Of a stretch of DNA of 64,000 nucleotides, positions 1-64,000 are shown one piece after another. The notes beneath the pieces are model-generated. The model had not been told where the DNA came from. It made no database searches and was given only the letters and a program-made list of their open reading frames with translations. The DNA is taken from NCBI GenBank assembly GCA_035714115.1, contig DASTMO010000078.1, positions 42,461-106,460 on the forward strand. The letters are read 5' to 3'. This stretch comes from Alphaproteobacteria bacterium. Its GTDB lineage: Bacteria; Pseudomonadota; Alphaproteobacteria; SMXQ01. Made by a program: the position numbers and the translations under genes. How positions within the stretch are numbered: the stretch's first letter is position 1; each line of letters opens with the position of its first letter.

Positions 1-2
1 AG

Positions 3-1364
3 GTTTATAAAACCTTCGCCGCATGGCAGGCCACCGTGCCGGCCAAAGAATTCGAGCGCAAGCGCAAGGAAGCGGAGCTGCTGTTCCGCCGCCTCGGCAT
101 CACCTTCCTGGTCTACGGCAAGGAAAGCTCGACCGAACGGCTGATCCCGTTCGACGTCATTCCGCGCATCTTCACCGCCGAGGAATGGCAGCATATCCAT
201 GCCGGCTGCACCCAGCGCGTGCGCGCCATTAACGCATTTCTCGGCGACATCTATCACGGCCAGGACATCCTGCGCGCCGGACGCATCCCCGCCGAAGACA
301 TCCTGACCAATTCGCAATATCGCCCCGAGATGCAGGGGCTCGATGTGCAGAACGGCACCTACGTCCATATCGCCGGCCTCGATCTGGTGCGCACCGGCGA
401 GCGCGATTTTTACGTGCTGGAAGACAATCTGCGCACGCCGTCCGGCGTCTCTTACATGCTGGAAAACCGCAACGTCATGATGCGGCTCTTCCCCGACCTG
501 TTCTCGGCGCACAAGGTCGCGCCGGTTGACCACTATCCGGCGCATCTGATGCAGGCGCTGCGCGCGGTGGCGCCCGACGGCAAGCCGAACCCGACCGTCG
601 TGCTGCTCTCGCCCGGCGCCTACAACAGCGCCTATTTCGAGCATGTCTTCCTCGCCGACCAGATGGGCATCGACGTCGTCGAAGGCCAGGATCTGTTCGT
701 CAAGAACGGCTGCGTCTTCATGCGCACCACCAAAGGCCCGCAGCAGGTCGACGTGATCTATCGCCGCGTCGACGACGATTATCTCGACCCGCTGGCCTTC
801 CACCGCGATTCGATGCTCGGCGTGCCCGGCTTGCTCGCCGCCTACCGCGCCGGCAACGTCACGCTCGCCAACGCCATCGGCACCGGCGTCGCCGACGACA
901 AGTCGATGTACGTCCATGTGCCGGAGATGATCCGCTTCTATCTCGGCGAAGAGCCGATCCTGCAAAACGTGCCGACCTACGTGCTGCGCGAGGACGATGA
1001 CCGCGCCTACGTGCTCGACAATCTCGACAAGCTCGTGGTCAAGGAAGTGCACGGCTCTGGCGGCTACGGCATGCTCGTCGGCCCCGCCGCGACGACGAAG
1101 GAGCGCCAGGCCTTCGCCAAGCGCATTATCGCCAATCCGGGCAATTACATCGCCCAGCCGACCCTGTCGCTCTCGACCTGCCCGACATTCGTCGCCAAGG
1201 GCATCGCGCCGCGCCACGTCGATTTCCGGCCCTTCGTGATCAGCGGCAAGACCCAGACGCTGGTCCCCGGCGGCCTGACGCGCGTCGCCCTCATCAAAGG
1301 CTCGCTGGTGGTCAATTCGTCGCAGGGCGGCGGCACCAAAGACACCTGGATCCTGGAGGCCTAA
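3..1364 (+). CDS. Circularly permuted ATP-grasp type 2 protein (COG2308 family), 5'-partial: the reading frame is open to the window edge
   Basis: ORF 36..1364 stays open in frame back to position 3. The sequence (KRKEAELLFRRLGITF, LIPFDVIPRIF) matches the CP-ATP-grasp family that normally precedes an alpha-E protein. About 30-40 N-terminal residues are probably outside the window. Confidence 0.8.
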   Translation, partial: VYKTFAAWQATVPAKEFERKRKEAELLFRRLGITFLVYGKESSTERLIPFDVIPRIFTAEEWQHIHAGCTQRVRAINAFLGDIYHGQDILRAGRIPAEDILTNSQYRPEMQGLDVQNGTYVHIAGLDLVRTGERDFYVLEDNLRTPSGVSYMLENRNVMMRLFPDLFSAHKVAPVDHYPAHLMQALRAVAPDGKPNPTVVLLSPGAYNSAYFEHVFLADQMGIDVVEGQDLFVKNGCVFMRTTKGPQQVDVIYRRVDDDYLDPLAFHRDSMLGVPGLLAAYRAGNVTLANAIGTGVADDKSMYVHVPEMIRFYLGEEPILQNVPTYVLREDDDRAYVLDNLDKLVVKEVHGSGGYGMLVGPAATTKERQAFAKRIIANPGNYIAQPTLSLSTCPTFVAKGIAPRHVDFRPFVISGKTQTLVPGGLTRVALIKGSLVVNSSQGGGTKDTWILEA

Positions 1365-1367
1365 GCG

Positions 1368-2309
1368 ATGTTAGGTCGCAGCGCCAATCATCTCTACTGG
1401 ATGTCGCGCTATATCGAACGCGCCGAGAACACCGCGCGCATTCTCGAGATCAGCCAGCGCATGGCACTGCTGCCGCATGTCGCCAAGAAAGGCGCCAGCG
1501 AATGGCAGGCCGTGCTCGAGATCGCCGGCGACGCCGCCGACTTCGAAGCGCGCTATGGCGAAGTGACGGCGGCGAAAGTCACCGCCTATCTCACGCTCGA
1601 CCGCGAGAACCCCTCCAGCATCTGGTCGACGATCCGCGCCGCGCGCGAAAATGCCCATGCCGAACGCGTCTCGATCACTTCGGAAATGTGGGAAAGCCTC
1701 AACGCCACCTGGCTTGAGGTGAAGGACCTGACGCCGGACATGCTCGGCAAGCACGGCCAGCGCGACTTCTTCGATTGGATCAAGGAGCGCTCGCATCTGT
1801 TCCGCGGCATCACCTTCGGCACCATGCTGCGCGACGAGGCCTATCACTTCGGCCGCCTCGGCACCTTCGTCGAGCGCGCCGACAATGTCGCGCGCATCCT
1901 CGACGTCAAATATCACGTGCTGTTGCCCTCGGTGGAGGATGTCGGCGGCGCGATCGACAATTTCCAATGGGGCGCGCTGCTGCGCTCCGTCTCGGGTTTC
2001 CGCGCCTACCATCGCGTCTACCACGACACGATCGAGCCGAGCCGCGTCACCGAGCTTCTCATCCTCAACGATTCGATGCCGCGCTCGCTGCATGCCTGCC
2101 TCGACAACACCGTCAGCCTGCTCGCCATGCTGAGCGAGGGCCGCCCCAACGAGGCCGCGCGCCTGGCCGGCGAGGTGCATGCTTCGCTGCACTACGGCAA
2201 GATCAGCGACATCTTCAAGACCGGCCTGCACGAGTTTCTGACGATCTTCATCCGACGCAACAATGCATTGTCGGCGGAGATCCAGAACAGCTTCCACCTC
2301 GCGGCTTAA
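1368..2309 (+). CDS. Alpha-E domain protein (COG2307/DUF403)
   Basis: 313 aa, starts 4 nt after the CP-ATP-grasp stop. Conserved MLGRSANHLYWMSRYIERAEN N-terminus typical of alpha-E proteins. Confidence 0.8.
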   Translation: MLGRSANHLYWMSRYIERAENTARILEISQRMALLPHVAKKGASEWQAVLEIAGDAADFEARYGEVTAAKVTAYLTLDRENPSSIWSTIRAARENAHAERVSITSEMWESLNATWLEVKDLTPDMLGKHGQRDFFDWIKERSHLFRGITFGTMLRDEAYHFGRLGTFVERADNVARILDVKYHVLLPSVEDVGGAIDNFQWGALLRSVSGFRAYHRVYHDTIEPSRVTELLILNDSMPRSLHACLDNTVSLLAMLSEGRPNEAARLAGEVHASLHYGKISDIFKTGLHEFLTIFIRRNNALSAEIQNSFHLAA

Positions 2310-2320
2310 GGCGGCATCCG

Positions 2321-3178
2321 ATGAAGCTCGCGATCCAGCACACCACGCTCTACCGCTACGATGCGCCGGTGAACTACACGATCCAGTATCTGCGTCTCAG
2401 CCCGCGTTCCTCCGCCTCGCAGCGCGTGCTGCGTTGGAAGGTGGAGACCCCGGGCGAGGTCATCGAGATGACCGACGCCTTCGGCAACATCCTAAACGTC
2501 CTCGTCGTCGACGAGCCGCATCAGGAGATCGCCATTCGCGTCACCGGCGAGGTCGAGACGACCGATATGGCCGGCGTGGTCGGCAACGAGAACGAGACCC
2601 TGCCGCCCGGCGTCTTCCTGCGCCGCTCTCATCTGACCGAGGGCGGCGACGCCGTCGAGGATATGATCTCGCCGTTGCGCAAATTGATCGCCAAGGACCG
2701 GCTCGAAGGCCTGCACAGCCTGCTCGGCACCGTGAGCGGTGCCGTCGCCTACCGCCAAGGCGAGACCGACGCGGCCACCACCGCCGCCGACGCGCTGGCG
2801 CAAGGCTCCGGCGTCTGCCAGGACCAAGCCCATGTCTTCGTCGCCGCGTCGCGCGCGCTCGGCGTGCCGGCGCGCTATGTCTCGGGCTATCTGCATGTGG
2901 GCCTCGGGGCGTCGGACAACGCCTCGCATGCCTGGGCCGAAGCCTGGGTCGACGCGCTCGGCTGGGTCGGGTTCGACATCACCAACGGCATCTCGCCGAC
3001 CGACCAGCATCTGCGCCTCGCCGTCGGCCTCGACTATCTCTCCTGCGCGCCGGTGCGCGGCGTGCGCCGCGGCGGCGGTTCCGAGGCGCTCGACGTCACG
3101 GTGCAGGTGAACCAGGGCAGCCTCGCCGTCATGCCCATGGCGCTGCTCTCGCCCGACAGCGGGCAGGCGCAGCAATAA
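2321..3178 (+). CDS. Transglutaminase-like family protein (N-terminal Bact_transglu_N plus TGase core)
   Basis: ATG at 2321 (MKLAIQHTTLYRYDAPV), in frame with the long 1775..3178 ORF. Cys/His/Asp triad context: GSGVCQDQAH, HAWAEAW, GFDITNG. Confidence 0.8.
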   Translation: MKLAIQHTTLYRYDAPVNYTIQYLRLSPRSSASQRVLRWKVETPGEVIEMTDAFGNILNVLVVDEPHQEIAIRVTGEVETTDMAGVVGNENETLPPGVFLRRSHLTEGGDAVEDMISPLRKLIAKDRLEGLHSLLGTVSGAVAYRQGETDAATTAADALAQGSGVCQDQAHVFVAASRALGVPARYVSGYLHVGLGASDNASHAWAEAWVDALGWVGFDITNGISPTDQHLRLAVGLDYLSCAPVRGVRRGGGSEALDVTVQVNQGSLAVMPMALLSPDSGQAQQ

Positions 3179-3269
3179 GAGCCGCCGCGCGGCGCTTTCT
3201 CCTAGAGCCGGCGCAGCCCCTCCGTTATCCTGCCGGCCCGTTCCCCCGCCTTCGGATGCGCCCTCCGCC

Positions 3270-4001
3270 ATGACCTACGCCGTCGGTTTCCTACTCGACT
3301 CCGGACTTCTGTTCGCCGCCGACACGCGCACCAACGCCGGCGTCGACCATGTCTCGACCTTCCGCAAGCTGACCGTCTTCGAAAAGCCCGGCAGCCGCGT
3401 GATGACGCTGCTGTCGGCCGGCAACCTTGCCATCACCCAGGCGGTGATCGAGGAGCTCAACGTCGGCATCGCCGCCAAACGCAAAGAGAATCTGTTGAAC
3501 GTCAAGACGATGTTCGCCGCCGCGCGCCTGGTCGGCGCCGCCGTGCGCAAGGTGCATGACGTCGACGCTGCGGCGCTGCGCCAGCAGGACACCGATTTCA
3601 ACGTCTCCTTCATCTTCGGCGGCCAGATCAAGGGTGAGCGCCATCGTCTGTTCCAGATTTATTCGGCCGGCAATTTCGTCGAAGCCGCGCCCGACAGCCC
3701 CTATTTCCAGATCGGCGAGAACAAGTACGGCAAGCCGATCATCGATCGCGTCATCACCTACAAATCGAGCCTGATGGAAGCGGCGAAATGCACGCTGCTC
3801 TCGTTCGATTCGACGATGCGAAGCAACGTATCGGTCGGCCTGCCGATCAACATGCTGACTTATCGCAAGAACAGCTATAAGCGCGGCTTCGAAGTCGAGG
3901 TCGACGCGGCCAACGATTATTATCGCAGCGTCGGCGGCTACTGGAGCGATGCCTTGCGCTTCGCGTTCCAGGAAATGCCCAACCCCGACTGGAAGATCTG
4001 A
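3270..4001 (+). CDS. Proteasome-type (Ntn-hydrolase-like) protease, COG3484 family
   Basis: 243 aa, MTYAVGFLLDSGLLFAADTRTNAG. This is the fourth member of the conserved CP-ATP-grasp/alpha-E/TGase cassette. Confidence 0.65.
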   Translation: MTYAVGFLLDSGLLFAADTRTNAGVDHVSTFRKLTVFEKPGSRVMTLLSAGNLAITQAVIEELNVGIAAKRKENLLNVKTMFAAARLVGAAVRKVHDVDAAALRQQDTDFNVSFIFGGQIKGERHRLFQIYSAGNFVEAAPDSPYFQIGENKYGKPIIDRVITYKSSLMEAAKCTLLSFDSTMRSNVSVGLPINMLTYRKNSYKRGFEVEVDAANDYYRSVGGYWSDALRFAFQEMPNPDWKI

Positions 4002-4003
4002 GC

Positions 4004-4585
4004 ATGCTGCGACGGCTTTACGACTGGACGATGTCGCTCGCCTCGGGGCGGCATTCCGAACGGGCGCTGGCCGGCGTCTCATTCGTCGAAAGCTCGTTCT
4101 TTCCGATTCCGCCGGACATCCTTTTGATCCCGATGATCATCGCCCAGCCGCAGAAGGCTTGGCGGCTGGCGACCATCGCCACCATTTCCTCGGTGGTCGG
4201 CGGCTTCCTCGGCTACGCCATCGGCTATTTCCTGTTCGAAGCCGTCGGCCAGCCGATTCTGCAGTTCTACGGCATCGTCGACAAATACGACGAGCTCAAG
4301 CATCTGTTCGACACCTGGGGCGCCTGGATCATCATCGTCAAAGGCATGACGCCGATCCCCTACAAGTTCCTGACCATCACCGCGGGCGCGCTGCATTTCG
4401 ACCTGCTGGTCTTCACGATCGCCTCCGTGATTTCGCGCGGCCTGCGCTTCTTCCTCGTCGCCGCGCTCTTGTGGAAATTCGGCGAGCCGATCCGCGACTT
4501 CATCGAAAAGCGTTTGACGCTGGTCCTCACGCTCGGCCTTGTGATTTTGATCGGCGGCTTCGTCGTGATCAAATATCTGATCTGA
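4004..4585 (+). CDS. YqaA/DedA-family inner membrane protein
   Basis: 193 aa with multiple hydrophobic helices and the SFFPIPPD motif typical of the DedA/YqaA (SNARE-associated) family. Confidence 0.7.
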   Translation: MLRRLYDWTMSLASGRHSERALAGVSFVESSFFPIPPDILLIPMIIAQPQKAWRLATIATISSVVGGFLGYAIGYFLFEAVGQPILQFYGIVDKYDELKHLFDTWGAWIIIVKGMTPIPYKFLTITAGALHFDLLVFTIASVISRGLRFFLVAALLWKFGEPIRDFIEKRLTLVLTLGLVILIGGFVVIKYLI

Positions 4586-4608
4586 TCCGCCTCCCCGGAG
4601 AGTCCGCC

Positions 4609-5151
4609 ATGCCGATCGCTCCCGGCGTCCCCCTGCAGCCGCGCGGCGACATCGCCGCCCGCACCGCCTTTCTCGGTTTGCTCGCCGCGAGCGTGCTGAT
4701 CCTCGGCGGCGCCTTCGCCTTCCAATTCATCGGCGGCCTGCACCCTTGCGCGCTCTGCCTGTGGCAGCGCTACCCCTACGCCGTCATCATCGGCCTCGCC
4801 GGCATCGGCGCCGGTCTCGCGCGCGCCGGGGTCCAGCGCCACCATCTGGCCATCCTCATGGGCCTTTGCGCCCTCGCCTTCATGATCGATGCCGGCATCG
4901 CCGGCTTCCATGTCGGCGTCGAGCAGAAATGGTGGGAAGGCTTGAGCACCTGCTCGGGCACGGTGAGCGGCGCCGCCAGCCTGGACGACCTGCGCGACCG
5001 CCTGCTCGCCGCGCCGGTGATCCGCTGCGACGAGATCGCTTGGTCGATGTTCGGCATCTCCATGGCGGGCTATAATTTCCTCATGGCTCTCGCGCTCGGC
5101 CTTCTCAGCCTGCGCCTGACCGCTTCCTTCGCCAAAACGCCGACGCCGTGA
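4609..5151 (+). CDS. dsbB: DsbB-like disulfide bond formation protein
   Basis: In-frame ATG at 4609 inside the long 3949..5151 ORF. About 180 aa, four TM segments, a CxxC pair (HPCALCLW) in the first loop and a second Cys pair (TCSG...IRCDE) in the second loop. Confidence 0.6.
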   Translation: MPIAPGVPLQPRGDIAARTAFLGLLAASVLILGGAFAFQFIGGLHPCALCLWQRYPYAVIIGLAGIGAGLARAGVQRHHLAILMGLCALAFMIDAGIAGFHVGVEQKWWEGLSTCSGTVSGAASLDDLRDRLLAAPVIRCDEIAWSMFGISMAGYNFLMALALGLLSLRLTASFAKTPTP

Positions 5152-5152
5152 C

Positions 5153-5707
5153 ATGACAGAGAATTCTCGCCCCCATCGCCTGCCCGGCGATCCCGACCGC
5201 GCCGACGCCATCGAACGCATGATCCGCGTCGATCATGCCGGCGAGCATGGCGCCGTGCGCATCTATGACGGGCAGATGGCGGTGCTCAAACGCGGCCCGG
5301 CGGCGCGCGCGATCCGCCATATGGCGGCGCAGGAAAAGCGCCATCTCGAACGGTTCGACAAGCTGATGAACGAGCGCCGCGTGCGCCCGACCCTGCTCGC
5401 GCCGATCTGGGACGTCGCCGGTTTCGCCCTCGGCGCGGCTTCGGCGCTGATGGGGCCGAAGGCGGCGATGGCCTGCACGGTCGCCGTCGAGGAAGTGATC
5501 GAGGAGCATTACCGCCATCAGGCGGAGCAGCTCGGCCAGGACGATCCGACGCTCAAAGCGACGATCGAGGAATTTCGCGCCGACGAAATGAGCCACGGCG
5601 CCACCGCGCTCGATTACGGCGCGAAAGACGCGCCGCTCTATGACGCCTTTTCTTCTGTGGTGAAGGGCGGCGCGCGCCTCGCCATCTGGCTGTCGACCCG
5701 CATCTAG
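5153..5707 (+). CDS. coq7: Demethoxyubiquinone hydroxylase Coq7 (di-iron carboxylate)
   Basis: 184 aa with ExxH-type di-iron motifs (DHAGEHGAVRIY, EEFRADEMSH), typical of bacterial COQ7. Confidence 0.8.
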   Translation: MTENSRPHRLPGDPDRADAIERMIRVDHAGEHGAVRIYDGQMAVLKRGPAARAIRHMAAQEKRHLERFDKLMNERRVRPTLLAPIWDVAGFALGAASALMGPKAAMACTVAVEEVIEEHYRHQAEQLGQDDPTLKATIEEFRADEMSHGATALDYGAKDAPLYDAFSSVVKGGARLAIWLSTRI

Positions 5708-5806
5708 CGCGCCTTCGCGCGACGCGCCTCTAAAAAGAATCGAACCTCACAAACGCGAACGGCCGCACCTCGATGAGGCGCGGCCGTTGCTGAACGCAAT
5801 CTGGCG

Positions 5807-6493
5807 TCAGTTCGCCGCGAAGCAGTAGAACAGGCCAGCGCCGCCGCTGCTGCGCAGCGCGTCGACGCTGCAGCCGCCGCGCGAGCGATGCGAGGTGTTC
5901 CACGAGCGCGCCGGAATCGTCTCATCGAGGCCCTCGCGGTCGTGGTGGCCGAGCATCGCGCCGCCTTCGGCGCCGCTGCGCGTCCAGTTGCCGCAGGTCA
6001 TGTCCTCGCCGGCGGCATAAGCCATGCCGTTGGGCTGCGAACCGGTGAGGATGTCGTGCGTGTTGGGCTGATCGCCGCGGCCGTTGATGCGCATGCCCTT
6101 CTCGCTCAGCGCAGTGAAGCGGCTGAGATTGTTGTTGCCGTCATGCAGGTCGGCGAGCGTGCGCGCGACGACGACGCCCATGGCGTTCTGCCACGGCCCG
6201 GCGCCGATGCGATCGCGCGCGTTGACCGCCGGCTGGCCGCCTTCGGCCTGCGTCGAGAGATAGGCGCGCCAGGTTTTGTTGCCGGCGCCCGCCGCCTGGG
6301 CGAGAGCCTGACACTGCTTATCGGCGCCGGCGAGACCGCCGAGATCGCCGCCCTTGCCGGAGCCGACGCTGGTGACGAAGAAGGTCATCTCGGAGGCCTT
6401 GCTCATTTGCTGAGCCTGCGCGCTGGCCAGCGGCAGCAGCGCGAGCGCCGCGCCGGCGGCGACGAGACGAATGGCCTTGGTCGTGATGTGCAT
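5807..6493 (-). CDS. Secreted hypothetical protein (signal peptide, four Cys, Gly/Asn-rich)
   Basis: Start placed at MHITTKAIRLVAAGAALALLPLASAQA, a signal peptide with an AxA cleavage site. The rest has no family I can name. Confidence 0.5.
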   Translation of the reverse strand: MHITTKAIRLVAAGAALALLPLASAQAQQMSKASEMTFFVTSVGSGKGGDLGGLAGADKQCQALAQAAGAGNKTWRAYLSTQAEGGQPAVNARDRIGAGPWQNAMGVVVARTLADLHDGNNNLSRFTALSEKGMRINGRGDQPNTHDILTGSQPNGMAYAAGEDMTCGNWTRSGAEGGAMLGHHDREGLDETIPARSWNTSHRSRGGCSVDALRSSGGAGLFYCFAAN

Positions 6494-6652
6494 AGCGATC
6501 CCCTGTGTGATTGCGCGCGATCGCGCGTTCTTGTGCCGCGACTTTAGCAACCGGGACCGCGGCGAGGGATCACAAGGCCGTAATGCTGCGCCGCGAGAGG
6601 GGCGGCGTTCTGCTGAACGAAAGTATGGGCGACGCAGAACAGCGCGATCGTC

Positions 6653-7216
6653 TTAGAACTGTTCCAGCTCGCTGTCCCAATAGAGGAAGTCGCGCCAGCT
6701 TTCATGCAGATAATTCGGCGGATAGGCGCGCCCGTTCTCCTGCAGCTGGATCGTGCTCGGCTGCACCGGACGCACGCGTGGAAACATCTGCGCGTCCGCC
6801 GGCATCACCCCGCCCTTCTTGAGATTGCACGGCTCACAGGCGGCGACGACGTTGGTCCAGCTCGTGCGTCCGCCGAGCGATTTGGGAATCACATGGTCGA
6901 AGGTGAGGCCTTCGGCCGGGCTGCGCACGCCGCAATATTGGCAGGAGAAGCGGTCGCGCAGGAACACGTTGAACCGCGTGAAGGCCGGACGGCGCGCCGC
7001 CGGGATGTAATCCTTCAGCGACACAACCGACGGCAGACGCATGGCGCGCGTCGGCGAATGCACTTCGCGGTCGTATTCCGAGACAATATTGACGCGCCCC
7101 AAGAACACCGCTTTCACGGCTTCCTGCCAAGGCCACAGAGACAAGGGAAAATAGGAGAGCGGCCGAAAATCGGCGTTCAGGACCAGCGCGGGACAGCTAT
7201 CTGGCGAAGCAAGCAA
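6653..7216 (-). CDS. HNH endonuclease (stand-alone)
   Basis: 187 aa. HNH motif CQYCGVRS...LTFDHVIPKSLGG...NVVAACEPCNLKKG. Confidence 0.8.
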   Translation of the reverse strand: MLASPDSCPALVLNADFRPLSYFPLSLWPWQEAVKAVFLGRVNIVSEYDREVHSPTRAMRLPSVVSLKDYIPAARRPAFTRFNVFLRDRFSCQYCGVRSPAEGLTFDHVIPKSLGGRTSWTNVVAACEPCNLKKGGVMPADAQMFPRVRPVQPSTIQLQENGRAYPPNYLHESWRDFLYWDSELEQF

Positions 7217-7375
7217 CGCTCACTCCCTGGGGATAAGAGCCACTCAACGCTCATATCAAACAACAGGCCGGTGACCGTTTCAAGACCGCCGAGGGCTTTT
7301 TCGCAACCCCTGGTAGGAACCGCTGTTTAAAACCCCTAAAGGCAGCGTTTCTGTAAGAAAGTTTCAGAGCGGAAA

Positions 7376-8041
7376 TCAGGCCGCCGCGAACAGGCCGCGC
7401 AGGAAGGCGCCGCCGAGGGTGAGGCCTTCCATGTCGATGGAATGGCCGAGGCCGGGCCGCGTATGGCCTTCCACCGGCACATCGAGCGCGTCGAGCGCCG
7501 AGACCGACAATTGATGCAGGCCGTAATCGACCACCGGATCGTCGTCGCCGTGGATCAGCATCACCGGCGGGCGCACGCGGATCTCACTCGCAAGGGTTTC
7601 CGCGCCCAAGAGCGCGCCGGAATAGCCGAGCACGCCGGCGCAAGGGCTGACGCGGCGCAGCGCCACATGCAACGCCGTCATCGTGCCTTGCGAGAAGCCG
7701 ACGAGGGCGAGCTGCGCGTCGGTCAGCTTGCGCGCTTCCAGTTCCAGATCGAGGAATCTGTCGAGGATCGGCGCGGCCATGCGCGCGCCTTCCATCATGC
7801 GCGCCGGAGCGCGGTCGCTCAGGCTGAACCACTGCCGGCCGAACGGCGCCATCTCGCAAGGAAAGGGCGCATGCGGCGAAACGAACGCCGCATCGGGCAG
7901 AAGCCGCGCGAAATGCGGCGCCAGGCCGATCAGATCGTTGCCGTCGGCGCCGTAGCCATGCAGCAGCACGATAAGCTGCTTGGCCGGGCCGCCCGAGGCC
8001 GGATCGAGCGACGGGCCTTCGAGTTTCGGATAGCTGCTCAT
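7376..8041 (-). CDS. Phospholipase/carboxylesterase family alpha/beta hydrolase
   Basis: Start at MSSYPKLEG (ATG 8039-8041). LLHGYGADGND, GFSQGTM nucleophile elbow, Asp/His downstream. Confidence 0.75.
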   Translation of the reverse strand: MSSYPKLEGPSLDPASGGPAKQLIVLLHGYGADGNDLIGLAPHFARLLPDAAFVSPHAPFPCEMAPFGRQWFSLSDRAPARMMEGARMAAPILDRFLDLELEARKLTDAQLALVGFSQGTMTALHVALRRVSPCAGVLGYSGALLGAETLASEIRVRPPVMLIHGDDDPVVDYGLHQLSVSALDALDVPVEGHTRPGLGHSIDMEGLTLGGAFLRGLFAAA

Positions 8042-8946
8042 GGCTTTTCCCCTTTGGCCGCGTCGAATTCGGCCATGTCGCCGGACGCGACTCCACCGAC
8101 CCAGCGCCTGAGGCCGGCGACGAGCGCGAGATACTCCGGTTCGTCCGGGCCGATCAATCCCTCGCGGATCAGAAAATCGATGATCACGAGGTTGCAGTTG
8201 AACTTGAAATCGAAGCTGCCGCGCACCGTTTCCATCACGCGCTCGATCGGCCACAACTCGAAGCCGGCACTTTCGCCGTCGTTCGGCTTGGGGCGGAAAT
8301 CCGCCGGCAGCTCAAGATCGTAAACGAAAAGAATATCGGGCCGCAGGCCGCCATCGCGCTCGCAGCAATAGGTGATGGCGCTGGACGGCCGCGCGCGCGT
8401 CGCCAGCGCCGCCGGAATGCTGGCCTCTTCATCGCATTCCTTCACCAGGGTATCGAACACGCCATGACCAAAGGAGATGCCGCCGGCGCAAAGATTGTCG
8501 AGCTCGTTGGGATAGGTCGCCTTGCTGGCGCTGCGCCGCGACACCCACATGCTGAGTTTCGCACCGTCGCGCACGATGCCGTTGAGATGCACGCCGAGCG
8601 AAGTCACGCCGAACTTGGGCGCGGCGGCGCGCTCGACGCGCAGCAAAGGCTCCGCGCCGAAACGCGGCGCCACGGCATAGAACTCGTCGCGCCAGGCCGT
8701 CACGGTGCCGTCGGCGCGAAAGGCATCGGTGACGTCCTTCATCGCGGCGCTGCGCGCGTCGAAGCCGGCGAGCGCCTCGCTCATGCGCACGGCATCTTCG
8801 ACGACGGCGAAGACTTTCGGAAAAGCGGCGAGACGCGGCGCGAAAGCCCGCGCGATCCAACCGACACGCTGCCCCGCAACGATGAAGGGGAGATAGCGCG
8901 CCGGATCGTGATCGTTGCAGACGCGGATGTGATCGAGAAAGGCCAT
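8038..8946 (-). CDS. NUDIX hydrolase with N-terminal DUF4743-like domain
   Basis: 302 aa. Nudix-box-like region around GGISFGHG...E. 4-bp overlap with the downstream hydrolase gene. Confidence 0.65.
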   Translation of the reverse strand: MAFLDHIRVCNDHDPARYLPFIVAGQRVGWIARAFAPRLAAFPKVFAVVEDAVRMSEALAGFDARSAAMKDVTDAFRADGTVTAWRDEFYAVAPRFGAEPLLRVERAAAPKFGVTSLGVHLNGIVRDGAKLSMWVSRRSASKATYPNELDNLCAGGISFGHGVFDTLVKECDEEASIPAALATRARPSSAITYCCERDGGLRPDILFVYDLELPADFRPKPNDGESAGFELWPIERVMETVRGSFDFKFNCNLVIIDFLIREGLIGPDEPEYLALVAGLRRWVGGVASGDMAEFDAAKGEKP

Positions 8947-9096
8947 TAGGTTGTATCGAGATGATCTTGCTTGTTCCGTCTCGGCTTACCCGGCGGCTTG
9001 CCTTGACGCAAGAGGCCTGCGGAGCCAGAGTGCCGAACCGCTCAAAAAAACGCTGGCCCCGGCGTCGCCGACGCAACACCGCCCGCTTTTCGCCGT

Positions 9097-10818
9097 TTGA
9101 TGTCCATGACCGTCACCGCGCCTCCCGCTGCCGCGAATGAAACACCTGCCGCCCCGGCCCTGCCGGGGGCGAAGCTGCTGCCGCTTTGCCGCGACGCTTT
9201 GGCGGCCGCGCGCAGCTACGGCGAGGCCGCGCGCCAGTCGGTCACGGCGCTCCTTGTAACGGCCGGAAAAGTCGACGCGGCGAAACTCGACGCCCATCAA
9301 TTTGCCGCCCATGCGCTGGCCTGGACCGCCACCTATGTCGAAGCCTTGGGCCAGATGCTCGCTTGGGCCGAGCGGTTAGAGGCCGAGAGCAAATTCGGCG
9401 AATTGGAGTGGCTCATCCTGCAGGCGGCGTACGGCGAATATCTCGCCCAACTCGCCGGCGGCATCTCGCTGGCGCAAGGCGAGATCGCGCGCCACGGCGA
9501 TATGGGGCTGCCGCACGAAAGCCTGCGCGCGCTGTTCGTGCCCGCCGCCACGCAACTGATCGCCGCCGGCAACAGCGCCGCGGCGCGCCAGCGCCTCGCT
9601 GAACTGGTGAACGAGAACCGCTTCGGCGATCCCGGCCTCGGCGACGAGACGCTGGAGGCCGTGCAGAGCGAGTTTCGCCGCTTCACCGAAGAGACGATCG
9701 CGCCCCACGCCCACGGCTGGCATCTGCAGAACCAGCTGATCCCGCTGGACGTGATCGAGAAGCTCGCCGAACTCGGCGTTTTCGGCCTGACCGTGCCGGA
9801 GGAATATGGCGGCTTAGGCATGAACCGCATCGCTCTTTGCGTCGTCACCGAGGAATTGAGCCGCGGCTATATTGGCGTCGGCTCGCTCGGTACGCGTTCG
9901 GAAATCGCCGGCGAACTGATCCGTCTCGGCGGCACCGACGCGCAGAAGCAGAAATATCTGCCGAAGATCGCCAGCGGCGAGATTCTGCCGACCGCCGTCT
10001 TCACCGAGCCCAATACAGGCTCCGATCTCGGCGCTTTACGCACCCGCGCCGTGCGCGCGAAGCGCGACGGCAAGGACGTCTATCTCATCACCGGCAACAA
10101 GACCTGGATCACTCACGCCGCGCGCTCGGACATGATGACGCTGTTGGCGCGCACCGATCCGAACGAACCGGGCTGGAAGGGTCTCTCGATGTTCCTCGCG
10201 GAAAAGCCGCGCGGCACAGACGAGAACCCGTTCCCCGCGCCGGGCATGAGCGGCGGCGAGATCGAAGTGCTCGGCTATCGCGGCATGAAGGAATATGAGC
10301 TCGGCTTCGACGAATTCATCGTGCCGACGGAGAACCTGCTCGGCGGCGTCGAAGGCCAGGGCTTCAAGCAATTGATGCAGACCTTCGAGGTGGCGCGCAT
10401 CCAGACCGCGGCGCGCGCCGTCGGCGTGGCGCAGAACGCCATGGAGCTGGCGCTGTCCTATGCCCAGTCGCGCAAGCAGTTCGGCCGCAGCATCGGCGAA
10501 TTCCCGCGCGTCGCCGGCAAGATCGCCTGGATGGCGGTCGAAACCATGATCGCCCGCCAGCTCGCCTATTTCGCCGCGCGCGAGAAGGATTCGGAGCGGC
10601 GCTGCGACCGCGAGGCCGGCATGGCCAAACTGCTCGGCGCGCGCGTCGCCTGGTCGAACGCCGACAATGCCTTGCAGATTCACGGCGGCAACGGCTATGC
10701 CCTCGAATATCAGATCAGCCGGGTGCTGTGCGACGCGCGCATCCTCAATATTTTCGAAGGCGCGGCCGAGATCCAGGCTCAGGTGATCGCGCGCGGCATC
10801 CTCGACGGGAGAAACTGA
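9097..10818 (+). CDS. Acyl-CoA dehydrogenase family protein (long N-terminal extension)
   Basis: 573 aa. ACAD middle and C-terminal motifs (ITGNKTWITHA, ALQIHGGNGY, NIFEGAAEIQ). Confidence 0.85.
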   Translation: MMSMTVTAPPAAANETPAAPALPGAKLLPLCRDALAAARSYGEAARQSVTALLVTAGKVDAAKLDAHQFAAHALAWTATYVEALGQMLAWAERLEAESKFGELEWLILQAAYGEYLAQLAGGISLAQGEIARHGDMGLPHESLRALFVPAATQLIAAGNSAAARQRLAELVNENRFGDPGLGDETLEAVQSEFRRFTEETIAPHAHGWHLQNQLIPLDVIEKLAELGVFGLTVPEEYGGLGMNRIALCVVTEELSRGYIGVGSLGTRSEIAGELIRLGGTDAQKQKYLPKIASGEILPTAVFTEPNTGSDLGALRTRAVRAKRDGKDVYLITGNKTWITHAARSDMMTLLARTDPNEPGWKGLSMFLAEKPRGTDENPFPAPGMSGGEIEVLGYRGMKEYELGFDEFIVPTENLLGGVEGQGFKQLMQTFEVARIQTAARAVGVAQNAMELALSYAQSRKQFGRSIGEFPRVAGKIAWMAVETMIARQLAYFAAREKDSERRCDREAGMAKLLGARVAWSNADNALQIHGGNGYALEYQISRVLCDARILNIFEGAAEIQAQVIARGILDGRN

Positions 10819-10819
10819 C

Positions 10820-11026
10820 ATGTCCGAAGGCATGAACACCGCCTTCACCGTGATGATCGGCGTCGCCGCCCTGGCGACGCTGGCGGTGGTTTTCATCGGC
10901 GTCATCAACATGAGCCGCAAGGGCCACGACCCGCGCACCTCGAACAAGCTGATGCGTTGGCGCATCATTCTGCAGGCGGTGGCGATCGGCCTGATCGTGC
11001 TGTTCCTGCTGATCGCGAAACGCTGA
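10820..11026 (+). CDS. Twin transmembrane helix small protein (HIG1-like)
   Basis: 68 aa, two hydrophobic helices separated by RKGHDPRTSNKLMRWR. Tightly packed between the ACAD and pduO genes. Confidence 0.55.
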   Translation: MSEGMNTAFTVMIGVAALATLAVVFIGVINMSRKGHDPRTSNKLMRWRIILQAVAIGLIVLFLLIAKR

Positions 11027-11589
11027 TGGTCAAACTCACCAGGATCTACACGCGCGGCGGCGATGCGGGCGAAACCTCGCTCGGCGACGGCGCGCGCGTG
11101 CCTAAGCACGATCTGCGCGTCGAGGCGATGGGAGCGGTGGACGAGGCCAATGCGGCCGTCGGTCTGGCGCGTCTGCATGTGGATGGCGATTTCGACGCCA
11201 TGCTCGGGCGCATCCAGAACGACCTGTTCGATCTTGGCGCCGATCTCTGCGTGCCCGAGGGAGCCGAACGGACGAACGGCGCGTTACGCATCGTCCAGAC
11301 GCAGATCGACCGACTCGAGCGCGAGATCGACGCCATGAACGCCAAGCTCGCGCCGCTCAATTCCTTCATCCTGCCCGGCGGCAGCGCGGCGAGCGCCAAT
11401 CTGCATTTGGCGCGAACCGTGGCGCGCCGCGCCGAACGGCTGATGACGGCGCTGGCGGCGCGCGAGCGCCTCAACCCGCTGGCAGTGGCCTATATCAACC
11501 GCCTGTCGGATCATCTGTTCGTGCTGGCGCGCGCGCTCAACGACAATGGCGCGCGGGACGTTCTCTGGACTCCCGGCGCCAATCGTTAA
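11026..11589 (+). CDS. pduO: PduO-type ATP:cob(I)alamin adenosyltransferase
   Basis: ATG 11026 overlapping the upstream stop. MVKLTRIYTRGGDAGETSLGDG is the canonical N-terminus of PduO-type adenosyltransferases. Confidence 0.85.
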   Translation: MVKLTRIYTRGGDAGETSLGDGARVPKHDLRVEAMGAVDEANAAVGLARLHVDGDFDAMLGRIQNDLFDLGADLCVPEGAERTNGALRIVQTQIDRLEREIDAMNAKLAPLNSFILPGGSAASANLHLARTVARRAERLMTALAARERLNPLAVAYINRLSDHLFVLARALNDNGARDVLWTPGANR

Positions 11590-11614
11590 TCTATTTGAAA
11601 AGATTAATCTTTTT
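11586..11614 (+). terminator. AT-rich hairpin TTAATCT-N8-AGATTAA plus T-run overlapping the pduO stop codon
   Basis: 7-bp perfect inverted repeat at 11586-11592 / 11601-11607, followed by tcttttt. Either a weak intrinsic terminator or an operator upstream of hbd. Confidence 0.3.
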
Positions 11615-11740
11615 GCCATACGATCCGCCCTTGGCCTGATCTAGCCCCTTGCCAGCTGGGTGTCGATAGTGGTTATGTTGCGCCGCAACATACACCGGCG
11701 CGCGAAGTCTGAGACCCCGCGCCTCTTCCAGAGGGCAGTC

Positions 11741-12613
11741 ATGATCGAGAAGGTCGGCGTCGTCGGCGCGGGACAAATGGGCAGCGGCATCGCGCATGTG
11801 ATGGCGCAGTCCGGCATCGACGTGATGCTCGTCGACATCAACGCGCAGCAGCTCGAGAAAGCGCTCGCCACGATCCGCAAGAACATGGAGCGCCAGGTCG
11901 CCAAGGGCGTGCTGAAGGCGGATGACGTGCCGCTCGCCCTCGGCCGCATCAAGACCAGCGGCGACATGGCCGATCTGGGCGATCGCGACCTCGTCATCGA
12001 GGCCGCCACCGAGAACGAGAAGATCAAGACGGCGATCTTCAAGGATCTCATCGGCCATCTGAAAGGCGACTGCATGGTCGCCTCCAACACCTCCTCGATC
12101 TCGATCACGCGCCTCGCCGCCGCCACCGACCGGCCGGACAAATTCATCGGCATGCATTTCATGAATCCGGTGCCGGTGATGAAGCTGGTGGAGATCATCC
12201 CCGGCATCGCCACGGCCAAGAGCACGCTCGAATCCGTGCGCACGCTCGCCGAGAGGATCGGCAAGTCGCCGGTCGCCTCGGAAGATTACCCGGCCTTCAT
12301 CGTCAACCGCATCCTGCTGCCGATGATCAACGAAGCGGTCTACGCGCTCTATGAGGGCGTCGGCACCGTCTCGGCCATCGATACGGCGATGAAGCTCGGC
12401 GCCGCCCATCCGATGGGTCCGCTGGAGCTCGCCGACTTCATCGGCCTCGACACCTGCCTCAGCATCATGCAGGTGCTCTACGAAGGCCTCGCCGACAGCA
12501 AATACCGCCCCTGCCCGCTGCTGGTGAAATATGTCGAAGCCGGCTGGTATGGCCGCAAGAGCGGCAAGGGCTTCTACGATTATTCCGGCGATAAGCCCGT
12601 TCCCACGCGCTGA
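11741..12613 (+). CDS. hbd: 3-hydroxybutyryl-CoA dehydrogenase
   Basis: Start at [18 protein letters not shown] (Rossmann GxGxxG). The 3HCDH N and C domains are recognisable. Confidence 0.85.
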
Positions 12614-12670
12614 GCTTGCACGCTAAGCTTCCGGCGCGGCGCGACAAGACGCCGCGCCAGGGAGCCGCAC

Positions 12671-13165
12671 ATGCCCATTAAAACCGGCGCACCGATGCCG
12701 CCGCTGTCTCTGCCGCTGGTGGGTGGCGGAAACTTCACGCTGAACGCGCCGCCGCCCGGCCATTACACCCTGCTGGTGTTCTATCGCGGGCTGCATTGCC
12801 GGCGCTGCCCGGCGCATCTCGCGTCTTTCCAGGCCGCCCTCGACGATTTCATCTCGCTCGGCGTGCAAGTCGTCGCCGTCAGCTCCGACGACGCGGCGCG
12901 CGCGGCCCAATCGGCCAAGGACTGGGGCATCGACCGGCTGCCCATCGCTTACGGCTTTCCCCTCGCCGCCGCGGCGGACTGGGGACTTTATGTCTCCGAG
13001 GCGGCCAAGCCCGGCGATCCGGCGCGCTTCACCGAACCGGCCTTCTTCTGCATCGACCGCGATGGGCGGCTGGACAGCGCGGCGATCAACACCGGCCCGC
13101 GCCTGCGCGTCAGCGCCGGCGAAGCGCTCGCTCATGTGCGCGCCCGCCTGAAAGGCGGCGAATAG
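12671..13165 (+). CDS. Redoxin/peroxiredoxin-like thioredoxin-fold protein
   Basis: 164 aa; LLVFYRGLHCRRCPAHL resembles the AhpC/TSA-type active-site region. Confidence 0.55.
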   Translation: MPIKTGAPMPPLSLPLVGGGNFTLNAPPPGHYTLLVFYRGLHCRRCPAHLASFQAALDDFISLGVQVVAVSSDDAARAAQSAKDWGIDRLPIAYGFPLAAAADWGLYVSEAAKPGDPARFTEPAFFCIDRDGRLDSAAINTGPRLRVSAGEALAHVRARLKGGE

Positions 13166-13747
13166 CTATTTGACGAGCGCGGCCTTGATCAGCGCCTTGG
13201 CTTCGTCGCTGTCCCAGGCGGCGGGACCGGACAGGCGGCCGAGCTCGCGCCCCTGGCGGTCGATCAGGATCGTCACCGGCAATTCGCGAATCGCCAAGGC
13301 GCGCGCCGCTTCGCCGCGCGAATCGAAGCGCATGGCCAATTCGCGCAGTTCCAGCTTTTTGTAGAACGGCTCGACCACGGCGAGGCCGGTGCGATCCTGC
13401 GACAAGGCCAGCACGGTGAGGCCATCATTCTTGAAGGCCTTTTGCAGGCGATCGAGCGCGGTCATTTCCGTCACGCAAGGGGCGCACCAGGTCGCCCAAA
13501 AATTGACGAGCGTCACCTGCCCTTTCAAGCCGGAAAGCTGCAGCCGGCGGCCCTTTTCGTCGAGAAAGGCCACGTCGGGCGCTGGCTGGGGCGGGCTGGC
13601 CGGGCTAAAGTCCTGAAATTCGCCGCGAAAGGCCGGCAAGGCGACCCGATCCGGGGTTGATCCGCGCTCGGATTTGCCCGATACCACCAACGCGCCGCCG
13701 CCGATCGCGGCCAAAACGAGCGCCGCCGCGATGACCGTCATGGTCAT
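13166..13747 (-). CDS. TlpA-family thiol:disulfide interchange protein (membrane-anchored thioredoxin)
   Basis: Start placed at [17 protein letters not shown] (signal anchor). WATWCAPC thioredoxin motif. Confidence 0.75.
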
Positions 13748-13784
13748 CACTTTGTTTCGCCGCCAACCGCTAGATCCTGTCGTC

Positions 13785-15209
13785 ATGTCCAAACGCCCGT
13801 CCAAAAAACCCGCCGCCAAGAAGAACGCCAACACGATGTGGGGCGGCCGTTTCGAGACCGGCCCCGACGCGCTGATGTCGCGCATCAACGCCTCCATCGA
13901 CTTCGACAAGCGGCTCTACGCGCAAGACATCCGCGCCTCGATCGCGCATGCCCAGATGCTGGGCAAGCAGCGCATCATCGCGCGCACGGACGTCGCCGCC
14001 ATCGTCGCCGGCCTGTCGAAGATACTGCAACAAATCGAGCGCGGCGCGTTCGAATTCAAGACGGAACTGGAAGACATCCATCTCAACGTCGAAAAGCGCC
14101 TGACCGACATGATCGGCCCCGCCGGCGGCCGGCTGCACACGGGCCGCTCGCGCAACGACCAGGTGGCGACCGACTTCCGCCTCTGGGTGCGCGACTGCAT
14201 CGACGCCACCGACCGCGCGCTCGGCGCGCTGCAAGAAGCGCTGATCGGCAAGGCCGAAACGCATGCCGCCACCGTCATGCCGGGCTTCACCCATCTGCAG
14301 AGCGCCCAGCCGGTGACCTTCGGCCATCACATGCTCGCCTATGTCGAGATGATCGGACGCGACCGCGGCCGCTTCATGGACGCGCGCGCGCGCGTCAACG
14401 AATCGCCGCTCGGCGCCGCCGCGCTCGCCGGCACCTCTTTCCCGATCGACCGCGAGGCGACCGCCAAGGCGCTCGGCTTCGCCCGTCCTCTGGCCAATTC
14501 GATGGACGCCGTCTCGGCGCGCGACTTCGCCTTGGAATTCCTCGCGGCCTGCGCGATCTGCGCCACGCATCTGTCGCGCATGGCCGAAGAGCTGGTGATC
14601 TGGTCGTCGCCGCAGTTCGCCTTCGTGAAACTGTCGGACGGCTTCACCACCGGCTCGTCGATCATGCCGCAAAAGCGCAACCCGGACGCCGCCGAACTGA
14701 TCCGCGCCAAGACCGGGCGCATCGCCGGCGCGCTGGTCGGCCTGCTGACGGTGATGAAAGGCCTGCCGCTCGCCTACAGCAAGGACATGCAGGAGGACAA
14801 GGAGCCGCTGTTCGACGCCGCGGACTCTCTCTCCCTCGCCGTGCATGCCATGACCGGCATGATGAGCAGCCTGACGGTGAACGAAGCGCGCTTGCGCGCC
14901 GCCGCGTCGGCCGGTTTCTCGACCGCGACCGATCTGGCCGATTGGCTTGTGCGCGAAGCGAATTTGCCGTTCCGCGAAGCCCATCATGTGACGGGCAGCC
15001 TGGTGAAGCTCGCCGAGAGCAAGGGTTGCGAGCTCGCCGATCTGTCGCTCGCCGAAATGCAGGCCGCCGACAAACGCATCACCAAGAGCATTTACGGCGT
15101 GCTCTCCGTCGACAAATCGGTGGCCAGCCGCACCAGCTTGGGCGGCACCGCGCCGGTGCGCGTGCGCGCCGCCGCCAAGGCCGCCCGCAAAAAGTTTCTG
15201 AAGGGCTGA
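13785..15209 (+). CDS. argH: Argininosuccinate lyase
   Basis: ATG 13785 ([26 protein letters not shown]). Fumarate-lyase signature [12 protein letters not shown]. Confidence 0.9.
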
Positions 15210-15211
15210 TC

Positions 15212-15352
15212 ATGCCGAAGCCGCTCCGCACTCTCGCGCTCCTGATGCTCGTCGCGGCGCTCGCCGCTCCGCTGGCCGCCTGCGGCAAGAAGGGGCCACC
15301 GCAGCCGCCCGACGAGAACAGCGAATATCCGCGCAACTATCCGACGCGCTGA
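15212..15352 (+). CDS. Small lipoprotein (46 aa) between argH and lysA
   Basis: MPKPLRTLALLMLVAALAAPLAACGKK, a signal peptide with lipobox LAAC. Confidence 0.45.
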   Translation: MPKPLRTLALLMLVAALAAPLAACGKKGPPQPPDENSEYPRNYPTR

Positions 15353-15358
15353 TCCAGC

Positions 15359-16624
15359 ATGAACGCTTTCGCTTATCAGAACGGCGCGCTCGCCTGCGAA
15401 TCCGTGCCGCTCGCCAAGATCGCCGAAGCCGTCGGCACGCCGGTTTACGTCTATTCCAGCGCCGCGCTCGAAGCGCAGTATCGCGCCTTCGCCGATGCCT
15501 TCGTCGGCCAGAACGCCCGCGTCTGCTTTGCCGTGAAGGCCAATTCCAACCAAGCCGTGATCCGCACCTTTGCCGCGCTCGGCGCCGGTGCTGACGTGCT
15601 GTCGGAAGGCGAGCTGCGCCGCGCGCTCGCCGCCGGTGTGCCGGCCGAGAAGGTCGTGTTCTCCGGCGTCGGCAAGTCGCGCGAGGAAATGGCCTTCGCG
15701 CTCAAAGCCGGTATCGGTCAGTTCAACGTCGAATCGATTCCCGAACTGCGCCAACTCAGCGAAGTGGCAAGTGGCCTCGGCAAGACCGCCCATATCGCCG
15801 TGCGCGTGAACCCGGACGTGGACGCCAAGACCCACGCCAAGATCACCACCGGCAAGAAAGAGAACAAGTTCGGCATCGATTACGACGTCGCGCCCGCCGT
15901 CTATGCCGAAGCCGCGAAGCTTCCAGGCATCAAGGCGCTCGGTATCGCCGTGCATATCGGCTCGCAGCTCTTGGACCTCGCGCCGTTCCGCGACGCTTTC
16001 GTGCTGATCGCGGACTTGGCGCAACGCTTGCGCGCCGAAGGCCACGATATCCGCCGCCTCGACCTCGGCGGCGGCCTCGGCATCTCTTATCAAAGCGAGA
16101 CGCCGCCGCCGCCTTCGGCTTATGCCGCCGTGGTGAAGGAAGCCGTCGGTCATCTCAATTGCGAGCTGACCTTCGAGCCGGGCCGCCTGCTGGTCGGCAA
16201 CGCCGGCGTACTGGTCTCGCGCGTGCTCTATGTGAAGGACGGCTCCGATCGCCGCTTCGTCATCGTCGATGCCGCCATGAACGACCTGATGCGCCCGGCG
16301 CTCTATGAGGCTTGGCACGACATCCGCCCGCTGGCCGAACCGGCCGCCGGCACGACCATCGCGCCCGTCGATGTCGTCGGCCCGGTCTGCGAGACTACCG
16401 ACATCTTCGCCAAGGACCGCGAATTGCCGCCGCTGGCTGCCGACGATCTCGTCGCCTTCGCTTCGGCCGGCGCATACGGCGCGGTCATGGCGTCGGACTA
16501 CAACAGCCGCCCGCTGGTCCCCGAAGTGCTGGTGAAGGGCGGCGAGTTCGCCGTCATCCGCCCGCGCCAGAGTTACGAGGATATGCTGGGGCGCGATCAG
16601 GTCGCCCCCTGGCAGACGAAATAG
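15359..16624 (+). CDS. lysA: Diaminopimelate decarboxylase
   Basis: 421 aa. PLP-lysine region CFAVKAN and the DLGGGLGI motif. Confidence 0.9.
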   Translation: MNAFAYQNGALACESVPLAKIAEAVGTPVYVYSSAALEAQYRAFADAFVGQNARVCFAVKANSNQAVIRTFAALGAGADVLSEGELRRALAAGVPAEKVVFSGVGKSREEMAFALKAGIGQFNVESIPELRQLSEVASGLGKTAHIAVRVNPDVDAKTHAKITTGKKENKFGIDYDVAPAVYAEAAKLPGIKALGIAVHIGSQLLDLAPFRDAFVLIADLAQRLRAEGHDIRRLDLGGGLGISYQSETPPPPSAYAAVVKEAVGHLNCELTFEPGRLLVGNAGVLVSRVLYVKDGSDRRFVIVDAAMNDLMRPALYEAWHDIRPLAEPAAGTTIAPVDVVGPVCETTDIFAKDRELPPLAADDLVAFASAGAYGAVMASDYNSRPLVPEVLVKGGEFAVIRPRQSYEDMLGRDQVAPWQTK

Positions 16625-16689
16625 TCAGCCGCCCCAATTACTTGCCTAAAAGCACAGCGATCACCGCGCTAACGCAGCGGTGATCGGCC

Positions 16690-19299
16690 ATGCCCGAATC
16701 CCAAGTGCGGTTCCTGGCAAAGCGTGGCATCGTTGCGAAGATGACCGCGACCGCCGACCCGACGCCCGCCGAGACGGGCTCCGCGCCGGACCAGCTTCTC
16801 CGACCGAGAGGACTGGACGGACGGCTGTGGCTCGCGCGCGGTGCGCTGTTCTGGGAAAAGCTGTGGCCCGGCCTGTGGCCCGCCCTCGGCGTGATCGGCC
16901 TCTTTCTCGTTTTCGCCCTGTTCGACGCGTTGCCCGGTCTGCCAGTCTGGGCGCATGGCATCGCGCTCGCCTTCTTCGCCGTAGCGCTGATCGGCGCGCT
17001 GTGGTTCGGCCTGCGCAAGATCGACCTGCCCGGCTTCGGCCCGGCGCGCCGGCGCATCGAGACCGTCACCGGCTTGGCCCACCGTCCACTCGACACCTTG
17101 CGCGACAAAATCGCCGCCGGGGCGAACGATCCGGCCGCCGCCGCCTTGTGGGAACTGCATCAACGGCGCGCCCGCGCCAGCATCGAGCGGCTGCGCGTCG
17201 GCCTGCCGCAGCCCGGCCTCGCCAAGCGCGATCCTTACGCTTTGCGCGCCGCACTCCTGCTGCTGCTCAGCGTCGGCGTCATCATTTCTTGGGGCGACGG
17301 CCGCGCGCGCATCGCCCGCGCTTTCCTGCCAGGCAGCGGCGCGCCGGCGGCGCAGCTCGCGCTCGACGTTTGGATCACGCCGCCGAGCTACACCGGCCTC
17401 GCGCCGGTCCATCTGGCGCGGCGCGGCGCGCCCAATCTCGTCGCGAACGGCACCGCCGGCGAAGACGGCCCCATCGCCATTCCCGTCGGCTCCACCGTGC
17501 TCGCCCAATTGCAGGGCGGCCGCAAAGTGCCGAATCTGTCGCTCGGCGAATTCGCTCAAAGCTTTGATGCCGTCGATAGCGGCTCGTTCCGCCTCACCGC
17601 GCCGATCGAGACGGTCAGCGACGGCGCCCAGCGCCTGAGCGTGACGCAGAACGGCAAGGAGATCGCCGGCTGGCCGGTCAACGTGCTGGCCGACAACGAT
17701 CCGGAAATCGCCATGCCGACGCCGCCGGCCCGCACCGAGCGCGGTGCGTTGCGCCTGTCTTACGAAGGCTCCGACGATTACGGTATCGTCAGCTTGCAAG
17801 CGGTGGTGCGCCGCGCGTCAACCGGCGACGGCATCGGCACGCAGCCGCTGGCGCTCGACATGCCGGTCTCCAGCCGCAACGCCAAGACGATCAAAGGCAG
17901 CGGCTTTCACGATCTGACCGCCCATCCTTGGGCCGGCCTGCCGGTGACGCTGCAGCTCGTCGCCAAGGACGCGCTCGGCCAGGTCGCCGTCACCGAGCTG
18001 GTGCCCTTCGTACTGCCCGAGCGCGATTTCCAGCATCCGGTGGCGCGCGCCATCGTCGAGCTGCGCAAGCTCTTGGCGCTCTCGCCGCGCAATCGCGAGG
18101 CGGTGCGCAACGGCCTGACCGACATCGCCGAAGCGCCGCAGGCCTTCGGCAACGACACCGTGACCTTCCTGGCCCTGCGGTCGGCGTCGGCGCGCCTGCG
18201 CTACGGCGGGGACGACGAGACCATCGCCTCGGTGCAGTCGCTGCTGTGGGACACGGCGCTGCGCATCGAGGACGGCCGCATGTCGCTGGTCGAGCGCGAG
18301 CTGCGCGACCTGCAAAACCAGCTGCAGCAGGCGCTGCAGCGGGGCGCCCCGCAGAACGAGATCGACCGCCTGATCAATCAGCTGCAGCAGGCGATGAACC
18401 GCATGATCCAGGAGATGCTGCGCAACGCGCAGAACATGCCGCCGCAGCAGATGCCCTACGATCCCAACGCGCGCTATGTCACGAGCGACGAATTGCAGCG
18501 CATGCTCGAGGCGGCGCGCGAAATGGCGCGCAACGGCGACATGGACGGCGCGCGCGAGTTGCTGGCGCAGCTGCAGCAGATGCTCGAAAGTCTGCAATCG
18601 AGCCAGAACGCTCAATCGCAGCAGCAGATGCAGCAGCAACAGCAGGCGAACGAGATGATGCGCCAGATGCAGGAGCTGATGCGGCGCCAGCGCGAGCTGA
18701 TGGAGCAGACCTACCGCGACGCGCAAGGCCAGAATCAGCAAGGCCAGAATCAGCAAGGGCGGAATCAGCAAGGCCAGCAGGGCCAGGCCGAGCAGGAAGC
18801 GTTGCGCCGCATGCTCGGCGACATGATGCGCCAGCTCGGCGAGATGGGCGGCCAGATCCCTGAGGGCTTCGGCAATGCCGAACGCTCGATGAACGATGCC
18901 GGTCAGGCGCTCGGCAGCGGCCAGCCCGGCCAGGCGCTCGGGCCGCAGGCCAATGCGCTCGAGCAATTGCAGCAGGGCGCCGGCCAGATGATGCAGCAGC
19001 TGCAGCAGATGATGGGCCAGGGCCAAGGGCCGGGACAACCCGGCCAGCAGATGGGCCAGCCGGGACAGCCGGGCGGCCCGCAGCAGCCGCGCCCCGGCGA
19101 TCGCAGCTTCGATCCGCTCGGCCGCCAGGCGCCGAGCAGCACCAGCGAACGCGAGGAGACCTTCGGCCGCGGTCTGCCCAAGGCCGGCGATATGCTGCAA
19201 TCGCGCGAGATTCTCGAAGAGCTCCGCCGCCGCGCCGGCGAAGCTGAACGGCCCAAGCTCGAACTGGATTATATTGATCGTTTGCTCCGCCGTTTCTAA
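16690..19299 (+). CDS. Large membrane-anchored DUF4175/TIGR02302-like protein with a long C-terminal Q-rich low-complexity region
   Basis: 869 aa. N-terminal TM helices (LWPGLWPALGVIGLFLVFALF), a globular middle section, then ~250 aa rich in Q/M/G repeats. Confidence 0.6.
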   Translation: MPESQVRFLAKRGIVAKMTATADPTPAETGSAPDQLLRPRGLDGRLWLARGALFWEKLWPGLWPALGVIGLFLVFALFDALPGLPVWAHGIALAFFAVALIGALWFGLRKIDLPGFGPARRRIETVTGLAHRPLDTLRDKIAAGANDPAAAALWELHQRRARASIERLRVGLPQPGLAKRDPYALRAALLLLLSVGVIISWGDGRARIARAFLPGSGAPAAQLALDVWITPPSYTGLAPVHLARRGAPNLVANGTAGEDGPIAIPVGSTVLAQLQGGRKVPNLSLGEFAQSFDAVDSGSFRLTAPIETVSDGAQRLSVTQNGKEIAGWPVNVLADNDPEIAMPTPPARTERGALRLSYEGSDDYGIVSLQAVVRRASTGDGIGTQPLALDMPVSSRNAKTIKGSGFHDLTAHPWAGLPVTLQLVAKDALGQVAVTELVPFVLPERDFQHPVARAIVELRKLLALSPRNREAVRNGLTDIAEAPQAFGNDTVTFLALRSASARLRYGGDDETIASVQSLLWDTALRIEDGRMSLVERELRDLQNQLQQALQRGAPQNEIDRLINQLQQAMNRMIQEMLRNAQNMPPQQMPYDPNARYVTSDELQRMLEAAREMARNGDMDGARELLAQLQQMLESLQSSQNAQSQQQMQQQQQANEMMRQMQELMRRQRELMEQTYRDAQGQNQQGQNQQGRNQQGQQGQAEQEALRRMLGDMMRQLGEMGGQIPEGFGNAERSMNDAGQALGSGQPGQALGPQANALEQLQQGAGQMMQQLQQMMGQGQGPGQPGQQMGQPGQPGGPQQPRPGDRSFDPLGRQAPSSTSEREETFGRGLPKAGDMLQSREILEELRRRAGEAERPKLELDYIDRLLRRF
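18724..18783 (+). repeat. 15-bp tandem repeat (caaggccagaatcag, about 4 copies) encoding a QGQNQ repeat inside the Q-rich region
   Basis: Direct tandem copies visible in the sequence at 18724-18783. Confidence 0.6.
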
Positions 19300-19348
19300 C
19301 GGCGTCGCGGGGGATAGATTGCTGCGCCGCTTTTAACGGCGGGAACGG

Positions 19349-19714
19349 CTAGTATTTGCCGGCGAGAGCGGCTTCCGCCGCGTCGCAGATTTCCTTCAGG
19401 CTGAACGGCTTCGGCACGACCTTGTGGATCAGCACATCCAGGTTGTGCGCGCGCTGCCGCTCGGCGCTATAGCCCGACATCATCAGAATGCGCAGCTCGG
19501 GCTTGTCCTTCGCCATCTTGAGCGCGAGGGCGATGCCGTCCATGCCTGGCATGACGATGTCGGTGATCAGCAGGTCGAAGGTCTCGGTCTGCAGCACGGT
19601 GAGCGCCTGTAGGCCGTCTTCGACGACGGTCACATCATGGCCGCGATGATCGAGCGCGCGTTTGACGAATTCGCGGACCGCCCGGTCGTCTTCCGCCACC
19701 AGAATGCGCGCCAT
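19349..19714 (-). CDS. cpdR: Single-domain CheY-like response regulator (CpdR-like)
   Basis: 121 aa. MARILVAEDD...DLLITDIVMPGMDG receiver domain with no output domain. Confidence 0.7.
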   Translation of the reverse strand: MARILVAEDDRAVREFVKRALDHRGHDVTVVEDGLQALTVLQTETFDLLITDIVMPGMDGIALALKMAKDKPELRILMMSGYSAERQRAHNLDVLIHKVVPKPFSLKEICDAAEAALAGKY

Positions 19715-19724
19715 GTGGCCCCCG

Positions 19725-20393
19725 TCACTTGTCCGCGGTGAATGTGATGGTCAATCCCGTGGCGTCGGCCGGCGGGTTACGCAGACTGGTGACGAACGAC
19801 GCGCTCTCGCCGGGCAGCAGACGCGCCTGCGCGGCTTTGAAAGTCCAGTTTTGCAGGTCCTTGTCGCCCTGCTTGACGATGGCCCGCATGGTCGGCACGT
19901 CGCGCGCGGCCGAAGAGACGTTGGCGACGACGCCTTCGATGGCGAGCACCGCCACGCCGTCTTCCGTGCGGCTGGTCGAGGAGACGTTGCGCAGTTCGAG
20001 GCCAGCGCCGACTTCCTCGCTGGTGAAGCCGGCCAACTCATAAAGCTTGGCGGCGGGCGGCCAGGCGGCGACGAGTTGGTGGCGCCAGCCGACCAGCGCG
20101 CCGACGATGCCGCCGACGATCAGCAGCAGCACGGCCCAGGCGATCACGCCGCTGCGCGGCCTTTTCTGCGAGGTGAGCGCCGGCAGATTGGTTCCCGGCG
20201 GACGCGCCGCGCCCGGAATGGCGCGGAAATCGCTCTCAAGCGGCGGCAGTTCGACCTGACGCGGCAAATCTTCCGGCGGCTTTTGCGTCCATTGATGGCC
20301 GCATTTGGCGCAGCGCACGACGCGGCCGTCCGGCCCCAGCAGGGTCGGATCGACGAGATAGCGTGTGCCGCAAGCTGTGCAGGAAAGGATCAT
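19725..20393 (-). CDS. MJ0042-type zinc-ribbon membrane protein with DUF3426-like C-terminal domain
   Basis: Start at MILSCTACGTRYLVDP...CAKCGHQW (CxxC...CxxC), then a TM helix and a C-terminal domain. The upstream part of the 337-aa ORF looks like an off-frame extension. Confidence 0.6.
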   Translation of the reverse strand: MILSCTACGTRYLVDPTLLGPDGRVVRCAKCGHQWTQKPPEDLPRQVELPPLESDFRAIPGAARPPGTNLPALTSQKRPRSGVIAWAVLLLIVGGIVGALVGWRHQLVAAWPPAAKLYELAGFTSEEVGAGLELRNVSSTSRTEDGVAVLAIEGVVANVSSAARDVPTMRAIVKQGDKDLQNWTFKAAQARLLPGESASFVTSLRNPPADATGLTITFTADK

Positions 20394-20681
20394 CGCCCCT
20401 GGCGGGATAAGCGGGGAACGCGGGAAAAGCGCGTTTTTATAGGCTTTCGCGCGCGCTCTGGCAAGCCGGCGGGCCGCCTTTTCGCGAGCGCCGGCATCGA
20501 ATAACGCGTTGATTTTGCCGCACTCGCGCGCCGGGCGCCAGCACCACGCAAGAGATGTCCACAGCCTGTTCGAAACTGGACGATCCAGGGTGCGCTGTGC
20601 GATTCTCGCCCCTCGTTCGGCGACGCCGCGCTTGCGAGCGCGACGCCGCATTAACCTTTCTGCGCAGAACGGCTCCGCCCC

Positions 20682-21359
20682 TTGGTTCGCTTTCAGAATG
20701 TCGGTATGCGCTACGGCGTCGGGCCGGAAGTCCTGCACGACGTCAATTTCGCCCTGGCGCCCGGCTCATTCCACTTCCTGGTCGGGCCTTCGGGCGCCGG
20801 CAAGTCTTCGCTGCTGCGCCTGATGTATCTAGCGCATCGCCCGTCGCGCGGCTTGATCACCCTGTTCGACCGCGACATCGCCACCACGCCGCGCGCCGAA
20901 CTGCCGGAACTGCGCCGCAAGATCGGCGTCGTGTTCCAGGAATTCCGCCTGCTGGACCATCTCAGCGTGCTCGACAACGTCGCCCTGCCGCTGCGCGTTG
21001 CCGGCATGGGCGAAAAGCAGCTGAAGGATTATGCCGAGGAACTCTTAAGCTGGGTCGGCCTCGCTGACCACATGCAGGCGCGCCCGGCCATCCTCTCGGG
21101 CGGCCAGAAGCAGCGCGTCGCCATCGCCCGCGCCGTCATCAGCCGGCCGAAACTGCTGCTCGCCGACGAGCCGACCGGCAATGTCGACGACAAGATCGCG
21201 CTGCGCCTGCTCTATCTGTTCGAAGAATTGAACAAGCTCGGCACCACCATCGTCATCGCCACCCACAACGAGGCGCTGATTTCGCGTTTCGGCCATCCGC
21301 AACTCCATCTCGAGAACGGCGAGCTGTCGGTGCGCGCCGGCGGCAAGCGGAGCGCCTGA
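20682..21359 (+). CDS. ftsE: Cell division ATP-binding protein FtsE
   Basis: Walker [13 protein letters not shown] signature [14 protein letters not shown], Walker [10 protein letters not shown]. Confidence 0.85.
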
Positions 21360-21360
21360 C

Positions 21361-22269
21361 ATGCTGGGCCTGTTCGAAACCCGCTCCGATCTGCCTCTGC
21401 GCTCCGATGCCTCGCGCCGCTTCCTGCCCTGGCTGGTCGCGCTCAATGTCTATCTCGCCGCGCTCGCGCTCGCCGGCCTGATGGCGCTCGGCGACGCCGT
21501 TTCGGCCTGGGACAAAGGCCTGACCGGCTCCATGACGGTGCAGATTCCCGCGCCTGTCTCGAAGGACGGCGACCGGCTAGGCGACAATGCGCCGCGCGTC
21601 GCGCGCGCGCTCGAAGTGCTGCGCGGCCAGCCCGGCGTCGCTTCGGCCAACGCGCTCTCGCGCGGCGAAATGGCCGCCCTGATGGAGCCCTGGCTCGGCA
21701 GCGCCGGCGGCCTGGTCGCCGAATTGCCGCTGCCCGCCCTGATCGACGTGAAGATCCGCGACGGCGCCGGGCTGAATGCCGATGGGCTGCAAAGCGTGCT
21801 GAGCGCCGCCGTGCCGGGCGCGACGGTGGACGATCACAAGAAATGGCTCGACCGCCTGCTGCTGCTCGTCCATTCCGTCGAGCTGGTCGCCGGTGCGGTG
21901 GTGCTGCTGGTCGCCGGCGCGGCCATCGCCACGGTGATCTTCATCACCCGCACCGGCCTGTCGCTGCATCATGACGTGATCGGCCTGCTCCATGTCATCG
22001 GCGCGCAGGACGTCTATATCGCCCGCCAGTTCCAGTCCCAAGCGCTCGGCCTCGGCATCAAGGGCGGGCTGATCGGCTTCGCCCTCGCCGCGCTCACGCT
22101 CGGCGGGCTCGGCCTGCTCGCCGGACGGTTGGGGTCGCAAATGCTGCCGCCGCTGCAGCTCGGACCGCTGCAATGGCTGCTGCTCGCCGCCTTGCCGCTT
22201 GCCGTGGCGCTGATCGGCATGGCCACCGCGCGCATCACCGTCATGCGCACCCTGGCTCGCCTGCCTTGA
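21361..22269 (+). CDS. ftsX: Cell division permease-like protein FtsX
   Basis: 302 aa, four TM helices and a periplasmic domain, immediately after ftsE. Confidence 0.8.
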   Translation: MLGLFETRSDLPLRSDASRRFLPWLVALNVYLAALALAGLMALGDAVSAWDKGLTGSMTVQIPAPVSKDGDRLGDNAPRVARALEVLRGQPGVASANALSRGEMAALMEPWLGSAGGLVAELPLPALIDVKIRDGAGLNADGLQSVLSAAVPGATVDDHKKWLDRLLLLVHSVELVAGAVVLLVAGAAIATVIFITRTGLSLHHDVIGLLHVIGAQDVYIARQFQSQALGLGIKGGLIGFALAALTLGGLGLLAGRLGSQMLPPLQLGPLQWLLLAALPLAVALIGMATARITVMRTLARLP

Positions 22270-22282
22270 TTGGGCGCCTGAC

Positions 22283-22960
22283 ATGAGCGACAGCGCGCCG
22301 GACCTCGCGCGCCCAGACGCGCCGCGCCGGAAAACCGTCTGTCGCGTCGTGCGCGGCCTGTTGGCGCTTTACGCGCTCTGGCTCGCCGGCCTGATCTGGT
22401 ACGCCTACGACATTCCGCGCGAGATCGATGACACCTCCACCGTCACCGACGCGGTGGTGGTGCTGACCGGCGGCTCGGGCCGCGTCGACGTCGGCCTTGC
22501 CTTGCTCGCCGAGCGGCGCGCGCAAAAATTGCTGGTGACCGGCGTGGCGCGCGACGTCGATCTCGATCAATTGCTGCGCGTTTCCATGCGCCAGGACGCG
22601 CGCAATCTGCGCGATCGCATCACGCTGGGCCATGAAGCCGGCGACACCGCCGGCAACGCCCGCGAGACGGCGGAATGGATGGCGCGCGAAGGGCTCGCCT
22701 CGCTGCGCCTCGTCACCGCCAGCTATCACATGCGCCGCAGCTTGCTGGAATTCCATCGCGCCATGCCCGGGGCGCGCATCGTCCCGCATCCGGTCTTTCC
22801 GGTTGGCTTCCGCCTCGCCGAATGGCAACGCTGGCCCGGCACCATGTCGCTACTGATCAGCGAGTACAGCAAATATCTGGTCGCCGCGACGGCGGGCGCG
22901 CTCGGCATCACCTTGCCGGAGACGCCGCAGCCGGCCGTGTCGGCGCGCGCCCCGTCATGA
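22283..22960 (+). CDS. YdcF/ElyC/SanA (DUF218) family protein
   Basis: TDAVVVLTGGSGR...KLLVTGV, typical of DUF218. Confidence 0.7.
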   Translation: MSDSAPDLARPDAPRRKTVCRVVRGLLALYALWLAGLIWYAYDIPREIDDTSTVTDAVVVLTGGSGRVDVGLALLAERRAQKLLVTGVARDVDLDQLLRVSMRQDARNLRDRITLGHEAGDTAGNARETAEWMAREGLASLRLVTASYHMRRSLLEFHRAMPGARIVPHPVFPVGFRLAEWQRWPGTMSLLISEYSKYLVAATAGALGITLPETPQPAVSARAPS

Positions 22961-23679
22961 TCCGCGCTTTGCTCTTCAACGTCGCCTTCTACGGCGTCAC
23001 CACGATCCTCGGGATTCTCTACCTGCCGCTGCTGCTCATTCCCGGCAAAGCGGGACAGCGCGCGATGATGGCGGCGGGGCGCGCCTGGTCGGCGCTGATC
23101 CTGTGGCTGCTCAAAGTCATCATCGGCCTCGATTTCGAGGTGCGCGGGCGCGAACATCTGCCCGCCGGTCCCTGCCTGATCGCCGCCAAGCATCAGTCGG
23201 CCTGGGACACGCTGATGCTGCCGGTGCTGCTCGGCGATCCGGTGGTTGTCCTTAAGCGGGAATTGTTCTGGATCCCCTTCTACGGCTGGTACGCCAAACG
23301 CGCCGGCATGGTCGCCATCGACCGCAAGGGCGGCGCCAAGGCGCTGCGCGCCATGCTGCGCGACGCCAAAGCGCGCACGGTGAAGGACGGCCGCGCACTC
23401 GTCATATTCCCGCAAGGCACGCGCACCGCGCCGGGAGTGTCGGCCCCCTATCAGCCGGGCGTCGCCGCGCTTTACGGCGACCTCGGACTGCCCTGCGTGC
23501 CCATGGCGCTCAATTCCGGCCTGTTCTGGGGCCGGCGCGCCTTCACCAAGCGGCCGGGCCGCATCATCGTGGAATTCCTGCCCGCCATCCCGCCGGGCCT
23601 CGCCAAACGCGACTTGCTCGCGCGTTTGGAGGCCGCCATCGAGCCGGCGACGGCGCGGCTGGAAAAATCAAGGCACTGA
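22957..23679 (+). CDS. plsC: 1-acyl-sn-glycerol-3-phosphate acyltransferase
   Basis: ATG at 22957 overlapping the upstream stop. HQSAWD (HxxxxD) and FPQGTR motifs. Confidence 0.8.
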   Translation: MIRALLFNVAFYGVTTILGILYLPLLLIPGKAGQRAMMAAGRAWSALILWLLKVIIGLDFEVRGREHLPAGPCLIAAKHQSAWDTLMLPVLLGDPVVVLKRELFWIPFYGWYAKRAGMVAIDRKGGAKALRAMLRDAKARTVKDGRALVIFPQGTRTAPGVSAPYQPGVAALYGDLGLPCVPMALNSGLFWGRRAFTKRPGRIIVEFLPAIPPGLAKRDLLARLEAAIEPATARLEKSRH

Positions 23680-23793
23680 TTTATAAAGAAAATATCTATT
23701 TATACACTTATAAATTGTAAATTATCAAATAAAACATTTTTTGAGCGTTGATTTAGCCCGGAACCGCCTCTATCTTCCGCCCGTTGCTTTCAT

Positions 23794-24918
23794 TTGGGGC
23801 GTAGAGCCGTGACCATCGACATTCAGAGCCTGTACAAGCGCTTCGGTACGCAGCCCGTTCTGCGCGGCGTCGATCTCGAGATCGGCGACGGCGAACTTGT
23901 GGCCCTGCTCGGCGCCTCCGGCTCCGGCAAGACGACCCTGCTGCGCATTCTCGCCGGCCTCGAATATCCCGATGGCGGCGACATCCTGGTCGACGGCGAA
24001 AGCTGGATCGCCAAGCCGACCCAGGCGCGCCAGGTCGGCTTCGTCTTTCAGCACTACGCCCTGTTCGGCCATCTCACCGTCGCCGAGAACATCGCCTTCG
24101 GCCTGCGCGTGCGCGAAAAGTCGCGCCGCCCGAGCGAAGCGACGATCCAGGCCAAGATCAAAGAGCTGCTTGAGCTGATCCAGCTCGACAAGCTCGGCCA
24201 CCGCTATCCCTCGCAGCTCTCCGGCGGCCAACGCCAGCGCGTCGCCCTGGCGCGCGCCCTCGCCATCGAGCCTGGTGTGCTGCTGCTCGACGAGCCGTTC
24301 GGCGCGCTCGACGCCGGTGTGCGCAAGGATCTGCGCCATTGGCTGCGCGAGCTGCACAAGCAGCTCGGCATGACAACCGTCTTCGTGACGCACGACCAGG
24401 AAGAGGCGCTCGAGCTCGCCGACCGCGTCGTCATCCTCAACGAAGGCCGCATCGAGCAGATCGGCACGCCGGAAGAGGTCTACGACCATCCGGCGACGCC
24501 CTATGTGCTGCGCTTCCTCGGCGGCGCCAACGAATTGCCGGGCCGCCTGCGCGCGGGCCGCATCGACGTCGACGGCTTGGACACCAGCGCCATCGAGCGC
24601 ATCGCCGCCGGCGACGGCGCAGCCAGCCTTTTCGTGCGCCCGCACGACATCGACGTGCTGCCCGACGAAGCCGGCCAGGCCAAGATCGGCTCGGTCTACA
24701 TCACCGGCGCGCAAGCCCATGTCGAACTGTTCCTCGGCGGCCGGCCGCTGACCGCGGAAATCCGCCGCGACATCGCCCGCGCCCGCGGCCTCAAGGCCGG
24801 CCAGCGCGTGCGCTTGAAAGCTATGCACGGCCGCCTCTTCACCGCCCCGCATGGCGCGGCGGCGAGCGCCCCGACCAAGTCGGATGCCGAAGACCTCGCC
24901 TGTATCGCGCGGCCCTGA
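23794..24918 (+). CDS. cysA: Sulfate/thiosulfate ABC transporter ATP-binding protein
   Basis: [24 protein letters not shown], and a C-terminal TOBE-like domain. Start may instead be the GTG at 23809. Confidence 0.85.
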
Positions 24919-24984
24919 GCCGCCCACCCGGCGCGCCCCGCGCAATCTCATTCCGCTTCCACGCTTCTCCGTGAACGAAAGACC

Positions 24985-26031
24985 ATGACCATGAGCAACT
25001 TCCCTCGTCGTATCGCGCTCGTCGCCACGCTGCTCGCCAGCGTTGCCGCCTCGCCCGCCGCCTTCGCGCAATCCTCTCCGGCTGACTACAAAGGCCCGAC
25101 CGAAATCCTCAACGTCTCCTATGACGTCGCCCGCGAGCTGTTCGTGAAGATCAACGACGCCTTCAATGCCGATTGGCAGAAGCAGGGCGGAAAAAAGATC
25201 GACATCAAGCAGTCGCACGCCGGCACCTCGGCCCAGGCGCGCGCCATCATGGAAGGCCTGCCGGCCGATGTCGTGACCTTCAACCAGCTTCTCGACGTGC
25301 AGGTTCTCGTCGACAAGGGCAAGCTGATCAACGCCGATTGGCAGAAGCGCCTGCCCAACGCCGCCTCGCCGTTCTATTCGATGCCCGCCTTCCTCGTGCG
25401 CAAGGGCAATCCGAAGAACGTGAAGGACTGGAACGATCTGGTCCGCGCCGACGTGAAGTCCGTCTTCCCCAATCCGAAGACCTCGGGCAACGCGCGCTAC
25501 ACCTATCTCGCCGCCTATGCCTACTCGCTGGCGAACAACGGCAAGGATCACGCCAAGGCGCAGGACTTCGTGAAGAACTTCCTGAACAACGTCGCGGTGT
25601 TCGACACCGGCGGTCGCGCCTCGACCACCACGTTTGTGGAGCGCGGCATCGGCGACGTGCTGATCACCTTCGAATCGGAAGTAAACGGCGTGAAGAAGGA
25701 ATATGGCGATAAAGGCTATGAGATCGTCATCCCGTCGCAGAGCATTCTCGCCGAGTTCCCGGTGGCTGTCGTCGACCGCAACGTCGACCGTAAGGGCACC
25801 CGCTATCTCGCCGAGAATTATCTGAAGTTCCTTTACAGCGAGACCGGCCAGGAGATCGCCGCGAGCTTCTCGCTGCGCGTCCCCGACGCCAAGGTCGCCG
25901 AGCGACACAAGGCCGAATATCCGGCCGTGAAGCTCGTCACCGTGGACGATGTGTTCGGCGGCTGGGAAAAGGCCAACAAGGAGCACTTCTCCGACGGCGG
26001 CATCCTCGACAAGGTGTTCGTGAAGCGCTAA
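24985..26031 (+). CDS. sbp: Sulfate ABC transporter periplasmic substrate-binding protein
   Basis: 348 aa with a signal peptide (AFAQ). Family resemblance to Sbp/CysP. Confidence 0.85.
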   Translation: MTMSNFPRRIALVATLLASVAASPAAFAQSSPADYKGPTEILNVSYDVARELFVKINDAFNADWQKQGGKKIDIKQSHAGTSAQARAIMEGLPADVVTFNQLLDVQVLVDKGKLINADWQKRLPNAASPFYSMPAFLVRKGNPKNVKDWNDLVRADVKSVFPNPKTSGNARYTYLAAYAYSLANNGKDHAKAQDFVKNFLNNVAVFDTGGRASTTTFVERGIGDVLITFESEVNGVKKEYGDKGYEIVIPSQSILAEFPVAVVDRNVDRKGTRYLAENYLKFLYSETGQEIAASFSLRVPDAKVAERHKAEYPAVKLVTVDDVFGGWEKANKEHFSDGGILDKVFVKR

Positions 26032-26059
26032 AGCGCTTCATCATCTGACCTGAGGCCAA

Positions 26060-26941
26060 ATGTCCCTCTCCGCGACCATCACCACCACGCAACCGCCGCG
26101 CCCGGCTGTCAAAAGCCAGGCGCGGCGTCGCGTTCTGCCCGGCTTCGGGCTGACGATGGGCGCGACCTTGTTCTATCTCGCGCTGATCGTGCTGCTGCCG
26201 GTCGCGGCCTTGATCCTCAAGACCGCCGACGGCGGCTTCGCCCGCTTCTGGCAAGTCGTCGGCAGCCCGCGCGCCATCGCCGCTTTTCAGGTGACGATCG
26301 GCGCGTCCCTGATCGCCACCGCCTTCAACGCGATCTACGGCCTGCTCGTCGCCTGGGTGCTGACGCGCTACCGCTTTCCCGGCCGCCGCTTGCTCGATGC
26401 TCTGGTCGACGTGCCCTTCGCCCTGCCGACCGCCGTCGCCGGCATCGCGCTGACCGCGCTCTTCGCCGGCAACGGCTGGTTCGGCCACATCTTGGAGCCG
26501 GCGGGACTGAAGGTCGTCTACACCATCACCGGCGTCGCCGTCGCCATGGCCTTCACCAGCGTGCCCTTCGTCGTGCGCACGGTGCAGCCCGTGCTCGAAG
26601 AACTGAAACCGGAAGCCGAAGAAGCGGCGCGCACCCTCGGCGCGACGGACTGGCAGGTCTTCACCCGCGTCATCTATCCGGCAATCTTCCCGGCGCATCT
26701 GGCCGGCAGCGCCATGTCTTTCGCGCGCTCGATGGGCGAATTCGGCGCGGTCGTCTTCATCGCCGGCAACTTGCCGTTCCAGACCGAGATCGCGCCGCTC
26801 CTCGTCTTCATCCGCCTGGAGGAATACGACTATCCGGCCGCCGCGGCGATCGCCACCGTGCTGCTCGCCGTCGCCTTCGTCCTGCTGCTCACCACCAACG
26901 CGATCCAGGCCTGGCGCCTGCGCCGCGTCGTGAAGGATTGA
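26060..26941 (+). CDS. cysT: Sulfate ABC transporter permease CysT
   Basis: 293 aa, six TM helices, EAA-loop region ARTLGATDWQVF. Confidence 0.85.
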   Translation: MSLSATITTTQPPRPAVKSQARRRVLPGFGLTMGATLFYLALIVLLPVAALILKTADGGFARFWQVVGSPRAIAAFQVTIGASLIATAFNAIYGLLVAWVLTRYRFPGRRLLDALVDVPFALPTAVAGIALTALFAGNGWFGHILEPAGLKVVYTITGVAVAMAFTSVPFVVRTVQPVLEELKPEAEEAARTLGATDWQVFTRVIYPAIFPAHLAGSAMSFARSMGEFGAVVFIAGNLPFQTEIAPLLVFIRLEEYDYPAAAAIATVLLAVAFVLLLTTNAIQAWRLRRVVKD

Positions 26942-27795
26942 GGCGCAGCATGGCCGCAACCTTGCCCGAAGATCTGTTGAAGCCGCCCGCCTCCAAAGCG
27001 CCGCGCTGGCTAATCGGCGCCGCGTTGCTGCTGACCGCGCTCTTCATCGTCGCGCCGCTGCTGGTGATCTTCGATCAAGCCTTCGCCAAAGGCATCGAGG
27101 TGTTCCGCAACAACCTCGTGCACAAGGACACGCTGCACGCCGTGTGGCTGACCGTCGTCACCGCGCTGATCGTCGTGCCGCTCAATCTGACGTTCGGCCT
27201 CGCCGCCGCCTGGGCCATCACCAAGTTCGAATTCCCCGGCAAGAAGCTGCTGCTGACCACCATCGACATCCCGTTCTCGGTCTCGCCCATCGTCGCCGGC
27301 GTCTGCTACCTGCTGCTCTACGGCTCGAACGGCCTGTTCGGCGGCTGGCTGGCGGAGATGGACGTGCGCATCATGTTCAGCATGCCGGCGATCATCCTGG
27401 TGACACTGTTCGTCACCAGCCCGTTCGTCGCGCGCGAACTGATCCCGCTGATGCAGGTGCAGGGCCGCGATCAGGAAGAAGTCGCCGCCACGCTCGGCGC
27501 CAGCGGCTGGCAGATCTTCCGCCGCGTGACCTTGCCGAACGTCAAATGGGCGCTGCTCTACGGCGCGGTGCTGTGCAACGCCCGCGCTATGGGCGAGTTC
27601 GGCGCGGTCTCGGTCGTCTCGGGCAACATCCGCGGCGAGACCAACACTCTGCCGCTGCAAGTGCAGTTGCTCTATCAGGACTACAACGCCACCGGCGCCT
27701 TCGCCGCCGCCTCGGTCCTGACCCTGCTGGCCTTTGTGACCTTGATCCTCAAGGCCATTCTCGAGCGCCATACCCAGAGCCGCAGCGGGCATTAA
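26938..27795 (+). CDS. cysW: Sulfate ABC transporter permease CysW
   Basis: 285 aa. 4-bp start/stop overlap with cysT. Confidence 0.85.
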   Translation: MRRSMAATLPEDLLKPPASKAPRWLIGAALLLTALFIVAPLLVIFDQAFAKGIEVFRNNLVHKDTLHAVWLTVVTALIVVPLNLTFGLAAAWAITKFEFPGKKLLLTTIDIPFSVSPIVAGVCYLLLYGSNGLFGGWLAEMDVRIMFSMPAIILVTLFVTSPFVARELIPLMQVQGRDQEEVAATLGASGWQIFRRVTLPNVKWALLYGAVLCNARAMGEFGAVSVVSGNIRGETNTLPLQVQLLYQDYNATGAFAAASVLTLLAFVTLILKAILERHTQSRSGH

Positions 27796-28013
27796 GTCGG
27801 CTTTTCCCCAGTGGATAAGTCTGTGGGCAATTCCTATATATTTTCCCAGGTTATTGCCGGTGGATAGCCTGAGTAAGATTCTTTAGCGGCAATAATTTTT
27901 AGTAATTACAGCAGCTTAGTGTCCATGCAGCCGCTGTGGAACACATAGAGAACGTTGTCTTCGAGACAAGCCCGCCGTAAGATCGTTTTCAGTCAGTAAG
28001 CCCGGAAATGCGA

Positions 28014-28047
28014 GCCGCCCCCGACCCTAGGTTTGGGCGGCGTTTTT
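28014..28047 (+). terminator. Rho-independent terminator/attenuator hairpin immediately upstream of the nrdJ ribosome-binding site
   Basis: gccgccc (28014-28020), a 14-nt loop, gggcggc (28035-28041), then GTTTTT. A GGAGA Shine-Dalgarno follows at 28054 and the ATG at 28067. Confidence 0.45.
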
Positions 28048-28066
28048 ATCGTCGGAGACAGCGGTC

Positions 28067-30484
28067 ATGGCGTCGGTTGCAGCGATTTCCCAGCAGATCT
28101 GGGACATGAAGTACCGCCTCAAGGACGCGCAGGGCGTCGCTGTGGATAAATCCATCGAGGGCACCTGGCGCCGCATCGCCGACGCGCTCGCCGAAGCCGA
28201 GCAGCCCGAGGGCCGCAAAGCCTGGGCCGACAAGTTCTACGGCGCGCTGGAAGACTTCGCCTTCCTGCCGGCCGGACGCATCATCGCCGGCGCCGGCACG
28301 GGCCGCTCCGTCACCCTGTTCAACTGCTTCGTGATGGGCACCGTGCCCGACGCCATGGGCGGCATCTTCGCGCACTTGCGCGAAGCGGCGCTGACCATGC
28401 AGCAGGGCGGCGGCATCGGCTACGACTTCTCAACGCTCCGCCCCAAGGGCGCGCCGGTGAAGGGCGTCGGGGCAGACGCCTCGGGCCCGCTCTCCTTCAT
28501 GGACGTGTGGGACGCCATGTGCCGCACCATCATGTCCGCCGGCAGCCGCCGCGGCGCGATGATGGCGACGATGCGCTGCGACCATCCCGACATCGAGGCC
28601 TTCATCGAGGCCAAGCGCGAGCCGGGCCGCCTGCGCATGTTCAACCTCTCGGTGCTGGTCACCGACGCCTTCATGGAAGCGGTGAAGGCCAACCTGCCGT
28701 GGGACCTGACCTTCAACGGCACGGTGTTCCGCACCGTCGAGGCGCGCGGCCTGTGGGACAAGATCATGCACGCCACCTACTCCTACGCGGAGCCGGGCGT
28801 GATCTTCATCGACCGCATCAACCGCCGCAACAACCTGCACTATTGCGAGACGATCAGCGCCACCAACCCCTGCGGCGAGCAGCCGCTGCCGCCCTACGGC
28901 GCTTGCCTGCTCGGCTCGATCAACCTCGCCCGCCTCGTCGTCGATCCCTTCGAGGAGACGGCGCGGCTCGACATGAACCGCCTGCGCAAGCTCGTGCCGC
29001 TCGCCGTGCGCATGATGGACAATGTGGTCGACGTCTCGAAATTCCCGCTCGAGGAGCAGACCCGCGAAGCCCAAGCCAAGCGCCGCATCGGCCTCGGCGT
29101 CACCGGCCTGGCCGACGCTCTCATCATGTGCCGCGCGCGCTACGGCTCGGCCGAGGCGCTGCGCCTGACCGGCGAATGGATGGGCGCGATCGAGCGCGAG
29201 GCTTATTTGGCTTCCACCGAACTGGCGCGTGAGAAGGGCGCTTTCCCGCTGTTCGACAAGGACGCCTATCTCTCGGGCGACACCATTCTCGGCCTCGACG
29301 CCGACGTGCGCGAGGCCATCAATAAGCACGGCATCCGCAACGCGCTCCTGACCTCCATCGCGCCGACCGGCACCATCTCGCTGCTCGCCGACAACGTCTC
29401 GTCGGGCCTCGAGCCGGTGTTCAGCTTTACCTACACGCGCCGCATCCTGCTGCCCGACGGCACGCGCCAGGAAGAGGAGGTGAGCGATTACGCCTACCGC
29501 CTGTTCAAGCGCCTGAAGGGCGACAACGTGCCGCTGCCCGATTATTTCGTCGACGCGCAGGTGCTCAAGCCCGCCGACCATGTGGCGATGCAGGCCGCCG
29601 TGCAGAAGCATGTCGACAGCTCGATCTCCAAGACGATCAACGTGCCCGTCGACATCGACTTCGAGGAATTCAAGGACGTCTACCTGAAGGCTTACGAGAC
29701 CGGCTGCAAGGGCTGCACGACCTACCGGCCGAACGACATCACCGGCTCGGTGCTCGAAGTGAAGCCGGCCAAGGACGCCGAGGAAGGCCAGCAGGAGCTG
29801 CCGCTCGACAAGCCCAAGGCGGCGCGCCATGCCGACCCGTACGAGGCCGGCGGCGTCGTCTACATGACCCAGCCACTCGACCGGCCGGGCGCGCTCGAAG
29901 GCCGCACCTACAAGCTGCGCTGGCCCGAGAGCGAGCATGCCATGTACATCACGATCAACGACGTGGTGCAGGACGGCCGTGTGCGCCCCTTCGAGATTTT
30001 CGTGAACTCGAAGAACATGGAGCATTTCGCTTGGACCGTCGGCCTGACGCGCATGATCTCGGCGGTGTTCCGCCGTGGCGGCGACGTCTCCTTCGTCGTC
30101 GAAGAGCTCAAAGCCGTGTTCGATCCGCGCGGCGGCCAATGGATGGACGGGCGCTATGTGCCGTCATTGCTCGCCGCCATCGGCGACGTAATTGAGAAAC
30201 ATATGATCGCCATCGGCTTCCTGCCCAACCCGCAGGAAAAGCGCGACGGCCTGTTCGACCGCCAGGTGGTGAACCTGAACGAGGCGCGCGGTCACGAAGA
30301 CCATGATCATGGCCACGAGCATCACGGCCACGAGCATCACGGCCACGATCATTCGCACAATCATTCTCAGGGCAAAGCCGCTGATGGCCGTTTCCGCCAA
30401 TGCCCGAAATGCGGCCAGGCCAGCCTGATCAAGCAGGAAGGCTGCGACAGCTGCCTGAGCTGCGCCTACTCGAAGTGCGGGTGA
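28067..30484 (+). CDS. nrdJ: Class II (adenosylcobalamin-dependent) ribonucleotide reductase
   Basis: 805 aa. RNR active-site region NPCGEQPLPPYGACLLGSINL, a C-terminal CPKCG...CDSCLSC zinc ribbon, and a His-rich HEDHDHGHEHHGHEHHGHDHSHNH insertion before it. Confidence 0.9.
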   Translation: MASVAAISQQIWDMKYRLKDAQGVAVDKSIEGTWRRIADALAEAEQPEGRKAWADKFYGALEDFAFLPAGRIIAGAGTGRSVTLFNCFVMGTVPDAMGGIFAHLREAALTMQQGGGIGYDFSTLRPKGAPVKGVGADASGPLSFMDVWDAMCRTIMSAGSRRGAMMATMRCDHPDIEAFIEAKREPGRLRMFNLSVLVTDAFMEAVKANLPWDLTFNGTVFRTVEARGLWDKIMHATYSYAEPGVIFIDRINRRNNLHYCETISATNPCGEQPLPPYGACLLGSINLARLVVDPFEETARLDMNRLRKLVPLAVRMMDNVVDVSKFPLEEQTREAQAKRRIGLGVTGLADALIMCRARYGSAEALRLTGEWMGAIEREAYLASTELAREKGAFPLFDKDAYLSGDTILGLDADVREAINKHGIRNALLTSIAPTGTISLLADNVSSGLEPVFSFTYTRRILLPDGTRQEEEVSDYAYRLFKRLKGDNVPLPDYFVDAQVLKPADHVAMQAAVQKHVDSSISKTINVPVDIDFEEFKDVYLKAYETGCKGCTTYRPNDITGSVLEVKPAKDAEEGQQELPLDKPKAARHADPYEAGGVVYMTQPLDRPGALEGRTYKLRWPESEHAMYITINDVVQDGRVRPFEIFVNSKNMEHFAWTVGLTRMISAVFRRGGDVSFVVEELKAVFDPRGGQWMDGRYVPSLLAAIGDVIEKHMIAIGFLPNPQEKRDGLFDRQVVNLNEARGHEDHDHGHEHHGHEHHGHDHSHNHSQGKAADGRFRQCPKCGQASLIKQEGCDSCLSCAYSKCG

Positions 30485-30499
30485 GAAGTCCCTAGATCG

Positions 30500-30592
30500 T
30501 CACCCTCGGGTTTAACCCGAGGGTCCATCTCTCCAGCGCTTATCTTTTTGAAGCATGGATGCTCGGGTCAAGCCCGAGCATGACGGTTTTTT
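30500..30592. repeat. REP-like double-hairpin intergenic element, copy 1 (shares an identical 33-nt core with the copy at 33775..33857)
   Basis: Hairpin 1 is accctcggg/cccgagggt. The identical hairpin 2 is catggatgctcgggtcaagcccgagcatgacg, followed by a T-run. It lies between the convergent nrdJ and cyt b561 genes. Confidence 0.6.
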
Positions 30593-30600
30593 GACGAGGC

Positions 30601-31179
30601 TCAGCCCTTGATCGTCCACATCTTGCGCAGGATCCCCTCGCCCAAGAGCTGATGCAGCAGGGCCATGCCCGCATGGCCGATCAGATAGGCCCACATCACG
30701 TTGGCGAGCGCGCCGTGCAGCTCGGCGAAGCTATGGCCGAGGCCCGTCATCTTGCCGGTCGCATCCATCTGCCAGAACACGACGCTGCCGGTCACGGCGA
30801 GATAGGTCGCGAGCAGCAGGCCGAGACCATGCACGGCATTGGCGAAGGCGGTGTGAACGGTGGCGTCGGGCATTTCCAGGCGGCGCAGCGCCTCGCCATA
30901 GGCGCGCAGGTCGGCGAAGATCGCGCTCCGGCGCGCCGCCGAAAACCACGGGAAGAATGCGCCGACGCCCGCCTCGCTGCGGCGGACCAAGGTCCAGAGC
31001 CAGAACAGGATGACGATGGCGAGGCTGGCCATGCCGACCCATTCATGCAGCAGGAACGGAGTCTCGATCGGACGGCGCGGCGGATGCGGCTCCTCCATCA
31101 CGAGGCTGACGAGCAGCTGGAACAGGATGGCGCAGGCCAACAGGGCATGCAGCGCTTTGGTGACGAGACTGTGACGCAT
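30601..31179 (-). CDS. Cytochrome b561 family membrane protein (CybB-like)
   Basis: 192 aa, four TM helices with conserved His positions (HALLACAIL, HEWVGMASL, HGLGLLL, HAGMALLH). Confidence 0.7.
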   Translation of the reverse strand: MRHSLVTKALHALLACAILFQLLVSLVMEEPHPPRRPIETPFLLHEWVGMASLAIVILFWLWTLVRRSEAGVGAFFPWFSAARRSAIFADLRAYGEALRRLEMPDATVHTAFANAVHGLGLLLATYLAVTGSVVFWQMDATGKMTGLGHSFAELHGALANVMWAYLIGHAGMALLHQLLGEGILRKMWTIKG

Positions 31180-31290
31180 GGCGCGGCTCCAGGAACGGAC
31201 GATCTACCCGCCAGCGATGCTAATCCCGCGCCGCGATGCCGCCCAGCGCGATGCGCGCGCCTGAGAGTGAATCGCGCGGATTCTTAGCGT

Positions 31291-31830
31291 TCAGCCGCAG
31301 CGTCCGTCGACTTCGCGCTTCAGTTTTTCCAGGTAAGGATCGCGGATGCCGAGCTGCGTCAGATGGCTCAGCGTGTTGTCGAGATAGTCGCGGTTCGGCC
31401 CGCTCGCGCCGCAAGCGCCGAGGATCAGCTCGGCCTTTTCGCCGAGTTCGAGCTTGCCGACATATTGCAGATGGCTGCGGTCGGTCACGTAGGTCCAGGC
31501 CGAGGCGATGCGGCGGTGGGTCGGCTCGCCGACCTCGATGGTGACGCGGCGTCGGAAATAGACGCCGGTGATCAGCTCGCGCGCATCCAGCGTTTCCAGC
31601 GCCTGCGCCATGTCGGCCTCGGCGACATGGAAGGCGACGCCGCGGCAAGAGCCGCCGCGGTCGAGCCCGAGCACCAGGCCGGGCTTATCCGGCGTGCCGC
31701 GGTAATGTTTCGACTGCACGCAGAAGGCGCGGTGCCAGCCGCGCAGGTAAGCCGGTTCCGATTCGATGTGGGGAAATCCCGGATTCCACATCAAGGAGCC
31801 GTAACCGAAAATCCACATATCCGACGACAT
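31291..31830 (-). CDS. Gamma-glutamylcyclotransferase, ChaC family
   Basis: MWIFGYGSLMWNPGFP (YGSL motif) and GGSCRGVAFHV. Start could also be the upstream in-frame ATG at 31881. Confidence 0.75.
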   Translation of the reverse strand: MSSDMWIFGYGSLMWNPGFPHIESEPAYLRGWHRAFCVQSKHYRGTPDKPGLVLGLDRGGSCRGVAFHVAEADMAQALETLDARELITGVYFRRRVTIEVGEPTHRRIASAWTYVTDRSHLQYVGKLELGEKAELILGACGASGPNRDYLDNTLSHLTQLGIRDPYLEKLKREVDGRCG

Positions 31831-31984
31831 GGCGGGCGATACACCAGATGAAGTGGAGCGCCGGAGCCGAACATCCTGCATGCGATCTTATGCAGCGCCT
31901 TCGACTCCGCCGCGCTTTCGGCTAGTATAGCCCTTGCCCGCTTTGTCCGCATCCATTGGCCGTTCCGTCGCAAGCACCGCGTTC

Positions 31985-33034
31985 ATGACCAACGTCACCC
32001 GCCGCCTTCTCATCGCGACGCTCATCGTCTTCCTGCTGGCGGGCCTCGGCCTCGCGGGCTTCTGGGTCTATGGCGCCGACAAGCTGCGCGCCAACGTGAA
32101 CGTTTGGGCCGAAAGCTGGCGCGCCGAAGGCAACGCCGTCGCCTACAAGCCGTTCGCCGTCACCGGCTTCCCGCTTTATTTCCGCGCCCGGCTCGACGAT
32201 TTCGCCATCGCCGGCGGCGGCGCGACGTCGCCCTGGCGCTGGCAGGCGCCGGCGCTGCGTCTGCGCGCCTCGCCCTTCGCGCCGACCCGCGCGCGCGCCG
32301 ACTTCACCGGCGAGCACAAGGTCGCCGCCGAATTGTTCGGCGTGCCGGTCGCCTTCACCGCCGCCACCAAAGACGGCATCGCCCGCGTGCAGCGACGCGG
32401 CGGCCAATATGACGGCGGCCTGGAAATGCGCGAGTCCTCGCTCGTCATCGAAGGCGTCAGCGGAATTTTCACGCTGAAAGAAGCGCTGATCGACGCCTTC
32501 CACATCAATCGCGTGCCGAACCATCTGACGGCGAGCGCCGGCCTGACCGTCGCGCTCGACGATCTGACCCTGCCCGCCGCCCTGCTGCCCGGCCCGCTCG
32601 GCGCGCGCATCGACGCACTCAACCTCGAAGCCAAGGTGATGGGCGGCATCGGGCCCAACTTGAACGTCGCCAGCGTCGCCGCCTGGCGCGACGACGGCGG
32701 CACGGTCGAGGTCGACAGCTTCACGCTGCGCTGGGGTCCCTTGCGCATCAAGGCCGAAGGCACCATCGCGCTCGACAAGGATTTGCAGCCGCTCGCCGCC
32801 TTCACCGCGACCATGACCGGCTTCGCCGAGACCATCGATCTGCTGGTCGCTCAGGGCGCCTTCAACGCCGAGGACGCCGCCTCGGCCAAGATGCTGCTGT
32901 CGCTGCTGGCCAAGACGCCGCTGACCGGCGGCGCGCCGGAAATCGCCGTGCCGCTGACCGTGCAGAACCAGCGCCTGTTCGTCGGGCCGGTGCCGCTGTT
33001 CACGCTGCGGCCGATCATCTGGCCGGCCACGTGA
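31985..33034 (+). CDS. DUF2125-like membrane-anchored protein
   Basis: Start placed at MTNVTRRLLIATLIVFLLAGLGLAGFW (signal anchor). Otherwise a conserved alphaproteobacterial protein of unknown function. Confidence 0.5.
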   Translation: MTNVTRRLLIATLIVFLLAGLGLAGFWVYGADKLRANVNVWAESWRAEGNAVAYKPFAVTGFPLYFRARLDDFAIAGGGATSPWRWQAPALRLRASPFAPTRARADFTGEHKVAAELFGVPVAFTAATKDGIARVQRRGGQYDGGLEMRESSLVIEGVSGIFTLKEALIDAFHINRVPNHLTASAGLTVALDDLTLPAALLPGPLGARIDALNLEAKVMGGIGPNLNVASVAAWRDDGGTVEVDSFTLRWGPLRIKAEGTIALDKDLQPLAAFTATMTGFAETIDLLVAQGAFNAEDAASAKMLLSLLAKTPLTGGAPEIAVPLTVQNQRLFVGPVPLFTLRPIIWPAT

Positions 33035-33759
33035 ACGCGCCGGATCGCCCAGGGACCGCCATGATGACGCCCGCCGAAGACCTGCCGCCGGATCAGGCGC
33101 CCAAAGAGGCGGTGAGCGAGCATCCCAAGCGTCCCTCGCATATCAAGACCTCCGAAGTGCTGCAGCGCCTGGCCGAGGACGTGAAGGGCCAGGAAAGCAT
33201 CACCGTCGGCTGGCTCGTCGCCCGCCTCGGCACCCGCGCCTTCGGCGCGATCATCCTGTTGATGGCGCTGCCCAACATCACGCCGCAGATCCCCGGCATG
33301 TCGACGATCTTCGGCCTGCTGATCATGCTGCCCGCCGTGCAGATCATGGTCGGCCTGTCGCAGATGTGGCTGCCGAGCTTCCTGGCGCGCCAGACCATGC
33401 CGGCGCCGACCGTCGGCAAAATTCTCGAATTCGCCGTGCCTTGGGTTCAGCGAATGGAAAAGCTGATCAAGCCGCGCTTCGAATTCCTGATGAGCCCGCC
33501 GTGGGAGAACATCGTCGGCGCCGCCGTGCTGTGGCTCGGCTTCATCCTGTTCCTGCCGATCCCCGGCGCGAACTTCCTGCCGGCGCTCGCCTGCGCCTTC
33601 ATGGCGCTCGGCATGCTGGAACGCGACGGCCTGTTCATCATGGCCGGCCTCGGCATCGCCGTGGCGTCGATGGTGGTGCTGGCGATGATCATCGGCGGCC
33701 TGTGGCACGTGCTCGACCAGCATTGGCACACGGTGATCGATTTCTTCACGCGCTGGTAG
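33031..33759 (+). CDS. exoD: Exopolysaccharide synthesis protein ExoD family
   Basis: 242 aa, multi-pass membrane protein with N-terminal segment SHIKTSEVLQRL....GAIILLMALPN. Confidence 0.7.
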   Translation: MNAPDRPGTAMMTPAEDLPPDQAPKEAVSEHPKRPSHIKTSEVLQRLAEDVKGQESITVGWLVARLGTRAFGAIILLMALPNITPQIPGMSTIFGLLIMLPAVQIMVGLSQMWLPSFLARQTMPAPTVGKILEFAVPWVQRMEKLIKPRFEFLMSPPWENIVGAAVLWLGFILFLPIPGANFLPALACAFMALGMLERDGLFIMAGLGIAVASMVVLAMIIGGLWHVLDQHWHTVIDFFTRW

Positions 33760-33774
33760 CCGCACAATAAGCCA

Positions 33775-33857
33775 TCACCCTCGGACTTGATCCGAGGGTC
33801 CATGTCGAAAAAGAAAAACCTGAAACATGGATGCTCGGGTCAAGCCCGAGCATGACG
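33775..33857. repeat. REP-like double-hairpin intergenic element, copy 2
   Basis: Hairpin 1 is accctcgga/tccgagggt, with a compensatory base-pair change relative to copy 1. Hairpin 2 is identical to copy 1. It lies between the convergent exoD and tyrC genes. Confidence 0.6.
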
Positions 33858-33869
33858 ATGAAGAACGGC

Positions 33870-34829
33870 CTAAGCCTGGCCGGCCTTGACTATGCTGCGG
33901 CGAATCTCACGCGTCTTGGCGAACTTCTTCTGCAGCTTATCGCCCTGATCCCAGCGGATCGCGCGCTGCATGGCCGACAAATCCTCATTGAGGCGGCCCA
34001 GCATCTCGAGCACGGCATCCTTGTTGTTCAGGAAGATGTCGCGCCACATCACCGGATCGGAGGCGGCGATGCGGGTGAAATCGCGAAAGCCGCTGGCGGC
34101 GTATTTGATCACTTCGCCGCGCAGATGCTTCTCCAGCTCCGTCGCCGTGCCGACGATGGTGAAGGCGATCAGGTGCGGCAGATGCGAGGTGATCGCCAGC
34201 ACGCGGTCGTGATGCGCCGCGTCCATCACGTCGACGTTCGAGCCGATGGCCTCCCAGAAAGCGCGCAGCTTCGCCGTCGCCTTCGGATCGCCCTTGGGCA
34301 ACGGCGTCAGGATCACCCAGCGACCCACGAACAGTTCGGCGAAGCCAGAGGTCGGCCCGGAATTTTCCGTACCGGCGAGCGGATGGCCGGGCACGAAATG
34401 CGCATGCTTGGGCAGGAACGGCGCCATGTCCTTGACGACCGTCTGCTTGACCGAACCGACGTCGGAAACGATGGCGCCCGGCTCGAGATGCGGGCCGATG
34501 GCTTGAGCCACCGCCTTGCACGCGCCGACCGGCACGCAAACGATGACGAGATCGGCGCCCTTCACGGCCTTGGCCGGATCGGCGACGGCGCTATCGATAA
34601 AGCCCAGCTTCTTGGCGGTGTTGCGCGTCGCGGCCGTGCGCGCCGTGCCGACGATCTCGCCGACCAGGCCGTTCTTCTTCGCCGCCCAGGCGATGGACGA
34701 GCCGATATGGCCGAGGCCGATCAGCGCCAGCTTCTTGAACAGCGGCGCGCGTTTGGCGGCTTTCTTCTTGGCCGGGGCTTTCTTGGCGAGCTTCTTCGCG
34801 GGCTTCTTGGCGGGCTTTTTTACCATCAC
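33870..34829 (-). CDS. tyrC: Cyclohexadienyl/prephenate dehydrogenase with lysine-rich N-terminal tail
   Basis: GLIGLGHIGSS Rossmann motif after an N-terminal MMVKKPAKKPAKKLAKKAPAKKKAAKRAP segment. Confidence 0.8.
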   Translation of the reverse strand: MMVKKPAKKPAKKLAKKAPAKKKAAKRAPLFKKLALIGLGHIGSSIAWAAKKNGLVGEIVGTARTAATRNTAKKLGFIDSAVADPAKAVKGADLVIVCVPVGACKAVAQAIGPHLEPGAIVSDVGSVKQTVVKDMAPFLPKHAHFVPGHPLAGTENSGPTSGFAELFVGRWVILTPLPKGDPKATAKLRAFWEAIGSNVDVMDAAHHDRVLAITSHLPHLIAFTIVGTATELEKHLRGEVIKYAASGFRDFTRIAASDPVMWRDIFLNNKDAVLEMLGRLNEDLSAMQRAIRWDQGDKLQKKFAKTREIRRSIVKAGQA

Positions 34830-35953
34830 AGGCTCTTCTTGAAATCAGCAAGCGCGGCGACGACCGCCTTCATCTCCGCTTCCAGGCCGATGGTGATGCG
34901 CAGGCTCTCCGGCAGGCCGTATTTCGGCACCTGGCGCACAATGATGCCGCGCTCGGTGAGGAACCTGTCGGCCGCTTCCGCCTGCGCCGCGTCGGCGAAG
35001 CGCACCAGCACGAAATTCGCGACGCTCGGCACGACGCGATAGCCGAGCTTGGTCAGTTCCGCCGTCAGCCAGATGCGCCAGCGCTCGTTATGGTCGCGCG
35101 CCCGGCTCAGATATTCGACGTCTTCCACCGCGGCGATGCCGGCGGCCTGCGTCGCCGAGCCGACGTTGAACGGCATGCGGATGCGATTGAGATGGTCGAT
35201 CATGCGCGGCGTGCCGTAGGCCCAGCCGAGGCGCAGGCCGCCCATGGCGTAAATTTTTGAAAAGGTGCGCGTCATGATGACGTTGTCGCCCTTGCCGACC
35301 GACGCATCGACCAGCGTCGCGCCGGCGTCGTAATCATTGGCGGTGACGAACTCGGCATAGGCCGCGTCGATCACCAGCACGACATTGTCCGGCAAGGCGG
35401 CGCGCAGGCGCTTCATCTCCGTCGCCGACAGGTAGGTGCCGGTCGGATTGTTCGGATTGGAGATATAGACCAGCTTGGTCTGCGGCGTGACCTTGGCGAG
35501 CAATTTATCGACATCGCTCGTCAGGTTCGTCTCGCCCGCCGTGACCGGAGTCGCGCCGACCGACAAGGCGGCGATCGGATAGATCAGGAAGCCGTGCTCG
35601 CTATAGAGCACTTCGTCGCCGGGGCCGGCATAGGCGCGCGCGAGCAGGCCGAGGATTTCGTCCGAGCCGGCGCCGCAGATGATGCGGTCGGCATCGAGGC
35701 CATGACGCGCGCCGATGGCTTCGCGCAACGCGACCGCGCCGCCGTCGGGATAGCGGTGCATCGCGGCGGCGGCCTTGTTGTAGGCGGCGACGGCTTTGGG
35801 GCTGGGGCCGAGCGCGCTCTCGTTCGACGACAGCTTCATCGGATTGGCGTTGCCGGCGATCTTCGACTTGCCGCCGACATAGGCCTCGATGGCGTCGATG
35901 CCGGGCCTTAACTCAGGGAGGCGCAGCTCATCGTCCTTAGCGTTGTCGCTCAT
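34826..35953 (-). CDS. hisC: Histidinol-phosphate aminotransferase
   Basis: 375 aa class II aminotransferase. SKIYAMGGLRLGW PLP-lysine region. Confidence 0.85.
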   Translation of the reverse strand: MSDNAKDDELRLPELRPGIDAIEAYVGGKSKIAGNANPMKLSSNESALGPSPKAVAAYNKAAAAMHRYPDGGAVALREAIGARHGLDADRIICGAGSDEILGLLARAYAGPGDEVLYSEHGFLIYPIAALSVGATPVTAGETNLTSDVDKLLAKVTPQTKLVYISNPNNPTGTYLSATEMKRLRAALPDNVVLVIDAAYAEFVTANDYDAGATLVDASVGKGDNVIMTRTFSKIYAMGGLRLGWAYGTPRMIDHLNRIRMPFNVGSATQAAGIAAVEDVEYLSRARDHNERWRIWLTAELTKLGYRVVPSVANFVLVRFADAAQAEAADRFLTERGIIVRQVPKYGLPESLRITIGLEAEMKAVVAALADFKKSL

Positions 35954-36870
35954 CGCGCGGTTCCGCTCTTGAGCGCGGCGCTTTCTTCGTCCGTCAAGGC
36001 TGCGGCATAAGCGCCGAGCGAACCGATGCGCAGCAGCGCCGGGCCGAGCGCGGCGGACAGCTGCGCCAAGCGGCCGTCATCGGCGGCGACGAAGCCGTCC
36101 ACTTCGGCGAGATAACGCAGCACGCCCTGGCGCGCTTCGTCGACGATCACCACCGGCGGCAGGCCGGCGGCCGAGAGCGCGGCGGTCAGGCGCGCGCGGC
36201 TCAATTGCTCGCCGGCTTCGAGCGCCAGCCAGGTGCGATCCTCGCCAGTCGGCTCAGGGGCGACGCGGGCGATGGCGACGGCGGCGAGCGCGCCGCGATC
36301 GGCCATGGGCTCGTAGAACGGCAGGCGGGCGAACACGCGCGGCTCGTCGGGGCCGGCGCTGAACAGCATCGGCCACCAGGGGGCGCGTTCGCCCTGCTCG
36401 GGGAAGGGCAGCACGCCGACCGTGGCGCGGCCTTCGCTCACCTCGCGCATGACCTGCGAGGCGCCCTGGCAGGCGATCATCGGGGTGGTCGCGCCGTAAT
36501 AGTCGCGCGCCAAATCCCACAGGCCCGGCGGGGTGTCCTCGCCGCCGGTCAGCACCGCGACCGAGAACGGCCCCTGCAGGCGCAGCAGCGACGACATGAT
36601 CTCGCGCCAAAGCCGCACCAGGGATGGGACCGGGAACGGGCCTTCGTGGCGGCGCACGATGCGGCGCAGCACCAGAGCCTCGCGGCCGGGGCGGAGATAG
36701 ACGGCGGGGGGCTTGCCAGACGGGGCCGCAGCGGCGCCGGGGCCGGACAGCTTGGCCTGGCCGATCTGCTCAGCGAGGGCGGCACGGCGCATCAGCAGAT
36801 CGTGGATCGCCGTATCGATCCCGTCGATCTCCCCGCGCAGATCGTCGAGGGTCGTCTTGCCGTCGCTCAT
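35950..36870 (-). CDS. Chorismate mutase (AroQ) fused to a prephenate-dehydratase-like (PDT-fold) domain, no ACT domain
   Basis: Start at MSDGKTTLDDLRGEIDGIDTAIHDLLMRRAALAEQIG (AroQ helix). The C-terminal ~200 aa has PDT-like topology, but I could not see the TRF/ESRP catalytic motifs. Confidence 0.6.
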   Translation of the reverse strand: MSDGKTTLDDLRGEIDGIDTAIHDLLMRRAALAEQIGQAKLSGPGAAAAPSGKPPAVYLRPGREALVLRRIVRRHEGPFPVPSLVRLWREIMSSLLRLQGPFSVAVLTGGEDTPPGLWDLARDYYGATTPMIACQGASQVMREVSEGRATVGVLPFPEQGERAPWWPMLFSAGPDEPRVFARLPFYEPMADRGALAAVAIARVAPEPTGEDRTWLALEAGEQLSRARLTAALSAAGLPPVVIVDEARQGVLRYLAEVDGFVAADDGRLAQLSAALGPALLRIGSLGAYAAALTDEESAALKSGTAR

Positions 36871-37064
36871 GGGGGTCAAAACCGCCGAAAAAGGGGGATA
36901 AGTCATAGTCCTAGCGGGTTGCAAAATCAAAGAAAACATTGACAGTGCGGGCCTCGAACCCTAGCTATCACAGCCAATGAAACCGCCTGGCCGGCCAGGA
37001 GTTTGGCGGACCCTTTTGGGGTCCGTGAGACCGCCGGCCCCCGGAGAAACCGGGATCAGCGAGC

Positions 37065-38234
37065 ATGAACATCCCGCACAGCCAGACCGACAGCGCCAGC
37101 GAAGCCCCCCAGACCGGCCACAAGGTCACGCTGGGCGCGCCGACGCCGATGAAGCTCGACAGCGGCCTGGATCTCGGCCCCTTCACGCTCGCCTACCAGA
37201 CCTACGGCAGCCTGAACGCCGACAAGTCGAATGCCATCCTGGTCTGCCACGCGCTGACCGGCGACCAGTTCGCCGCCGGCCGCCATCCGGTGACCGGCAA
37301 GCGCGGCTGGTGGGACAACGCCATCGGTCCGGGCAAGCCGCTCGACACCGACAAATATTTCATCATCTGCTCGAACATCCTCGGCGCCTGCATGGGCACC
37401 ATCGGGCCGAAAGAGATCGACCCCGCGAGCGGCAAGCCTTACGCCCTCGCCTTCCCGGTCATCACCATCGGCGACATGGTGAAAGCGCAAAAGCTGCTGA
37501 TCGACCATCTCGGCATCGACCAGCTGTTCTGCGTCGTCGGCGGCTCGATGGGCGGCATGCAGGTGCTCGACTGGGTCGCGCGCTATCCCGACCGCATGTT
37601 CGCCGCGGTGCCGATCGCCACGGCGGCGCGCTGCTCGGCGCAGAACATCGCCTTCCACGAAGTCGGTCGCCAGGCGATCATGGCCGATCCGGAATGGCGC
37701 GACGGCGACTATCTGGCGCAGAACACGCGGCCGGAACGTGGCCTCGCGGTCGCGCGCATGAGCGCGCATATCACCTACCTCTCGGAAGCGGCGCTGCACC
37801 GCAAGTTCGGCCGCGCCCTGCAGGACCGCAAAGCCGTGACCTACGGCTTCGACGCCGACTTCCAGGTGGAAAGCTATCTGCGCCACCAGGGCACGACCTT
37901 CGTCGACCGCTTCGACGCGAACTCCTACCTCTACATCACGCGCGCCATCGACTATTTCGACCTGGCGAGCGAGCACGGCTCCATCGCCGAGGCCTTCAAG
38001 GGCACCAAGGTGCGCTTCTGCGTGCTCTCGTTCTCGAGCGACTGGATGTTCCCGACCTATGAAAGCCGCGCTTTGGTGCACGGCCTCAACGCCGCGGCTG
38101 CCAACGTCAGCTTCGTCGAGATCCAGACCGACCAGGGCCACGACTCGTTCCTGCTCGACATTCCCGACTACCACCGCACCTTGACCGGCTTCCTCAACGG
38201 CGCGGCCGCTCACCGGGGATTGATCCGCAAATGA
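37065..38234 (+). CDS. metX: Homoserine O-acetyltransferase
   Basis: 389 aa alpha/beta hydrolase. GGSMGGM nucleophile elbow and the MetX-specific N-terminus. Confidence 0.9.
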
Positions 38235-38860
38235 CCGCTCCGAGCGCGCTGATCTCGAACGGCCGCATCCGCGCCGACCTGCTGATCGTCGCCGATCTGG
38301 TGAGCAACGGCACGCGCGTGCTCGACGTCGGCTGCGGCGAAGGCGCGCTTCTGCGCCATCTCGCCGACACCAAGAATGTCGATGCACGCGGCATCGAGCT
38401 GCGCCAGGAAGGCGTGAATGCCTGCGTGCAGCAGGGCTTGTCGGTGATCCAGGGCAACGCCGAGACGGACCTGAAAGACTATCCGTCCGACGCTTTCGAT
38501 TATGTGATCCTGAGCCAGGCGCTGCAGGCGATGCGCGATCCGCGCGGTACGCTGGTCGAATTGCTGCGCATCGGCAAGAACGCCATCATCTCGTTCGACA
38601 ATTTCGGCCATTGGGCGATGCGCCTGAGCCTCTTGCTGAACGGCCGCATGCCGGTCGCCGACGCACCGCGCCACACTTGGTACGACACCGGCACCATCCG
38701 CCCCTGCACCATCGGCGATTTCCTGACCCTGTGCGGCGATCTCGGCATCGAGCCCGAGCGCTTCTTCACCGTGCATGACAACGGGCGCACGCGCGAAGTG
38801 TCGCCGAGCAGCTGGCGCGCCCGACTCACCGCGCGTCAGGCCGTCTTTCTGCTGAAATAG
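38231..38860 (+). CDS. metW: Methionine biosynthesis protein MetW
   Basis: 209 aa with SAM-MTase-like fold motif [12 protein letters not shown]. 4-bp overlap with metX. Confidence 0.85.
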
Positions 38861-39599
38861 CTTCGCGGCGCTGCCCGCCATCGGACAGCGGCGCCAGCAC
38901 CCGCGATTTGCGGCGCGCCTTCGCCGGCTCGGCGATCGCCGTCGGCGCGTAGATCTGTTTCACCGCCTCGATCATCACCACGCCCGCCAGGCTGGGAAAC
39001 CAGCGCAGGCCGAGCTTTTCCCACGCCGGCGCGGAGGCGATCATCATGCGCGACTGGCTCGGCGGCACGAACAGCGCGCCGGTGGTGACAATCGGCGTGA
39101 AGAGCGAATCGCGCAGCAGGCGCGAGAGCTGCGTCGCGCTGTAAGGCAAGCCCTGGCCGAACGGCGTGCGGTCGAGCTGCGCCCACAGGCCGCGCCGGTT
39201 CGGCACCACCACGATCATGCGCCCGCCCGCCGCCAGCACACGCCAGGCCTCGCGCAGCATCTGGCGCAGCTGCTCGGTCTGCTCGACGGCATGGACCAGA
39301 AGCACGCGATCCATCGACAGATCGGGCAGCGGCAGTTCCGCTTCGTCGGCGAGCAGCGCCACATTGCCGCTGGCGGCCGGCCAGGGCAGCACCCCTTGCG
39401 CCGGCGGCATGGCCGCGATCACCCGCTCGGCCTCGTCCATGAAAGGGCGCAGATAAGGCACGGCGTAACCGACGCCGAGGACGCGCTGGCCCTGCACATC
39501 CGGCCAAATCTCGCGCAGGCGGCGGCGCAGCATGCGGCTCACCGCCTGGCCGAGGCTGGTGGCGTAGAAATCGCGCAGGTCGATGACATCGGTCCACAT
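38826..39599 (-). CDS. Class I SAM-dependent methyltransferase
   Basis: 257 aa. VLGVGYAVPYL and LAAGGRMIVVVPN motifs. Divergent from gloB. Confidence 0.65.
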   Translation of the reverse strand: MWTDVIDLRDFYATSLGQAVSRMLRRRLREIWPDVQGQRVLGVGYAVPYLRPFMDEAERVIAAMPPAQGVLPWPAASGNVALLADEAELPLPDLSMDRVLLVHAVEQTEQLRQMLREAWRVLAAGGRMIVVVPNRRGLWAQLDRTPFGQGLPYSATQLSRLLRDSLFTPIVTTGALFVPPSQSRMMIASAPAWEKLGLRWFPSLAGVVMIEAVKQIYAPTAIAEPAKARRKSRVLAPLSDGGQRREAISAERRPDAR

Positions 39600-39619
39600 G
39601 GCGGAAATGTAGCATAGCC

Positions 39620-40411
39620 ATGGCGGAGTGCTATTCTTGCGCCATGCTCGACATCCGCCGCATCCCCGCCCTCACCGACAATTATCTCTGGCTCGTCCGC
39701 GAGCCGAAAAGCGGCCTTGTCGCCGTGGTCGATCCGGCCGAGGCCGCGCCCGTCGAGGCCGCGCTCGCCACAATGGGGTGGAAGCTGACGCATATCCTCA
39801 ACACGCATCACCATAAGGATCATGTCGGCGGCAATCTGGCGCTGAAGGAAAAATGGGGCTGCCATATCGTCGGCCCCGCCGCCGATGCCGAGCGCATTCC
39901 CGGCATCGACGAAGAGGTCGGCGACGGCGAGACCTGGCGCCTCGGCGAGGAAAGCTACGAGGTGTTCGACGTGCCGGGCCATACGCGCGGCCATATCGCC
40001 TACTGGTTTCCCGACAGCGACGCGCTCTTTTGCGGCGACACCCTGTTCGCGCTCGGTTGCGGCCGCCTGTTCGAAGGCACGCCGGAGCAGATGTGGCGCT
40101 CGCTCGGCAAGTTCGACGTGATGCCCGACGAGACGCGCGTGTTCTGCGCCCATGAATATACCCAGGCCAATGCGCGCTTCGCCCTGACGGTCGACGGCGG
40201 CAACGCAGCGCTCATCGCGCGCGCCAAGGCGGTGGACGAGGCCCGCGCCAAAGGCGAGGCCACGGTGCCGTCGACGCTCGGCGAGGAACGCGCCACCAAC
40301 CCCTTCCTGCGCGCCGACGATCCGGACCTCGCCCGCAATCTCGGCCTGGATCCGCGCGATCCGGTCGCCGTCTTCGCCGAAGTGCGCGGCCGCAAAGACC
40401 AGTTCAAATAA
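39620..40411 (+). CDS. gloB: Hydroxyacylglutathione hydrolase (glyoxalase II)
   Basis: THHHKDHVGGN metallo-beta-lactamase motif. Start may be the internal Met (MLDIRRIP) at 39644. Confidence 0.8.
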   Translation: MAECYSCAMLDIRRIPALTDNYLWLVREPKSGLVAVVDPAEAAPVEAALATMGWKLTHILNTHHHKDHVGGNLALKEKWGCHIVGPAADAERIPGIDEEVGDGETWRLGEESYEVFDVPGHTRGHIAYWFPDSDALFCGDTLFALGCGRLFEGTPEQMWRSLGKFDVMPDETRVFCAHEYTQANARFALTVDGGNAALIARAKAVDEARAKGEATVPSTLGEERATNPFLRADDPDLARNLGLDPRDPVAVFAEVRGRKDQFK

Positions 40412-40431
40412 AACAAAGGGGGAGAAGCACC

Positions 40432-41031
40432 GTGAAGCTGTTCTATTCGCCGTCGTCGCCTTATGTGCGCATGGTTCATGCCGTGGCCATCCTGAAAGGG
40501 CTGGACGACAAGGTCGAGAAAATGCCGGCCCGCGCGCCGGGCATGGACCTCGACAAGCGCAACCCGCTCAACAAAGTGCCGACGCTGATCACCGACGAAG
40601 GCGAGACGCTGATCGAATCGAAACTGATCTGCCAATATCTCGACGAGATCGGCCAGGGCGCGCCGCTCTACGGCCACGAGCCGACCATGCGCCGGCGCGT
40701 GCTGCAGCAGGAAGCCCTCGGCCATGGCGTGCTCGACGCCGCCGTGCTCTGCCGCATGGAAGAGCGCATGCGCAAGCCGGAGATGCGCTCGGCCGAATGG
40801 CTGGAGCGCCAGACCAAGAAGCTGGAGCTCGGCTTCGCGGCGATCGAAGAGGTCGTCGGCCGCCTCGGCCCAAGCCTCGGCATCGCTCATATCACCTACG
40901 CCTGCGCCCTCTTCTTCATCGAGCAGCACAAGATCTTCGACTGGCGCGGCAAATATCCCAAGCTCGCCGCCTGGTACGACAAGGTGCGCCAGGATCCGAC
41001 GCTCGTCGCCACAGAGCCGAAGCCGGCGTGA
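40432..41031 (+). CDS. Glutathione S-transferase family protein
   Basis: 199 aa. SPSSPYVRMV N-terminal GST thioredoxin-like motif. Confidence 0.75.
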   Translation: MKLFYSPSSPYVRMVHAVAILKGLDDKVEKMPARAPGMDLDKRNPLNKVPTLITDEGETLIESKLICQYLDEIGQGAPLYGHEPTMRRRVLQQEALGHGVLDAAVLCRMEERMRKPEMRSAEWLERQTKKLELGFAAIEEVVGRLGPSLGIAHITYACALFFIEQHKIFDWRGKYPKLAAWYDKVRQDPTLVATEPKPA

Positions 41032-41033
41032 AC

Positions 41034-41447
41034 ATGAGCGAGGCCGACCAGATTATCGCTGCGCTCGGCCTCGCGCCCCATCCTGAAGGCGGATATTTCC
41101 GCGAGACCTGGCGAGATGAAGCGCAACCGCGCGGCCATGGCACGGCAATTTATTATCTGCTGAAGGCAGGGGAAATCTCGCGCTGGCACCGCGTCGATGC
41201 CGCCGAAATCTGGCATTACTACGCCGGCGCAGCCCTGGCGCTCTCCATCGCCGCACCCGACGCCGAAGCCGCGACGCATAAGCTCGGGCCGGACATTCTC
41301 GACGGCGAGCAGCCGCAAATCCTCGTGCCGCCGCATCATTGGCAAAGCGCGCGAAGCCTCGGCGATTGGACGCTGGTCGGCTGCACCGTCTCGCCGGCCT
41401 TCGAGTTCGCCGGCTTCGAGATCGCCGCTAAGGATTGGAATCCTTGA
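41034..41447 (+). CDS. Cupin (DUF985-like) protein
   Basis: ATG 41034 (MSEADQIIAAL) in frame within the 40797..41447 ORF. HPEGGYFRETW is typical of the DUF985 cupin family. Confidence 0.6.
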   Translation: MSEADQIIAALGLAPHPEGGYFRETWRDEAQPRGHGTAIYYLLKAGEISRWHRVDAAEIWHYYAGAALALSIAAPDAEAATHKLGPDILDGEQPQILVPPHHWQSARSLGDWTLVGCTVSPAFEFAGFEIAAKDWNP

Positions 41448-43203
41448 GGCACCATTCGCGCCACAGCGCGCGATAGGCCGACTCAAGTGAGCGCGTGAAG
41501 CCCGCCGCATCCATCAAGGGCGAGGCCGACATGCGCGCGCGCATGCCGCCGCGCAACTCCGCCAATCTCGAACGATCGGCGGCGAGCTTTGCAGCGATAG
41601 CGACATAGTCATCGGCTGTTTGCGCCACCAAATCGCCGAGACCGATGCGCGTCATGAGGCTGGCGCCGACGCGGGCGCAATGGCGGTCGCCCGCCAGCGT
41701 CACCACCGGCACGCCCATCCACAGCGCCTCGCAGGTCGTCGTTGTGCCGTTGTAGGGCAGGCTGTCGAGCGCGACGTCCATCTCGTTATAGAGCGCCATA
41801 TGGCCGCCGTAGCCGCGCACCCGCCCGGCGAAGCCGAGACGTGCCGGATCGATGCCGGCGATGGCGAAGCGCGCCACCACGCCCTGACGCACCTCCGGAT
41901 CGTCGAGGCCGCGGGCCTTCAACAACAGGCGCGAATCCGGCACGGCGAGCAGCAGCTGCGCCCAAAGATCGAGCGTCTCGTCCGAGAGTTTCGGCAGATT
42001 GTTGAAACTGCCGAAGGTGACCGGCCCCGCCGGGCGCGCGGCGACATCCGGCGCGCCCTCGCCCGGCGCGTAGCAGAGAAAGCCGTTCGACAGACGGACG
42101 AGCTTCTCCGTCGCGAAAGCCTCATATCCATCAGGATCGGCGATGGCGTCGGTCAACCGCGCGCCCATCGTGGCGAGACCCGTCGTGTCGGGATAGCCGA
42201 GCCAAGTCACCTGCACCGGCGCAGGCTTGCGCGCGAAGACGCCGAGCCGGTTGCCGGCGGTGTGGCCGGCGAGATCGACCAGGATGTCGATGCCGTCATG
42301 ACGGATCGCCTCGGCGAGCGAGGCGTCGTTCAGCTCGCGCGCATCGCGCCAATGGGCCACCGAGGCGCGCAGCTTGGCGGTGACCGCGTCCGGCTTGGCG
42401 ACATCGGAGTAAGCATAAATCTCGACCGCCGCCGGATCATGCGCCGGCAAGACGCGCGACAGGAAGAAGGCGACCGAATGCATGTGGAAATCGGGCGAGA
42501 CATAGCCGATACGCAAGCGCCGCGCCGGATCGCGTTCGTTGCCATGCGGCGACGCTGCGGGCAATCGTGCGGCGTAAGCCGCGGCTGCGGCGCGCTGCAG
42601 CTCGAACAACTCAAGCCGGTCGGTCATCACGTAATGCGACGAAAGCGCTAGCGTCGACAGCGACGACAGGGCGTTGGGATCGCGCCGTACGGCTTCGCGA
42701 TGGGCGGCCAGGCCTTCGCTCACTTGGCGGGCGTCGATCAATGCCGAGCCCAGCCGCCCGAGCAACGATGCGGAGCTCGGCTCGAGCGCCAGCGCCTTGC
42801 GGCGCGCCGCCACCGCTTCGCTCAGCTTCTCGCGCTGGCGCAGCAGGCTGGCCAGCACCTGCCAGGCCTTCCCGTATTGCGGCGCCAGCGCCACGGCGCG
42901 GCGCAGCAGCGGCTCGGCCTCGATGATTTCGCCGCGTTCGCGGTGGATGTTGGCGAGATTGACCATGAAGTCGGGCTGACGCGGATTGCGCTCGATGGCG
43001 CGCGCCATCAAGGCAACGCCTTCATCGCCCTGACCCGCTTTGCACAAAGCGATGCCGAGCACATGGAGGATGTCGGCATTCTCCGGCTCGGCGGCCAGCA
43101 GCGGCTTCAGACGCACCGCCGCATCGGCGGCATCGCCGCGCTGCAACGCCGCGAGCGCCTGCTGGAAACTCGCCTTGAACGCCGGCCCTGTCGCCAAGAT
43201 CAA
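41428..43203 (-). CDS. TPR-repeat protein with C-terminal O-GlcNAc-transferase-like (GT41) domain
   Basis: 591 aa. N-terminal TPRs, then a C-terminal domain with MGVPVVTLAGDRHCARVGASLMTRIGL, as in SPINDLY/OGT-like bacterial proteins. Confidence 0.75.
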   Translation of the reverse strand: MILATGPAFKASFQQALAALQRGDAADAAVRLKPLLAAEPENADILHVLGIALCKAGQGDEGVALMARAIERNPRQPDFMVNLANIHRERGEIIEAEPLLRRAVALAPQYGKAWQVLASLLRQREKLSEAVAARRKALALEPSSASLLGRLGSALIDARQVSEGLAAHREAVRRDPNALSSLSTLALSSHYVMTDRLELFELQRAAAAAYAARLPAASPHGNERDPARRLRIGYVSPDFHMHSVAFFLSRVLPAHDPAAVEIYAYSDVAKPDAVTAKLRASVAHWRDARELNDASLAEAIRHDGIDILVDLAGHTAGNRLGVFARKPAPVQVTWLGYPDTTGLATMGARLTDAIADPDGYEAFATEKLVRLSNGFLCYAPGEGAPDVAARPAGPVTFGSFNNLPKLSDETLDLWAQLLLAVPDSRLLLKARGLDDPEVRQGVVARFAIAGIDPARLGFAGRVRGYGGHMALYNEMDVALDSLPYNGTTTTCEALWMGVPVVTLAGDRHCARVGASLMTRIGLGDLVAQTADDYVAIAAKLAADRSRLAELRGGMRARMSASPLMDAAGFTRSLESAYRALWREWCLKDSNP

Positions 43204-43922
43204 TACATATGCTGGCCGCCGTTCACCGACAGGGTCGAGCCGGTGATGAAGCCGGCGTCGTCGGCGACGAGGAACAGCACGGCGCGGGCAATTTCATCGG
43301 CGCGGCCCAGACGGCCGACCGGAATGCGCGCGACGATCTTTTCAAGCACGTTGGGCGGCACGGCGCGCACCATGTCGGTGTCGATATAGCCCGGCGCGAT
43401 GGCGTTGACGGTGACGTTCTTCGCCGCGCCTTCCTGGGCCAAGGCTTTGGTGAAGCCGTGGATGCCCGATTTGGCGGCGGCGTAGTTCACCTGGCCATAT
43501 TGGCCGGCCTGACCGTTGATCGAGCCGATGTTGACGATGCGGCCGAAGCTGCGCTCGCGCATGCCGTCGATCACGACGCGCGACATATTGAAGCAGGAGC
43601 CGAGATTGGTGTCGATCACCGCCTGCCAATTCTCCGGCGTCATCTTCACCATGGTGGCATCGCGCGTGATGCCGGCATTGTTGACCAGCACATCGACCGG
43701 CCCCAATTCGGCGACGATCTTGGCGACACCGGCCTGGCATTCGGGAAATTTCGCCACATCCCATTTGTAGGAGGAGATGCCGGTCTCCTTGGTGAAGGCC
43801 GCCGCCGCTTCGTCGTTGCCGGCGTAGACCGCCGCCACCTTATAGCCAGCGTTCTTGAGGGCCAGCGAAATCGCGCCGCCGATACCCCGCGTGCCGCCCG
43901 TCACCACCGCAATGCGCGCCAT
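43200..43922 (-). CDS. phaB: Acetoacetyl-CoA reductase
   Basis: 240 aa SDR. VTGGTRGIG and YAAAK motifs. 4-bp overlap with the upstream ORF. Confidence 0.9.
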   Translation of the reverse strand: MARIAVVTGGTRGIGGAISLALKNAGYKVAAVYAGNDEAAAAFTKETGISSYKWDVAKFPECQAGVAKIVAELGPVDVLVNNAGITRDATMVKMTPENWQAVIDTNLGSCFNMSRVVIDGMRERSFGRIVNIGSINGQAGQYGQVNYAAAKSGIHGFTKALAQEGAAKNVTVNAIAPGYIDTDMVRAVPPNVLEKIVARIPVGRLGRADEIARAVLFLVADDAGFITGSTLSVNGGQHMY

Positions 43923-43979
43923 GTTCCGATGCTCCGTGAAACGTCCCTGTTGAACCGAGGCTCCTGCGAGCCTTTTTAT

Positions 43980-45152
43980 TTAGCGCTCGACGCAGATGGC
44001 GATGCCCATGCCGCCGCCGATGCAGAGCGTGGCGAGGCCTTTCTTGGCGTCGCGCTTCTGCATCTCATGCAGCAGCGACACCAGGATGCGCGTGCCCGAT
44101 GCACCGATCGGATGGCCGAGCGCGATGGCGCCGCCGTTGACATTCACCTTCGCCGGATCCCAGCCGAGATCCTTGTTCACCGCGCAGGCCTGCGCCGCGA
44201 AGGCCTCGTTGGCCTCGATCAGGTCGAGATCGCCGATTTTCCAACCGGCCTTTTCCAGCGCGCGCTTGGTCGCCGGGATCGGGCCGGAGCCCATCACCGC
44301 CGGATCGACGCCGGCCTGCGCCCAGGCGCGGATCACTGCGAGCGGCTTGACGCCACGCTTGGCAGCATCGCTATCGCTCATCAGCACCACCGCGGCGGCG
44401 CCGTCGTTGATGCCCGAGGCGTTGCCCGCCGTCACCGTGCCGTCCTTGTTGAAGGCCGGACGCAGCTTGCCGAGCGTGTCGATGGTGGTGCCATGGCGCG
44501 GGAACTCGTCGACGGCGAAAATCTCCTCGCCTTTGCGCGAGACCAGGGTGATCGGCAGGATCTCATCCTTGAAACGGTCGGCCTTCTGCGCCGCTTCGGC
44601 CTTCTGCTGGCTGGCAGCGGCGAAAGCGTCCTGATCGGCGCGGCTGATCTGCCATTTGGCGGCGACATTCTCCGCCGTGATGCCCATGTGATAGCCGTTG
44701 AAGGCATCCCACAGGCCGTCGCGGATCATGCTGTCGACGAACGACAGATCGCCCATCTTCTGGCCGTTGCGCAAATGCGCGACATGGGGCGCGAGGCTCA
44801 TGTTCTCCTGGCCGCCGGCGACGACGATCGACGCGTCGCCGCTGCGGATCGCCTGAAAGCCGAGCGCGACGGATTTGATGCCCGAGCCGCAGACATGATT
44901 GACCCCGTAGGCCGGCACGCCGTCAGGCAGGCCCGCCTTGATGCTCGCCTGACGCGCCGGGTTTTGGCCTTGGCCGGCCGTCAGCACCTGGCCGAGGACG
45001 ACCTCAGAGACTTCCTCTGGCGCAGTCTTGGCGCGCGTCAGCGCCTCGGCGATCACCTTGGCGCCGAGCTCATGAGCCGGCAGGGCCGACAATTTGCCGG
45101 AGAAGGCGCCGATGGCCGTGCGAACGGCGCCGGCGATAACGATGTCGGCCAT
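43980..45152 (-). CDS. phaA: Acetyl-CoA acetyltransferase (beta-ketothiolase)
   Basis: Start at [17 protein letters not shown]. Thiolase motifs NHVCGSGIK and GGGMGIA. Confidence 0.9.
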
Positions 45153-45315
45153 GAAAACCTCCTGGGGCGCGGCGAGACAAAGATTGCGAACCGCCAGTTT
45201 AGAAGAGCGCGCGGCGGACACAAGACGATCGCGCATTGCGCGCGCTTTCGTGACGCGCGAATGACAAGCTTGTCCAAGCCATTTGCCTAAGCCGCAGGCA
45301 TGTTGCGACGCGGTG

Positions 45316-46674
45316 TCAGCGGCGTTTGGTTGCGGGCGTCTTGCGAGCGGGAGCCTTCTTGGCCGGCGTTTTCTTGGCCGGCGTTTTCTTGGCCGGCGCC
45401 TTCGCGGTTTTCGTCTTCGGCGTCATGCCGTCGAGCCAGTCGGCCAGCGGCTCCCAGCTTTGCGCGCGAGCCTGACGGCCGACGATCATCGCCACATGGC
45501 CGCTCGGCACCTTGACCGCCGTCGCCTTCGGCAAGGCAGCGGCGAGGGCCGCCGAAGAGGCCAGCGGCACGATCTTGTCCTGCTGCGGCATCAGCAAAAG
45601 CGCCGGCTTGTCGCAGCGCGCAGGATCGATCGTCTCGCCGGCGACGCGCCAGGCGCCGTTCATCGGCGCGTTCTGGCCGTACCAGCCGACGAGGCATTCG
45701 GCGGCGACCTTGGCGGCGAGCGGCACGCCATCGTTCACCCAATCTTCCAGCGCGACGAACAATTCGCCGTTTTCTCCGGCCTGTTGGCTCTTGGCGAAGG
45801 CGCGGTATTTGCGCCCGACCAGATAGGGATCGAGGCTGGCGAACATGGCCTGCAGCAGATCGACGGGAAATTCCGCCAAACTTGCGAAGGCCGCCGTCAA
45901 CGTCGCCGCATTGGCGGCATCGAGCGGCGCTTGGATCGGCGCGCCCTCCGCCTGGAAATCCCAGGGCGTCGCCAGCAATGCAAGCGCCGAGACCTTGTTC
46001 GGATGCAGCTGCGCCAAGGCCAAAGCGAGATTGCCGCCCATGCAATAGCCGATCACCGCCAGAGGCTTGCCCGCAGCTTTCGCCGCTGCGTCGAGCGCGC
46101 CCGCCAATCGCCCGGCGATGTAGTCGGTGAGATCGAAGCCGCGCTCGATCTCGCCCGGCGCGTCCCAATCGACCAGCAACGGGCGATGGCCGCGCGCGGC
46201 GAGATAGCGCAGCAAGCTGGTCTTGCCGGTGAGGTCGAGCACATGGCCGCGATTGACCAGCGACGGCACGACGAGAACCGTCGAACCCGTATTGCGCGTC
46301 CCGTAATCGAGCAGGCGCGTTGTGCCCTCGCGCCAGAGGACCGGCGGCTCTTTCAGCGAGCGGCGATAGGGATGGGCGCGATAGGCCGAGACGCCGGCGG
46401 CGAATTCGAGAAAGCGGTCTTCGCCGGCATGATCGACGGCGGCGGCAAGATCGTCACCGCTTACCGCGCCGAGAGCCTTTTGCAGCGCTGCCGCCTCGGC
46501 GGCGAGCGGCGCCGGCCAGGGAAAGCCGCCGCTGGCGATCAGCGGCAGAGCGGCGCGCAGGCTTGCCCAAGCCGTTCCCGCGCTCGCCAGATGCAGCGCC
46601 AGCGGGCGCGGACCCAGCCGATGCGCTGCCCGGCTGGGCTTTGGGCTTTTCTTCTGTGCGGGACGGCGCGCCAT
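45316..46674 (-). CDS. phaC: Poly(3-hydroxyalkanoate) synthase PhaC (catalytic core; N-terminus apparently displaced into another frame), with C-terminal lysine-rich AKP-repeat tail
   Basis: Lipase box with Cys nucleophile ([11 protein letters not shown]). LIASGG and [13 protein letters not shown] match the LIESGG and PPCINKYYILDL motifs as I recall them from Cupriavidus necator (Ralstonia eutropha) PhaC, i.e. alignment against a remembered, not searched, reference. Asp/His downstream. Tail is [26 protein letters not shown]. Confidence 0.7.
45354..45405 (-). repeat. 15-bp tandem DNA repeat (ggccggcgttttctt, about 3 copies) encoding the PAKKT repeats of the PhaC tail
   Basis: Direct repeats visible at 45361-45405. 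Confidence 0.5.
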
Positions 46675-46675
46675 G

Positions 46676-46954
46676 GGACGGGACAGAACCTGCGAATGGA
46701 GGCTGCGACAGCGCCGCGAGACTATGGCCTGCGGCGGCGACGAACCAGAGCTTCAGGGCATCCAGCGCCGCGCCGGACATGGAGCCGGACAGGACGCCGG
46801 TCACGGCAGCCAAATCGGGGGCATCCTGTCCCGGCGACGCGCTTTTTGCGGCAAACGCGAAGGCCGCCTGACGCTCCCAAAGATCGAAAAGAGCTTTCGC
46901 AAATGCGGCGATTTCGCCGTTTTGGCCGCCTTTTTCGCCCGATTCGTCGCTCAT
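46676..46954 (-). other. ORF likely encoding the displaced N-terminal ~93 aa of phaC (the frame changes near 46675), alternatively a separate small gene
   Basis: In ORF 46454..46954 the translation looks protein-like only up to about 46676, exactly where the phaC-core ORF starts in the +1 frame. 93 aa plus the core would restore a class-I-length PhaC. Confidence 0.3.
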
Positions 46955-47135
46955 TTGCCAAGTTTATCAGTGTGCCGAGCCATTCGCCAGGACGATGCCG
47001 CGGCGCAGCGAAAGCTTGCGCGATGCAGCATTTTCACGCCATCTTGAAGGCTGTTCGACCGGGGAAGCGTCCAGAGAGCCCGCGCCGGTCCCAGGTTTCA
47101 CTCTGTGATTTCACGCAGCGCCCGAGGACGATCCC

Positions 47136-47729
47136 ATGACCGACACCCCCGGCACGGACAGCCCCGTCATCACCATCAAGAAATACGCCAACCGCCGTCT
47201 CTACAATACGGCGACATCGAGCTACGTCACGCTCGAGCATCTGGCGCAAATGGTGAAAGAGGGCGTCGACTTCGTGGTGCTCGACGCCAAGACCAACGAA
47301 GACCTCACCCGCCAGGTGCTGACGCAGATCATCATCGAGGAAGAGGCCAAGGGCGAGAATCTGCTGCCGATCAAATTCCTGCGCCAGATGATCGGCCTTT
47401 ACGGCCACGGCATGCAGGGTCTGGTGCCGCGCTATCTCGACCTCAGCATGGAATCCTTCTCGCGCAACCAGCAGCAGATCCGCAGCTATATGGAAGAGAC
47501 CTTCTCCGGCCTCTTTCCGTTCGGCGACAAGCTGAACGAAATGGGCAAACGCAACATGGCGATGTTCGAAGACGCCATGAAGATGTTCTCGCCCTTTCCG
47601 GCCGCGCAAGGCGGCGCGACCCGCCCGGCGGACGACGGCGAGGGTGAATCGGCCGAGATCCGCGATCTCAAGGCCAAGCTGGACACGCTGCAGAACCAGC
47701 TCGATCAGCTGCTGCGCGCCAAGAAATAG
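47136..47729 (+). CDS. phaR: Polyhydroxyalkanoate synthesis repressor PhaR
   Basis: VITIKKYANRRLYNTATSSYVTLE is the PhaR DNA-binding signature. 197 aa. Confidence 0.9.
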   Translation: MTDTPGTDSPVITIKKYANRRLYNTATSSYVTLEHLAQMVKEGVDFVVLDAKTNEDLTRQVLTQIIIEEEAKGENLLPIKFLRQMIGLYGHGMQGLVPRYLDLSMESFSRNQQQIRSYMEETFSGLFPFGDKLNEMGKRNMAMFEDAMKMFSPFPAAQGGATRPADDGEGESAEIRDLKAKLDTLQNQLDQLLRAKK

Positions 47730-47744
47730 CGAACCAATGAAAGA

Positions 47745-49724
47745 TCAGGCGCGTACGCGCGTCTGATCGTCGGCCTGCAGATCGTCGCCGAGCTTGTCCT
47801 CGGCGGCGAAGGATTTGTGCAGGCGCGCCGCGGGGAAGCGCAACGTCACCGTGGTGCCGCCCCCCGGAACGCTGGCGATCTGCAACTTGCCGCCATGCAG
47901 TTCGATGAGATGCTTGGTCAGCGGCAGGCCGAGGCCGGTGCCTTCGTATTTGCGACTCAGCCGGCTGTCGATCTGGCGGAACGGCTCGAGAGCCGTGACG
48001 ATTTCGTCGGCGGTCATGCCGATGCCGCTGTCTTTGACGATGAACAGCAGATCGCCCGCCCCCTCGGCATCGGCCGCATCAAGCATCGCGGTGAGTGAGA
48101 CGCGCCCGCCCGCTTCGGTAAATTTGAAGGCGTTGGCCAGGATGTTGATCAGAATTTGCTTCACGCGGCGCTTGTCGCCGTAAAGATACGGCAGACTCGC
48201 CGGCACCGAGACATCGAGCGACGCTCTCGTCTTGCCTTCATGTGCGCCGACCATGCGCAGGCTGTCGGCGACGATGTCGGCAGGGCGGATGTAATCCTCC
48301 AGCAGCGTCATGCGGCCGGCCTCGGCCTTCGACAGATCAAGGATGTCGTTGATCAGGCTCAAGAGATGCTTGCCGCTGTCCTCGATATGTTTGACATATT
48401 CGAGCACGCGCTCGTCAACCTGGCCGAAGGCGCCCGAGCCGATCACCTCGGAAAAGCCGATGACGGCATTGAGCGGCGTACGCAGCTCATGGCTCATGGC
48501 GGCGAGGAAGGCGGACTTCGCGCGGTTGGCGTTGTCGGCCAGATCCTTGGCCGCGCGCAACTCGTCGAGCGCGCGCTTGCGGTCGGTCGTGTCGCGAAGA
48601 TTGGCGATGATGCCGCCGATACCGGGATCGCCCTGAAGGTTGCAACAGGTGATCTCGAAGACGCGCCATTGCCCGTCTTCGTGACGCAGCTGAACTTCCG
48701 CCGTCATGTTGATTCCCTGCTCCTCCTGCACGCGCGCGAGGAATCCGTAGAACGCGCCGAGCTCCGCCGGCGGCATGAACTCGTCCATCCGCCGGCCGAT
48801 CAGCCACGTCGGCGCGTAACCGAGAATGCGCTTGGTGGTTTCGCTGCAATAGGCGAACTGGCCGCGACCGTCGATGATGGTGATGACGTCGGAGCTGTTG
48901 CGGATCAGCGAACGATGGCGGCGGGTGTTGAGCTCGAGGCTGCGCGCTGCGAGGGCGCTCGTCACCGACAGGCGGCGGTCGGCGATCACCGTCACCAAGC
49001 CGAGCAGCAGGATTAGGAACGTCGCCCCGGCGATCGCCACGGCGAGATATTGCGGCGCCAGATCCTTGCCCAGCGTGAACAGCGGTGTGCGCAAGGCGGG
49101 ATGGTATTGCGCGGCGGCCATGCCGACGTAGTGCATGCCCGAAATGGCCACGGCCATCACCGCCGCGCTGAGCAGCTTTTGCCAATAGACATGGATGTTG
49201 AACGCCAGCCACAGCGCCGCCGTAGCTGCACCGACGGCGATGACGACCGACGCCGAGAACAGGATCGGCTCGTAGTCGATCACCGCGTCCATGATCATCG
49301 CGGCCATGCCGATGTAATGCATGGCTGCGATGCCGAAGCCCATGAACAGCCCGGCGGCGGCGAGACGCATGCGGCCGTTCGCGCCCGAGCCGGCCCCCGA
49401 ACCGATGCCCAAACCGACAATGGCGAAGCCAGCCCCGGCGGCGAGCACGGCGACGACCAGCGACAAGACGGTCAGCGCGATGTCGTAGCGCACCGGCACA
49501 GTCATGTGGAAGGCCAGCATGGCGACGAGATGCATCGACCAGACGCCGCCGCCCATCGACGCGGCCGCGAGAACAAGCCACCACAGACGCGCGCGGCCGC
49601 GCGCGTCGCGCAGCCGGCCGGCGACATCGAGCGACACGAACGAAGCGAAAGCCGCGATCGCGATCGACAACGCGACCAGCGTCACATCGTGGCTTCCGGT
49701 CAGATGATTATGGACGTGCGGCAA
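47745..49724 (-). CDS. MHYT-domain sensor histidine kinase (MHYT x3, PAS, HisKA, HATPase_c)
   Basis: Repeated motifs WSMHLVAMLAF, AAMHYIGMAAM, ISGMHYVGMAAAQY. H-box MSHELRTPLN and the ATPase G-boxes. Confidence 0.8.
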   Translation of the reverse strand: MPHVHNHLTGSHDVTLVALSIAIAAFASFVSLDVAGRLRDARGRARLWWLVLAAASMGGGVWSMHLVAMLAFHMTVPVRYDIALTVLSLVVAVLAAGAGFAIVGLGIGSGAGSGANGRMRLAAAGLFMGFGIAAMHYIGMAAMIMDAVIDYEPILFSASVVIAVGAATAALWLAFNIHVYWQKLLSAAVMAVAISGMHYVGMAAAQYHPALRTPLFTLGKDLAPQYLAVAIAGATFLILLLGLVTVIADRRLSVTSALAARSLELNTRRHRSLIRNSSDVITIIDGRGQFAYCSETTKRILGYAPTWLIGRRMDEFMPPAELGAFYGFLARVQEEQGINMTAEVQLRHEDGQWRVFEITCCNLQGDPGIGGIIANLRDTTDRKRALDELRAAKDLADNANRAKSAFLAAMSHELRTPLNAVIGFSEVIGSGAFGQVDERVLEYVKHIEDSGKHLLSLINDILDLSKAEAGRMTLLEDYIRPADIVADSLRMVGAHEGKTRASLDVSVPASLPYLYGDKRRVKQILINILANAFKFTEAGGRVSLTAMLDAADAEGAGDLLFIVKDSGIGMTADEIVTALEPFRQIDSRLSRKYEGTGLGLPLTKHLIELHGGKLQIASVPGGGTTVTLRFPAARLHKSFAAEDKLGDDLQADDQTRVRA

Positions 49725-49802
49725 GAACGAAAGGACTCCCCCTAGCGGCGCCGGACGGCGCGCGCAAATCGGAGAACCAGCATAGTCGTGCCGGTTTAAC
49801 CG

Positions 49803-49819
49803 TATCTTAAAATAAGATA
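49803..49819. promoter_or_regulatory. Perfect AT-rich palindrome TATCTTAAAATAAGATA in the kinase/aminotransferase intergenic region
   Basis: 17-bp perfect inverted repeat inside a short AT-rich island. It sits upstream of the MHYT kinase start and downstream of the aminotransferase stop. Confidence 0.3.
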
Positions 49820-49859
49820 AGGAAGATTTTCTTGCTTGCTCAGTGACTTAGTCTGAGCG

Positions 49860-51287
49860 TTAAGGAACCGCCCGCAAAGCTTCGCTCAAAATGCCGAAGA
49901 GTTCGGCGATTTGCGCCGCACTCACGATGAGCGGCGGCGACAATGCGATGATGTCGCCGGTGACGCGGATCAGTAGGCCGCGCTTCTGGCATTCGAGGAA
50001 CACCTCGTAGGCGCGCGCGCCAGGCGCGCCCGGGCGCGGCGCGAGCTCGATGCCGGCGACCAAGCCGATATTGCGAATGTCGATGACGTTGGGCAGGCCT
50101 TTGAGCGCATGCGCCGCCTCTTCCCACGGCGCCGAAAGATCGGCGGCGCGCTGGAAAAGATTGTCGCGCTCATAGATGTCGAGCGTCGCGAGCGCCGCGG
50201 CGCAGGCCAGCGGATGGGCCGAATAGGTGTAGCCGTGGAACAGCTCGATGACGTTCTCCGGCCCGTTCATGAAGGCGTCATAGATGCCCTTGCGCACCAT
50301 CACGCCGCCCATCGGCACGGCGCCGTTGGTGATGCCCTTGGCCATCGTCATCAGATCGGGAACGACGCCGAAATAATCGGCAGCGAAGGGCGCTCCGAGA
50401 CGGCCGAAGCCGGTGATGACCTCGTCGAAGATCAAGAGGATGCCGTGCTTGTCGCAAATCGCGCGCAGCTTCTCGAGATAGCCCTGCGGCGGCACCAGTA
50501 CGCCGGTCGAGCCGGCCATCGGCTCGACGATGACGGCGGCGATCGTCGAAGCGTCGTGCAGCGTCACCAGCGCTTCGAGATTGTCGGCGAGATGCGCGCC
50601 CCATGCCGGCTGGCCGCGCGAGAAGGCATTGTGCTCGAGGTTATGCGTGTGCGGCAGATGGTCGACGCCGTTGAGCATGTTGCCGAACTGCTTGCGGTTG
50701 CCGACGATGCCGCCGACCGAGATGCCGCCGAAGTTCACGCCGTGATAGCCGCGCTCGCGGCCGATCAGGCGCGTGCGCGAGCCTTCGCCGCGCAGCTTAT
50801 GGTAGGCGAGCGCGATCTTCAGCGCCGTCTCGACCGATTCGGAGCCCGAATTGGTGAAGAACACATGATCCAAATCGCCCGGCGCCATGCCGGCGAGACG
50901 GCTCGCCAGCTCGAAGGCCTTCGGATGGCTCATCTGGAAGGCGGTGGCGTAATCCATCTCGCGCGCCTGCTCGGCGATGGCGTCGGCGATCTCGTCGCGG
51001 CAATGGCCGGCGTTGACGCACCACAGGCCGGCGCTGCCGTCGAGCAGCTTGCGTCCGTCGGTCAGCTCGTAATGCATGTCCTTGGCTTTGGCGATCAGGC
51101 GCGGCGCCGCCTTGAACTGGCGGTTCGGCGTGAATGGCACCCAATAGGCCTCGAGATCGTTGCGCGCCGTGGCGCTCTGGTTCGCCGAGCGGGCCGTGTT
51201 CGCGGCAATCGTTTTTTTACGGGACGCCGTCCCATTTTCGGCGCCGCTTTTGCGGGTCGCGGGCTTATCGGTCGTGCCGCCGGTCAT
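49860..51287 (-). CDS. Class III (omega) aminotransferase, beta-alanine/omega-amino acid--pyruvate type
   Basis: 475 aa. Close match throughout to the omega-amino-acid:pyruvate aminotransferase family (LWCVNAGH, DEVITGFGRLG, TMAKGITNGAVPMG). Confidence 0.85.
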   Translation of the reverse strand: MTGGTTDKPATRKSGAENGTASRKKTIAANTARSANQSATARNDLEAYWVPFTPNRQFKAAPRLIAKAKDMHYELTDGRKLLDGSAGLWCVNAGHCRDEIADAIAEQAREMDYATAFQMSHPKAFELASRLAGMAPGDLDHVFFTNSGSESVETALKIALAYHKLRGEGSRTRLIGRERGYHGVNFGGISVGGIVGNRKQFGNMLNGVDHLPHTHNLEHNAFSRGQPAWGAHLADNLEALVTLHDASTIAAVIVEPMAGSTGVLVPPQGYLEKLRAICDKHGILLIFDEVITGFGRLGAPFAADYFGVVPDLMTMAKGITNGAVPMGGVMVRKGIYDAFMNGPENVIELFHGYTYSAHPLACAAALATLDIYERDNLFQRAADLSAPWEEAAHALKGLPNVIDIRNIGLVAGIELAPRPGAPGARAYEVFLECQKRGLLIRVTGDIIALSPPLIVSAAQIAELFGILSEALRAVP

Positions 51288-51556
51288 GGCTCGGCTCCCT
51301 TTTGAACTCGAAGACGCTTGTTATCGTTCAAGATTACACCCCGCCTGGACGATCCGGCACCCGGCGAGTGCGAAACGGTCGCTGCGGAGCGCAAAACGGG
51401 CGACGGCCTTATGGAGCCCAGAGCCTTGGCGGATCACGCGAATCGGCCGCTATTTGGTTAATTTAACCGTGACTCTACGCCTTTTAACATATTGTAAACA
51501 CTACATTTTTCCCATTGCCTCGCAAAATGGACAGCGCTACAAATCAACAAAAGCCG

Positions 51557-51570
51557 CTAAAATTTTAGCT
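51557..51570. promoter_or_regulatory. Perfect 14-bp palindrome GCTAAAATTTTAGC in an AT-rich promoter region
   Basis: Located about 30 bp upstream of the 51600 ORF inside an AT-rich island (51440-51600). Candidate operator. Confidence 0.3.
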
Positions 51571-51599
51571 AAAGCTGACGGATACATCGGACCCGCAAC

Positions 51600-51983
51600 G
51601 TGCAGATCGGCGCCAGCGCCATAACCCCTTACGGGATGCAGTCCAGCGCGACGACAGCGATGTCGGCGCAGGCGGGCGCGCGTGCCTATGCGGAAATGAC
51701 GCCGGTCGCGCCGGTCAGCGAGATTCTGCGCGGCCAGCGCGGCGAAGCTTGGATCGACGCGTCTTGGACCGAAGCGCCCGAGCGCCCAGCCCAGATCGAT
51801 CCTTACGAGACCGGCGAAACCGACGGCGCCGTGGCCTTCGCCGCCCAGACCCTGGGCCAGACGGCCGAGCCGCACTATGCCGCCCCGGCGGCCCATCAGG
51901 TCGGCTGCGCCGCCTATCGCGCGGCGCAAGGCGGCCAAGGCGAATTCCGCCGCGGCGACATGGGCATCGACCTGGTCGCCTAA
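51600..51983 (+). CDS. Hypothetical small acidic Ala/Gln-rich protein (start uncertain: GTG 51600 or ATG near 51636)
   Basis: High GC3 codon usage consistent with real coding. No recognisable domain. Sits just upstream of the glycosyltransferase operon. Confidence 0.35.
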   Translation: MQIGASAITPYGMQSSATTAMSAQAGARAYAEMTPVAPVSEILRGQRGEAWIDASWTEAPERPAQIDPYETGETDGAVAFAAQTLGQTAEPHYAAPAAHQVGCAAYRAAQGGQGEFRRGDMGIDLVA

Positions 51984-52101
51984 GGGCGCCACAGGCAGTC
52001 CGCTGCCTTGCAAAAACCCTTCCTGGACAGTAATTTAGTCGGCAATTCATCCCGGCGCCGGCGCGGCTCATGCGTCGCCAAAGCCAATCTCGCAGGCTGC
52101 G

Positions 52102-53304
52102 ATGGACGCCGACGCGCGCGCTCCCCATTCCCTTAAAGTGCTTCACGTCATCACCGGCCTCAACACGGGCGGCGCGGAGATGATGCTGACCAAGCTGCTG
52201 GCGCGCCTGCCGCAGACGCAGACGCGCCATGTGGTCGTCTCTCTGACCGGCGGCGGACCGCTAGCCGACCGCATCGCCGGTTATGGCATCCCGGTGATCT
52301 TTCTCGGATTGAATGCCACCGGCTTTCTCGCCAAGGCGAAGGCCGCGTTCGGCGGCCTGCGTCAGCTGCGCCGCCTGATCGCCAAGGAGAAGCCCGACAT
52401 CGTCCAAGCCTGGATGTATCACGCCAACCTGTTCGCCGGCGTCGCCTCCCTCGGCTTGTCGGCCGTGATCTGGGGCATCCGCCAGAGCGACCTCGATCCT
52501 GCCGTCAGCAAACGCTCGACCATCCGTGTCGCCAAGCTCGGCGGTTTCCTCTCGCGCGCCTTGAGCGATTCGATCCTCTGCTGCTCGGAAGTCGCGCGCG
52601 TCGTGCATGAACGCATCGGCTATGATCCAGGCCGCATGGTGGTGATTCCCAACGGTTTCGATCTCGCCGAATTCAAGCCAGACGCGGCGGCGCGCGCCGC
52701 CGTGCGCCGCGAGATCGGCCTCGGCGACGACATTCCCCTCATCGGGCTGATCGCCCGCTTCGATTCGCAGAAAGACCACCGCAATTTTCTCGCCGCCGCG
52801 GCCGAGGTCAGCCGCGCGCTGCCGCAAGCGCGCTTCCTGCTGTGCGGCGGCGGCATCGACGCGCAGAACAAGACGCTGGCGAACTGGATTTCCGAGTTCG
52901 GCCTCGATGGCCGCTGCCACATGCTGGGCGCGCGCGCCGACATGCCGGCGGTGACCGCCGCGCTCGACGTCGCAGTTTCCGCGTCAGCCTTCGGCGAAGG
53001 TTTTCCCAACGTGCTCGGCGAAGCGATGGCCTGCGGTGTGCCCTGCGTCGCCACGGACGTCGGCGATTCGCGCCTCATCGTGCGCGAAACGGGGCGCATC
53101 GTGGCGCCGCGCGAGCCTGAAGCGTTGGCCGACGCCATCGCGAGCATCCTGCGCCTGCCGGCCGCCGACCGTGCCGCGCTCGGCGCCGCCGCGCGCCAAC
53201 GCATCGCCCAGCATTTCGAGATCGGCGTGATCGCCGAGCGCTATCTCGCGCTTTACCGCGACACTCTCGCGGCAAAAGCGCCAGCCGAACGCATGGGAGC
53301 CTGA
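52102..53304 (+). CDS. Glycosyltransferase family 4 (GT-B fold)
   Basis: 400 aa. N-terminal VITGLNTGGAEMM and C-terminal E-x7-E region (EGFPNVLGEAMACGVPCVATDVG). Confidence 0.8.
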   Translation: MDADARAPHSLKVLHVITGLNTGGAEMMLTKLLARLPQTQTRHVVVSLTGGGPLADRIAGYGIPVIFLGLNATGFLAKAKAAFGGLRQLRRLIAKEKPDIVQAWMYHANLFAGVASLGLSAVIWGIRQSDLDPAVSKRSTIRVAKLGGFLSRALSDSILCCSEVARVVHERIGYDPGRMVVIPNGFDLAEFKPDAAARAAVRREIGLGDDIPLIGLIARFDSQKDHRNFLAAAAEVSRALPQARFLLCGGGIDAQNKTLANWISEFGLDGRCHMLGARADMPAVTAALDVAVSASAFGEGFPNVLGEAMACGVPCVATDVGDSRLIVRETGRIVAPREPEALADAIASILRLPAADRAALGAAARQRIAQHFEIGVIAERYLALYRDTLAAKAPAERMGA

Positions 53305-53307
53305 CCC

Positions 53308-55263
53308 ATGTGCGGCATCGCCGGCCTTCTCGACCATTCGCGCACCCTCGGCGGCGACTCGCTGGAATCCCTCGCCGCGCGCATGGCGGGCACGCTGCTG
53401 CATCGCGGGCCGGATGACGGCGGCGCTTGGAGCGCGGCCAACGCCGGCATCGGCTTCGGCTTCCGCCGCCTAGCCATCATCGATCTGACGCCCGCCGGCC
53501 ATCAGCCGATGCTGGCAGACGACGGCAAATCGGCCATCGTCTTTAACGGCGAAATCTACAACGCCGAAGACATCCGCCGCGAGCTCGATGCCATGGGCGG
53601 CGCGCCCAATGGGGGCTGGCGCGGCCATTCCGACACCGAGGTGCTGCTGCAGGCCTGCCGCCGCTTCGGCGTCGTCGGCGCGACCCAGCGGCTCGTCGGC
53701 ATGTTCGCTTTCGCCTTTTGGGACGATGCGGCGCAGCGCTTGACGTTGGTGCGCGACCGCCTCGGCATCAAGCCGCTCTATTGGGCGCGCGCCGGCAAGC
53801 AGTTCCTCTTCGCCTCCGAGCTCAAGGCGCTGCGCGCTCATCCTGACTTCTCGGCTGAGATCGATGACACCGCGCTCTCGGCCTATCTGCGCCAAGCCTA
53901 CGTGCCGGCACCGCGCAGCATCTATCGCGACGCGGCCAAATTGCCGCCCGGCCACATGCTGACCGTGACGGCCGGCGGCGAGCCGCAGATCTCGCGCTAC
54001 TGGAACCTGCGCGACATCGCGCGCGACGGCCAACGCGCCGCCAAGAACAAGCCGATCGACAACGCCGCCGCCATCGAGGAGATGGACAAGCTGCTGCGCG
54101 AGGCGGTGAAGCTGCGCATGATCGCCGACGTGCCGCTCGGCGCGTTTCTCTCGGGCGGCATCGATTCATCGACCGTGGTCGCGCTGATGCAGGCGCAGTC
54201 GGACCGGCCGGTGAAGACCTTCACCATCGGTTTTCACGAGGCGGGCTACAACGAAGCGGCCCACGCCAAGCAGGTTGCGGCCCACCTCGGCACCGAGCAT
54301 ACCGAGCTTTACATCAGTCCCGATCACGCGTTGCAGTTGATCCCGCGCATCCCGGACCTGTTCGACGAGCCCTTCGCCGATCCGTCGCAGGTGCCGACCT
54401 ACCTCGTCTCCGAGATGACGCGCCGCCATGTCACAGTCGCGCTGTCGGGCGACGGCGGCGACGAATTGTTCGCCGGCTATTCCCGCTATTCCTGGGCCGC
54501 GCGGCTGAAGCGCTGGACCGACAGCGTGCCCCTGCCGCTGCGTCAGCTCACCGCCGCCGCCATGCGCGCCGTGCCGACCGAAAGCTGGGATTCGCTGTCG
54601 CGCCTCATTCCCGAGAATCGCCGGCCGCGCCAGTTTGGCCATAAGGTACAGAAGCTCGCCGGCCTGCTCGCCGAGCGTTCGGCCGACGACGTGCGCCGCC
54701 GCCTGGTCGGCTTCTGGCACAAGCCCGAGGAGCTGCTCGGCCGCGAATACGCTCCCTATGACGCGCTGTGGGACGACAGCATCAACGCCGATCTGCCGGA
54801 CTTCACGGCGCGCATGCAATATCTCGACACGGTGACCTATCTGCCGGACGACATCCTGGCGAAGGTCGATCGCGCCAGCATGGCGGTGAGCCTGGAAGCG
54901 CGCGTGCCGCTGCTCGACCATCGCGTGGTCGAGCATGTCTGGAACCTGCCGGCCGATCTCAAGCTGCATCAAGGCAAGGCCAAATGGCTGCTGCGCCAGG
55001 TGCTCTACAAATATGTGCCGGCGTCCCTCGTCGAGCGCCCGAAAATGGGCTTCGCCGTGCCGATCAACAGCTGGCTGCGCGGGCCTTTGCGCGATTGGGC
55101 CGAAAGCCTGCTCGACGAGACCCGCCTGAAGCGCGAAGGCATCTTTGATCCCGCTCCGATACGCCGCAAGTGGCAGGAGCACTTATCCGAAAGCCGGGAT
55201 TGGCAGTTCGATCTTTGGGTCGTACTGATGTTCCAAGCTTGGCATGAAAGGTGGCGGCCGTGA
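53308..55263 (+). CDS. Asparagine synthase (glutamine-hydrolysing) family amidotransferase
   Basis: MCGIAG N-terminal nucleophile Cys2. SGGIDSS PP-loop. 651 aa. Confidence 0.85.
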   Translation: MCGIAGLLDHSRTLGGDSLESLAARMAGTLLHRGPDDGGAWSAANAGIGFGFRRLAIIDLTPAGHQPMLADDGKSAIVFNGEIYNAEDIRRELDAMGGAPNGGWRGHSDTEVLLQACRRFGVVGATQRLVGMFAFAFWDDAAQRLTLVRDRLGIKPLYWARAGKQFLFASELKALRAHPDFSAEIDDTALSAYLRQAYVPAPRSIYRDAAKLPPGHMLTVTAGGEPQISRYWNLRDIARDGQRAAKNKPIDNAAAIEEMDKLLREAVKLRMIADVPLGAFLSGGIDSSTVVALMQAQSDRPVKTFTIGFHEAGYNEAAHAKQVAAHLGTEHTELYISPDHALQLIPRIPDLFDEPFADPSQVPTYLVSEMTRRHVTVALSGDGGDELFAGYSRYSWAARLKRWTDSVPLPLRQLTAAAMRAVPTESWDSLSRLIPENRRPRQFGHKVQKLAGLLAERSADDVRRRLVGFWHKPEELLGREYAPYDALWDDSINADLPDFTARMQYLDTVTYLPDDILAKVDRASMAVSLEARVPLLDHRVVEHVWNLPADLKLHQGKAKWLLRQVLYKYVPASLVERPKMGFAVPINSWLRGPLRDWAESLLDETRLKREGIFDPAPIRRKWQEHLSESRDWQFDLWVVLMFQAWHERWRP

Positions 55264-56186
55264 GCGACGGCACGACAGAAGCGACGCCGAAAGCCCGCGT
55301 GTCTTCCTGGCGGACGGCGATTCCCTGGTGGGTGAAGATCACCGCGAAGGTCGCGTTGAGCCGCCTGCCGGTGAGCGGGCGCGTCTGGCAGCAGCTGCGC
55401 ATCTTCTCGCCCGGCGACATGCTGCTGCCCGATTACGCCATCGGCGTGTTTCGCGCCCACTACCAGCGCGCCGGCCGTCCCGCACCGGGTTTCACCTATC
55501 TGGAATTGGGACCGGGCGATTCGCTCGCCACCGCCGCGGTCGCTTGGGCGCATGGCGCGGCCGGCGGCTGGCTCGTCGATGCCGGCGCTTATGCCGCGCG
55601 CGACATCGACCTCTATCGTCCGTTGCTCGACCGTCTGGCCGAACAGCATGAGGCGCTCGGCCTGCTGCGCGACGTGCGCGGCCTGAAAGATTGCGGTTCG
55701 GTCGCCGAGCTGCTCGAACGAACCGGTTGCCGTTTCCGTGAAAACGGCCTCGCCGATCTCAAGGCTATTCCCGAGGGCAGCATCGACTTCGTGCTGTCGC
55801 AAGCGACGCTCGAGCATGTGCCGCGCGCCGAGTTCGCCGCGACCATGCGCGAGCTTTACCGCCTGATGAAGCCGGGCGCGGCCAGCTCGCACCAGATCGA
55901 TTTCAAGGACCATCTCGGCGGCTCGCTGCACAACCTGCATTTCTCCGAAGGCTTCTGGGAGAAGCCCTGGTTCGCGCGGCGCAGCGGGTTCTACACCAAC
56001 CGCCTGCAGCTCTCCGACGTGCTGCGCGACATGGCCGCTGCCGGCTTCGCCGTCGAGATCGTTCAGAAAGAGACCTGGGACGCGCTGCCGGTCGAGAAGA
56101 GCCGTCTGGCCATGCCCTTCCGCGAGCGATCCGACGAAGATCTCAAGACCAAGAGCGCGGAACTGATCGCCAAGAAACATGCCTGA
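55251..56186 (+). CDS. Class I SAM-dependent methyltransferase
   Basis: GTG start overlapping the asnB-like stop. LELGPGDS SAM-binding motif I. Confidence 0.6.
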   Translation: MAAVSDGTTEATPKARVSSWRTAIPWWVKITAKVALSRLPVSGRVWQQLRIFSPGDMLLPDYAIGVFRAHYQRAGRPAPGFTYLELGPGDSLATAAVAWAHGAAGGWLVDAGAYAARDIDLYRPLLDRLAEQHEALGLLRDVRGLKDCGSVAELLERTGCRFRENGLADLKAIPEGSIDFVLSQATLEHVPRAEFAATMRELYRLMKPGAASSHQIDFKDHLGGSLHNLHFSEGFWEKPWFARRSGFYTNRLQLSDVLRDMAAAGFAVEIVQKETWDALPVEKSRLAMPFRERSDEDLKTKSAELIAKKHA

Positions 56187-57339
56187 CGGCCTTTCCGGCT
56201 CCAAGACGCTGCTGTTTCTCGTCACCGAGGATTGGTACTTCTGCTCGCACCGCCTGCCGATCGCGCGCGCGGCGCGCGACGCCGGTTATGACGTGGCGGT
56301 GGCGACCCGCGTGGCGGCCCATGGCGAGGCGATCCGCGCCGAGGGCTTTCGCCTGATCCCGCTCGCCAAGCTCGGCCGCAGCATGGGCAATCCGCTGCGC
56401 GAACTGTCGGGCCTGCTCGAAGTCGTCCGGCTCTATCGCCGCGAGAAGCCCGACATCGTCCATCACGTCGCGCTCAAGCCGGCGATCTTCGGCTCGCTCG
56501 CCGCGCGAATCGCCGGCGTTAAGCGCACCGTCAACGCCATTGCCGGCCTCGGCAGCATCTTTTCCTCGCAGAGCGCCAAAGCGCGCCTGCTCCGCCCTGT
56601 GGTGAAGCTCGCCTTCCGCCTTCTGCTCAACCGCGAAGGCGCTGCCGTGATCGTGCAGAATCCAGATGACGGCCGCCTGCTGACCGGCGGCGGCCTCGTC
56701 GATCCGGCGCGCCTTACCTTGATCAAGGGCTCGGGCGTCGATCTGGCGCGCTTCGCCGCCACGGCTGAACCTGTGACCGACGCGGTCCATCCGCCGATCG
56801 CCACGCTGGTCTCGCGCATGCTGTGGGACAAGGGCGTTGGCGTGCTGGTCGAGGCGGCCCGTCTTCTGCGCGCGCGCGGCGTTCCCTTGCGCGTGCGCCT
56901 TGCCGGCACGCCGGACCCCGAAAACATGGGCTCCATCCCCGAGGAACAGTTGCGCGCCTGGCATGACGAAGGCGTTGTCGAGTGGATCGGCTTTTGCGAC
57001 GATGTGGCGGGCCTTTGGCGGGCCAGCCATATCGCCGTGCTGCCCTCCTGGTATGGCGAAGGCGTACCGAAAAGCCTGCTCGAAGCCGCCGCAGCCGCGC
57101 GGCCCATGGTCGCCGTCGACGGCCCGGGCCTGCGCGAGGTGGTGACGGACGGAGAGACCGGCCTGCTGGTCGGCCCGCGCGATGCCGCCGCCTTGGCCAG
57201 CGCGCTGCAGCGGCTCGCCGAGGACGGCGCGATGCGCCGGCGCATGGGCGAAGCTGCGCGAAGACGCGCAGAGCATGAGTTCGGCGAAGCCGCGGTGGCC
57301 GAAGCGACCTTGGCGCTGTACCGCCGCTTATTGACGTAG
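56179..57339 (+). CDS. Glycosyltransferase family 4 (GT-B fold)
   Basis: 386 aa. C-terminal EGVPKSLLEAAAAARPMVAVDGPG E-x7-E-like motif. 8-bp overlap with the methyltransferase. Confidence 0.75.
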   Translation: MPDGLSGSKTLLFLVTEDWYFCSHRLPIARAARDAGYDVAVATRVAAHGEAIRAEGFRLIPLAKLGRSMGNPLRELSGLLEVVRLYRREKPDIVHHVALKPAIFGSLAARIAGVKRTVNAIAGLGSIFSSQSAKARLLRPVVKLAFRLLLNREGAAVIVQNPDDGRLLTGGGLVDPARLTLIKGSGVDLARFAATAEPVTDAVHPPIATLVSRMLWDKGVGVLVEAARLLRARGVPLRVRLAGTPDPENMGSIPEEQLRAWHDEGVVEWIGFCDDVAGLWRASHIAVLPSWYGEGVPKSLLEAAAAARPMVAVDGPGLREVVTDGETGLLVGPRDAAALASALQRLAEDGAMRRRMGEAARRRAEHEFGEAAVAEATLALYRRLLT

Positions 57340-57356
57340 GGAGAGATCGACAGGCC

Positions 57357-58544
57357 ATGAGCCGCGCGCCGCGCCGCACCGCCCGCAACAAGCGCCCGAA
57401 AAAGACCGGGGCGCCGGCCGCCACGCGCCTGATCCGCACCGCGCGCGAGGAGGATATTCCCGCCCTGTTGATGATCGAGCATCAGTCCTTCCCGACCGAC
57501 CGCATCTCGCAACGCTCTTTCCGCTACATGCTGACCAAGGGCAACGCCTGCACCCTGGTCGAGGCCGACCGTGCGAGCGGCGAGATCCGCGGCTACGCCA
57601 TGGTCTCCTTCAACCGCTCGACCTCGCTGGCGCGGCTCTATTCGATCGCGGTGGCGCCGCGCTGGCGCGCCAAGGGGGTCGGCCGCGCCCTGCTGCGCGC
57701 TGCCGAAGAGGCCGCGCGCGAGAAATCCGCCGCCTACATGCGCCTGGAAGTGCGCGCCGAAGACAAAGACACCCAGGCCTTCTATCGCAGCATGGGCTAC
57801 AAGCCCTTCGGCACCCACAGCCAGTATTATGACGACGATGCCGACGCCGTCCGCATGGACAAGATCATCGCGCCCGGCCTCGCCCCCAATGTCACCCGCG
57901 TGCCTTACTACCGCCAGCGCCTCGACTTCACCTGCGGCCCGGCGGCGGTGATGATGGCGATGCATGCGCTCGACCGCGACAGGCCGATGACGGCGATCGA
58001 GGAGCTCCGCATCTGGCGCGAGGCGACCACGATCTTCATGACCCAGGGCCATGGCGGCACCAGCGCGCAAGGCCTGGCCCTCGCGGCTTGGAAGCGCGGC
58101 TTCGATGTCGAGCTGCATACCAACGAGCGCGGCGTGCCCTTCGTCGAGAGCGTGCGCAGCGAGCTCAAGCGCGACGTGATCCGCGCGGTCCACCAGGACT
58201 TTCTCGACGAATTGGCGAAGACCAAAGTGCAGCTCGTGCCGCGCGCCCTGAGCTTCAAGCAGCTCCGCGAGAAGTTCGATGCCGGCGGCATCCCCATCGT
58301 GCTGGTCTCCTCCTACCAGTTCGACCGGCGCAAGGAACTGCATTGGGTTGTTGTGACCGGCTACGACGACACCTATGTTTACGTCCACGATCCTTTCGTC
58401 GACGTCGCCGAAGCCAAAAGCCAGACCGACCGCATGCATATTCCGGTCCCGCAACGCATTTTCGACCGCATGGCGCGCTACGGCTCGCGCCATCGCAAGG
58501 CCGCGCTGATCGTCAAGCCGCGCCGCAAGACGAGCGCGCCATGA
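57357..58544 (+). CDS. GNAT N-acetyltransferase fused to a C39-like papain-fold cysteine peptidase domain
   Basis: N-terminal GNAT (RLYSIAVAPRWRAKGVGRALL, motif A). C-terminal DFTCGPAAVMMAMHAL (catalytic Cys) and HWVVVTGYDD (His). Confidence 0.75.
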   Translation: MSRAPRRTARNKRPKKTGAPAATRLIRTAREEDIPALLMIEHQSFPTDRISQRSFRYMLTKGNACTLVEADRASGEIRGYAMVSFNRSTSLARLYSIAVAPRWRAKGVGRALLRAAEEAAREKSAAYMRLEVRAEDKDTQAFYRSMGYKPFGTHSQYYDDDADAVRMDKIIAPGLAPNVTRVPYYRQRLDFTCGPAAVMMAMHALDRDRPMTAIEELRIWREATTIFMTQGHGGTSAQGLALAAWKRGFDVELHTNERGVPFVESVRSELKRDVIRAVHQDFLDELAKTKVQLVPRALSFKQLREKFDAGGIPIVLVSSYQFDRRKELHWVVVTGYDDTYVYVHDPFVDVAEAKSQTDRMHIPVPQRIFDRMARYGSRHRKAALIVKPRRKTSAP

Positions 58545-60136
58545 CGCAGCACGTCATCGTCGTCGACCGCGAGGAAGACTTCAAATGGCCGGCGGAGAAC
58601 CGCCAGGTGCTGACGGCCAAGGAGTTCGTCGGCAACATCCGCGGCAAAGACGGCGGCAAGAAATTTCCCGCTTCGGCGCGCGTCATCAATCTCTGCCGCG
58701 ATTACAGCTACCTTTCGCTCGGCTATTACTCCTCGCTGCTCGCCGAAGCGCGCGGCCAGAAAGTGATTCCCTCCGTCGAGGTGCTGCTCGACCTCAATTG
58801 GAAGCGGCTCTATCAGAGCGATCTGCCGGAGCTGAACGACCTGCTGCGCAAGACCTTCTCCGGCAGCGACGAAGATCCGGTCGGCTTCACCCTGCATCTG
58901 TTCTTCGGCGCCGCCGACGACGTGCGGCTGCGCGAGCTGGCGCGGCGCATCTTCGACCTGTTCCGCGCGCCGATGCTGGCGGTGGATTTGCGCAACGGCA
59001 AGGAGGGCTGGGAGATCACGGCCATCCGGCCGATCTCGATCAAGGATCTGCCCGCCGGGCAGGAAGACGCTTTCGCCGTCGCGCTGGATCGCTATACACG
59101 CAGCGCCTGGCGGGCCGCCAAGCCGGACCAGCCGGCGGTCTATTCCATCGCCATCCTGCACAATCCGCAGGAGCGGCTACCGCCGTCGAACGAGCGCGCG
59201 CTGAAAAAATTCATCAAGATCGGCGAGCAGATGGGCGTCGAGATGGAGCTCATCACGCGCAAGGATTACAGCCGCCTGCCGGAATATGACGCGCTGTTCA
59301 TCCGCGAGACGACCGACCTCGACGACCACACCTATCGCTTCGCGCGCAAGGCCGAGGACGAAGGCATGCCGGTGATCGACAGCCCGCAGGCCATCCTCAA
59401 ATGCACCAACAAGATCTATCTCGCCGAGCTGCTCACCGCCAACGGCGTGCCGACGCCGCGCACGCTGACGCTGGATCGCCGCCAGCTCGATCGCGTCGAG
59501 GCCGAGTTCGGCTATCCGGTCGTCATCAAGATCCCCGACGGCTCCTTCTCGCGCGGCGTGCACAAGGTCGAGAACCGCGAGCAGCTCGAGGAGCTGGCCG
59601 GCAAGCTGTTCGAGGAATCTGACCTGATCCTCGCCCAGGAATTCATGCAGACCGAATACGACTGGCGCGTCGGCGTGCTCAACTACAAGCCGATCTTCGT
59701 CTGCCAGTACTTCATGGCCAAGGGCCATTGGCAGGTGCTGAAGTACCATAACGGCGGCCAGACCGATTACAGCGAGGGCGACGACCGCTCCTTCTCCGTC
59801 GAGGACGCCCCCCGCGAGATCGTCGATATCGCGGTGAAGGCCGCCAGCCTGATCGGCGATGGTTTGCACGGCATCGACATCAAGCAGACGGCAAACGGCG
59901 TCTATGTCATCGAGATCAACGACAACCCGAACATCGACGCCGGCGTCGAGGACGCGGTGCTGAAGGACGATCTCTATCGCCTGATCATTCGCGATTTCGT
60001 CCGCCGCATCGAAAAGCGCAACGCCGCCCTGCCTGCCGCCGCCCGCCATGTGACGCAAGCTCCGGCCCAAGCTCCCGCGCAGCCCGCCGCCGAAGAGGCC
60101 GAGCCAGCTCCCCCGGCGCGCAGCGCCGCATCCTAG
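58541..60136 (+). CDS. RimK-type ATP-grasp ligase with N-terminal RLAN (RimK-like ATP-grasp N-terminal) domain
   Basis: ATG 58541 overlapping the upstream stop. The C-terminal half has ATP-grasp motifs (VVIKIPDGSFSRGVHKV, DWRVGVLN, HGIDIKQTANGVYVIEINDNPN). The N-terminal ~230 aa (LCRDYSYLSLGYYSSLLAEARG) matches RLAN. Confidence 0.8.
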   Translation: MTQHVIVVDREEDFKWPAENRQVLTAKEFVGNIRGKDGGKKFPASARVINLCRDYSYLSLGYYSSLLAEARGQKVIPSVEVLLDLNWKRLYQSDLPELNDLLRKTFSGSDEDPVGFTLHLFFGAADDVRLRELARRIFDLFRAPMLAVDLRNGKEGWEITAIRPISIKDLPAGQEDAFAVALDRYTRSAWRAAKPDQPAVYSIAILHNPQERLPPSNERALKKFIKIGEQMGVEMELITRKDYSRLPEYDALFIRETTDLDDHTYRFARKAEDEGMPVIDSPQAILKCTNKIYLAELLTANGVPTPRTLTLDRRQLDRVEAEFGYPVVIKIPDGSFSRGVHKVENREQLEELAGKLFEESDLILAQEFMQTEYDWRVGVLNYKPIFVCQYFMAKGHWQVLKYHNGGQTDYSEGDDRSFSVEDAPREIVDIAVKAASLIGDGLHGIDIKQTANGVYVIEINDNPNIDAGVEDAVLKDDLYRLIIRDFVRRIEKRNAALPAAARHVTQAPAQAPAQPAAEEAEPAPPARSAAS

Positions 60137-60208
60137 GTCCACGCGCAGCGCCGCATCCTAGGTCCACGCGCAGCGCGGCCTCGTAACAGCTCTGGGTAAC
60201 AGCTCTGG
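60118..60208 (+). repeat. Tandem duplications at the 3' end of the RimK-like gene: 25-bp unit x2.5 (60118-60180) and 13-bp unit x2 (60183-60208)
   Basis: gcgcagcgccgcatcctaggtccac is repeated directly. The first copy contains the stop codon. gtaacagctctgg is repeated directly. Confidence 0.7.
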
Positions 60209-60268
60209 CCGTTGGCGATGCAGCGGGAGCGTTGTATCCTCGACGAAACCCCAAATTGAGGCTCGCCC

Positions 60269-61270
60269 ATGCTCGCCGCGCTCCGCAACAGCTTCCTTCT
60301 GGCCCTCGCCGGTCTCGTCGCCTTTGCCAATACGGCAGACGCTCAACAGAAAGTCAGCTTCGGCACCGACTGGCGCGCGCAGGCCGAGCACGGCGGCTTC
60401 TATCAGGCCGTCGCCAAAGGCTTTTATGCCGCGCGCGGCCTCGACGTCTCGCTGCGTCAGGGCGGCCCGCAGATCAACCACGCGCAATTGCTCGCCGCCG
60501 GCCGCGTCGACTTCAGCCTGTCGTCGAACAGCTTCATCGCGCTCAATTACACGCGCGAGCGCATCCCGATGGTCACCGTCGCCGCGCTGTTCCAGAAGGA
60601 TCCGGCGGTGCTGATCGCCCATCCCGGCCAGGGCAACGACACGCTCGAGCAACTGCGCGGCAAGCCGATCTTCATCGGCAGCGACACCCGCGTCGGCTCG
60701 TGGAATTTCCTGCGCGCCCGCTTCGACTACGACAACGCGCAGATCCGCCCTTACACCTTCAGCATCGCGCCCTTCCTCGCCAACAAGGCGACGATCCAGC
60801 AGGGCTATCTCGGCAGCGAGCCGTTCCTGATGGAGCAACAAGGCGTCAAGCCGGTGGTGATGCTGCTCGCCGATGCCGGCTATTCGAGCTACGGCGCGTT
60901 GATCTCGACTTCGATGAAAATGGTCCATGAAAAGCCGCAGATCGTGCAGGCTTTCGTCGATGCCAGCATCGAGGGCTGGTACGACTATCTCTATGGTGAC
61001 CCGGCGCCGGCGAACGCGCTCATCAAGAAGGACAACCCGGAGATGACCGACGACTTGCTCGCTTACGGGCGCGGCAAGATGATCGAATACGGCATCCTCG
61101 ATTCGGGCGACGCGGCCGAGCTGGGCATCGGCGCCATGAGCAACGCGCGCTGGAAGGGCTTCTTCGACATGATGGTGGGCGAAGGGCTCTATCCCAAGGA
61201 GATGGACGTCACCGAGGGCTATGACCTGCAATTCGTCAACAAGCGCGTCGGCGTCCAGTTGAAGAAGTAG
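60269..61270 (+). CDS. ABC transporter substrate-binding protein, NMT1/THI5-like (nitrate/sulfonate/taurine family)
   Basis: 333 aa with a signal peptide (ANTADAQ). Fold family resemblance. Confidence 0.75.
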   Translation: MLAALRNSFLLALAGLVAFANTADAQQKVSFGTDWRAQAEHGGFYQAVAKGFYAARGLDVSLRQGGPQINHAQLLAAGRVDFSLSSNSFIALNYTRERIPMVTVAALFQKDPAVLIAHPGQGNDTLEQLRGKPIFIGSDTRVGSWNFLRARFDYDNAQIRPYTFSIAPFLANKATIQQGYLGSEPFLMEQQGVKPVVMLLADAGYSSYGALISTSMKMVHEKPQIVQAFVDASIEGWYDYLYGDPAPANALIKKDNPEMTDDLLAYGRGKMIEYGILDSGDAAELGIGAMSNARWKGFFDMMVGEGLYPKEMDVTEGYDLQFVNKRVGVQLKK

Positions 61271-61277
61271 GAACCGC

Positions 61278-62045
61278 ATGACGGGCGAGGCTCCACCGCC
61301 CCTGTTGAACCTGCGGGGCGTCACGCATCTCTACGGCACCGGATTGCTGGCGCTCGACGGCGTCGACCTGACGGTGCCGCATGGCGATTTCCTGTCCCTG
61401 CTCGGCCCGTCGGGCTGCGGCAAATCGACGCTGCTGCGCCTGATCGCCGGATTGCTCGCGCCGGCCCGCGGCGCCGTCGATTGGCCGAGCGGCAAGCCCG
61501 CCCCCGGCGATATCGGCTTCGTCTTTCAGGAACCGACGCTGATGCCCTGGGCCAGCGTGACCGACAATGTGCGCCTGCCGCTCAAGCTGACCAAGCGCAG
61601 AGAAAATCCCGCCGAGGTCGCCGCCGCGCTCGACCTGGTCGGCCTCGCCGATTTCGCGGCGGCTTTCCCCAATGAGCTCTCCGGCGGCATGAAGATGCGC
61701 GTCTCGCTGGCGCGCGCCTTGGTGACGCGGCCGAAACTGCTGCTGCTCGATGAGCCGTTCGCCGCCCTCGACGAGATCACGCGCTTCAGGCTCAACGACG
61801 ATTTGCTGCGCATCTGGCGCGAGCGCCAATGCACGGTGATCTTCGTCACCCACAGCGTGTTCGAAGCGGCGTTCCTGTCGCAGCGCGTCGCCGTCATGTC
61901 GGCCAGGCCGGGCCGCATCGCCGCCCTTGAACCGATCTCCTTGCCGGCCCTGCGCGTGCCCGACCTGCGCACCGACGCCGCCTATGGCACGATCTGCCGC
62001 CGTCTCTCCGATCTGCTGGCTGATGCGATGCGGGAGCCGGCATGA
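61278..62045 (+). CDS. ABC transporter ATP-binding protein (NitT/TauT family)
   Basis: GPSGCGKST, LSGGMKMRVSLARAL, LLLLDEPF. Confidence 0.85.
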   Translation: MTGEAPPPLLNLRGVTHLYGTGLLALDGVDLTVPHGDFLSLLGPSGCGKSTLLRLIAGLLAPARGAVDWPSGKPAPGDIGFVFQEPTLMPWASVTDNVRLPLKLTKRRENPAEVAAALDLVGLADFAAAFPNELSGGMKMRVSLARALVTRPKLLLLDEPFAALDEITRFRLNDDLLRIWRERQCTVIFVTHSVFEAAFLSQRVAVMSARPGRIAALEPISLPALRVPDLRTDAAYGTICRRLSDLLADAMREPA

Positions 62046-62818
62046 AAGCCTTCATCGACCGCCTCGCGCCTTACATCCTCGGGCTCATCGCCCTGGCGCT
62101 CTGGGAAGGCTTGACGCGGCTAAATGCCGTGCCGGTCTATGTGCTGCCCGGCCCGCTGCTGATCGCCAAGACCCTGTGGCAGGACGGCGCGAGCCTGCTC
62201 GGCTCGCTTTGGTTCACATTGAAGATCACCGCCCTGGCGCTCGCCGCCGCGACGCTCGGCGGCGTCCTGCTCGCCGTCGTCATGGCGCAGTCGCGCATCC
62301 TCGAGCGCAGCCTTCTGCCCTATGCCGTGATCGCCCAAGTGACGCCGGTGGTCGCCATCGCGCCGCTCATCATCATCTGGGCCGACAACACGACCCTCGC
62401 GCTGGTCATCTGCGCCTGGATCGTCGCCTTCTTCCCGATCACGGCCGCGACCATGACGGGGCTGAACGCCGCCGACCATAATCTGCGCGATCTTTTCCGC
62501 ATCTACGGCGCGAGCCGCTGGCAAAGCTTGCGCCTGCTGCGCGCGCCGGCCGCGCTGCCCTACTTCCTCACCGGCTTGCGCGTCTCGGGCGGACTGTCGC
62601 TGGTCGGCGCGGTGGTCGCCGAATTCGTCGCCGGAACCGGCGGCGCGGAGACAGGCCTGGCCTTCCGCATCCTCGAATCGGGCTATCGGCTGCAGATCCC
62701 GCGCCTGTTCGCGGCGCTGACTTTGCTCGCCGCCGCCGGCATCGTCATCTATCTGGCGCTCGATCTTCTGTCGAAGCTGCTGCTGCGTCGCTGGCACGAG
62801 ACGCATCAGCGCCACTAG
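62042..62818 (+). CDS. ABC transporter permease (NitT/TauT family)
   Basis: 258 aa, six TM helices. 4-bp overlap with the ATPase gene. Confidence 0.8.
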   Translation: MKAFIDRLAPYILGLIALALWEGLTRLNAVPVYVLPGPLLIAKTLWQDGASLLGSLWFTLKITALALAAATLGGVLLAVVMAQSRILERSLLPYAVIAQVTPVVAIAPLIIIWADNTTLALVICAWIVAFFPITAATMTGLNAADHNLRDLFRIYGASRWQSLRLLRAPAALPYFLTGLRVSGGLSLVGAVVAEFVAGTGGAETGLAFRILESGYRLQIPRLFAALTLLAAAGIVIYLALDLLSKLLLRRWHETHQRH

Positions 62819-63989
62819 CGCTCTCCTGCGAACGCGCATCGAGCGTGACCACGGCCGGCGAGGTTTCCGACATCGCCGTGAAGGCTCCCTTCTCTTCCGC
62901 TGGGGCCGGCGAGCGCTGGCCCATGCGATAGACGACGAAGCTCAGCATCGCGGCATGGATAACCGCCGTATAGAGGAACAGGCCCGAGGGGCCAATGGCG
63001 CTCATGGCCGTCGAGGCCAGGATCGGCCCGATCGCCGAGCCGATGCCGTTGGCGAGCAGCAGCCCGCTCGAAGCCTCGACGAACTCGTCTTTCGCCATCA
63101 TGTCGTTGGCATGGGCGACGCAGAGCGCGTAGATCGGAAACGCCGTTGCGCCGAATGCCACCGTGAGCAGGAAGATGGTGCGCGGCCAGACCGCACCGAC
63201 GATGGCCAGCGCGATGCCGGCGACGAGCGCCAGGCCGCAGGCCAGCGCGATCACCTGGCGGCGGTCGCGGCTGTCCGACAGGCGGCCGAACGGCCATTGC
63301 GCCAGCGCGCCACCGAGCACGGTCAGGCCCATGAAAGTGGCGAGGCTCGTCAGATCGAGGCCGCGCCCAGTGGCATAGAGCGGCGCCAGCGACCAAAAGG
63401 CGCCGTTGGCGAGGCCGACGACAGCGCAGCCGACGACCCCGACCGGCGAGAGCGCATAGAGATGCTTGGGCCGTAATCGCACAGCCGCAAGCGGCGCGGG
63501 CGTCGGCGAGCGGGTCAGCGCCACCGGCACGGCGGCGAGCGACACCAGGATCGAGGCCAGGGCGAACAGCGGAAATGCCGCCGGATCGTAAAGCGTGATC
63601 ATGAACTGGCCGACGGTGATGACCGTCAGATTGATGAAGGTATAAATGCCGAAGATGGTGCCGCGCGTCGCGTTGGTCGCGCGCTCGTTGAGCCAGCTCT
63701 CGATGACGAGATAAAGCCCGGCGAAGCAAAAGCCGGTGAGCGCGCGCAGCGGCCACCAGACGATCGGCGAGAGGAACAGGATATGCAGCAAGGCCACGGT
63801 GGCCGCCACCGCCACCATGGCGGTGAAGGCGCGGACATGACCCACCGCGCGCACGGCATGGGGGCAAAAAATACAGCCGAGCGCGAAGCCGATGTAATAG
63901 GCCGAGCCCATGACGCCGATGCTGAGCGTCGAGAAAGCCTCGATCTCGGCGCGGATCGGCAGCAGCGTCGATTGCAGGCCGTTGCCCAT
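62745..63989 (-). CDS. MFS transporter, start uncertain or beyond the window edge
   Basis: About 12 TM helices. The ORF is open to the window end. First in-window ATG is at 63987-63989. The C-terminal end overlaps the convergent ABC permease by 74 bp. Confidence 0.6.
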   Translation of the reverse strand: MGNGLQSTLLPIRAEIEAFSTLSIGVMGSAYYIGFALGCIFCPHAVRAVGHVRAFTAMVAVAATVALLHILFLSPIVWWPLRALTGFCFAGLYLVIESWLNERATNATRGTIFGIYTFINLTVITVGQFMITLYDPAAFPLFALASILVSLAAVPVALTRSPTPAPLAAVRLRPKHLYALSPVGVVGCAVVGLANGAFWSLAPLYATGRGLDLTSLATFMGLTVLGGALAQWPFGRLSDSRDRRQVIALACGLALVAGIALAIVGAVWPRTIFLLTVAFGATAFPIYALCVAHANDMMAKDEFVEASSGLLLANGIGSAIGPILASTAMSAIGPSGLFLYTAVIHAAMLSFVVYRMGQRSPAPAEEKGAFTAMSETSPAVVTLDARSQESASGADASRASDAAAASTEDRAPDR

Positions 63990-64000
63990 CAGCAGCAAGG

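Follow-up and report, generated by a model that had tools for sequence, protein, structure and literature searches.

Introduction

A bacterial gene cluster comprising an ATP-grasp gene, an Alpha-E gene, a transglutaminase-like gene and the gene for Anbu (ancestral beta subunit) has been published as the Anbu operon (Valas & Bourne 2008; Iyer 2009; Fuchs 2017; Piasecka 2018). Examples are found in Pseudomonas aeruginosa (where Anbu is PA1733), Pseudomonas putida (PP_2688 to PP_2685), Yersinia bercovieri and Hyphomicrobium sp. Crystal structures of several Anbu proteins have been published and proteasome inhibitors bind Anbu. In published assays the Anbu proteins of four species failed to act on standard proteasome substrates, and the operon proteins were not seen to form a stable complex. 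In the literature searched neither a peptidase activity of Anbu nor a physical complex has been demonstrated; the structural authors judged degradation likelier than peptide synthesis. Phosphate release from ATP has been published for the ATP-grasp protein of the operon, and the related PDB entry 3n6x was named a "putative glutathionylspermidine synthase" by its depositors.

In P. putida, nitrogen limitation induces PP_2685-2688, a response attributed to NtrB/NtrC, and the operon is reported to be induced more strongly than any other gene set under that condition, with the induction of Anbu (PP_2685) far below that of the other three genes in one data set. Clusters lacking Anbu, either triads or fused "large transglutaminase-like" proteins such as those of Burkholderia cenocepacia (I35_5080-83), have the first three families in common with the locus described here, which differs by having Anbu. 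The Burkholderia transglutaminase cluster is sigma-54- and NtrC-dependent.

Anbu has the Ntn-hydrolase beta-subunit fold and the Thr1/Asp17/Lys33 set in common with HslVU and the 20S proteasome. In contrast to these, it has no AAA+ partner, forms open split-ring or helical assemblies rather than closed stacked rings, lacks a propeptide and any demonstrated activity as a peptidase, and is not under heat-shock control. The Pup-proteasome system of actinobacteria (PafA/Dop, Mpa and the 20S proteasome) follows a similar logic, in that an ATP-dependent carboxylate-amine ligase stands beside a proteasome-family peptidase, although the ligase folds differ: PafA is glutamine-synthetase-like, whereas the Anbu operon analyzed below encodes a circularly permuted (CP) ATP-grasp.

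Results

The window analyzed is a stretch of 64,000 nucleotides from an uncultured alphaproteobacterium (GCA_035714115.1, DASTMO010000078.1:42461-106460). Its positions 1-4001 carry, on the plus strand, a 5'-truncated CP-ATP-grasp gene followed by Alpha-E, transglutaminase-like and Anbu genes, with family matches far beyond chance and the catalytic residues of the four-gene cassette all intact. The families, the order and the single strand are those of the published Anbu operons. We regard it as virtually certain that what the chromosome carries here is a standard copy of the Anbu operon, made up of a CP-ATP-grasp, Alpha-E, a transglutaminase-like Cys-His-Asp enzyme and an Anbu of the Anbu-1 subtype; this copy of a long-described and widespread operon is an ordinary one. 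An earlier note, made from the sequence alone, had placed these four genes at the same positions and in this order. All are present, and its family assignments were borne out by Pfam HMM searches and, for the fourth gene, by comparison with Anbu sequences of solved structure. What the earlier note overlooked is that the cassette already has a name, the Anbu operon, and has been much studied, with published structures, negative biochemistry and nitrogen-limitation data.

The CP-ATP-grasp type 2 gene (COG2308) occupies positions <1-1364 in frame 3, with its TAA stop at 1362-1364. The protein matches Pfam CP_ATPgrasp_2 (PF14403) over the full profile (1-374) with E 5.7e-166, PF04174 with E 7e-155 and PDB 3n6x with E 1.2e-218. 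As the last alignment begins at chain residue 23, the gene is cut by the window edge, in agreement with the earlier remark that it runs off the 5' end. About 53 N-terminal codons are missing relative to L001, a 95%-identical relative in which the full-length gene (L001 9842-11362) encodes 506 residues. Among 81 homologues, 199 residues are at least 97% invariant. L001 and two other relatives (L002 and L003) have a Lys/Ala/Pro-rich N-terminal extension on the ATP-grasp protein, by which, together with a gene for an NMT1-like solute-binding protein found upstream in the closest relatives, they differ from the published Anbu operons.

The Alpha-E gene (COG2307; 1368-2309, 313 residues) begins with an ATG 3 nt past the ATP-grasp stop, and its GGAGG Shine-Dalgarno sequence lies within the 3' end of the first gene. 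Its product matches PF04168 over positions 1-293 of 294 (E 4.5e-101) and contains two ER motifs, YIERAENTARIL (E17 R18) and FVERADNVARIL (E169 R170), in which these four residues are invariant in homologues. More than 8000 Alpha-E protein clusters were matched in one search. Sequence search gave no solved homologue. The AlphaFold2 model is all-helical (pLDDT 84, pTM 0.82), and no hint of function was obtained from the fold. ATP-grasp adjoins Alpha-E in 80 of the 81 loci, and six loci contain ORFs of 881-885 residues in which a paralogous CP-ATP-grasp is fused to an Alpha-E domain. Because such fused versions exist, the two proteins probably function as a single unit.

The transglutaminase-like cysteine enzyme (COG1305; 2321-3178, 285 residues) is composed of Bact_transglu_N (PF08379, E 3e-23) and Transglut_core (PF01841, E 4e-21) domains. 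Its triad motifs, which had looked intact in the sequence-only reading, can be aligned to those of PDB 3isr (E 3e-12), and the triad codons read from the sequence are those of Cys166 (2816-2818), His203 (2927-2929) and Asp219 (2975-2977). The gene belongs to the 38-91% identical group found adjacent to Anbu and not to the triad paralogues, which are 24-28% identical.

The spacers along the cassette are 3, 11 and 91 nt, such that the first two junctions are indeed tightly spaced, as had been claimed for the whole cassette, but the third is not. No terminator-like signal above chance was found between the cassette genes, which are very probably co-transcribed from the one strand. The 91-nt spacer before Anbu (3179-3269, plus strand) contains an inverted repeat together with a block conserved in relatives, without covariation. 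At 3181-3203 a weak GC hairpin is followed by a T-rich tail, a terminator-like match not above chance, and the predicted RNA fold of the spacer is no better than those of shuffled sequences (z +1.49). The block at about 3216-3236 (CCTCCGTTATCCTGCCGG) is kept in the four closest relatives; its candidate roles are those of attenuator, internal promoter and operator.

Anbu (COG3484; 3270-4001, 243 residues) is a proteasome-type Ntn hydrolase. The Pfam Proteasome profile matches it at just 22.4 bits, right at the cut-off. All five distinct Anbu sequences of solved structure match it at full length: 5loy (E 2e-86), 5nyj (2e-78), 5nyf (6e-78), 5nyw (3e-70) and 5lox (3e-60). These alignments span residues 1-2 to 236-242 of the 243 and include the C-terminal extension; the best match, 5loy, is an Anbu-1 consensus design. 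As in the published operons, the protein has no propeptide, starting with Met-Thr, and has the catalytic set Thr1 (codon 3273-3275), Asp17 (3321-3323) and Lys32 (3366-3368). These residues (T2, D18 and K33 with Met counted) are invariant in 40 homologues. The S1 pocket (T20 F30 S48 L52 T55) is also of the Anbu-1 type of the published operons, with S48/T55 in place of T48/S55 in the amphiphilic pocket of P. aeruginosa Anbu (T20 F30 T48 L52 S55), whereas the Anbu-2 pocket is basic (I20 A29 R46 R50 T53). Given its 47-93% identity to homologues and its strong match to the crystallized proteins, we infer that the window Anbu would form an open dodecameric split ring or a helical lock-washer.

A gene for a DedA/VTT-family membrane protein (4004-4585, plus strand; Pfam VTT_dom, E 3e-9) starts 2 nt past the Anbu stop, followed in the window lineage by DsbB and COQ7, an arrangement that sets the window apart from the published Anbu operons. 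DedA also follows Anbu at a 2-3 nt junction in L002, L003 and L004, and is missing from L001 and from every beta- and gamma-proteobacterial locus. The DedA gene is thus a lineage-specific appendage outside the canonical operon. Position 4001 is the end of Anbu, and the transcription unit does not necessarily finish there. No AAA+ unfoldase gene is found near the cassette, the neighbors being DedA, DsbB, COQ7 and a convergent gene for a secreted protein; an adjacent AAA+ ATPase gene is likewise lacking in the published operons.

Gene order was counted in the 74 related loci with enough sequence. The canonical four-gene order is present in 29, Anbu lies ahead of the transglutaminase gene in 4, Anbu occurs without a transglutaminase gene in 5, and 30 have the triad without Anbu. 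Since about 40% of the loci are without Anbu and some lack the transglutaminase gene, the ligase pair has a function independent of the peptidases. The 91-nt spacer and the comparatively low induction that one P. putida data set shows for Anbu could be taken to mean that the four genes are mere neighbors with no joint function. However, loci of alpha-, beta- and gamma-proteobacteria whose proteins are 45-70% identical keep the gene order and fusion proteins exist, and this conserved synteny effectively refutes such a reading. Nor does the cassette resemble a mobile or defense element: PADLOC defense-protein models gave zero matches to the four proteins, no mobile-element genes were found adjoining the cassette and its G+C equals that of the surroundings. 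Chance neighborhood or a mobile or defense element is, taken together, scarcely credible, and we return to a conserved operon.

In relatives of the window, as in the published Anbu operons, the ATP-grasp gene comes first, usually behind a sigma-54 promoter-like site. The sequences upstream of this gene were scored against the sigma-54 consensus TGGCACG-N4-TTGCW (12 scored positions). At a threshold of at least 10 of 12, matches were found on the plus strand at 44 of 77 loci, compared with 7 of 77 on the minus strand and 1 of 77 in coding sequence. When 11 or more of the 12 positions had to match, 20 loci remained and none of the controls did. The sigma-54-like motif kept by the five closest relatives is a weak one (GG-N10-GC, with TTGC only), and the promoter region of the window copy lies outside the window. 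The sites in relatives fit the published NtrC-dependent induction under nitrogen limitation. By analogy with these relatives we lean toward the view that in the window genome, too, ATP-grasp would be the first gene, transcribed from a sigma-54 promoter that NtrC switches on when nitrogen is limiting. Anbu may be partly uncoupled from the other three genes, given its weak induction in P. putida and the 91-nt spacer with its conserved block.

Discussion

The best overall explanation of the locus, and one that we consider likely, joins Anbu operon identity with nitrogen-starvation regulation and an amide-ligation and proteolysis module. The mechanism as a whole is held more tentatively, with slightly less than even confidence, but is the reading that we prefer. 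The ATP-grasp protein and Alpha-E would together make up one ATP-dependent carboxylate-amine ligase, which would work through an acyl-phosphate and build an amide or isopeptide linkage onto its substrate, a peptide or protein. The transglutaminase-like thiol enzyme would cleave or transfer gamma-glutamyl or isopeptide-type bonds, and Anbu, a putative Thr1 N-terminal-nucleophile peptidase in an open split ring, would degrade the polypeptide so marked or released, with no AAA+ unfoldase involved. Overall, amino-acid nitrogen would be mobilized in starvation. The inactivity of Anbu on standard substrates, the failure to detect a complex, the low induction of Anbu in one P. putida data set, the loci without Anbu and the weak promoter motif of the closest relatives weigh against this explanation. 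The earlier note rightly cited the Iyer/Aravind prediction of a peptide-ligation and processing system and rightly said that no substrate or product had been established, which is still so in the literature searched. Its comparisons with pupylation and with glutathione or cyanophycin chemistry are to be read as analogies.

In its original form, the Iyer/Aravind proposal is a peptide-metabolite pathway: ATP-grasp/Alpha-E would make a small non-ribosomal peptide or amino-acid conjugate to be trimmed or matured by the transglutaminase-like enzyme and Anbu, the product being a storage, signaling or protective metabolite rather than a degradation intermediate. ATP-grasp enzymes of the superfamily typically make small amides (glutathione, glutathionylspermidine), and the many loci that have the ligase pair without Anbu are compatible with this proposal, as are the inactivity of Anbu on protein-derived test substrates and the altered quorum-sensing reporter activity of a P. 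aeruginosa PA1732 mutant. However, the many identical active sites of Anbu, its ring-like assembly and its proteasome-like S1 pocket led the structural authors to processive proteolysis rather than peptide synthesis. Moreover, induction specific to nitrogen limitation is easier to reconcile with catabolism than with the making of a product that contains nitrogen, and no conserved transporter or exporter was found beside the cassette in the 81 loci. We therefore regard metabolite synthesis as unlikely.

Comparison with the Pup-proteasome raises a further alternative, in which ATP-grasp/Alpha-E would add an amino-acid or peptide tag that the transglutaminase-like enzyme and/or Anbu would remove, thereby regulating protein activity rather than degradation. 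Two amide-forming or -transferring enzymes do stand alongside an Ntn amidase, a deubiquitinase-like role of Anbu has been raised in the literature, and inactivity on standard substrates would be compatible with a specialized isopeptidase. Unlike the Pup-proteasome system, however, the cassette contains no Pup-like tag gene or AAA+ ATPase, and neither is a conserved neighbor in the 81 loci. No small tag-protein gene was found inside or beside the window cassette, and there is no fifth conserved gene, as no family beyond the four occurs in more than 22 of the 81 loci. In addition, no adducts have been reported, and an oligomeric ring is an unusual architecture for a de-tagging enzyme. Purely regulatory tagging is thus rather improbable, and ligation coupled to proteolysis in nitrogen starvation remains our preferred reading.

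A bolder version of the preferred reading, which we offer as a speculation with a low probability, is a sigma-54/NtrC-controlled tagging-and-degradation pathway that dispenses with an AAA+ unfoldase. Proteins or peptides would receive an amide-linked mark from the ligase and would then be recognized and dismantled by the transglutaminase-like enzyme together with the Anbu split ring, giving a starvation counterpart of pupylation or ubiquitination. In the alphaproteobacterial lineage the translationally coupled DedA-family protein might provide a membrane tie. Note that the tagging-and-degradation idea is already in the literature.

The window provides one more ordinary copy of the operon, in which the question of function is no more tractable than in the copies of model organisms. 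The leads obtained are modest: ATP-grasp and Alpha-E as one unit, and sigma-54-like sites ahead of ATP-grasp in a wide variety of proteobacteria. Among conserved bacterial clusters to which no function has been assigned, the widespread Anbu operon is nonetheless one of the more prominent. It lies at the root of proteasome-family evolution, and working out its chemistry would be of value.

The window cassette is an Anbu operon

ORF listing and direct reading gave four genes on the plus strand at window positions 1–4001. They encode a CP-ATP-grasp protein (COG2308; <1–1364, with the 5' end beyond the window edge), an Alpha-E protein (COG2307; 1368–2309), a transglutaminase-like protein (COG1305; 2321–3178), and Anbu, a proteasome-type Ntn hydrolase (COG3484; 3270–4001). 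The intergenic spacers are 3, 11, and 91 nt and the G+C content of the segment (0.60–0.70) is like that of the flanking DNA. The earlier note had read four consecutive genes here from the sequence alone, and their order and coordinates were borne out in full by the ORF listing, Pfam, PDB, and catalytic residues. All four ORFs fall in the Pfam families that had been named for them: CP_ATPgrasp_2 (E 5.7e-166), Alpha-E (E 4.5e-101), Bact_transglu_N (E 3e-23) plus Transglut_core (E 4e-21) for the third protein, and Proteasome for the fourth, at 22.4 bits, which is exactly the cut-off. The identity of the fourth protein as Anbu was settled by PDB sequence search, in which it gave full-length matches to every distinct Anbu sequence having a solved structure (5loy, 2e-86; 5nyj; 5nyf; 5nyw; and 5lox, 3e-60). 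The ATP-grasp protein matched 3n6x (E 1e-218, the alignment beginning at chain residue 23) and the third protein matched 3isr, a transglutaminase-like putative cysteine protease, with the catalytic motifs aligned. No solved homologue of Alpha-E was found by PDB sequence search, none of the four proteins was named by a curated NCBIfam family, and PADLOC gave no defence-system match to them.

Anbu residues Thr1, Asp17, and Lys32 are invariant among 40 homologues and a propeptide is absent. The S1 pocket of the window protein (T20 F30 S48 L52 T55) follows the Anbu-1 pattern, as does that of P. aeruginosa Anbu (T20 F30 T48 L52 S55), and is unlike the basic S1 pocket of Anbu-2. The two ER motifs of Alpha-E, E17R18 and E169R170, are both invariant. 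The transglutaminase-like protein carries Cys166, His203, and Asp219, the triad that had looked intact in the earlier note. Note that, in an alignment of 68 transglutaminase-like sequences, conservation of the catalytic Cys (window C166) was just 70–97%, against at least 97% for His203 and Asp219. The nucleophile may be absent from certain divergent paralogues (24–28% identical), or these may be misaligned at that position.

Three more plus-strand genes follow: a DedA/VTT-family membrane protein gene (4004–4585) starting 2 nt past the Anbu stop codon, a DsbB gene (4609–5151) after a 23-nt spacer, and a COQ7 (demethoxyubiquinone hydroxylase) gene (5153–5707) after a 1-nt spacer. The co-directional block thus spans from before position 1 to 5707, and no terminator-like site rose above chance, either between the operon genes or in the block as a whole. 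It is faced by a convergent minus-strand gene (5807–6550) encoding a 247-residue protein with a signal-peptide-like N-terminus and a weak DUF1554 match under the Pfam threshold. The 64-kb window holds no second copy of the Anbu system.

Conservation of the operon across species

The work of Valas and Bourne (2008) that defined Anbu also reported an operon shared with COG2307, COG2308, and COG1305. Fuchs et al. (2017) found that Anbu often shares an operon with ATP-grasp, Alpha-E, and transglutaminase-like genes, and Piasecka et al. (2018) described the four genes 'in conserved order' as ATP-grasp, alphaE, transglutaminase-like, and Anbu. Searching 185,579 species genomes with the window ATP-grasp protein gave 80 loci (L001–L080). 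The nearest (L001–L005) were from metagenome-assembled alphaproteobacteria with 95, 92, 91, 84, and 84% identity in the ATP-grasp protein, and the others were mostly from beta- and gamma-proteobacteria (66–71%). When the window proteins were mapped onto the loci, 74 had enough sequence to score the arrangement. The canonical order was present in 29 of the 74, Anbu was ahead of the transglutaminase gene in 4, and in 5 Anbu was present and the transglutaminase gene absent. The first three genes without Anbu accounted for 30 loci, ATP-grasp plus Alpha-E alone for 5, and ATP-grasp alone for 1. Clustering of all ORFs placed ATP-grasp in each of the 81 loci (including the window) and Alpha-E in 80 of them; a transglutaminase-family gene was present in 69 and Anbu in 41. 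Since no further family occurred in more than 22 of the 81, there is no conserved fifth partner, either upstream or downstream. In one locus (L041, 4741–5145) Anbu was matched in two short pieces (query residues 1–64 and 154–241), which suggests a decayed or misassembled gene.

Six loci contain ORFs of 881–885 residues in which a paralogous CP-ATP-grasp (~32–34% identical to the window protein) is fused to an Alpha-E domain (L033, 16129–18774; L044, 16714–19371; and L046, L056, L057, and L073). By the Rosetta-stone argument, the existence of these fusion proteins suggests that ATP-grasp and Alpha-E act as one unit. That the four genes are functionally independent seems to us scarcely credible. 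A transglutaminase-like gene follows each fusion ORF; this second system lacks Anbu and lies downstream of the first at a distance of a few kb.

The truncated 5' end and lineage-specific neighbours

Upstream contig extension recovered the exact Alpha-E sequence only on Logan contigs of 2.5–4.9 kb, none of which reached the ATP-grasp start. These short contigs (L081–L084, from Logan assemblies of the public sequencing runs SRR11449179, SRR11449181, SRR11449183, and SRR11449188) carry the same downstream genes, indicating the same organism in those samples. The 95%-identical locus L001 therefore stood in for the missing sequence. Its ATP-grasp ORF extends ~53 codons further upstream and is preceded by an intergenic region of ~270 nt. 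Directly 5' of the ATP-grasp gene and on the same strand, all five close relatives have a gene for an NMT1-like periplasmic solute-binding protein (L001, 8526–9572; L002, 3408–4478; L003, 8463–9530; L004, 8476–9588; L005, 840–1832). This neighbour is lineage-specific and is absent from the wider set. In L001–L003 the ATP-grasp protein has a Lys/Ala/Pro-rich, histone-H1-like N-terminal extension, e.g. MKAVKIKTAPKAKAAAQPAAPKTPASPRK, preceding a conserved FDEM motif (9842–9950 in L001, ~4733–4850 in L002, and ~9800–9950 in L003). The extension is shorter and different in L004 and L005, and the window edge cuts before this region.

On the downstream side, the 2–3 nt Anbu-DedA junction is kept in L002, L003, and L004, in which Anbu is 66–90% identical. 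L001 lacks the DedA gene, as do all beta- and gamma-proteobacterial loci. In the window lineage this gene may be co-transcribed or translationally coupled with the Anbu operon. DsbB and COQ7 also come after Anbu in L001, L002, and L004; the L003 sequence stops inside DsbB.

Sigma-54-like sites and the spacer preceding Anbu

The sigma-54 consensus TGGCACG-N4-TTGCW was strongly enriched directly 5' of the ATP-grasp gene in the 77 loci analyzed. At least 10 of 12 consensus positions were matched in 44 of the 77, versus 7 on the opposite strand and 1 in coding sequence, and at least 11 positions in 20 loci versus none in the controls. In L006–L080 the sites lie ~30–60 nt 5' of the start codons. 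This enrichment fits the published induction of the P. putida Anbu operon (PP_2685-2688) under nitrogen limitation via NtrB/NtrC and the sigma-54/NtrC dependence of a Burkholderia transglutaminase cluster. A candidate promoter motif, GGGGTTTCGCTTGC, would lie upstream of window position 1, beyond the window; no sigma-54 site was found in 1–5700 and the window-wide count was below chance. The otherwise divergent region 5' of the ATP-grasp gene contains a 13-mer, GGGGTTTCGCTTG, exactly conserved in all five close relatives (L001 ~9682–9697 and equivalent positions in L002–L005). It has GG-N10-GC spacing, is a weaker motif than the consensus, and varies in distance to the start codon. Possible roles are a weak sigma-54 -24/-12 element and a regulatory site of some other kind. 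As the close relatives have only this weaker 13-mer, control of the operon by sigma-54 and NtrC is presumptive in the window lineage.

Within the 91-nt spacer preceding Anbu (3179–3269) a block at ~3216–3236 is conserved in the four closest relatives (CCTCCGTTATCCTGCCGG in the window and GCTCCGATATGCT in the relatives). Just 5' of the block, the relatives contain an inverted repeat (GGAGC...GCTCC) that has decayed in the window. The repeat is conserved, yet covariation was absent from the consensus fold of five relatives. Folding of the spacer RNA did not surpass that of shuffled sequence (z +1.49), a terminator-like hairpin at 3181–3193 was within chance expectation, and an Rfam search of window 1–8000 gave no credible match. 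The block may serve as a promoter or operator internal to the unit. Anbu was much less strongly induced than the other three genes in one P. putida data set, which hints that Anbu expression may be partly decoupled.

Possible functions of the operon

The biochemistry of Fuchs et al. (2017) and Piasecka et al. (2018) was mostly negative: Anbu proteins of several species failed to cleave standard proteasome substrates and no stable complex was found among the operon proteins. The ATP-grasp protein released orthophosphate from ATP. Pa-Anbu reacts with proteasome inhibitors, and its authors considered a degradative role likelier than peptide synthesis. We likewise think it unlikely that the cassette makes a small peptide metabolite. 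A regulatory tagging system in which Anbu is the tag-removing enzyme we consider less probable still. A 2021 survey lists the operon as still without known function, no functional work after 2018 was found in the literature searched, and a P. putida fitness-screen paper leaves the operon unmentioned. Degradation, biosynthesis, and tagging models have all been published already, and sequence analysis decides none of the three.

The most likely working model, which we favor tentatively, is ligation and degradation upon nitrogen starvation. The module would be induced on nitrogen starvation, the ATP-grasp/Alpha-E unit would form an amide bond through an acyl-phosphate, and the transglutaminase-like thiol enzyme would cleave or transfer such bonds. 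The Anbu split ring would then degrade the resulting polypeptide without an unfoldase to give amino-acid nitrogen. We regard the identity of the cassette as secure, namely a canonical Anbu-1 operon and an ordinary member of a kind already known. The DedA-DsbB-COQ7 tail, the upstream NMT1-like gene, and the ATP-grasp extension of L001–L003 are lineage-specific features of modest interest.

Follow-up and report, generated by a model that had tools for sequence, protein, structure and literature searches.

The nrdJ locus of this uncultured alphaproteobacterium raises the question of how a class II (adenosylcobalamin-dependent) ribonucleotide reductase (RNR) gene is controlled from the spacer in front of it. 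A first-pass annotation of the sequence had described this spacer as a structured leader, with a terminator-like hairpin placed shortly before the Shine-Dalgarno sequence, and had considered a B12-responsive or NrdR-type switch to be plausible. The spacer (27796-28066, 271 nt) lies between cysW (26938-27795; TIGR02140 at 397 bits, above the NCBIfam cut-off) and nrdJ, whose orthologues align from residue 1, within a stretch of DNA of 64,000 nucleotides that was analysed as a whole and is called the window here. As had been stated, the spacer is unusually AT-rich, with a GC content of 0.42-0.47 compared with about 0.66 for the window, and it is one of only four stretches in the 64 kb that fall below 50% GC per 150 nt. 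Every sequence feature listed by the first-pass annotation was found again in its place; the positions of the features discussed below are collected in Table 1.

Conservation of the Spacer among nrdJ Loci

A total of 167 nrdJ loci from other alphaproteobacteria were compared, from sets of 80 loci from reference genomes, 80 from metagenomes, and nine from close relatives (80-98% NrdJ identity). The enrichment of sequence patterns was determined over 159 loci, with 47 kb of sequence upstream of nrdJ set against 922 kb of other sequence, and the close relatives were compared in an alignment of nine sequences (A1). The closest relatives of the nrdJ in the window are metagenome-assembled genomes (MAGs) of uncultured Alphaproteobacteria. 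According to alignment A1, the spacer is strongly conserved at 87-98% identity, in the form of discrete conserved blocks with drifting sequence between them. The spacer element is kept with nrdJ even in loci with a gene other than cysW upstream (L082, L085, and L086), that is, the leader travels with nrdJ, and its hairpin is kept in close and in a few distant relatives. Since leader and hairpin are both conserved, the lack of conservation that had been named as evidence against a leader function is not what was found.

Table 1. Features in and around the cysW-nrdJ spacer, numbered from the first letter of the window
Feature	Position	Strand	Basis and remarks
Predicted DnaA box 1, AGTGGATAA	27810-27818	+	Sequence match, alignment A1; 1 mismatch to TGTGGATAA; first half of double box
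Predicted DnaA box 2, TGTGGGCAA	27822-27830	+	Sequence match, alignment A1; 2 mismatches; second half of double box, 3-nt spacer
DnaA-box-like site 3, GGTGGATAG	27859-27867	+	Second direct repeat; 2-3 mismatches to consensus
9-bp inverted repeat, TTATTGCCG...CGGCAATAA	27851-27859 / 27887-27895	.	100% complementary
Predicted alphaproteobacterial LexA-type operator, GAACACATAGAGAAC (reverse complement GTTCTCTATGTGTTC)	27939-27953	+	Matrix score, motif match
Putative -35 hexamer, TTGTCT	27955-27960	+	Aligns with TTGAC(C/G) of relatives
Putative -10 hexamer, TAAGAT	27978-27983	+	17 nt after -35; TAAGAT, TACAAT or TACACT in close relatives
GC-rich hairpin and TTTTT, intrinsic-terminator-like	28014-28047	+	-17.5 kcal/mol; starts ~25 nt into predicted 5'UTR
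Shine-Dalgarno, GGAGA	28054-28058	+	6 nt past T-run, 8 nt ahead of ATG
nrdJ, class II (adenosylcobalamin-dependent) ribonucleotide reductase, 805 aa	28067-30484	+	TIGR02504, 587.8 bits (cut-off 400)
Perfect DnaA-box sequence TGTGGATAA inside nrdJ, codons V-D-K (candidate only)	28141-28149	+	Exact match

Predicted DnaA Boxes

The two direct repeats that had been assigned to the structured leader, aGTGGATAAGtCTG at 27810-27823 and gGTGGATAGcCTG at 27859-27871, are present, but their role as RNA elements is not retained, and they are read here as putative DnaA boxes, i.e., DNA operator sites. A repeat search returned the pair as CCAGTGGATA and CCGGTGGATA, which are 90% identical and 49 nt apart. 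A 10-mer in two copies is not significant alone, and its significance is supplied by the orthologues. A DnaA box was defined as a 9-mer matching TTATCCACA (TGTGGATAA) with at most 1-2 mismatches, and a double box as two boxes in direct orientation, 2-3 nt apart. The two boxes at 27810-27830 are in direct orientation and have the 9+3+9 layout of a double box.

At the aligned position of box 1, six of the nine sequences in A1 carry a perfect TGTGGATAA, and in box 2 the 5' part TGTG is invariant and the remainder is mostly well conserved. Upstream of nrdJ (47 kb, 159 loci), exact TGTGGATAA occurs 42 times on the gene (+) strand and 5 times on the - strand, compared with 23 occurrences on both strands of the other 922 kb. 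The exact 9-mer thus keeps one orientation upstream of nrdJ, where it is ~70-fold enriched. The tandem pattern TGTGGATAANNNTGTGG (at most one mismatch) was found upstream of nrdJ in 35/159 loci and only 4 times in the 922 kb elsewhere. Together with site 3, which is conserved as CGGTGGA(T/A)AGCC in close relatives, the double box makes up a predicted DnaA-box cluster (27810-27830 and 27859-27867). The assignment of site 3 to DnaA is the weaker one, because of its mismatches to the consensus. It also counts against the cluster that the window's own boxes have 1-2 mismatches and lie ~130-180 bp upstream of the putative transcription start, which is unusually far.

A further DnaA-box sequence is located inside nrdJ, and it is exact in the five close relatives that use the GAT codon. 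Its function is doubtful, because a conserved protein motif partly explains the occurrence of TGTGGATAA at this position.

LexA-Type Operator and Putative Promoter

For scoring the spacer, a matrix was derived from 32 LexA boxes of Caulobacter that have ChIP peaks (S6 Table, PMC12700426) and themselves range from 14.5 to 25.7 bits. The site GAACACATAGAGAAC reaches 19.4 bits, in the middle of the training range, and is the top site on both strands of the 64-kb window. According to previous studies, GTTC-N7-GTTC is the LexA motif of alphaproteobacteria (PMC3323433, PMC4951493), and GAACACATAGAGAAC fits this direct repeat. A site of at least 14 bits is present upstream of nrdJ in 132 of the 159 loci, compared with 22 such sites in 922 kb elsewhere, and 128/133 of the upstream LexA-type sites share one orientation. 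Exact copies of the extended core AACAT-N5-GAACA are present in 44 loci and missing from the 922 kb of other sequence. In close relatives, the best-conserved block of the spacer reads cTGTG(G/A)AACAtAtnGnGAACaT, followed by TTGTCTTCG, and the consensus of the wider set is tgTGG-AAACATAACnnGAACAT, 2-6 nt, TTGAC, 17 nt, and cTAnAnT. On these matches, 27939-27953 is a predicted alphaproteobacterial LexA operator.

Some observations count against this prediction. The left half-site in relatives is mostly AAAC, not GAAC. No lexA, recA, or other SOS gene was found within the window or the fetched loci. The box is located upstream of the -35 hexamer and not over the -10 hexamer or the start; therefore, activation or binding of another protein may apply. 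The second-best matrix site in the window, at 3650, was rejected as it is inside a coding region and probably arose by chance.

A sigma-70 promoter is predicted directly downstream, with the end of the LexA-type operator one base ahead of the -35 hexamer. A TTGAC-like -35 hexamer follows the LexA box by 1-9 nt in 90/128 loci, and 79 of these 90 loci also have a TAnnnT hexamer 16-18 nt past the -35. In the window, TTGTCT and TAAGAT match the consensus at 8/12 positions, and a strict consensus promoter scan did not call them, so that the promoter call rests on the alignment. Judging from these hexamers, transcription would start near 27990, giving a 5'UTR of ~76 nt. A second promoter, TTATTG-N17-TAAGAT (27851-27879), with DnaA box 3 between its two hexamers, is kept as a weak possibility only; it was demoted because its -10 hexamer is not conserved (TAAGAA or TAACAA in relatives). 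The LexA-type operator is the strongest conserved block of the spacer, and it had been overlooked in the first-pass annotation.

Terminator-Like Hairpin before the Shine-Dalgarno Sequence

The GC-rich hairpin and T-run shortly before GGAGA had been described correctly. The hairpin consists of the arms GCCGCCC (28014-28020) and GGGCGGC (28035-28041) with an inner stem GACC/GGTT, giving a 7+4-bp stem, which is followed by a single G and TTTTT at 28043-28047. It has the layout of an intrinsic terminator, i.e., a GC-rich stem-loop with a U-run, and a simple terminator scan picks out its inner part. The hairpin is conserved only in a sub-clade (14/167 loci). It is located at -25 from the ATG in the window, in L081-L088, and in L005, whose NrdJ is 73% identical; related hairpins occur in L017/L099 and L006/L067, and L089 (80% identity) is without the hairpin. 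The Shine-Dalgarno sequence behind it is GGAG in all relatives of 87-98% NrdJ identity except L087/L088 (GAAGG).

Among these relatives of 87-98% NrdJ identity, a 19-nt block GGCGGCGTTTTTATCGTCG, comprising the 3' arm, the T-run, and the next 9 nt, is invariant, whereas the loop, the inner stem, and the 5' flank vary, with each homologue still folding into a hairpin. In the close clade, the 3' half is invariant together with the 12 nt behind it, and this tract may serve as a binding site. The outer arms are 11 to 16 nt apart, a variation that fits an RNA hairpin rather than the operator of a dimeric protein. The covariation signal is weak: a single compensatory pair (C-G to G-C) was seen, and the shuffle controls were unimpressive. 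In RNAalifold, the hairpin was the only structure found in the leader, and the covariation term of +0.15 gave no covariation support.

A covariance model of the hairpin found no further members in ~150 other loci or elsewhere in the window, and upstream of nrdJ there is no enrichment of terminator-like hairpins as a class (19/164 loci vs 7-17 in shuffles). The hairpin was thus rejected both as a general feature of nrdJ leaders and as a repeated genomic element, of which the window holds no other copy. A leader peptide starting from the ATG at 28009 was rejected as well, as this ATG is absent from L084-L087. The hairpin resembles an efficient terminator in front of a possibly essential gene, an arrangement that is poorly accounted for by a purely constitutive role.

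Alternative Explanations of the Leader

The leader had been suggested to be a cobalamin (AdoCbl) riboswitch, or another known riboswitch, with the hairpin and T-run as its expression platform. The requirement of NrdJ for AdoCbl and the terminator-like hairpin 6 nt before the Shine-Dalgarno sequence would suit such a switch, but next to no plausibility is left to it. No Rfam family was found at gathering thresholds in the whole 64-kb window, and a search of 27700-28200 at E<=10 returned no cobalamin family and only two meaningless matches (E=5-9). A multi-helix aptamer upstream of the hairpin was not found either: in the window, 23 nt lie between the putative start and the hairpin, and this segment varies up to ~85 nt in relatives, with no conserved fold. 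The claim of a structured leader is likewise not borne out, as the fold z-score against shuffles is 0.03 for the predicted 5'UTR, and for the whole spacer it is only slightly better (-1.33). The weak B12-box candidate gccgctgtgg (27930-27939) turned out to be the flank of the LexA-type box, overlapping it at the last base 27939 only. Known B12 riboswitches repress B12-independent RNRs and are not known to repress nrdJ. The perfect 9-bp inverted repeat is present as had been reported, yet it does not stand as a functional stem: it is found only in the window and in L081 (98% relative) and is lost from L082 outward, and because of this confinement it is probably not functional. Control by NrdR, with CTATATAT at 27834-27841 as half of an NrdR box, is barely credible. 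NrdR regulons commonly include nrdJ (PMC2808921), and a few distant relatives (L036, L043, and L076) have paired boxes with a distance of 31-32 bp in front of nrdJ, but no such pair is seen in the window or its close relatives. NrdR control was defined by a 16-bp palindrome near acaCwAtATaTwGtgt, in two boxes ~31-32 bp apart that overlap the promoter, and the 400 nt that precede nrdJ in the window hold no site with five or fewer mismatches from the consensus ACACWATATATWGTGT. As for the CTATATAT block, it forms no palindrome, lacks a second box at a distance of 31-32 bp, and shows loose conservation only, drifting to CCCATATCTGTC at 88% NrdJ identity. That the hairpin is the terminator of the upstream cysPTW operon is very unlikely. 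No terminator was found directly after cysW, with which the hairpin shares its orientation; however, 220 nt separate the hairpin from the cysW stop, the conserved promoter and operators of nrdJ come before it, and its distance to nrdJ stays the same in loci with a different upstream gene (L082, L085, and L086).

Regulation through the hairpin itself is a different matter. The hairpin and U-run may form a regulated attenuator, at which a factor (a protein, sRNA/Hfq, or NTP-sensitive pausing as in pyrG- and pyrBI-type leaders) decides between termination at ~55 nt and read-through. The invariance of GGCGGCGTTTTTATCGTCG beside a variable loop and 5' flank, the same -25 position in L005 at 73% NrdJ identity, and the variable arm spacing, which suits an RNA hairpin but not a protein operator, speak for regulation of this kind. 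However, no conserved antiterminator pairing or leader ORF was found, and the weak covariation and the lack of enrichment over shuffles described above also weigh against it; moreover, the hairpin is absent from ~150/167 nrdJ loci and is therefore not required for nrdJ control in general. On balance, a regulated attenuator appears rather unlikely, although it would be compatible with DnaA and LexA acting on the upstream DNA. A bolder proposal, which we regard as doubtful, is that the hairpin, the U-run, and the invariant tract up to the Shine-Dalgarno sequence represent an undescribed, aptamer-less attenuator platform of class II ribonucleotide reductase, sensed by a protein, sRNA/Hfq, or nucleotide-dependent pausing on top of DnaA and LexA control. 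As for the upstream DNA, the GAAC-N7-GAAC direct repeat beside the -35 hexamer may be the binding site of a regulator different from LexA, such as an activator of the response-regulator type that recognises 11-bp-spaced direct repeats. A box upstream of and adjoining the -35 is in the classic position of an activator, and the prevalence of AAAC in the left half-site and the frequent TGTGG flank point in the same direction. Binding by such a regulator is nevertheless distinctly unlikely, given that the top-scoring LexA box of Caulobacter, GTTCTTGTTATGTTC, when read as its reverse complement, almost matches the nrdJ consensus AAACATAACnnGAACAT, that the matrix scores fall within the ChIP-backed range, and that the LexA motif is reported to be very well conserved across the alphaproteobacteria (PMC4951493).

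Proposed Control of nrdJ

The spacer upstream of nrdJ is neither a B12 riboswitch nor an NrdR switch. On sequence and comparative grounds, it is probably a DNA-level transcriptional control region of nrdJ, which combines predicted DnaA and LexA sites with a sigma-70 promoter and a clade-specific hairpin. In the proposed mechanism, DnaA would bind the cooperative double box (27810-27830) and the weaker site (27859-27867), ~130-180 bp upstream of the putative start, and nrdJ would be transcribed according to the state of the replication initiator, like E. coli nrdAB; any sign assigned to this control would be conjectural. LexA bound to 27939-27953, abutting the -35, would block RNA polymerase at TTGTCT-17 nt-TAAGAT. 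Upon DNA damage or replication stress, RecA-stimulated cleavage of LexA would release nrdJ and raise the dNTP supply.

Transcription would then proceed from ~27990 through the ~76-nt 5'UTR and meet the hairpin and U-run ~25 nt into it, 6 nt before the Shine-Dalgarno sequence. The hairpin may act there as a leaky promoter-proximal attenuator that caps read-through, most likely constitutively or via some factor. As it is preceded by neither a conserved aptamer nor a conserved antiterminator, it is not regarded as a switch that senses a ligand.

Comparison with Known Systems

RNR genes are known to be controlled by DnaA in E. coli, and such control has been proposed in Caulobacter and B. subtilis (PMC8203912). 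By ChIP-seq, the double DnaA box is the preferred DnaA-binding unit in E. coli, including gTTATCCACAaagTTATGCACTt at nrdA (PMC11317965), and we located this double box in the sequence at -162 to -142 from the nrdA ATG. The arrangement predicted here resembles E. coli nrdAB in having two direct 9-mers with a 3-nt spacer (9+3+9) upstream of an RNR gene, with a further weaker box nearby and an AT-rich region. It differs in that nrdAB encodes a class Ia RNR under DnaA-ATP/ADP control, whereas the present gene is a class II nrdJ of an uncultured alphaproteobacterium. The E. coli nrdA boxes also read TTATCCACA on the gene strand and abut the -35, unlike the predicted boxes here, which read TGTGGATAA, i.e., in the opposite orientation, and are located far upstream of the putative start.

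In the LexA regulons of Caulobacter, Rhodobacter, and Sinorhizobium, the operator is the same GTTC-N7-GTTC direct repeat with an 11-bp periodicity, and the site upstream of nrdJ scores in the middle of the range. Unlike in the Caulobacter regulon, the predicted target is nrdJ, and the site directly precedes the -35. Among the promoters of the Caulobacter LexA table, we recognised no RNR gene. In the literature searched, no paper linking LexA to nrdJ in alphaproteobacteria was found, nor any description of DnaA and LexA combined at a class II nrdJ. The E. coli uvrB promoter is reported to be under joint control of DnaA and LexA (PMC6015884). The likeness would be that a single promoter region holds both DnaA boxes and a LexA operator and links replication status to DNA damage, with differences in the gene, the organism, the class of LexA motif, and the geometry.

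The cobalamin riboswitch (RF00174) and NrdR boxes are known regulators of RNR genes, and both are absent here. Attenuators that consist of a promoter-proximal intrinsic terminator without an aptamer are found at B. subtilis pyrG and E. coli pyrBI. The nrdJ leader may be likened to them by its short length and by the GC hairpin and U-run just before the RBS of a nucleotide-metabolism gene, which is a resemblance only. It differs from them in having no conserved homopolymer at the start site, no leader peptide, and no antiterminator.

Implications for nrdJ Regulation in Alphaproteobacteria

The hypothesis of a riboswitch is replaced by a concrete promoter map of nrdJ. Both the control of RNR genes by DnaA and the SOS box of alphaproteobacteria are already known. 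The result is an addition to regulon maps and not a new principle; for such maps, the predicted nrdJ sites are useful, and their interest is modest. E. coli nrdAB is damage-inducible without LexA. The map predicts that, in many Rhodospirillales-like alphaproteobacteria, the B12-dependent RNR gene is a direct LexA (SOS) target that also carries DnaA boxes. If this prediction is true, dNTP synthesis in these bacteria would be wired to both DNA damage and the initiation of replication.

Genomic neighbourhood of nrdJ and other low-GC stretches

The cysP, cysT and cysW genes lie contiguously upstream of nrdJ, which encodes the class II ribonucleotide reductase, but are not followed by cysA, the ATPase gene. 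The operator-rich nrdJ spacer starts immediately past the cysW stop codon, and there is no terminator near this stop. In two close relatives, more than 1.1 kb upstream of nrdJ carries no called gene (L085:376-1500 and L086:357-1500, nrdJ loci of other alphaproteobacteria); this stretch occupies the place of cysW and may represent a decayed or uncalled gene.

Apart from the nrdJ spacer, only three stretches of the window fall below 50% GC per 150 nt. The last of them contains AACATATTGTAAACA, a weak LexA-like direct repeat of 11.5 bits (matrix from 32 Caulobacter LexA boxes, training range 14.5-25.7), located between genes for an aminotransferase and a glycosyltransferase. An Rfam search over the window (1-64000) returned no family of any kind at gathering score, tRNAs included.

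Features located in the window and in compared nrdJ loci
Feature	Position	Strand	Remark
Low-GC stretch	window 23582-23864		minimum GC 0.35
cysP, cysT, cysW	window 24985-27795		contiguous
DnaA-box-like 9-mer TGTGGAAAC	window 27935-27943 and homologous positions in loci		overlaps left LexA half-site
DnaA box TGTGGATAA, perfect match	window 28141-28149		within nrdJ, codons A-V-D-K
Low-GC stretch	window 49751-49954		minimum GC 0.46
Low-GC stretch	window 51390-51645		minimum GC 0.40
LexA-type box GAACGTATAGAGAACA	L076:~5484	minus	shortly past the 3' end of nrdJ, opposite to it in strand
LexA-type box GAACTTATAGAGAACA	L077:~5489	minus	shortly past the 3' end of nrdJ, opposite to it in strand

Predicted operators in and around nrdJ

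The predicted double DnaA box and LexA box are both kept in L089, a relative with 80% NrdJ identity. The terminator-like hairpin is absent here (L089:1440-1500), and in its stead stands a perfect-match DnaA box, TTATCCACA, in reverse orientation and about 30 nt upstream of the ATG of nrdJ. The DnaA box inside nrdJ, which uses GAT, the rarer codon, recurs unchanged in five close relatives, whereas three others have TGTGGACAA in its place; an exact box within the first 150 nt of nrdJ was found in 15 of 166 loci.

NrdR-like palindrome pairs, 31-32 bp apart, are located at about -110 to -45 upstream of nrdJ in L036, L043 and L076 (Nisaea, Sneathiella and Sulfitobacter), and therefore NrdR control of nrdJ, as predicted from these sites, seems to be lineage-specific among the loci compared. 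The two loci with a LexA-type box 3' of nrdJ are both Sulfitobacter.

Directly 5' of the LexA box, TGTGG is frequent, being present in 22 of 128 loci, with the variants GGTGG and TGTTG, so that a DnaA-box-like 9-mer is formed across the left LexA half-site. This predicted overlap hints at competition between DnaA and LexA.

Follow-up and report, generated by a model that had tools for sequence, protein, structure and literature searches.

Two inverted repeat doublets between convergent genes

The 64-kb stretch of DNA analyzed here (the window) carries two short intergenic elements, located at positions 30498 to 30585 (copy 1) and 33773 to 33857 (copy 2), both of which were confirmed upon reexamination of the window sequence. 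As the initial annotation had observed, each copy is positioned between convergently transcribed genes, which on the basis of Pfam matches specify a class II ribonucleotide reductase and a cytochrome b561 in the case of copy 1 and ExoD and a prephenate dehydrogenase in the case of copy 2 (Table 1).

These elements had been described as double hairpins sharing a 3′ hairpin block of 33 nt. Both double hairpins are present and the block is indeed the same in copies 1 and 2, but it measures 32 nt (CATGGATGCTCGGGTCAAGCCCGAGCATGACG); it was matched 0 times in 100 shuffles of the window, while the 5′ hairpin, TCACCCTCGG..CCGAGGGTCCAT, occurs at two window sites only, namely, copy 1 and copy 2. The two hairpins of an element had been taken to be different structures, a view which can no longer be maintained, as the 5′ hairpin and the reverse complement of the 3′ hairpin represent one 31-nt unit, which is present in inverted orientation with its tags facing outward. 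This unit, with the consensus CGTC-A(C/T)(C/G)CTCGG(G/A)-CTTGA-(C/T)CCGAG(G/C)(G/A)T-CCAT, is composed of a CGTC tag, a 9-bp stem, a 5-nt loop, and a CCA tail. In all four units of the window (A1 and B1 in copy 1, A2 and B2 in copy 2), the stem measures 9 bp, the loop measures 5 nt, and the tail is CCAT, whereas the tag is CGTC in A1, B1, and B2 and CATC in A2. Both elements are head-to-head heterodimers, the CCAT and ATGG tails of which are separated by spacers of 26 nt (copy 1) and 23 nt (copy 2).

A covariance model of the unit, the building of which the initial annotation had advocated, recovers these four units and exactly these from the window (45 to 57 bits, E values of 1e-11 to 1e-15), the next best window match scoring 15 bits. 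According to this model, the reverse strand of a unit scores 11 to 15 bits versus the 45 to 57 bits obtained in the forward orientation.

Table 1. Features of the two intergenic elements and their flanking genes (window coordinates)
Feature	Coordinates	Strand	Details
Class II ribonucleotide reductase	28067..30484	+	PF02867 (E 2e-126), PF00317, PF12637; stop 13 nt before copy 1
Unit A1	30498..30528	+	Tag 30498-30501, stem ACCCTCGGG/CCCGAGGGT, loop TTTAA, tail CCAT; 44.7 bits, E 9e-12
Copy 1 spacer	30529..30554	.	26 nt, CTCTCCAGCGCTTATCTTTTTGAAGC; canonical "..CCAGCGCT.." spacer type
Unit B1	30555..30585	-	CGTC-ATGCTCGGG-CTTGA-CCCGAGCAT-CCAT; 55.2 bits, E 4e-15
T6 run	30587..30592	+	1 nt past B1 tag, 5 nt past B1 stem
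Cytochrome b561	30601..31179	-	PF01292; stop 15 nt after copy 1
ExoD	33031..33759	+	PF06055; stop 13 nt before copy 2
Unit A2	33773..33803	+	Degenerate tag CATC, stem ACCCTCGGA/TCCGAGGGT, loop CTTGA, tail CCAT; 48.2 bits, E 7e-13
Copy 2 spacer	33804..33826	.	23 nt, A-rich on +, T-rich on -; noncanonical
Unit B2	33827..33857	-	Same sequence as B1; 56.8 bits, E 1e-15
Prephenate dehydrogenase	33870..34829	-	PF02153, PF20463; stop 12 nt after copy 2

The units belong to a widespread, covarying repeat family

A motif scan of GTDB genomes identified at least 120 loci, the majority of them from Rhizobiales and Rhodospirillales. Among the 145 units of the loci listed, the tag was CGTC in 97 and TGTC in 42, and the loop was CTTGA in 144, the TTTAA loop of A1 representing the sole departure; the doublets of these loci were arranged plus/minus (head-to-head) in 66 cases, minus/plus in 16, and in tandem in 2. 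Covariation, which was counted at stem positions left free by the motif search, was evident across the family: the free stem pairs were Watson-Crick in 143, 139, and 143 of the 145 units, compared with 85 to 93 upon shuffling, and eight of the nine stem pairs in the unit alignment changed on both sides. The invariant columns of this alignment (T6, C7, A8, C31, and C32) correspond to the tag and the first C of the tail, and the tail CC was invariant in 51 aligned units. Stem mismatches were G-T in 5 cases and other combinations in 5 among the 145 units, and 2 and 11, respectively, in the unit alignment, counts which are too small to decide whether G-T wobble is in excess, as a sign of selection at the RNA level.

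The initial annotation had further interpreted a g-to-a and a c-to-t difference between the two copies as a compensatory pair of changes. The difference itself is real, the stem-closing pair being G-C in copy 1 (ACCCTCGGG/CCCGAGGGT) and A-T in copy 2 (ACCCTCGGA/TCCGAGGGT), but it does not represent a change in place between the window copies, since both ACCCTCGGG and ACCCTCGGA are frequent variants within the family (14 and 23 of 145 units, respectively) and since a relative (locus L129, with approximately 80% protein identity) already displays this G-C versus A-T distinction at its orthologous sites.

The layout of the unit is that of the CGTC-tagged REPs, which are defined by a CGTC or TGTC tag, a stem of 8 to 9 bp, a loop of 4 to 5 nt, and a CCA tail, and which are present in tens to thousands of copies per genome (Di Nocera 2013, PMC3733652). 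Dimers of these REPs are mostly head-to-head, with the CGTC-2 and CGTC-3 dimers being heterodimers, and are located between convergent or unidirectional ORFs (PMC3733652). The window units resemble the CGTC-3 type in particular (Di Nocera, De Gregorio & Rocco 2013, BMC Genomics 14:522), with which they share the tag, the 9-bp stem, the 5-nt loop, and the CCA tail, in addition to the organization into head-to-head heterodimers, the convergent or unidirectional ORF context, and spacers of 20 to 100 bp, which are conserved in head-to-head dimers; the CGTC-3 hosts are likewise alphaproteobacteria, including A. tumefaciens, S. meliloti, Bradyrhizobium, R. palustris, and others. No structural difference from the CGTC-3 type was apparent; at the sequence level, the second stem base of the A units is C where T is usual, the tag of A2 is mutated (CATC), and the loop of A1 is mutated (TTTAA). 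The window elements are ordinary copies of a known repeat family that has been on record since 2013, and the suggestion in the initial annotation that they represent a REP family proved correct, the family concerned being the widespread CGTC-tagged REP superfamily, whose stem covaries.

With regard to genomic context, family sites among the loci listed were located between convergent genes in 51 cases, tandem genes in 51, and divergent genes in 5, against baselines of 97, 324, and 102, respectively, as judged from crude gene calls. Family elements favor gene 3′ ends, where copies would be able to persist because insertions at such positions would do little harm.

Terminator and RNA functions

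Enrichment at gene 3′ ends would also suit an RNA-level 3′-end signal, be it an intrinsic, possibly bidirectional terminator or an mRNA-stabilizing hairpin as has been proposed for the E. coli REP/BIME, and the two window copies, which lie within 12 to 15 nt of the stop codons of convergent genes, possess further properties that are in keeping with such a role. Strong RNA folds are predicted on both strands (-43 to -51 kcal/mol, z -5.7 to -7), a hairpin of copy 1 is followed by the T6 run on the plus strand (terminator-like site 30559 to 30581, plus strand), the B hairpin of copy 2 is followed by the T-rich spacer on the minus strand, and the T content of both window spacers exceeds that of the canonical spacer found in relatives. 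Across the family, however, approximately 90% of 324 units are without a T-tract on either side, an outer T-tract being present in 5.6% (run of four T) to 12% (five T in eight) of units and an inner one in 2 to 4%, relative to a background of 3 to 6%. In each window copy, moreover, T-runs are confined to one strand, which argues against bidirectional activity; the T-run that had been noted at the end of the elements is present in copy 1 (30587 to 30592), but none follows the 3′ hairpin of copy 2. The best-conserved bases of the unit (GTC of the tag and CC of the tail) are unpaired and strand specific and would be useless to a terminator, for which the disparity in model score between the two strands of a unit (11 to 15 versus 45 to 57 bits) would be equally purposeless, and the element is without an Rfam match. 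A function at the RNA level in 3′-end formation is thus considered unlikely, and the rarity of T-tracts family-wide, together with T-runs on a single strand per window copy, contradicts the bidirectional terminator family put forward in the initial annotation.

The GC-rich hairpin with a directly adjoining U-tract that typifies intrinsic terminators was found at none of the window units, the nearest approach being B1 on the plus strand, where the T6 run begins 5 nt past the stem. The B1 hairpin and T6 run may together constitute a weak intrinsic terminator downstream of the ribonucleotide reductase gene, an arrangement which is not a family trait, and any terminator or mRNA-end effect of this kind, such as one exerted through the window T-runs, would be secondary and local.

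The alternative proposal of a small structured RNA, i.e., a small noncoding RNA gene or a cis-regulatory RNA, could draw on the stable structure and the covarying stem. It is nevertheless improbable in the extreme: scanning of the whole window against Rfam, as had been recommended, yielded nothing at the gathering threshold, and a relaxed scan of positions 30300 to 34100 yielded chance-level matches only; no promoter-like site was detected in that same interval; the dimer as a whole is palindromic; the element is symmetric with respect to the two strands; base conservation is highest at unpaired, orientation-specific positions; and the family is found in hundreds of unrelated genomic contexts.

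Probable identity of the units with Ssn-related motifs

The published pattern for Ssn-related motifs (SRM), HGTCWYN(0-2)YYVSBRHN(0-5)WNVSBRGN(0-2)RNCYNB, is matched by three of the four window units, with A2 failing at the tag G only; by chance alone, approximately 0.9 matches to this pattern would be anticipated in each window, and a single such match was observed, at position 35119. The window unit is also nearly the same as the Neisseria wadsworthii NTSvar sequence CGTCATACTCGGGNNNNNCCCGAGTATC, which is cleaved as single-stranded DNA by the Ssn of that species (Chenal 2025, Nat Commun 16:2388, PMC11893778). In SsnA, a protein of 94 amino acids in which residues Y6, Y17, and E64 have been mutated, cleavage and binding are reported to depend critically on the GTC preceding the stem and the C following it (PMC11893778). 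The invariant bases of the family unit, GTC of the tag and the first C of the tail, are the very positions that are critical for SsnA, which acts on single-stranded DNA. On such DNA, each unit would be expected to fold into a 9-bp hairpin flanked by GTC of the tag, left unpaired, and by a tail rich in C (-11.6 kcal/mol and z -6 predicted for A1), presenting the shape and sequence bound by small GIY-YIG Ssn nucleases, which would cut just 5′ of the tag. Cleavage should be impaired at A2, whose tag is CATC.

Loci retrieved by means of the DNA motif alone encode eight GIY-YIG homologues. At L057, L125, and L073, the GIY-YIG gene is located exactly between a (+) and a (-) unit, and a unit identical to B1 brackets such a gene on both sides at L057 and at L135 to L138. 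Moreover, when metagenome stretches with two units 300 to 330 nt apart were inspected, a GIY-YIG ORF of 94 to 103 amino acids was present between the units in 24/24, a finding which also argues against a terminator role. The cassette proteins match the Pfam GIY-YIG family (PF01541), and those of 94 amino acids possess Y6, Y17, and E64 in every case (11/11). Their Pfam assignment, size, residue positions, and flanking motifs mark them as putative members of the Ssn family (CDD cd10448); NCBIfam offered no specific model for the GIY-YIG protein, with a sub-threshold match to a group I intron endonuclease only, and a PDB sequence search with this protein returned spurious WD40 matches only.

The motif-ssn-motif layout of the Ssn system (Chenal 2025) was, therefore, recovered in other genomes for exactly the unit types of the window, along with the same SRM pattern, a near-NTSvar sequence, the same invariant bases on either side of the stem, and 94-amino-acid proteins with Y6, Y17, and E64. 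The window, in contrast, contains gene-less dimers only, as tblastn with the L057 protein detected no ssn homologue in its 64 kb and a GIY-YIG regular expression produced two spurious matches only; an ssn homologue was likewise absent from 45 kb of sequence of the closest MAG. We infer that an Ssn is encoded in the source genome and cuts the window units, and that the dimers have been copied, be it by Ssn or by anything else. Ssn serves natural transformation in Neisseria, whereas the host of the window is an uncultured alphaproteobacterium that is not known to undergo natural transformation.

The elements are considered likely to be head-to-head heterodimers in which the CGTC-tagged REP units are one and the same as Ssn-related motifs, and to act at the DNA level. 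We propose that the window elements be annotated as CGTC-REP/Ssn-related-motif dimers and not as a novel class of RNA or terminator. Intergenic regions of many Rhizobiales and Rhodospirillales are populated by this family. No enzyme associated with CGTC-tagged REPs was known at the time of the 2013 paper, the partner enzyme having been identified as late as 2025.

Comparison with REPINs and other REP systems

The organization of a palindromic unit into inverted doublets, each of which can be folded into one long hairpin, is reminiscent of REPINs in the strict sense, i.e., REP doublets mobilized by a RAYT, which is an IS200/IS605-type Y1 HUH transposase, and the elements are, like REPINs, apparently multicopy, intergenic, and vertically retained at orthologous sites (PMC3116915). 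The likeness to REPIN-RAYT systems (Bertels & Rainey 2011; Nunvar 2010) extends to the short spacer, to an enzyme gene that is present once and bracketed by the same REPs, and to long vertical persistence. That the elements are strict REPINs is nonetheless very improbable: their tag is CGTC or TGTC rather than GTAG, and the gene between units was a GIY-YIG gene in every case examined. Alphaproteobacteria, furthermore, carry few or no tnpA-Y1 homologues (PMC6006769), and in the 2013 survey CGTC units were not found to flank any gene for a tyrosine transposase (Di Nocera 2013, PMC3733652). No transposase was found in L091, the cluster with the highest unit density (11 units), where the flanked gene is an ORF resembling FAD monooxygenases. 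As the REPIN-RAYT enzyme operates through a covalent intermediate and the GIY-YIG nuclease is hydrolytic, the copying chemistry cannot be the same.

The E. coli REP/BIME elements are likewise found at gene 3′ ends, where their palindromic units alternate in orientation and may influence mRNA ends, but they belong to a different superfamily (GTAG tag) whose partners are RAYT, gyrase, and IHF.

Relationship of gene-less dimers to ssn cassettes

The B-ssn-A cassettes at L143 and L154 have the same unit order as the window. The 3′ end of their ORF, GGCCTGAGCGGCGGATGAAT, matches the spacers of gene-less dimers at the same anchor position, with identities of 17/19 at L116, 15/19 at L070, and 12/19 at L097, each of which ranks first among 297 windows compared; the L070 spacer also matches the 5′ end of the cassette (9/12). 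For copy 1, the end of the spacer matches the L154 cassette end at 10/19 positions (rank 3 of 297), and the spacer taken on the minus strand with tail bases included is 30 nt, which is the length of the L116 spacer, to which it is identical at 19/30 positions. The copy 2 spacer displays no similarity to the cassette end (5/19). What the dimers retain of the cassette would amount to approximately 10 nt of its 5′ end and approximately 19 nt of the ssn ORF 3′ end, including the stop codon, and the same junction type is present at no fewer than five loci of one MAG (L074, L097, L116, and J1 and J2 of L129). The homology relied upon here is that obtained in the orientation-fixed comparison within the A/B subfamily, where it is clear; unconstrained local alignment of all dimer spacers with all cassettes was noisy, with L116 alone standing out (z 6.6), and an anchored end test across all subfamilies gave 13/58 at p<=0.05, with p values inflated by shared AT tail bases.

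Because the dimer spacers keep both ends of the ssn ORF interval, these alignments suggest that gene-less dimers of the window subtype were derived from the gene cassette by internal deletion, although the spacer homology may fit either the loss of ssn from a cassette or its acquisition by a preexisting dimer. A gene-less dimer would then be a likely nonautonomous relative of the unit-ssn gene-unit cassette, having been deleted internally and subsequently multiplied. We tentatively propose, as a possibility which we hold just short of probable, that dimers of the window subtype (B, approximately 30 nt, A) are deleted, nonautonomous copies of the 371-bp B-ssn-A cassette which have been multiplied in trans within genomes, in the manner of REPINs or MITEs, driven by a hydrolytic GIY-YIG nuclease and not by a HUH transposase.

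MITEs, which arise by internal deletion of insertion sequences, similarly retain both ends and terminal inverted structures in their gene-less form, with a deletion junction that is common to many copies. They differ from the dimers described here in that the latter involve no transposase, display no apparent target-site duplication, and terminate in hairpins rather than simple terminal inverted repeats. A hydrolytic GIY-YIG nuclease is distinct from a transposase, which weighs against the copying of such dimers by this enzyme.

A derivation of dimers from cassettes was not found stated in Di Nocera 2013 or Chenal 2025, the latter being without a description of gene-less inverted pairs as cassette relatives. 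If true, this derivation would answer the question raised in 2013 as to how CGTC repeats, without a "dedicated transposase," arise and spread, and gene-less dimers which share their ends with a nuclease cassette provide a testable handle on how these repeats multiply.

Orthologous sites and copy number in relatives

While the 64-kb window contains 4 units, the closest MAG contains 7 in the 21-kb locus L129 and more in L074, L097, and L116. Dimers are present at both orthologous sites of L129, with the same A units within diverged flanks; the orthologue of A2 is identical except for its tag, and the orthologue of copy 2 has the canonical spacer TTATCCAGCGCTCAGGAATTTGCGGC. At L128, in contrast, site 1 is an empty intergenic region of 25 bp, the intergenic sequences of this empty site and of the filled sites being too diverged for a comparison of target sites.

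Identity of units at orthologous sites whose flanks and spacers have diverged suggests either constraint or homogenization, as might be anticipated if the units were host-domesticated sites for another protein or process (gyrase, IHF, recombination, or replication pausing) and their link to ssn were incidental; E. coli REPs are indeed bound by gyrase and IHF (cited in PMC3733652). Nothing in the present data points to such proteins, however, and the absence of an element from site 1 of L128 indicates that it is dispensable there. Together with the association with ssn in all 24 of the metagenome stretches, which makes an incidental link improbable, and the coincidence of the conserved bases with the SsnA determinants, these observations render domestication for another purpose quite unlikely.

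At L126 and L131, decayed remnants and units of other subfamilies were observed. Finally, Logan contigs with an identical cytochrome b561 gene break off inside units, and contig ends at such positions suggest that the repeat is multicopy in the source genome.

Architecture of the two elements

Both elements were located where the initial annotation had placed them, and the convergent flanks which it described were borne out by Pfam, being a class II ribonucleotide reductase (+) and cytochrome b561 (-) for copy 1, and ExoD (+) and prephenate dehydrogenase (-) for copy 2. Each element starts 13 nt past one stop codon and ends 12 to 15 nt short of the opposite one. The shared 3′ hairpin block, CATGGATGCTCGGGTCAAGCCCGAGCATGACG, is indeed identical in both copies but comprises 32 nt rather than 33; it occurs exactly twice in the window (never in 100 shuffles), and the 5′ hairpin, TCACCCTCGG..CCGAGGGTCCAT, is confined to the same two sites of the window. 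What had been missed is that the 3′ hairpin, when reverse-complemented, represents the same 31-nt unit as the 5′ hairpin. An element thus consists of two inverted copies of a single oriented unit, in which the CGTC tags are outermost and the CCAT tails point to a spacer of 23 to 26 nt.

With a covariance model derived from 51 diverse units, four units and no more were recovered across the 64-kb window (45 to 57 bits), whereas the opposite strand of the same four scored only 11 to 15 bits, indicating that the unit is strongly oriented. Either strand is predicted to fold as RNA into two hairpins or a single long hairpin (-43 to -51 kcal/mol; z about -6 to -7). The fold predicted for single-stranded DNA is a hairpin for each unit (-10 to -12 kcal/mol) and, for the dimer, a three-way junction with CCATG/CATGG as third stem. 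Logan contigs L001 to L005, which carry an identical cytochrome b561 gene, break off within repeat units on both sides (L001 extends from copy 2 to copy 1), as is typical of assemblies when the sample sequenced contains a repeat in multiple copies.

Features of the window and of fetched loci
Feature	Sequence	Position	Description
Copy 1	Window	30498-30585	Units A1 and B1
T-run	Window	30587-30592 (+)	Follows 3′ hairpin of copy 1
Copy 2	Window	33773-33857	Units A2 and B2
Unit A			CGTC-ACCCTCGG(G/A)-loop-(C/T)CCGAGGGT-CCAT
Unit B			CGTC-ATGCTCGGG-CTTGA-CCCGAGCAT-CCAT
SRM-pattern match	Window	35119-35150	Coding sequence
Tandem repeats	Window	34764-34817, 45356-45398	12 nt and 15 nt, respectively
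ORF with PAKKT... repeats	Window	45316-46674 (-)	452 aa; repeats at C-terminus
Tandem duplication	Window	60117-60208	Perfect, 25 nt (CGCGCAGCGCCGCATCCTAGGTCCA, 2.4 copies)
ORF ending in duplication	Window	58088-60136 (+)	
ssn gene and units	L057	2003-2338	ssn fills dimer exactly
Doubly tagged unit	L126	8532-8562	CGTCACCCTCGGGCTTGACCCGAGGGTGACG
Interrupted B unit	L129	11860-11905	Interruption of ~30 nt (GCCGCTCGGCCGAAGGCCGACC...)
Alternating dimers	L112	2927-3700	ATCCTCGGG/ATGGTCGGG and ATGGCCGGG/ATCACCGGC
Dimer cluster	L019	3281-4424	Five ATGCCCGGA/ACCCTCGGA heterodimers

Relationship to known repeat systems

The window elements are a real feature of a known kind, namely head-to-head heterodimers of the CGTC-tagged REP or Ssn-related-motif (SRM) type, and the earlier suggestion of a REP family thus proved correct, as the units fit the published description (PMC3733652). 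CGTC-tagged REPs are mainly alphaproteobacterial, with a tag that is often TGTC, stems of 8 to 9 bp, loops of 4 to 5 nt and a CCA tail (Di Nocera et al. 2013, PMC3733652). They mostly form "HH" dimers with the tags outside and conserved spacers, families 2 and 3 being chiefly heterodimers, and lie between convergent and unidirectional ORFs; according to the authors, no transposase is associated with them (PMC3733652). This description fits the window elements exactly.

SsnA is a GIY-YIG protein of 94 aa with a single domain (Chenal et al. 2025, PMC11893778). Its target, the hairpin repeat NTS (CGTCATTCCCGCG...GGGAATC), is bound solely as single-stranded DNA and strand-specifically, with the cut made just upstream of it; cleavage is determined by the three bases preceding the palindrome, and binding by the C following it. 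SRMs typically flank ssn genes, and NTSvar, CGTCATACTCGGGNNNNNCCCGAGTATC, is essentially the unit found here (PMC11893778). Of the four window units, three conform to the degenerate SRM pattern given in that paper, and the remaining one departs from it in its CATC tag, the sole mismatch. Furthermore, the bases functionally critical for SsnA (PMC11893778) correspond to the invariant columns of our unit alignment (T6, C7, A8, C31 and C32, with G5 in at least 90%). One further SRM-pattern match in the window, in coding sequence, is not recovered by the unit covariance model and is at chance level, about 0.9 being expected per window.

Distribution and covariation of the family

A single scan of GTDB species genomes with a unit pattern in which the variable stem and loop positions were free returned at least 120 stretches, hosts among the matches listed being Mesorhizobium, Rhizobium, Agrobacterium, Shinella, Ensifer, Dongia, Kiloniellales, Rhodospirillaceae and others. 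The window's plus-then-minus arrangement dominates among these listed matches (66 pairs, versus 16 minus-then-plus and 2 tandem), and spacer lengths cluster at 13 to 15 and 23 to 26 nt. Among the 145 units listed, the tag is CGTC in 97 and TGTC in 42, and the loop is CTTGA in all but one, window unit A1.

The stem covariation which had been anticipated was found family-wide. Watson-Crick pairing at the three pattern-free stem pairs was retained in 143, 139 and 143 of the 145 units listed, against 85 to 93 (maximum 103) in a shuffled control; both-sided changes were seen at eight of nine stem pairs of the unit alignment, which was pre-selected for pairing, so that the shuffle test is the unbiased one.

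Two dimer types alternate in L112 with a period of ~150 nt, resembling a BIME cluster. The five heterodimers of L019 (contig DATLJB010000232.1, labelled a Terriglobia MAG) lie head to head within 1.2 kb with near-identical 25-nt spacers, an ssn-like gene being situated between dimers 2 and 3; this occurrence of a typically alphaproteobacterial element in an Acidobacteriota-binned contig may reflect mis-binning or horizontal acquisition.

Gene-end placement and transcription termination

Crude GC3-based gene calls assigned 107 elements among the matches listed to convergent (51), tandem (51) and divergent (5) contexts, as against 97, 324 and 102 for all intergenic regions of the same loci, which shows that the elements clearly favor the 3′ ends of genes, in line with the published account. 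T-tracts follow the outer side of 5.6 to 12% and the inner side of 2 to 4% of the units listed (background 16-mers, 3 to 6%), and the family thus does not consist of canonical terminators. The bidirectional terminator originally envisaged was likewise not upheld in the window, where neither copy is bidirectional: the T-run reported after the 3′ hairpin is present in copy 1 (T6 after unit B, + strand) but absent from copy 2, in which a T-rich spacer follows unit B on the - strand. These T-rich stretches may contribute to termination locally, in each copy on one strand. A small structured RNA had also been considered, for which an Rfam scan returned no matching family.

A nuclease gene between units

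A tblastn search with the GIY-YIG ORF of locus L057 (Pfam PF01541, E 9e-12) identified eight homologues among the matches listed, in loci which had been fetched by DNA motif alone. The gene occupies the whole gap between a (+) and a (-) unit in L057, L125 and L073, retains one intact unit in L093 and L049, and lies between different CGTC hairpins in L111 and L023, suggesting covariation of enzyme and hairpin. In L057, the CCATG tail of the upstream unit contains the ATG of ssn, and a distance of 1 nt separates the stop codon from the downstream unit's tail.

Metagenomes were scanned for two head-to-head units 300 to 330 nt apart, a pattern free of coding information, and a GIY-YIG ORF (one frameshifted) was present between the units in 24 of 24 stretches. 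The unit-to-unit interval is 311 to 330 nt in these cassettes and 314 to 317 nt in L057, L125 and L073. Residues Y6, Y17 and E64, whose mutation inactivated SsnA (PMC11893778), are present in all 11 of the 94-aa proteins. Window unit B is identical to the gene-flanking units of L057 and L135 to L138, and L143 and L154 represent B-ssn-A cassettes, in which the units are ordered as in the window dimers when these are read on the minus strand. The L057 ORF had no tblastn match in the 64-kb window, nor was ssn found in 45 kb of the closest MAG (L074, L097, L116 and L129).

Spacers of some gene-less dimers resemble cassette ends. The ORF end of L154 (...GGC CTG AGC GGC GGA TGA AT/GGACCC) shares 17 of 19 positions with the spacer end of the L116 dimer (...GCCTGAGCGCTGGATGAAT/GGACCC) at the same anchored position. 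The L070 spacer matches the cassette at 15 of 19 positions at its 3′ end and 9 of 12 at its 5′ end, and that of L097 at 12 of 19 with an exact 10-nt core, all three ranking first of 297 possible cassette windows. Copy 1, whose 30-nt interval equals that of L116 (19/30 identity), ranks third of 297 against the L154 end, while the copy 2 spacer has no similarity to the cassette end. The signal is clear in the A/B subfamily only; unconstrained global alignment of spacers with cassettes is noisy, and the anchored test over all subfamilies is biased by shared tail bases.

The same spacer type recurs at no fewer than five separate loci of one MAG (L074, L097, L116 and both L129 sites), for which the simplest reading would be that one internal deletion in a cassette gave rise to a gene-less product which then multiplied, as in MITEs and REPINs. 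An origin of the dimers from the ssn cassette by deletion, as non-autonomous derivatives, is tentatively proposed here, as a reading somewhat short of probable. An identical pattern would be left if ssn had inserted into a dimer that already existed. A hydrolytic nuclease is no transposase.

Orthologous sites in related genomes

Homologues of the DUF2125 protein encoded between the two elements assign the source to an uncultured alphaproteobacterial lineage. Four syntenic relatives with ~80% protein identity were compared (L126, L128, L129 and L131). L129, from the same MAG as L074, L097 and L116, harbors dimers at both orthologous sites. At its ExoD site, the right flank is recognisably orthologous, the A unit is that of the window, A-T closing pair included, the spacer is canonical, and the B unit contains an interruption. 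The A unit of the reductase site closes with G-C. The G-C/A-T difference between the window copies, previously interpreted as compensatory, is consequently older than the split from L129. Only 25 bp separate the reductase and cytochrome genes in L128, and this site is thus empty, while L126 and L131 contain decayed remnants and dimers of another subfamily. Both sites have, therefore, long carried the elements; units are kept, flanks and spacers drift, and occupation is recurrent.

The interruption in L129, in the dimer orthologous to copy 2, is itself hairpin-capable. The second subfamily (stems ATGCCCGCA, ATGCCCGGG and ATGGCCGGA; loop CTTGT or CTTGG) occurs at junctions orthologous to the window sites (J2 of L126, J1 and J2 of L131, and J1 of L129). 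In L126 and L131, a 10- to 12-nt extension, CATCCTCAAT, is conserved to the left of the tag and the right side is unconserved, so that the repeated unit is asymmetric. At the site orthologous to copy 1, L126 carries a lone unit tagged on both sides, which could be a collapsed dimer.

Other repeats in the window

The 25-nt duplication covers the stop codon of its ORF and is directly followed by a perfect 13-nt duplication (GTAACAGCTCTGG x2); this arrangement resembles the outcome of slippage or duplication that occurred recently at the end of a gene. Lys/Ala/Pro-rich repeats are encoded by the tandem repeats of 15 and 12 nt, the second set lying at the 5′ end of the ORF for prephenate dehydrogenase.
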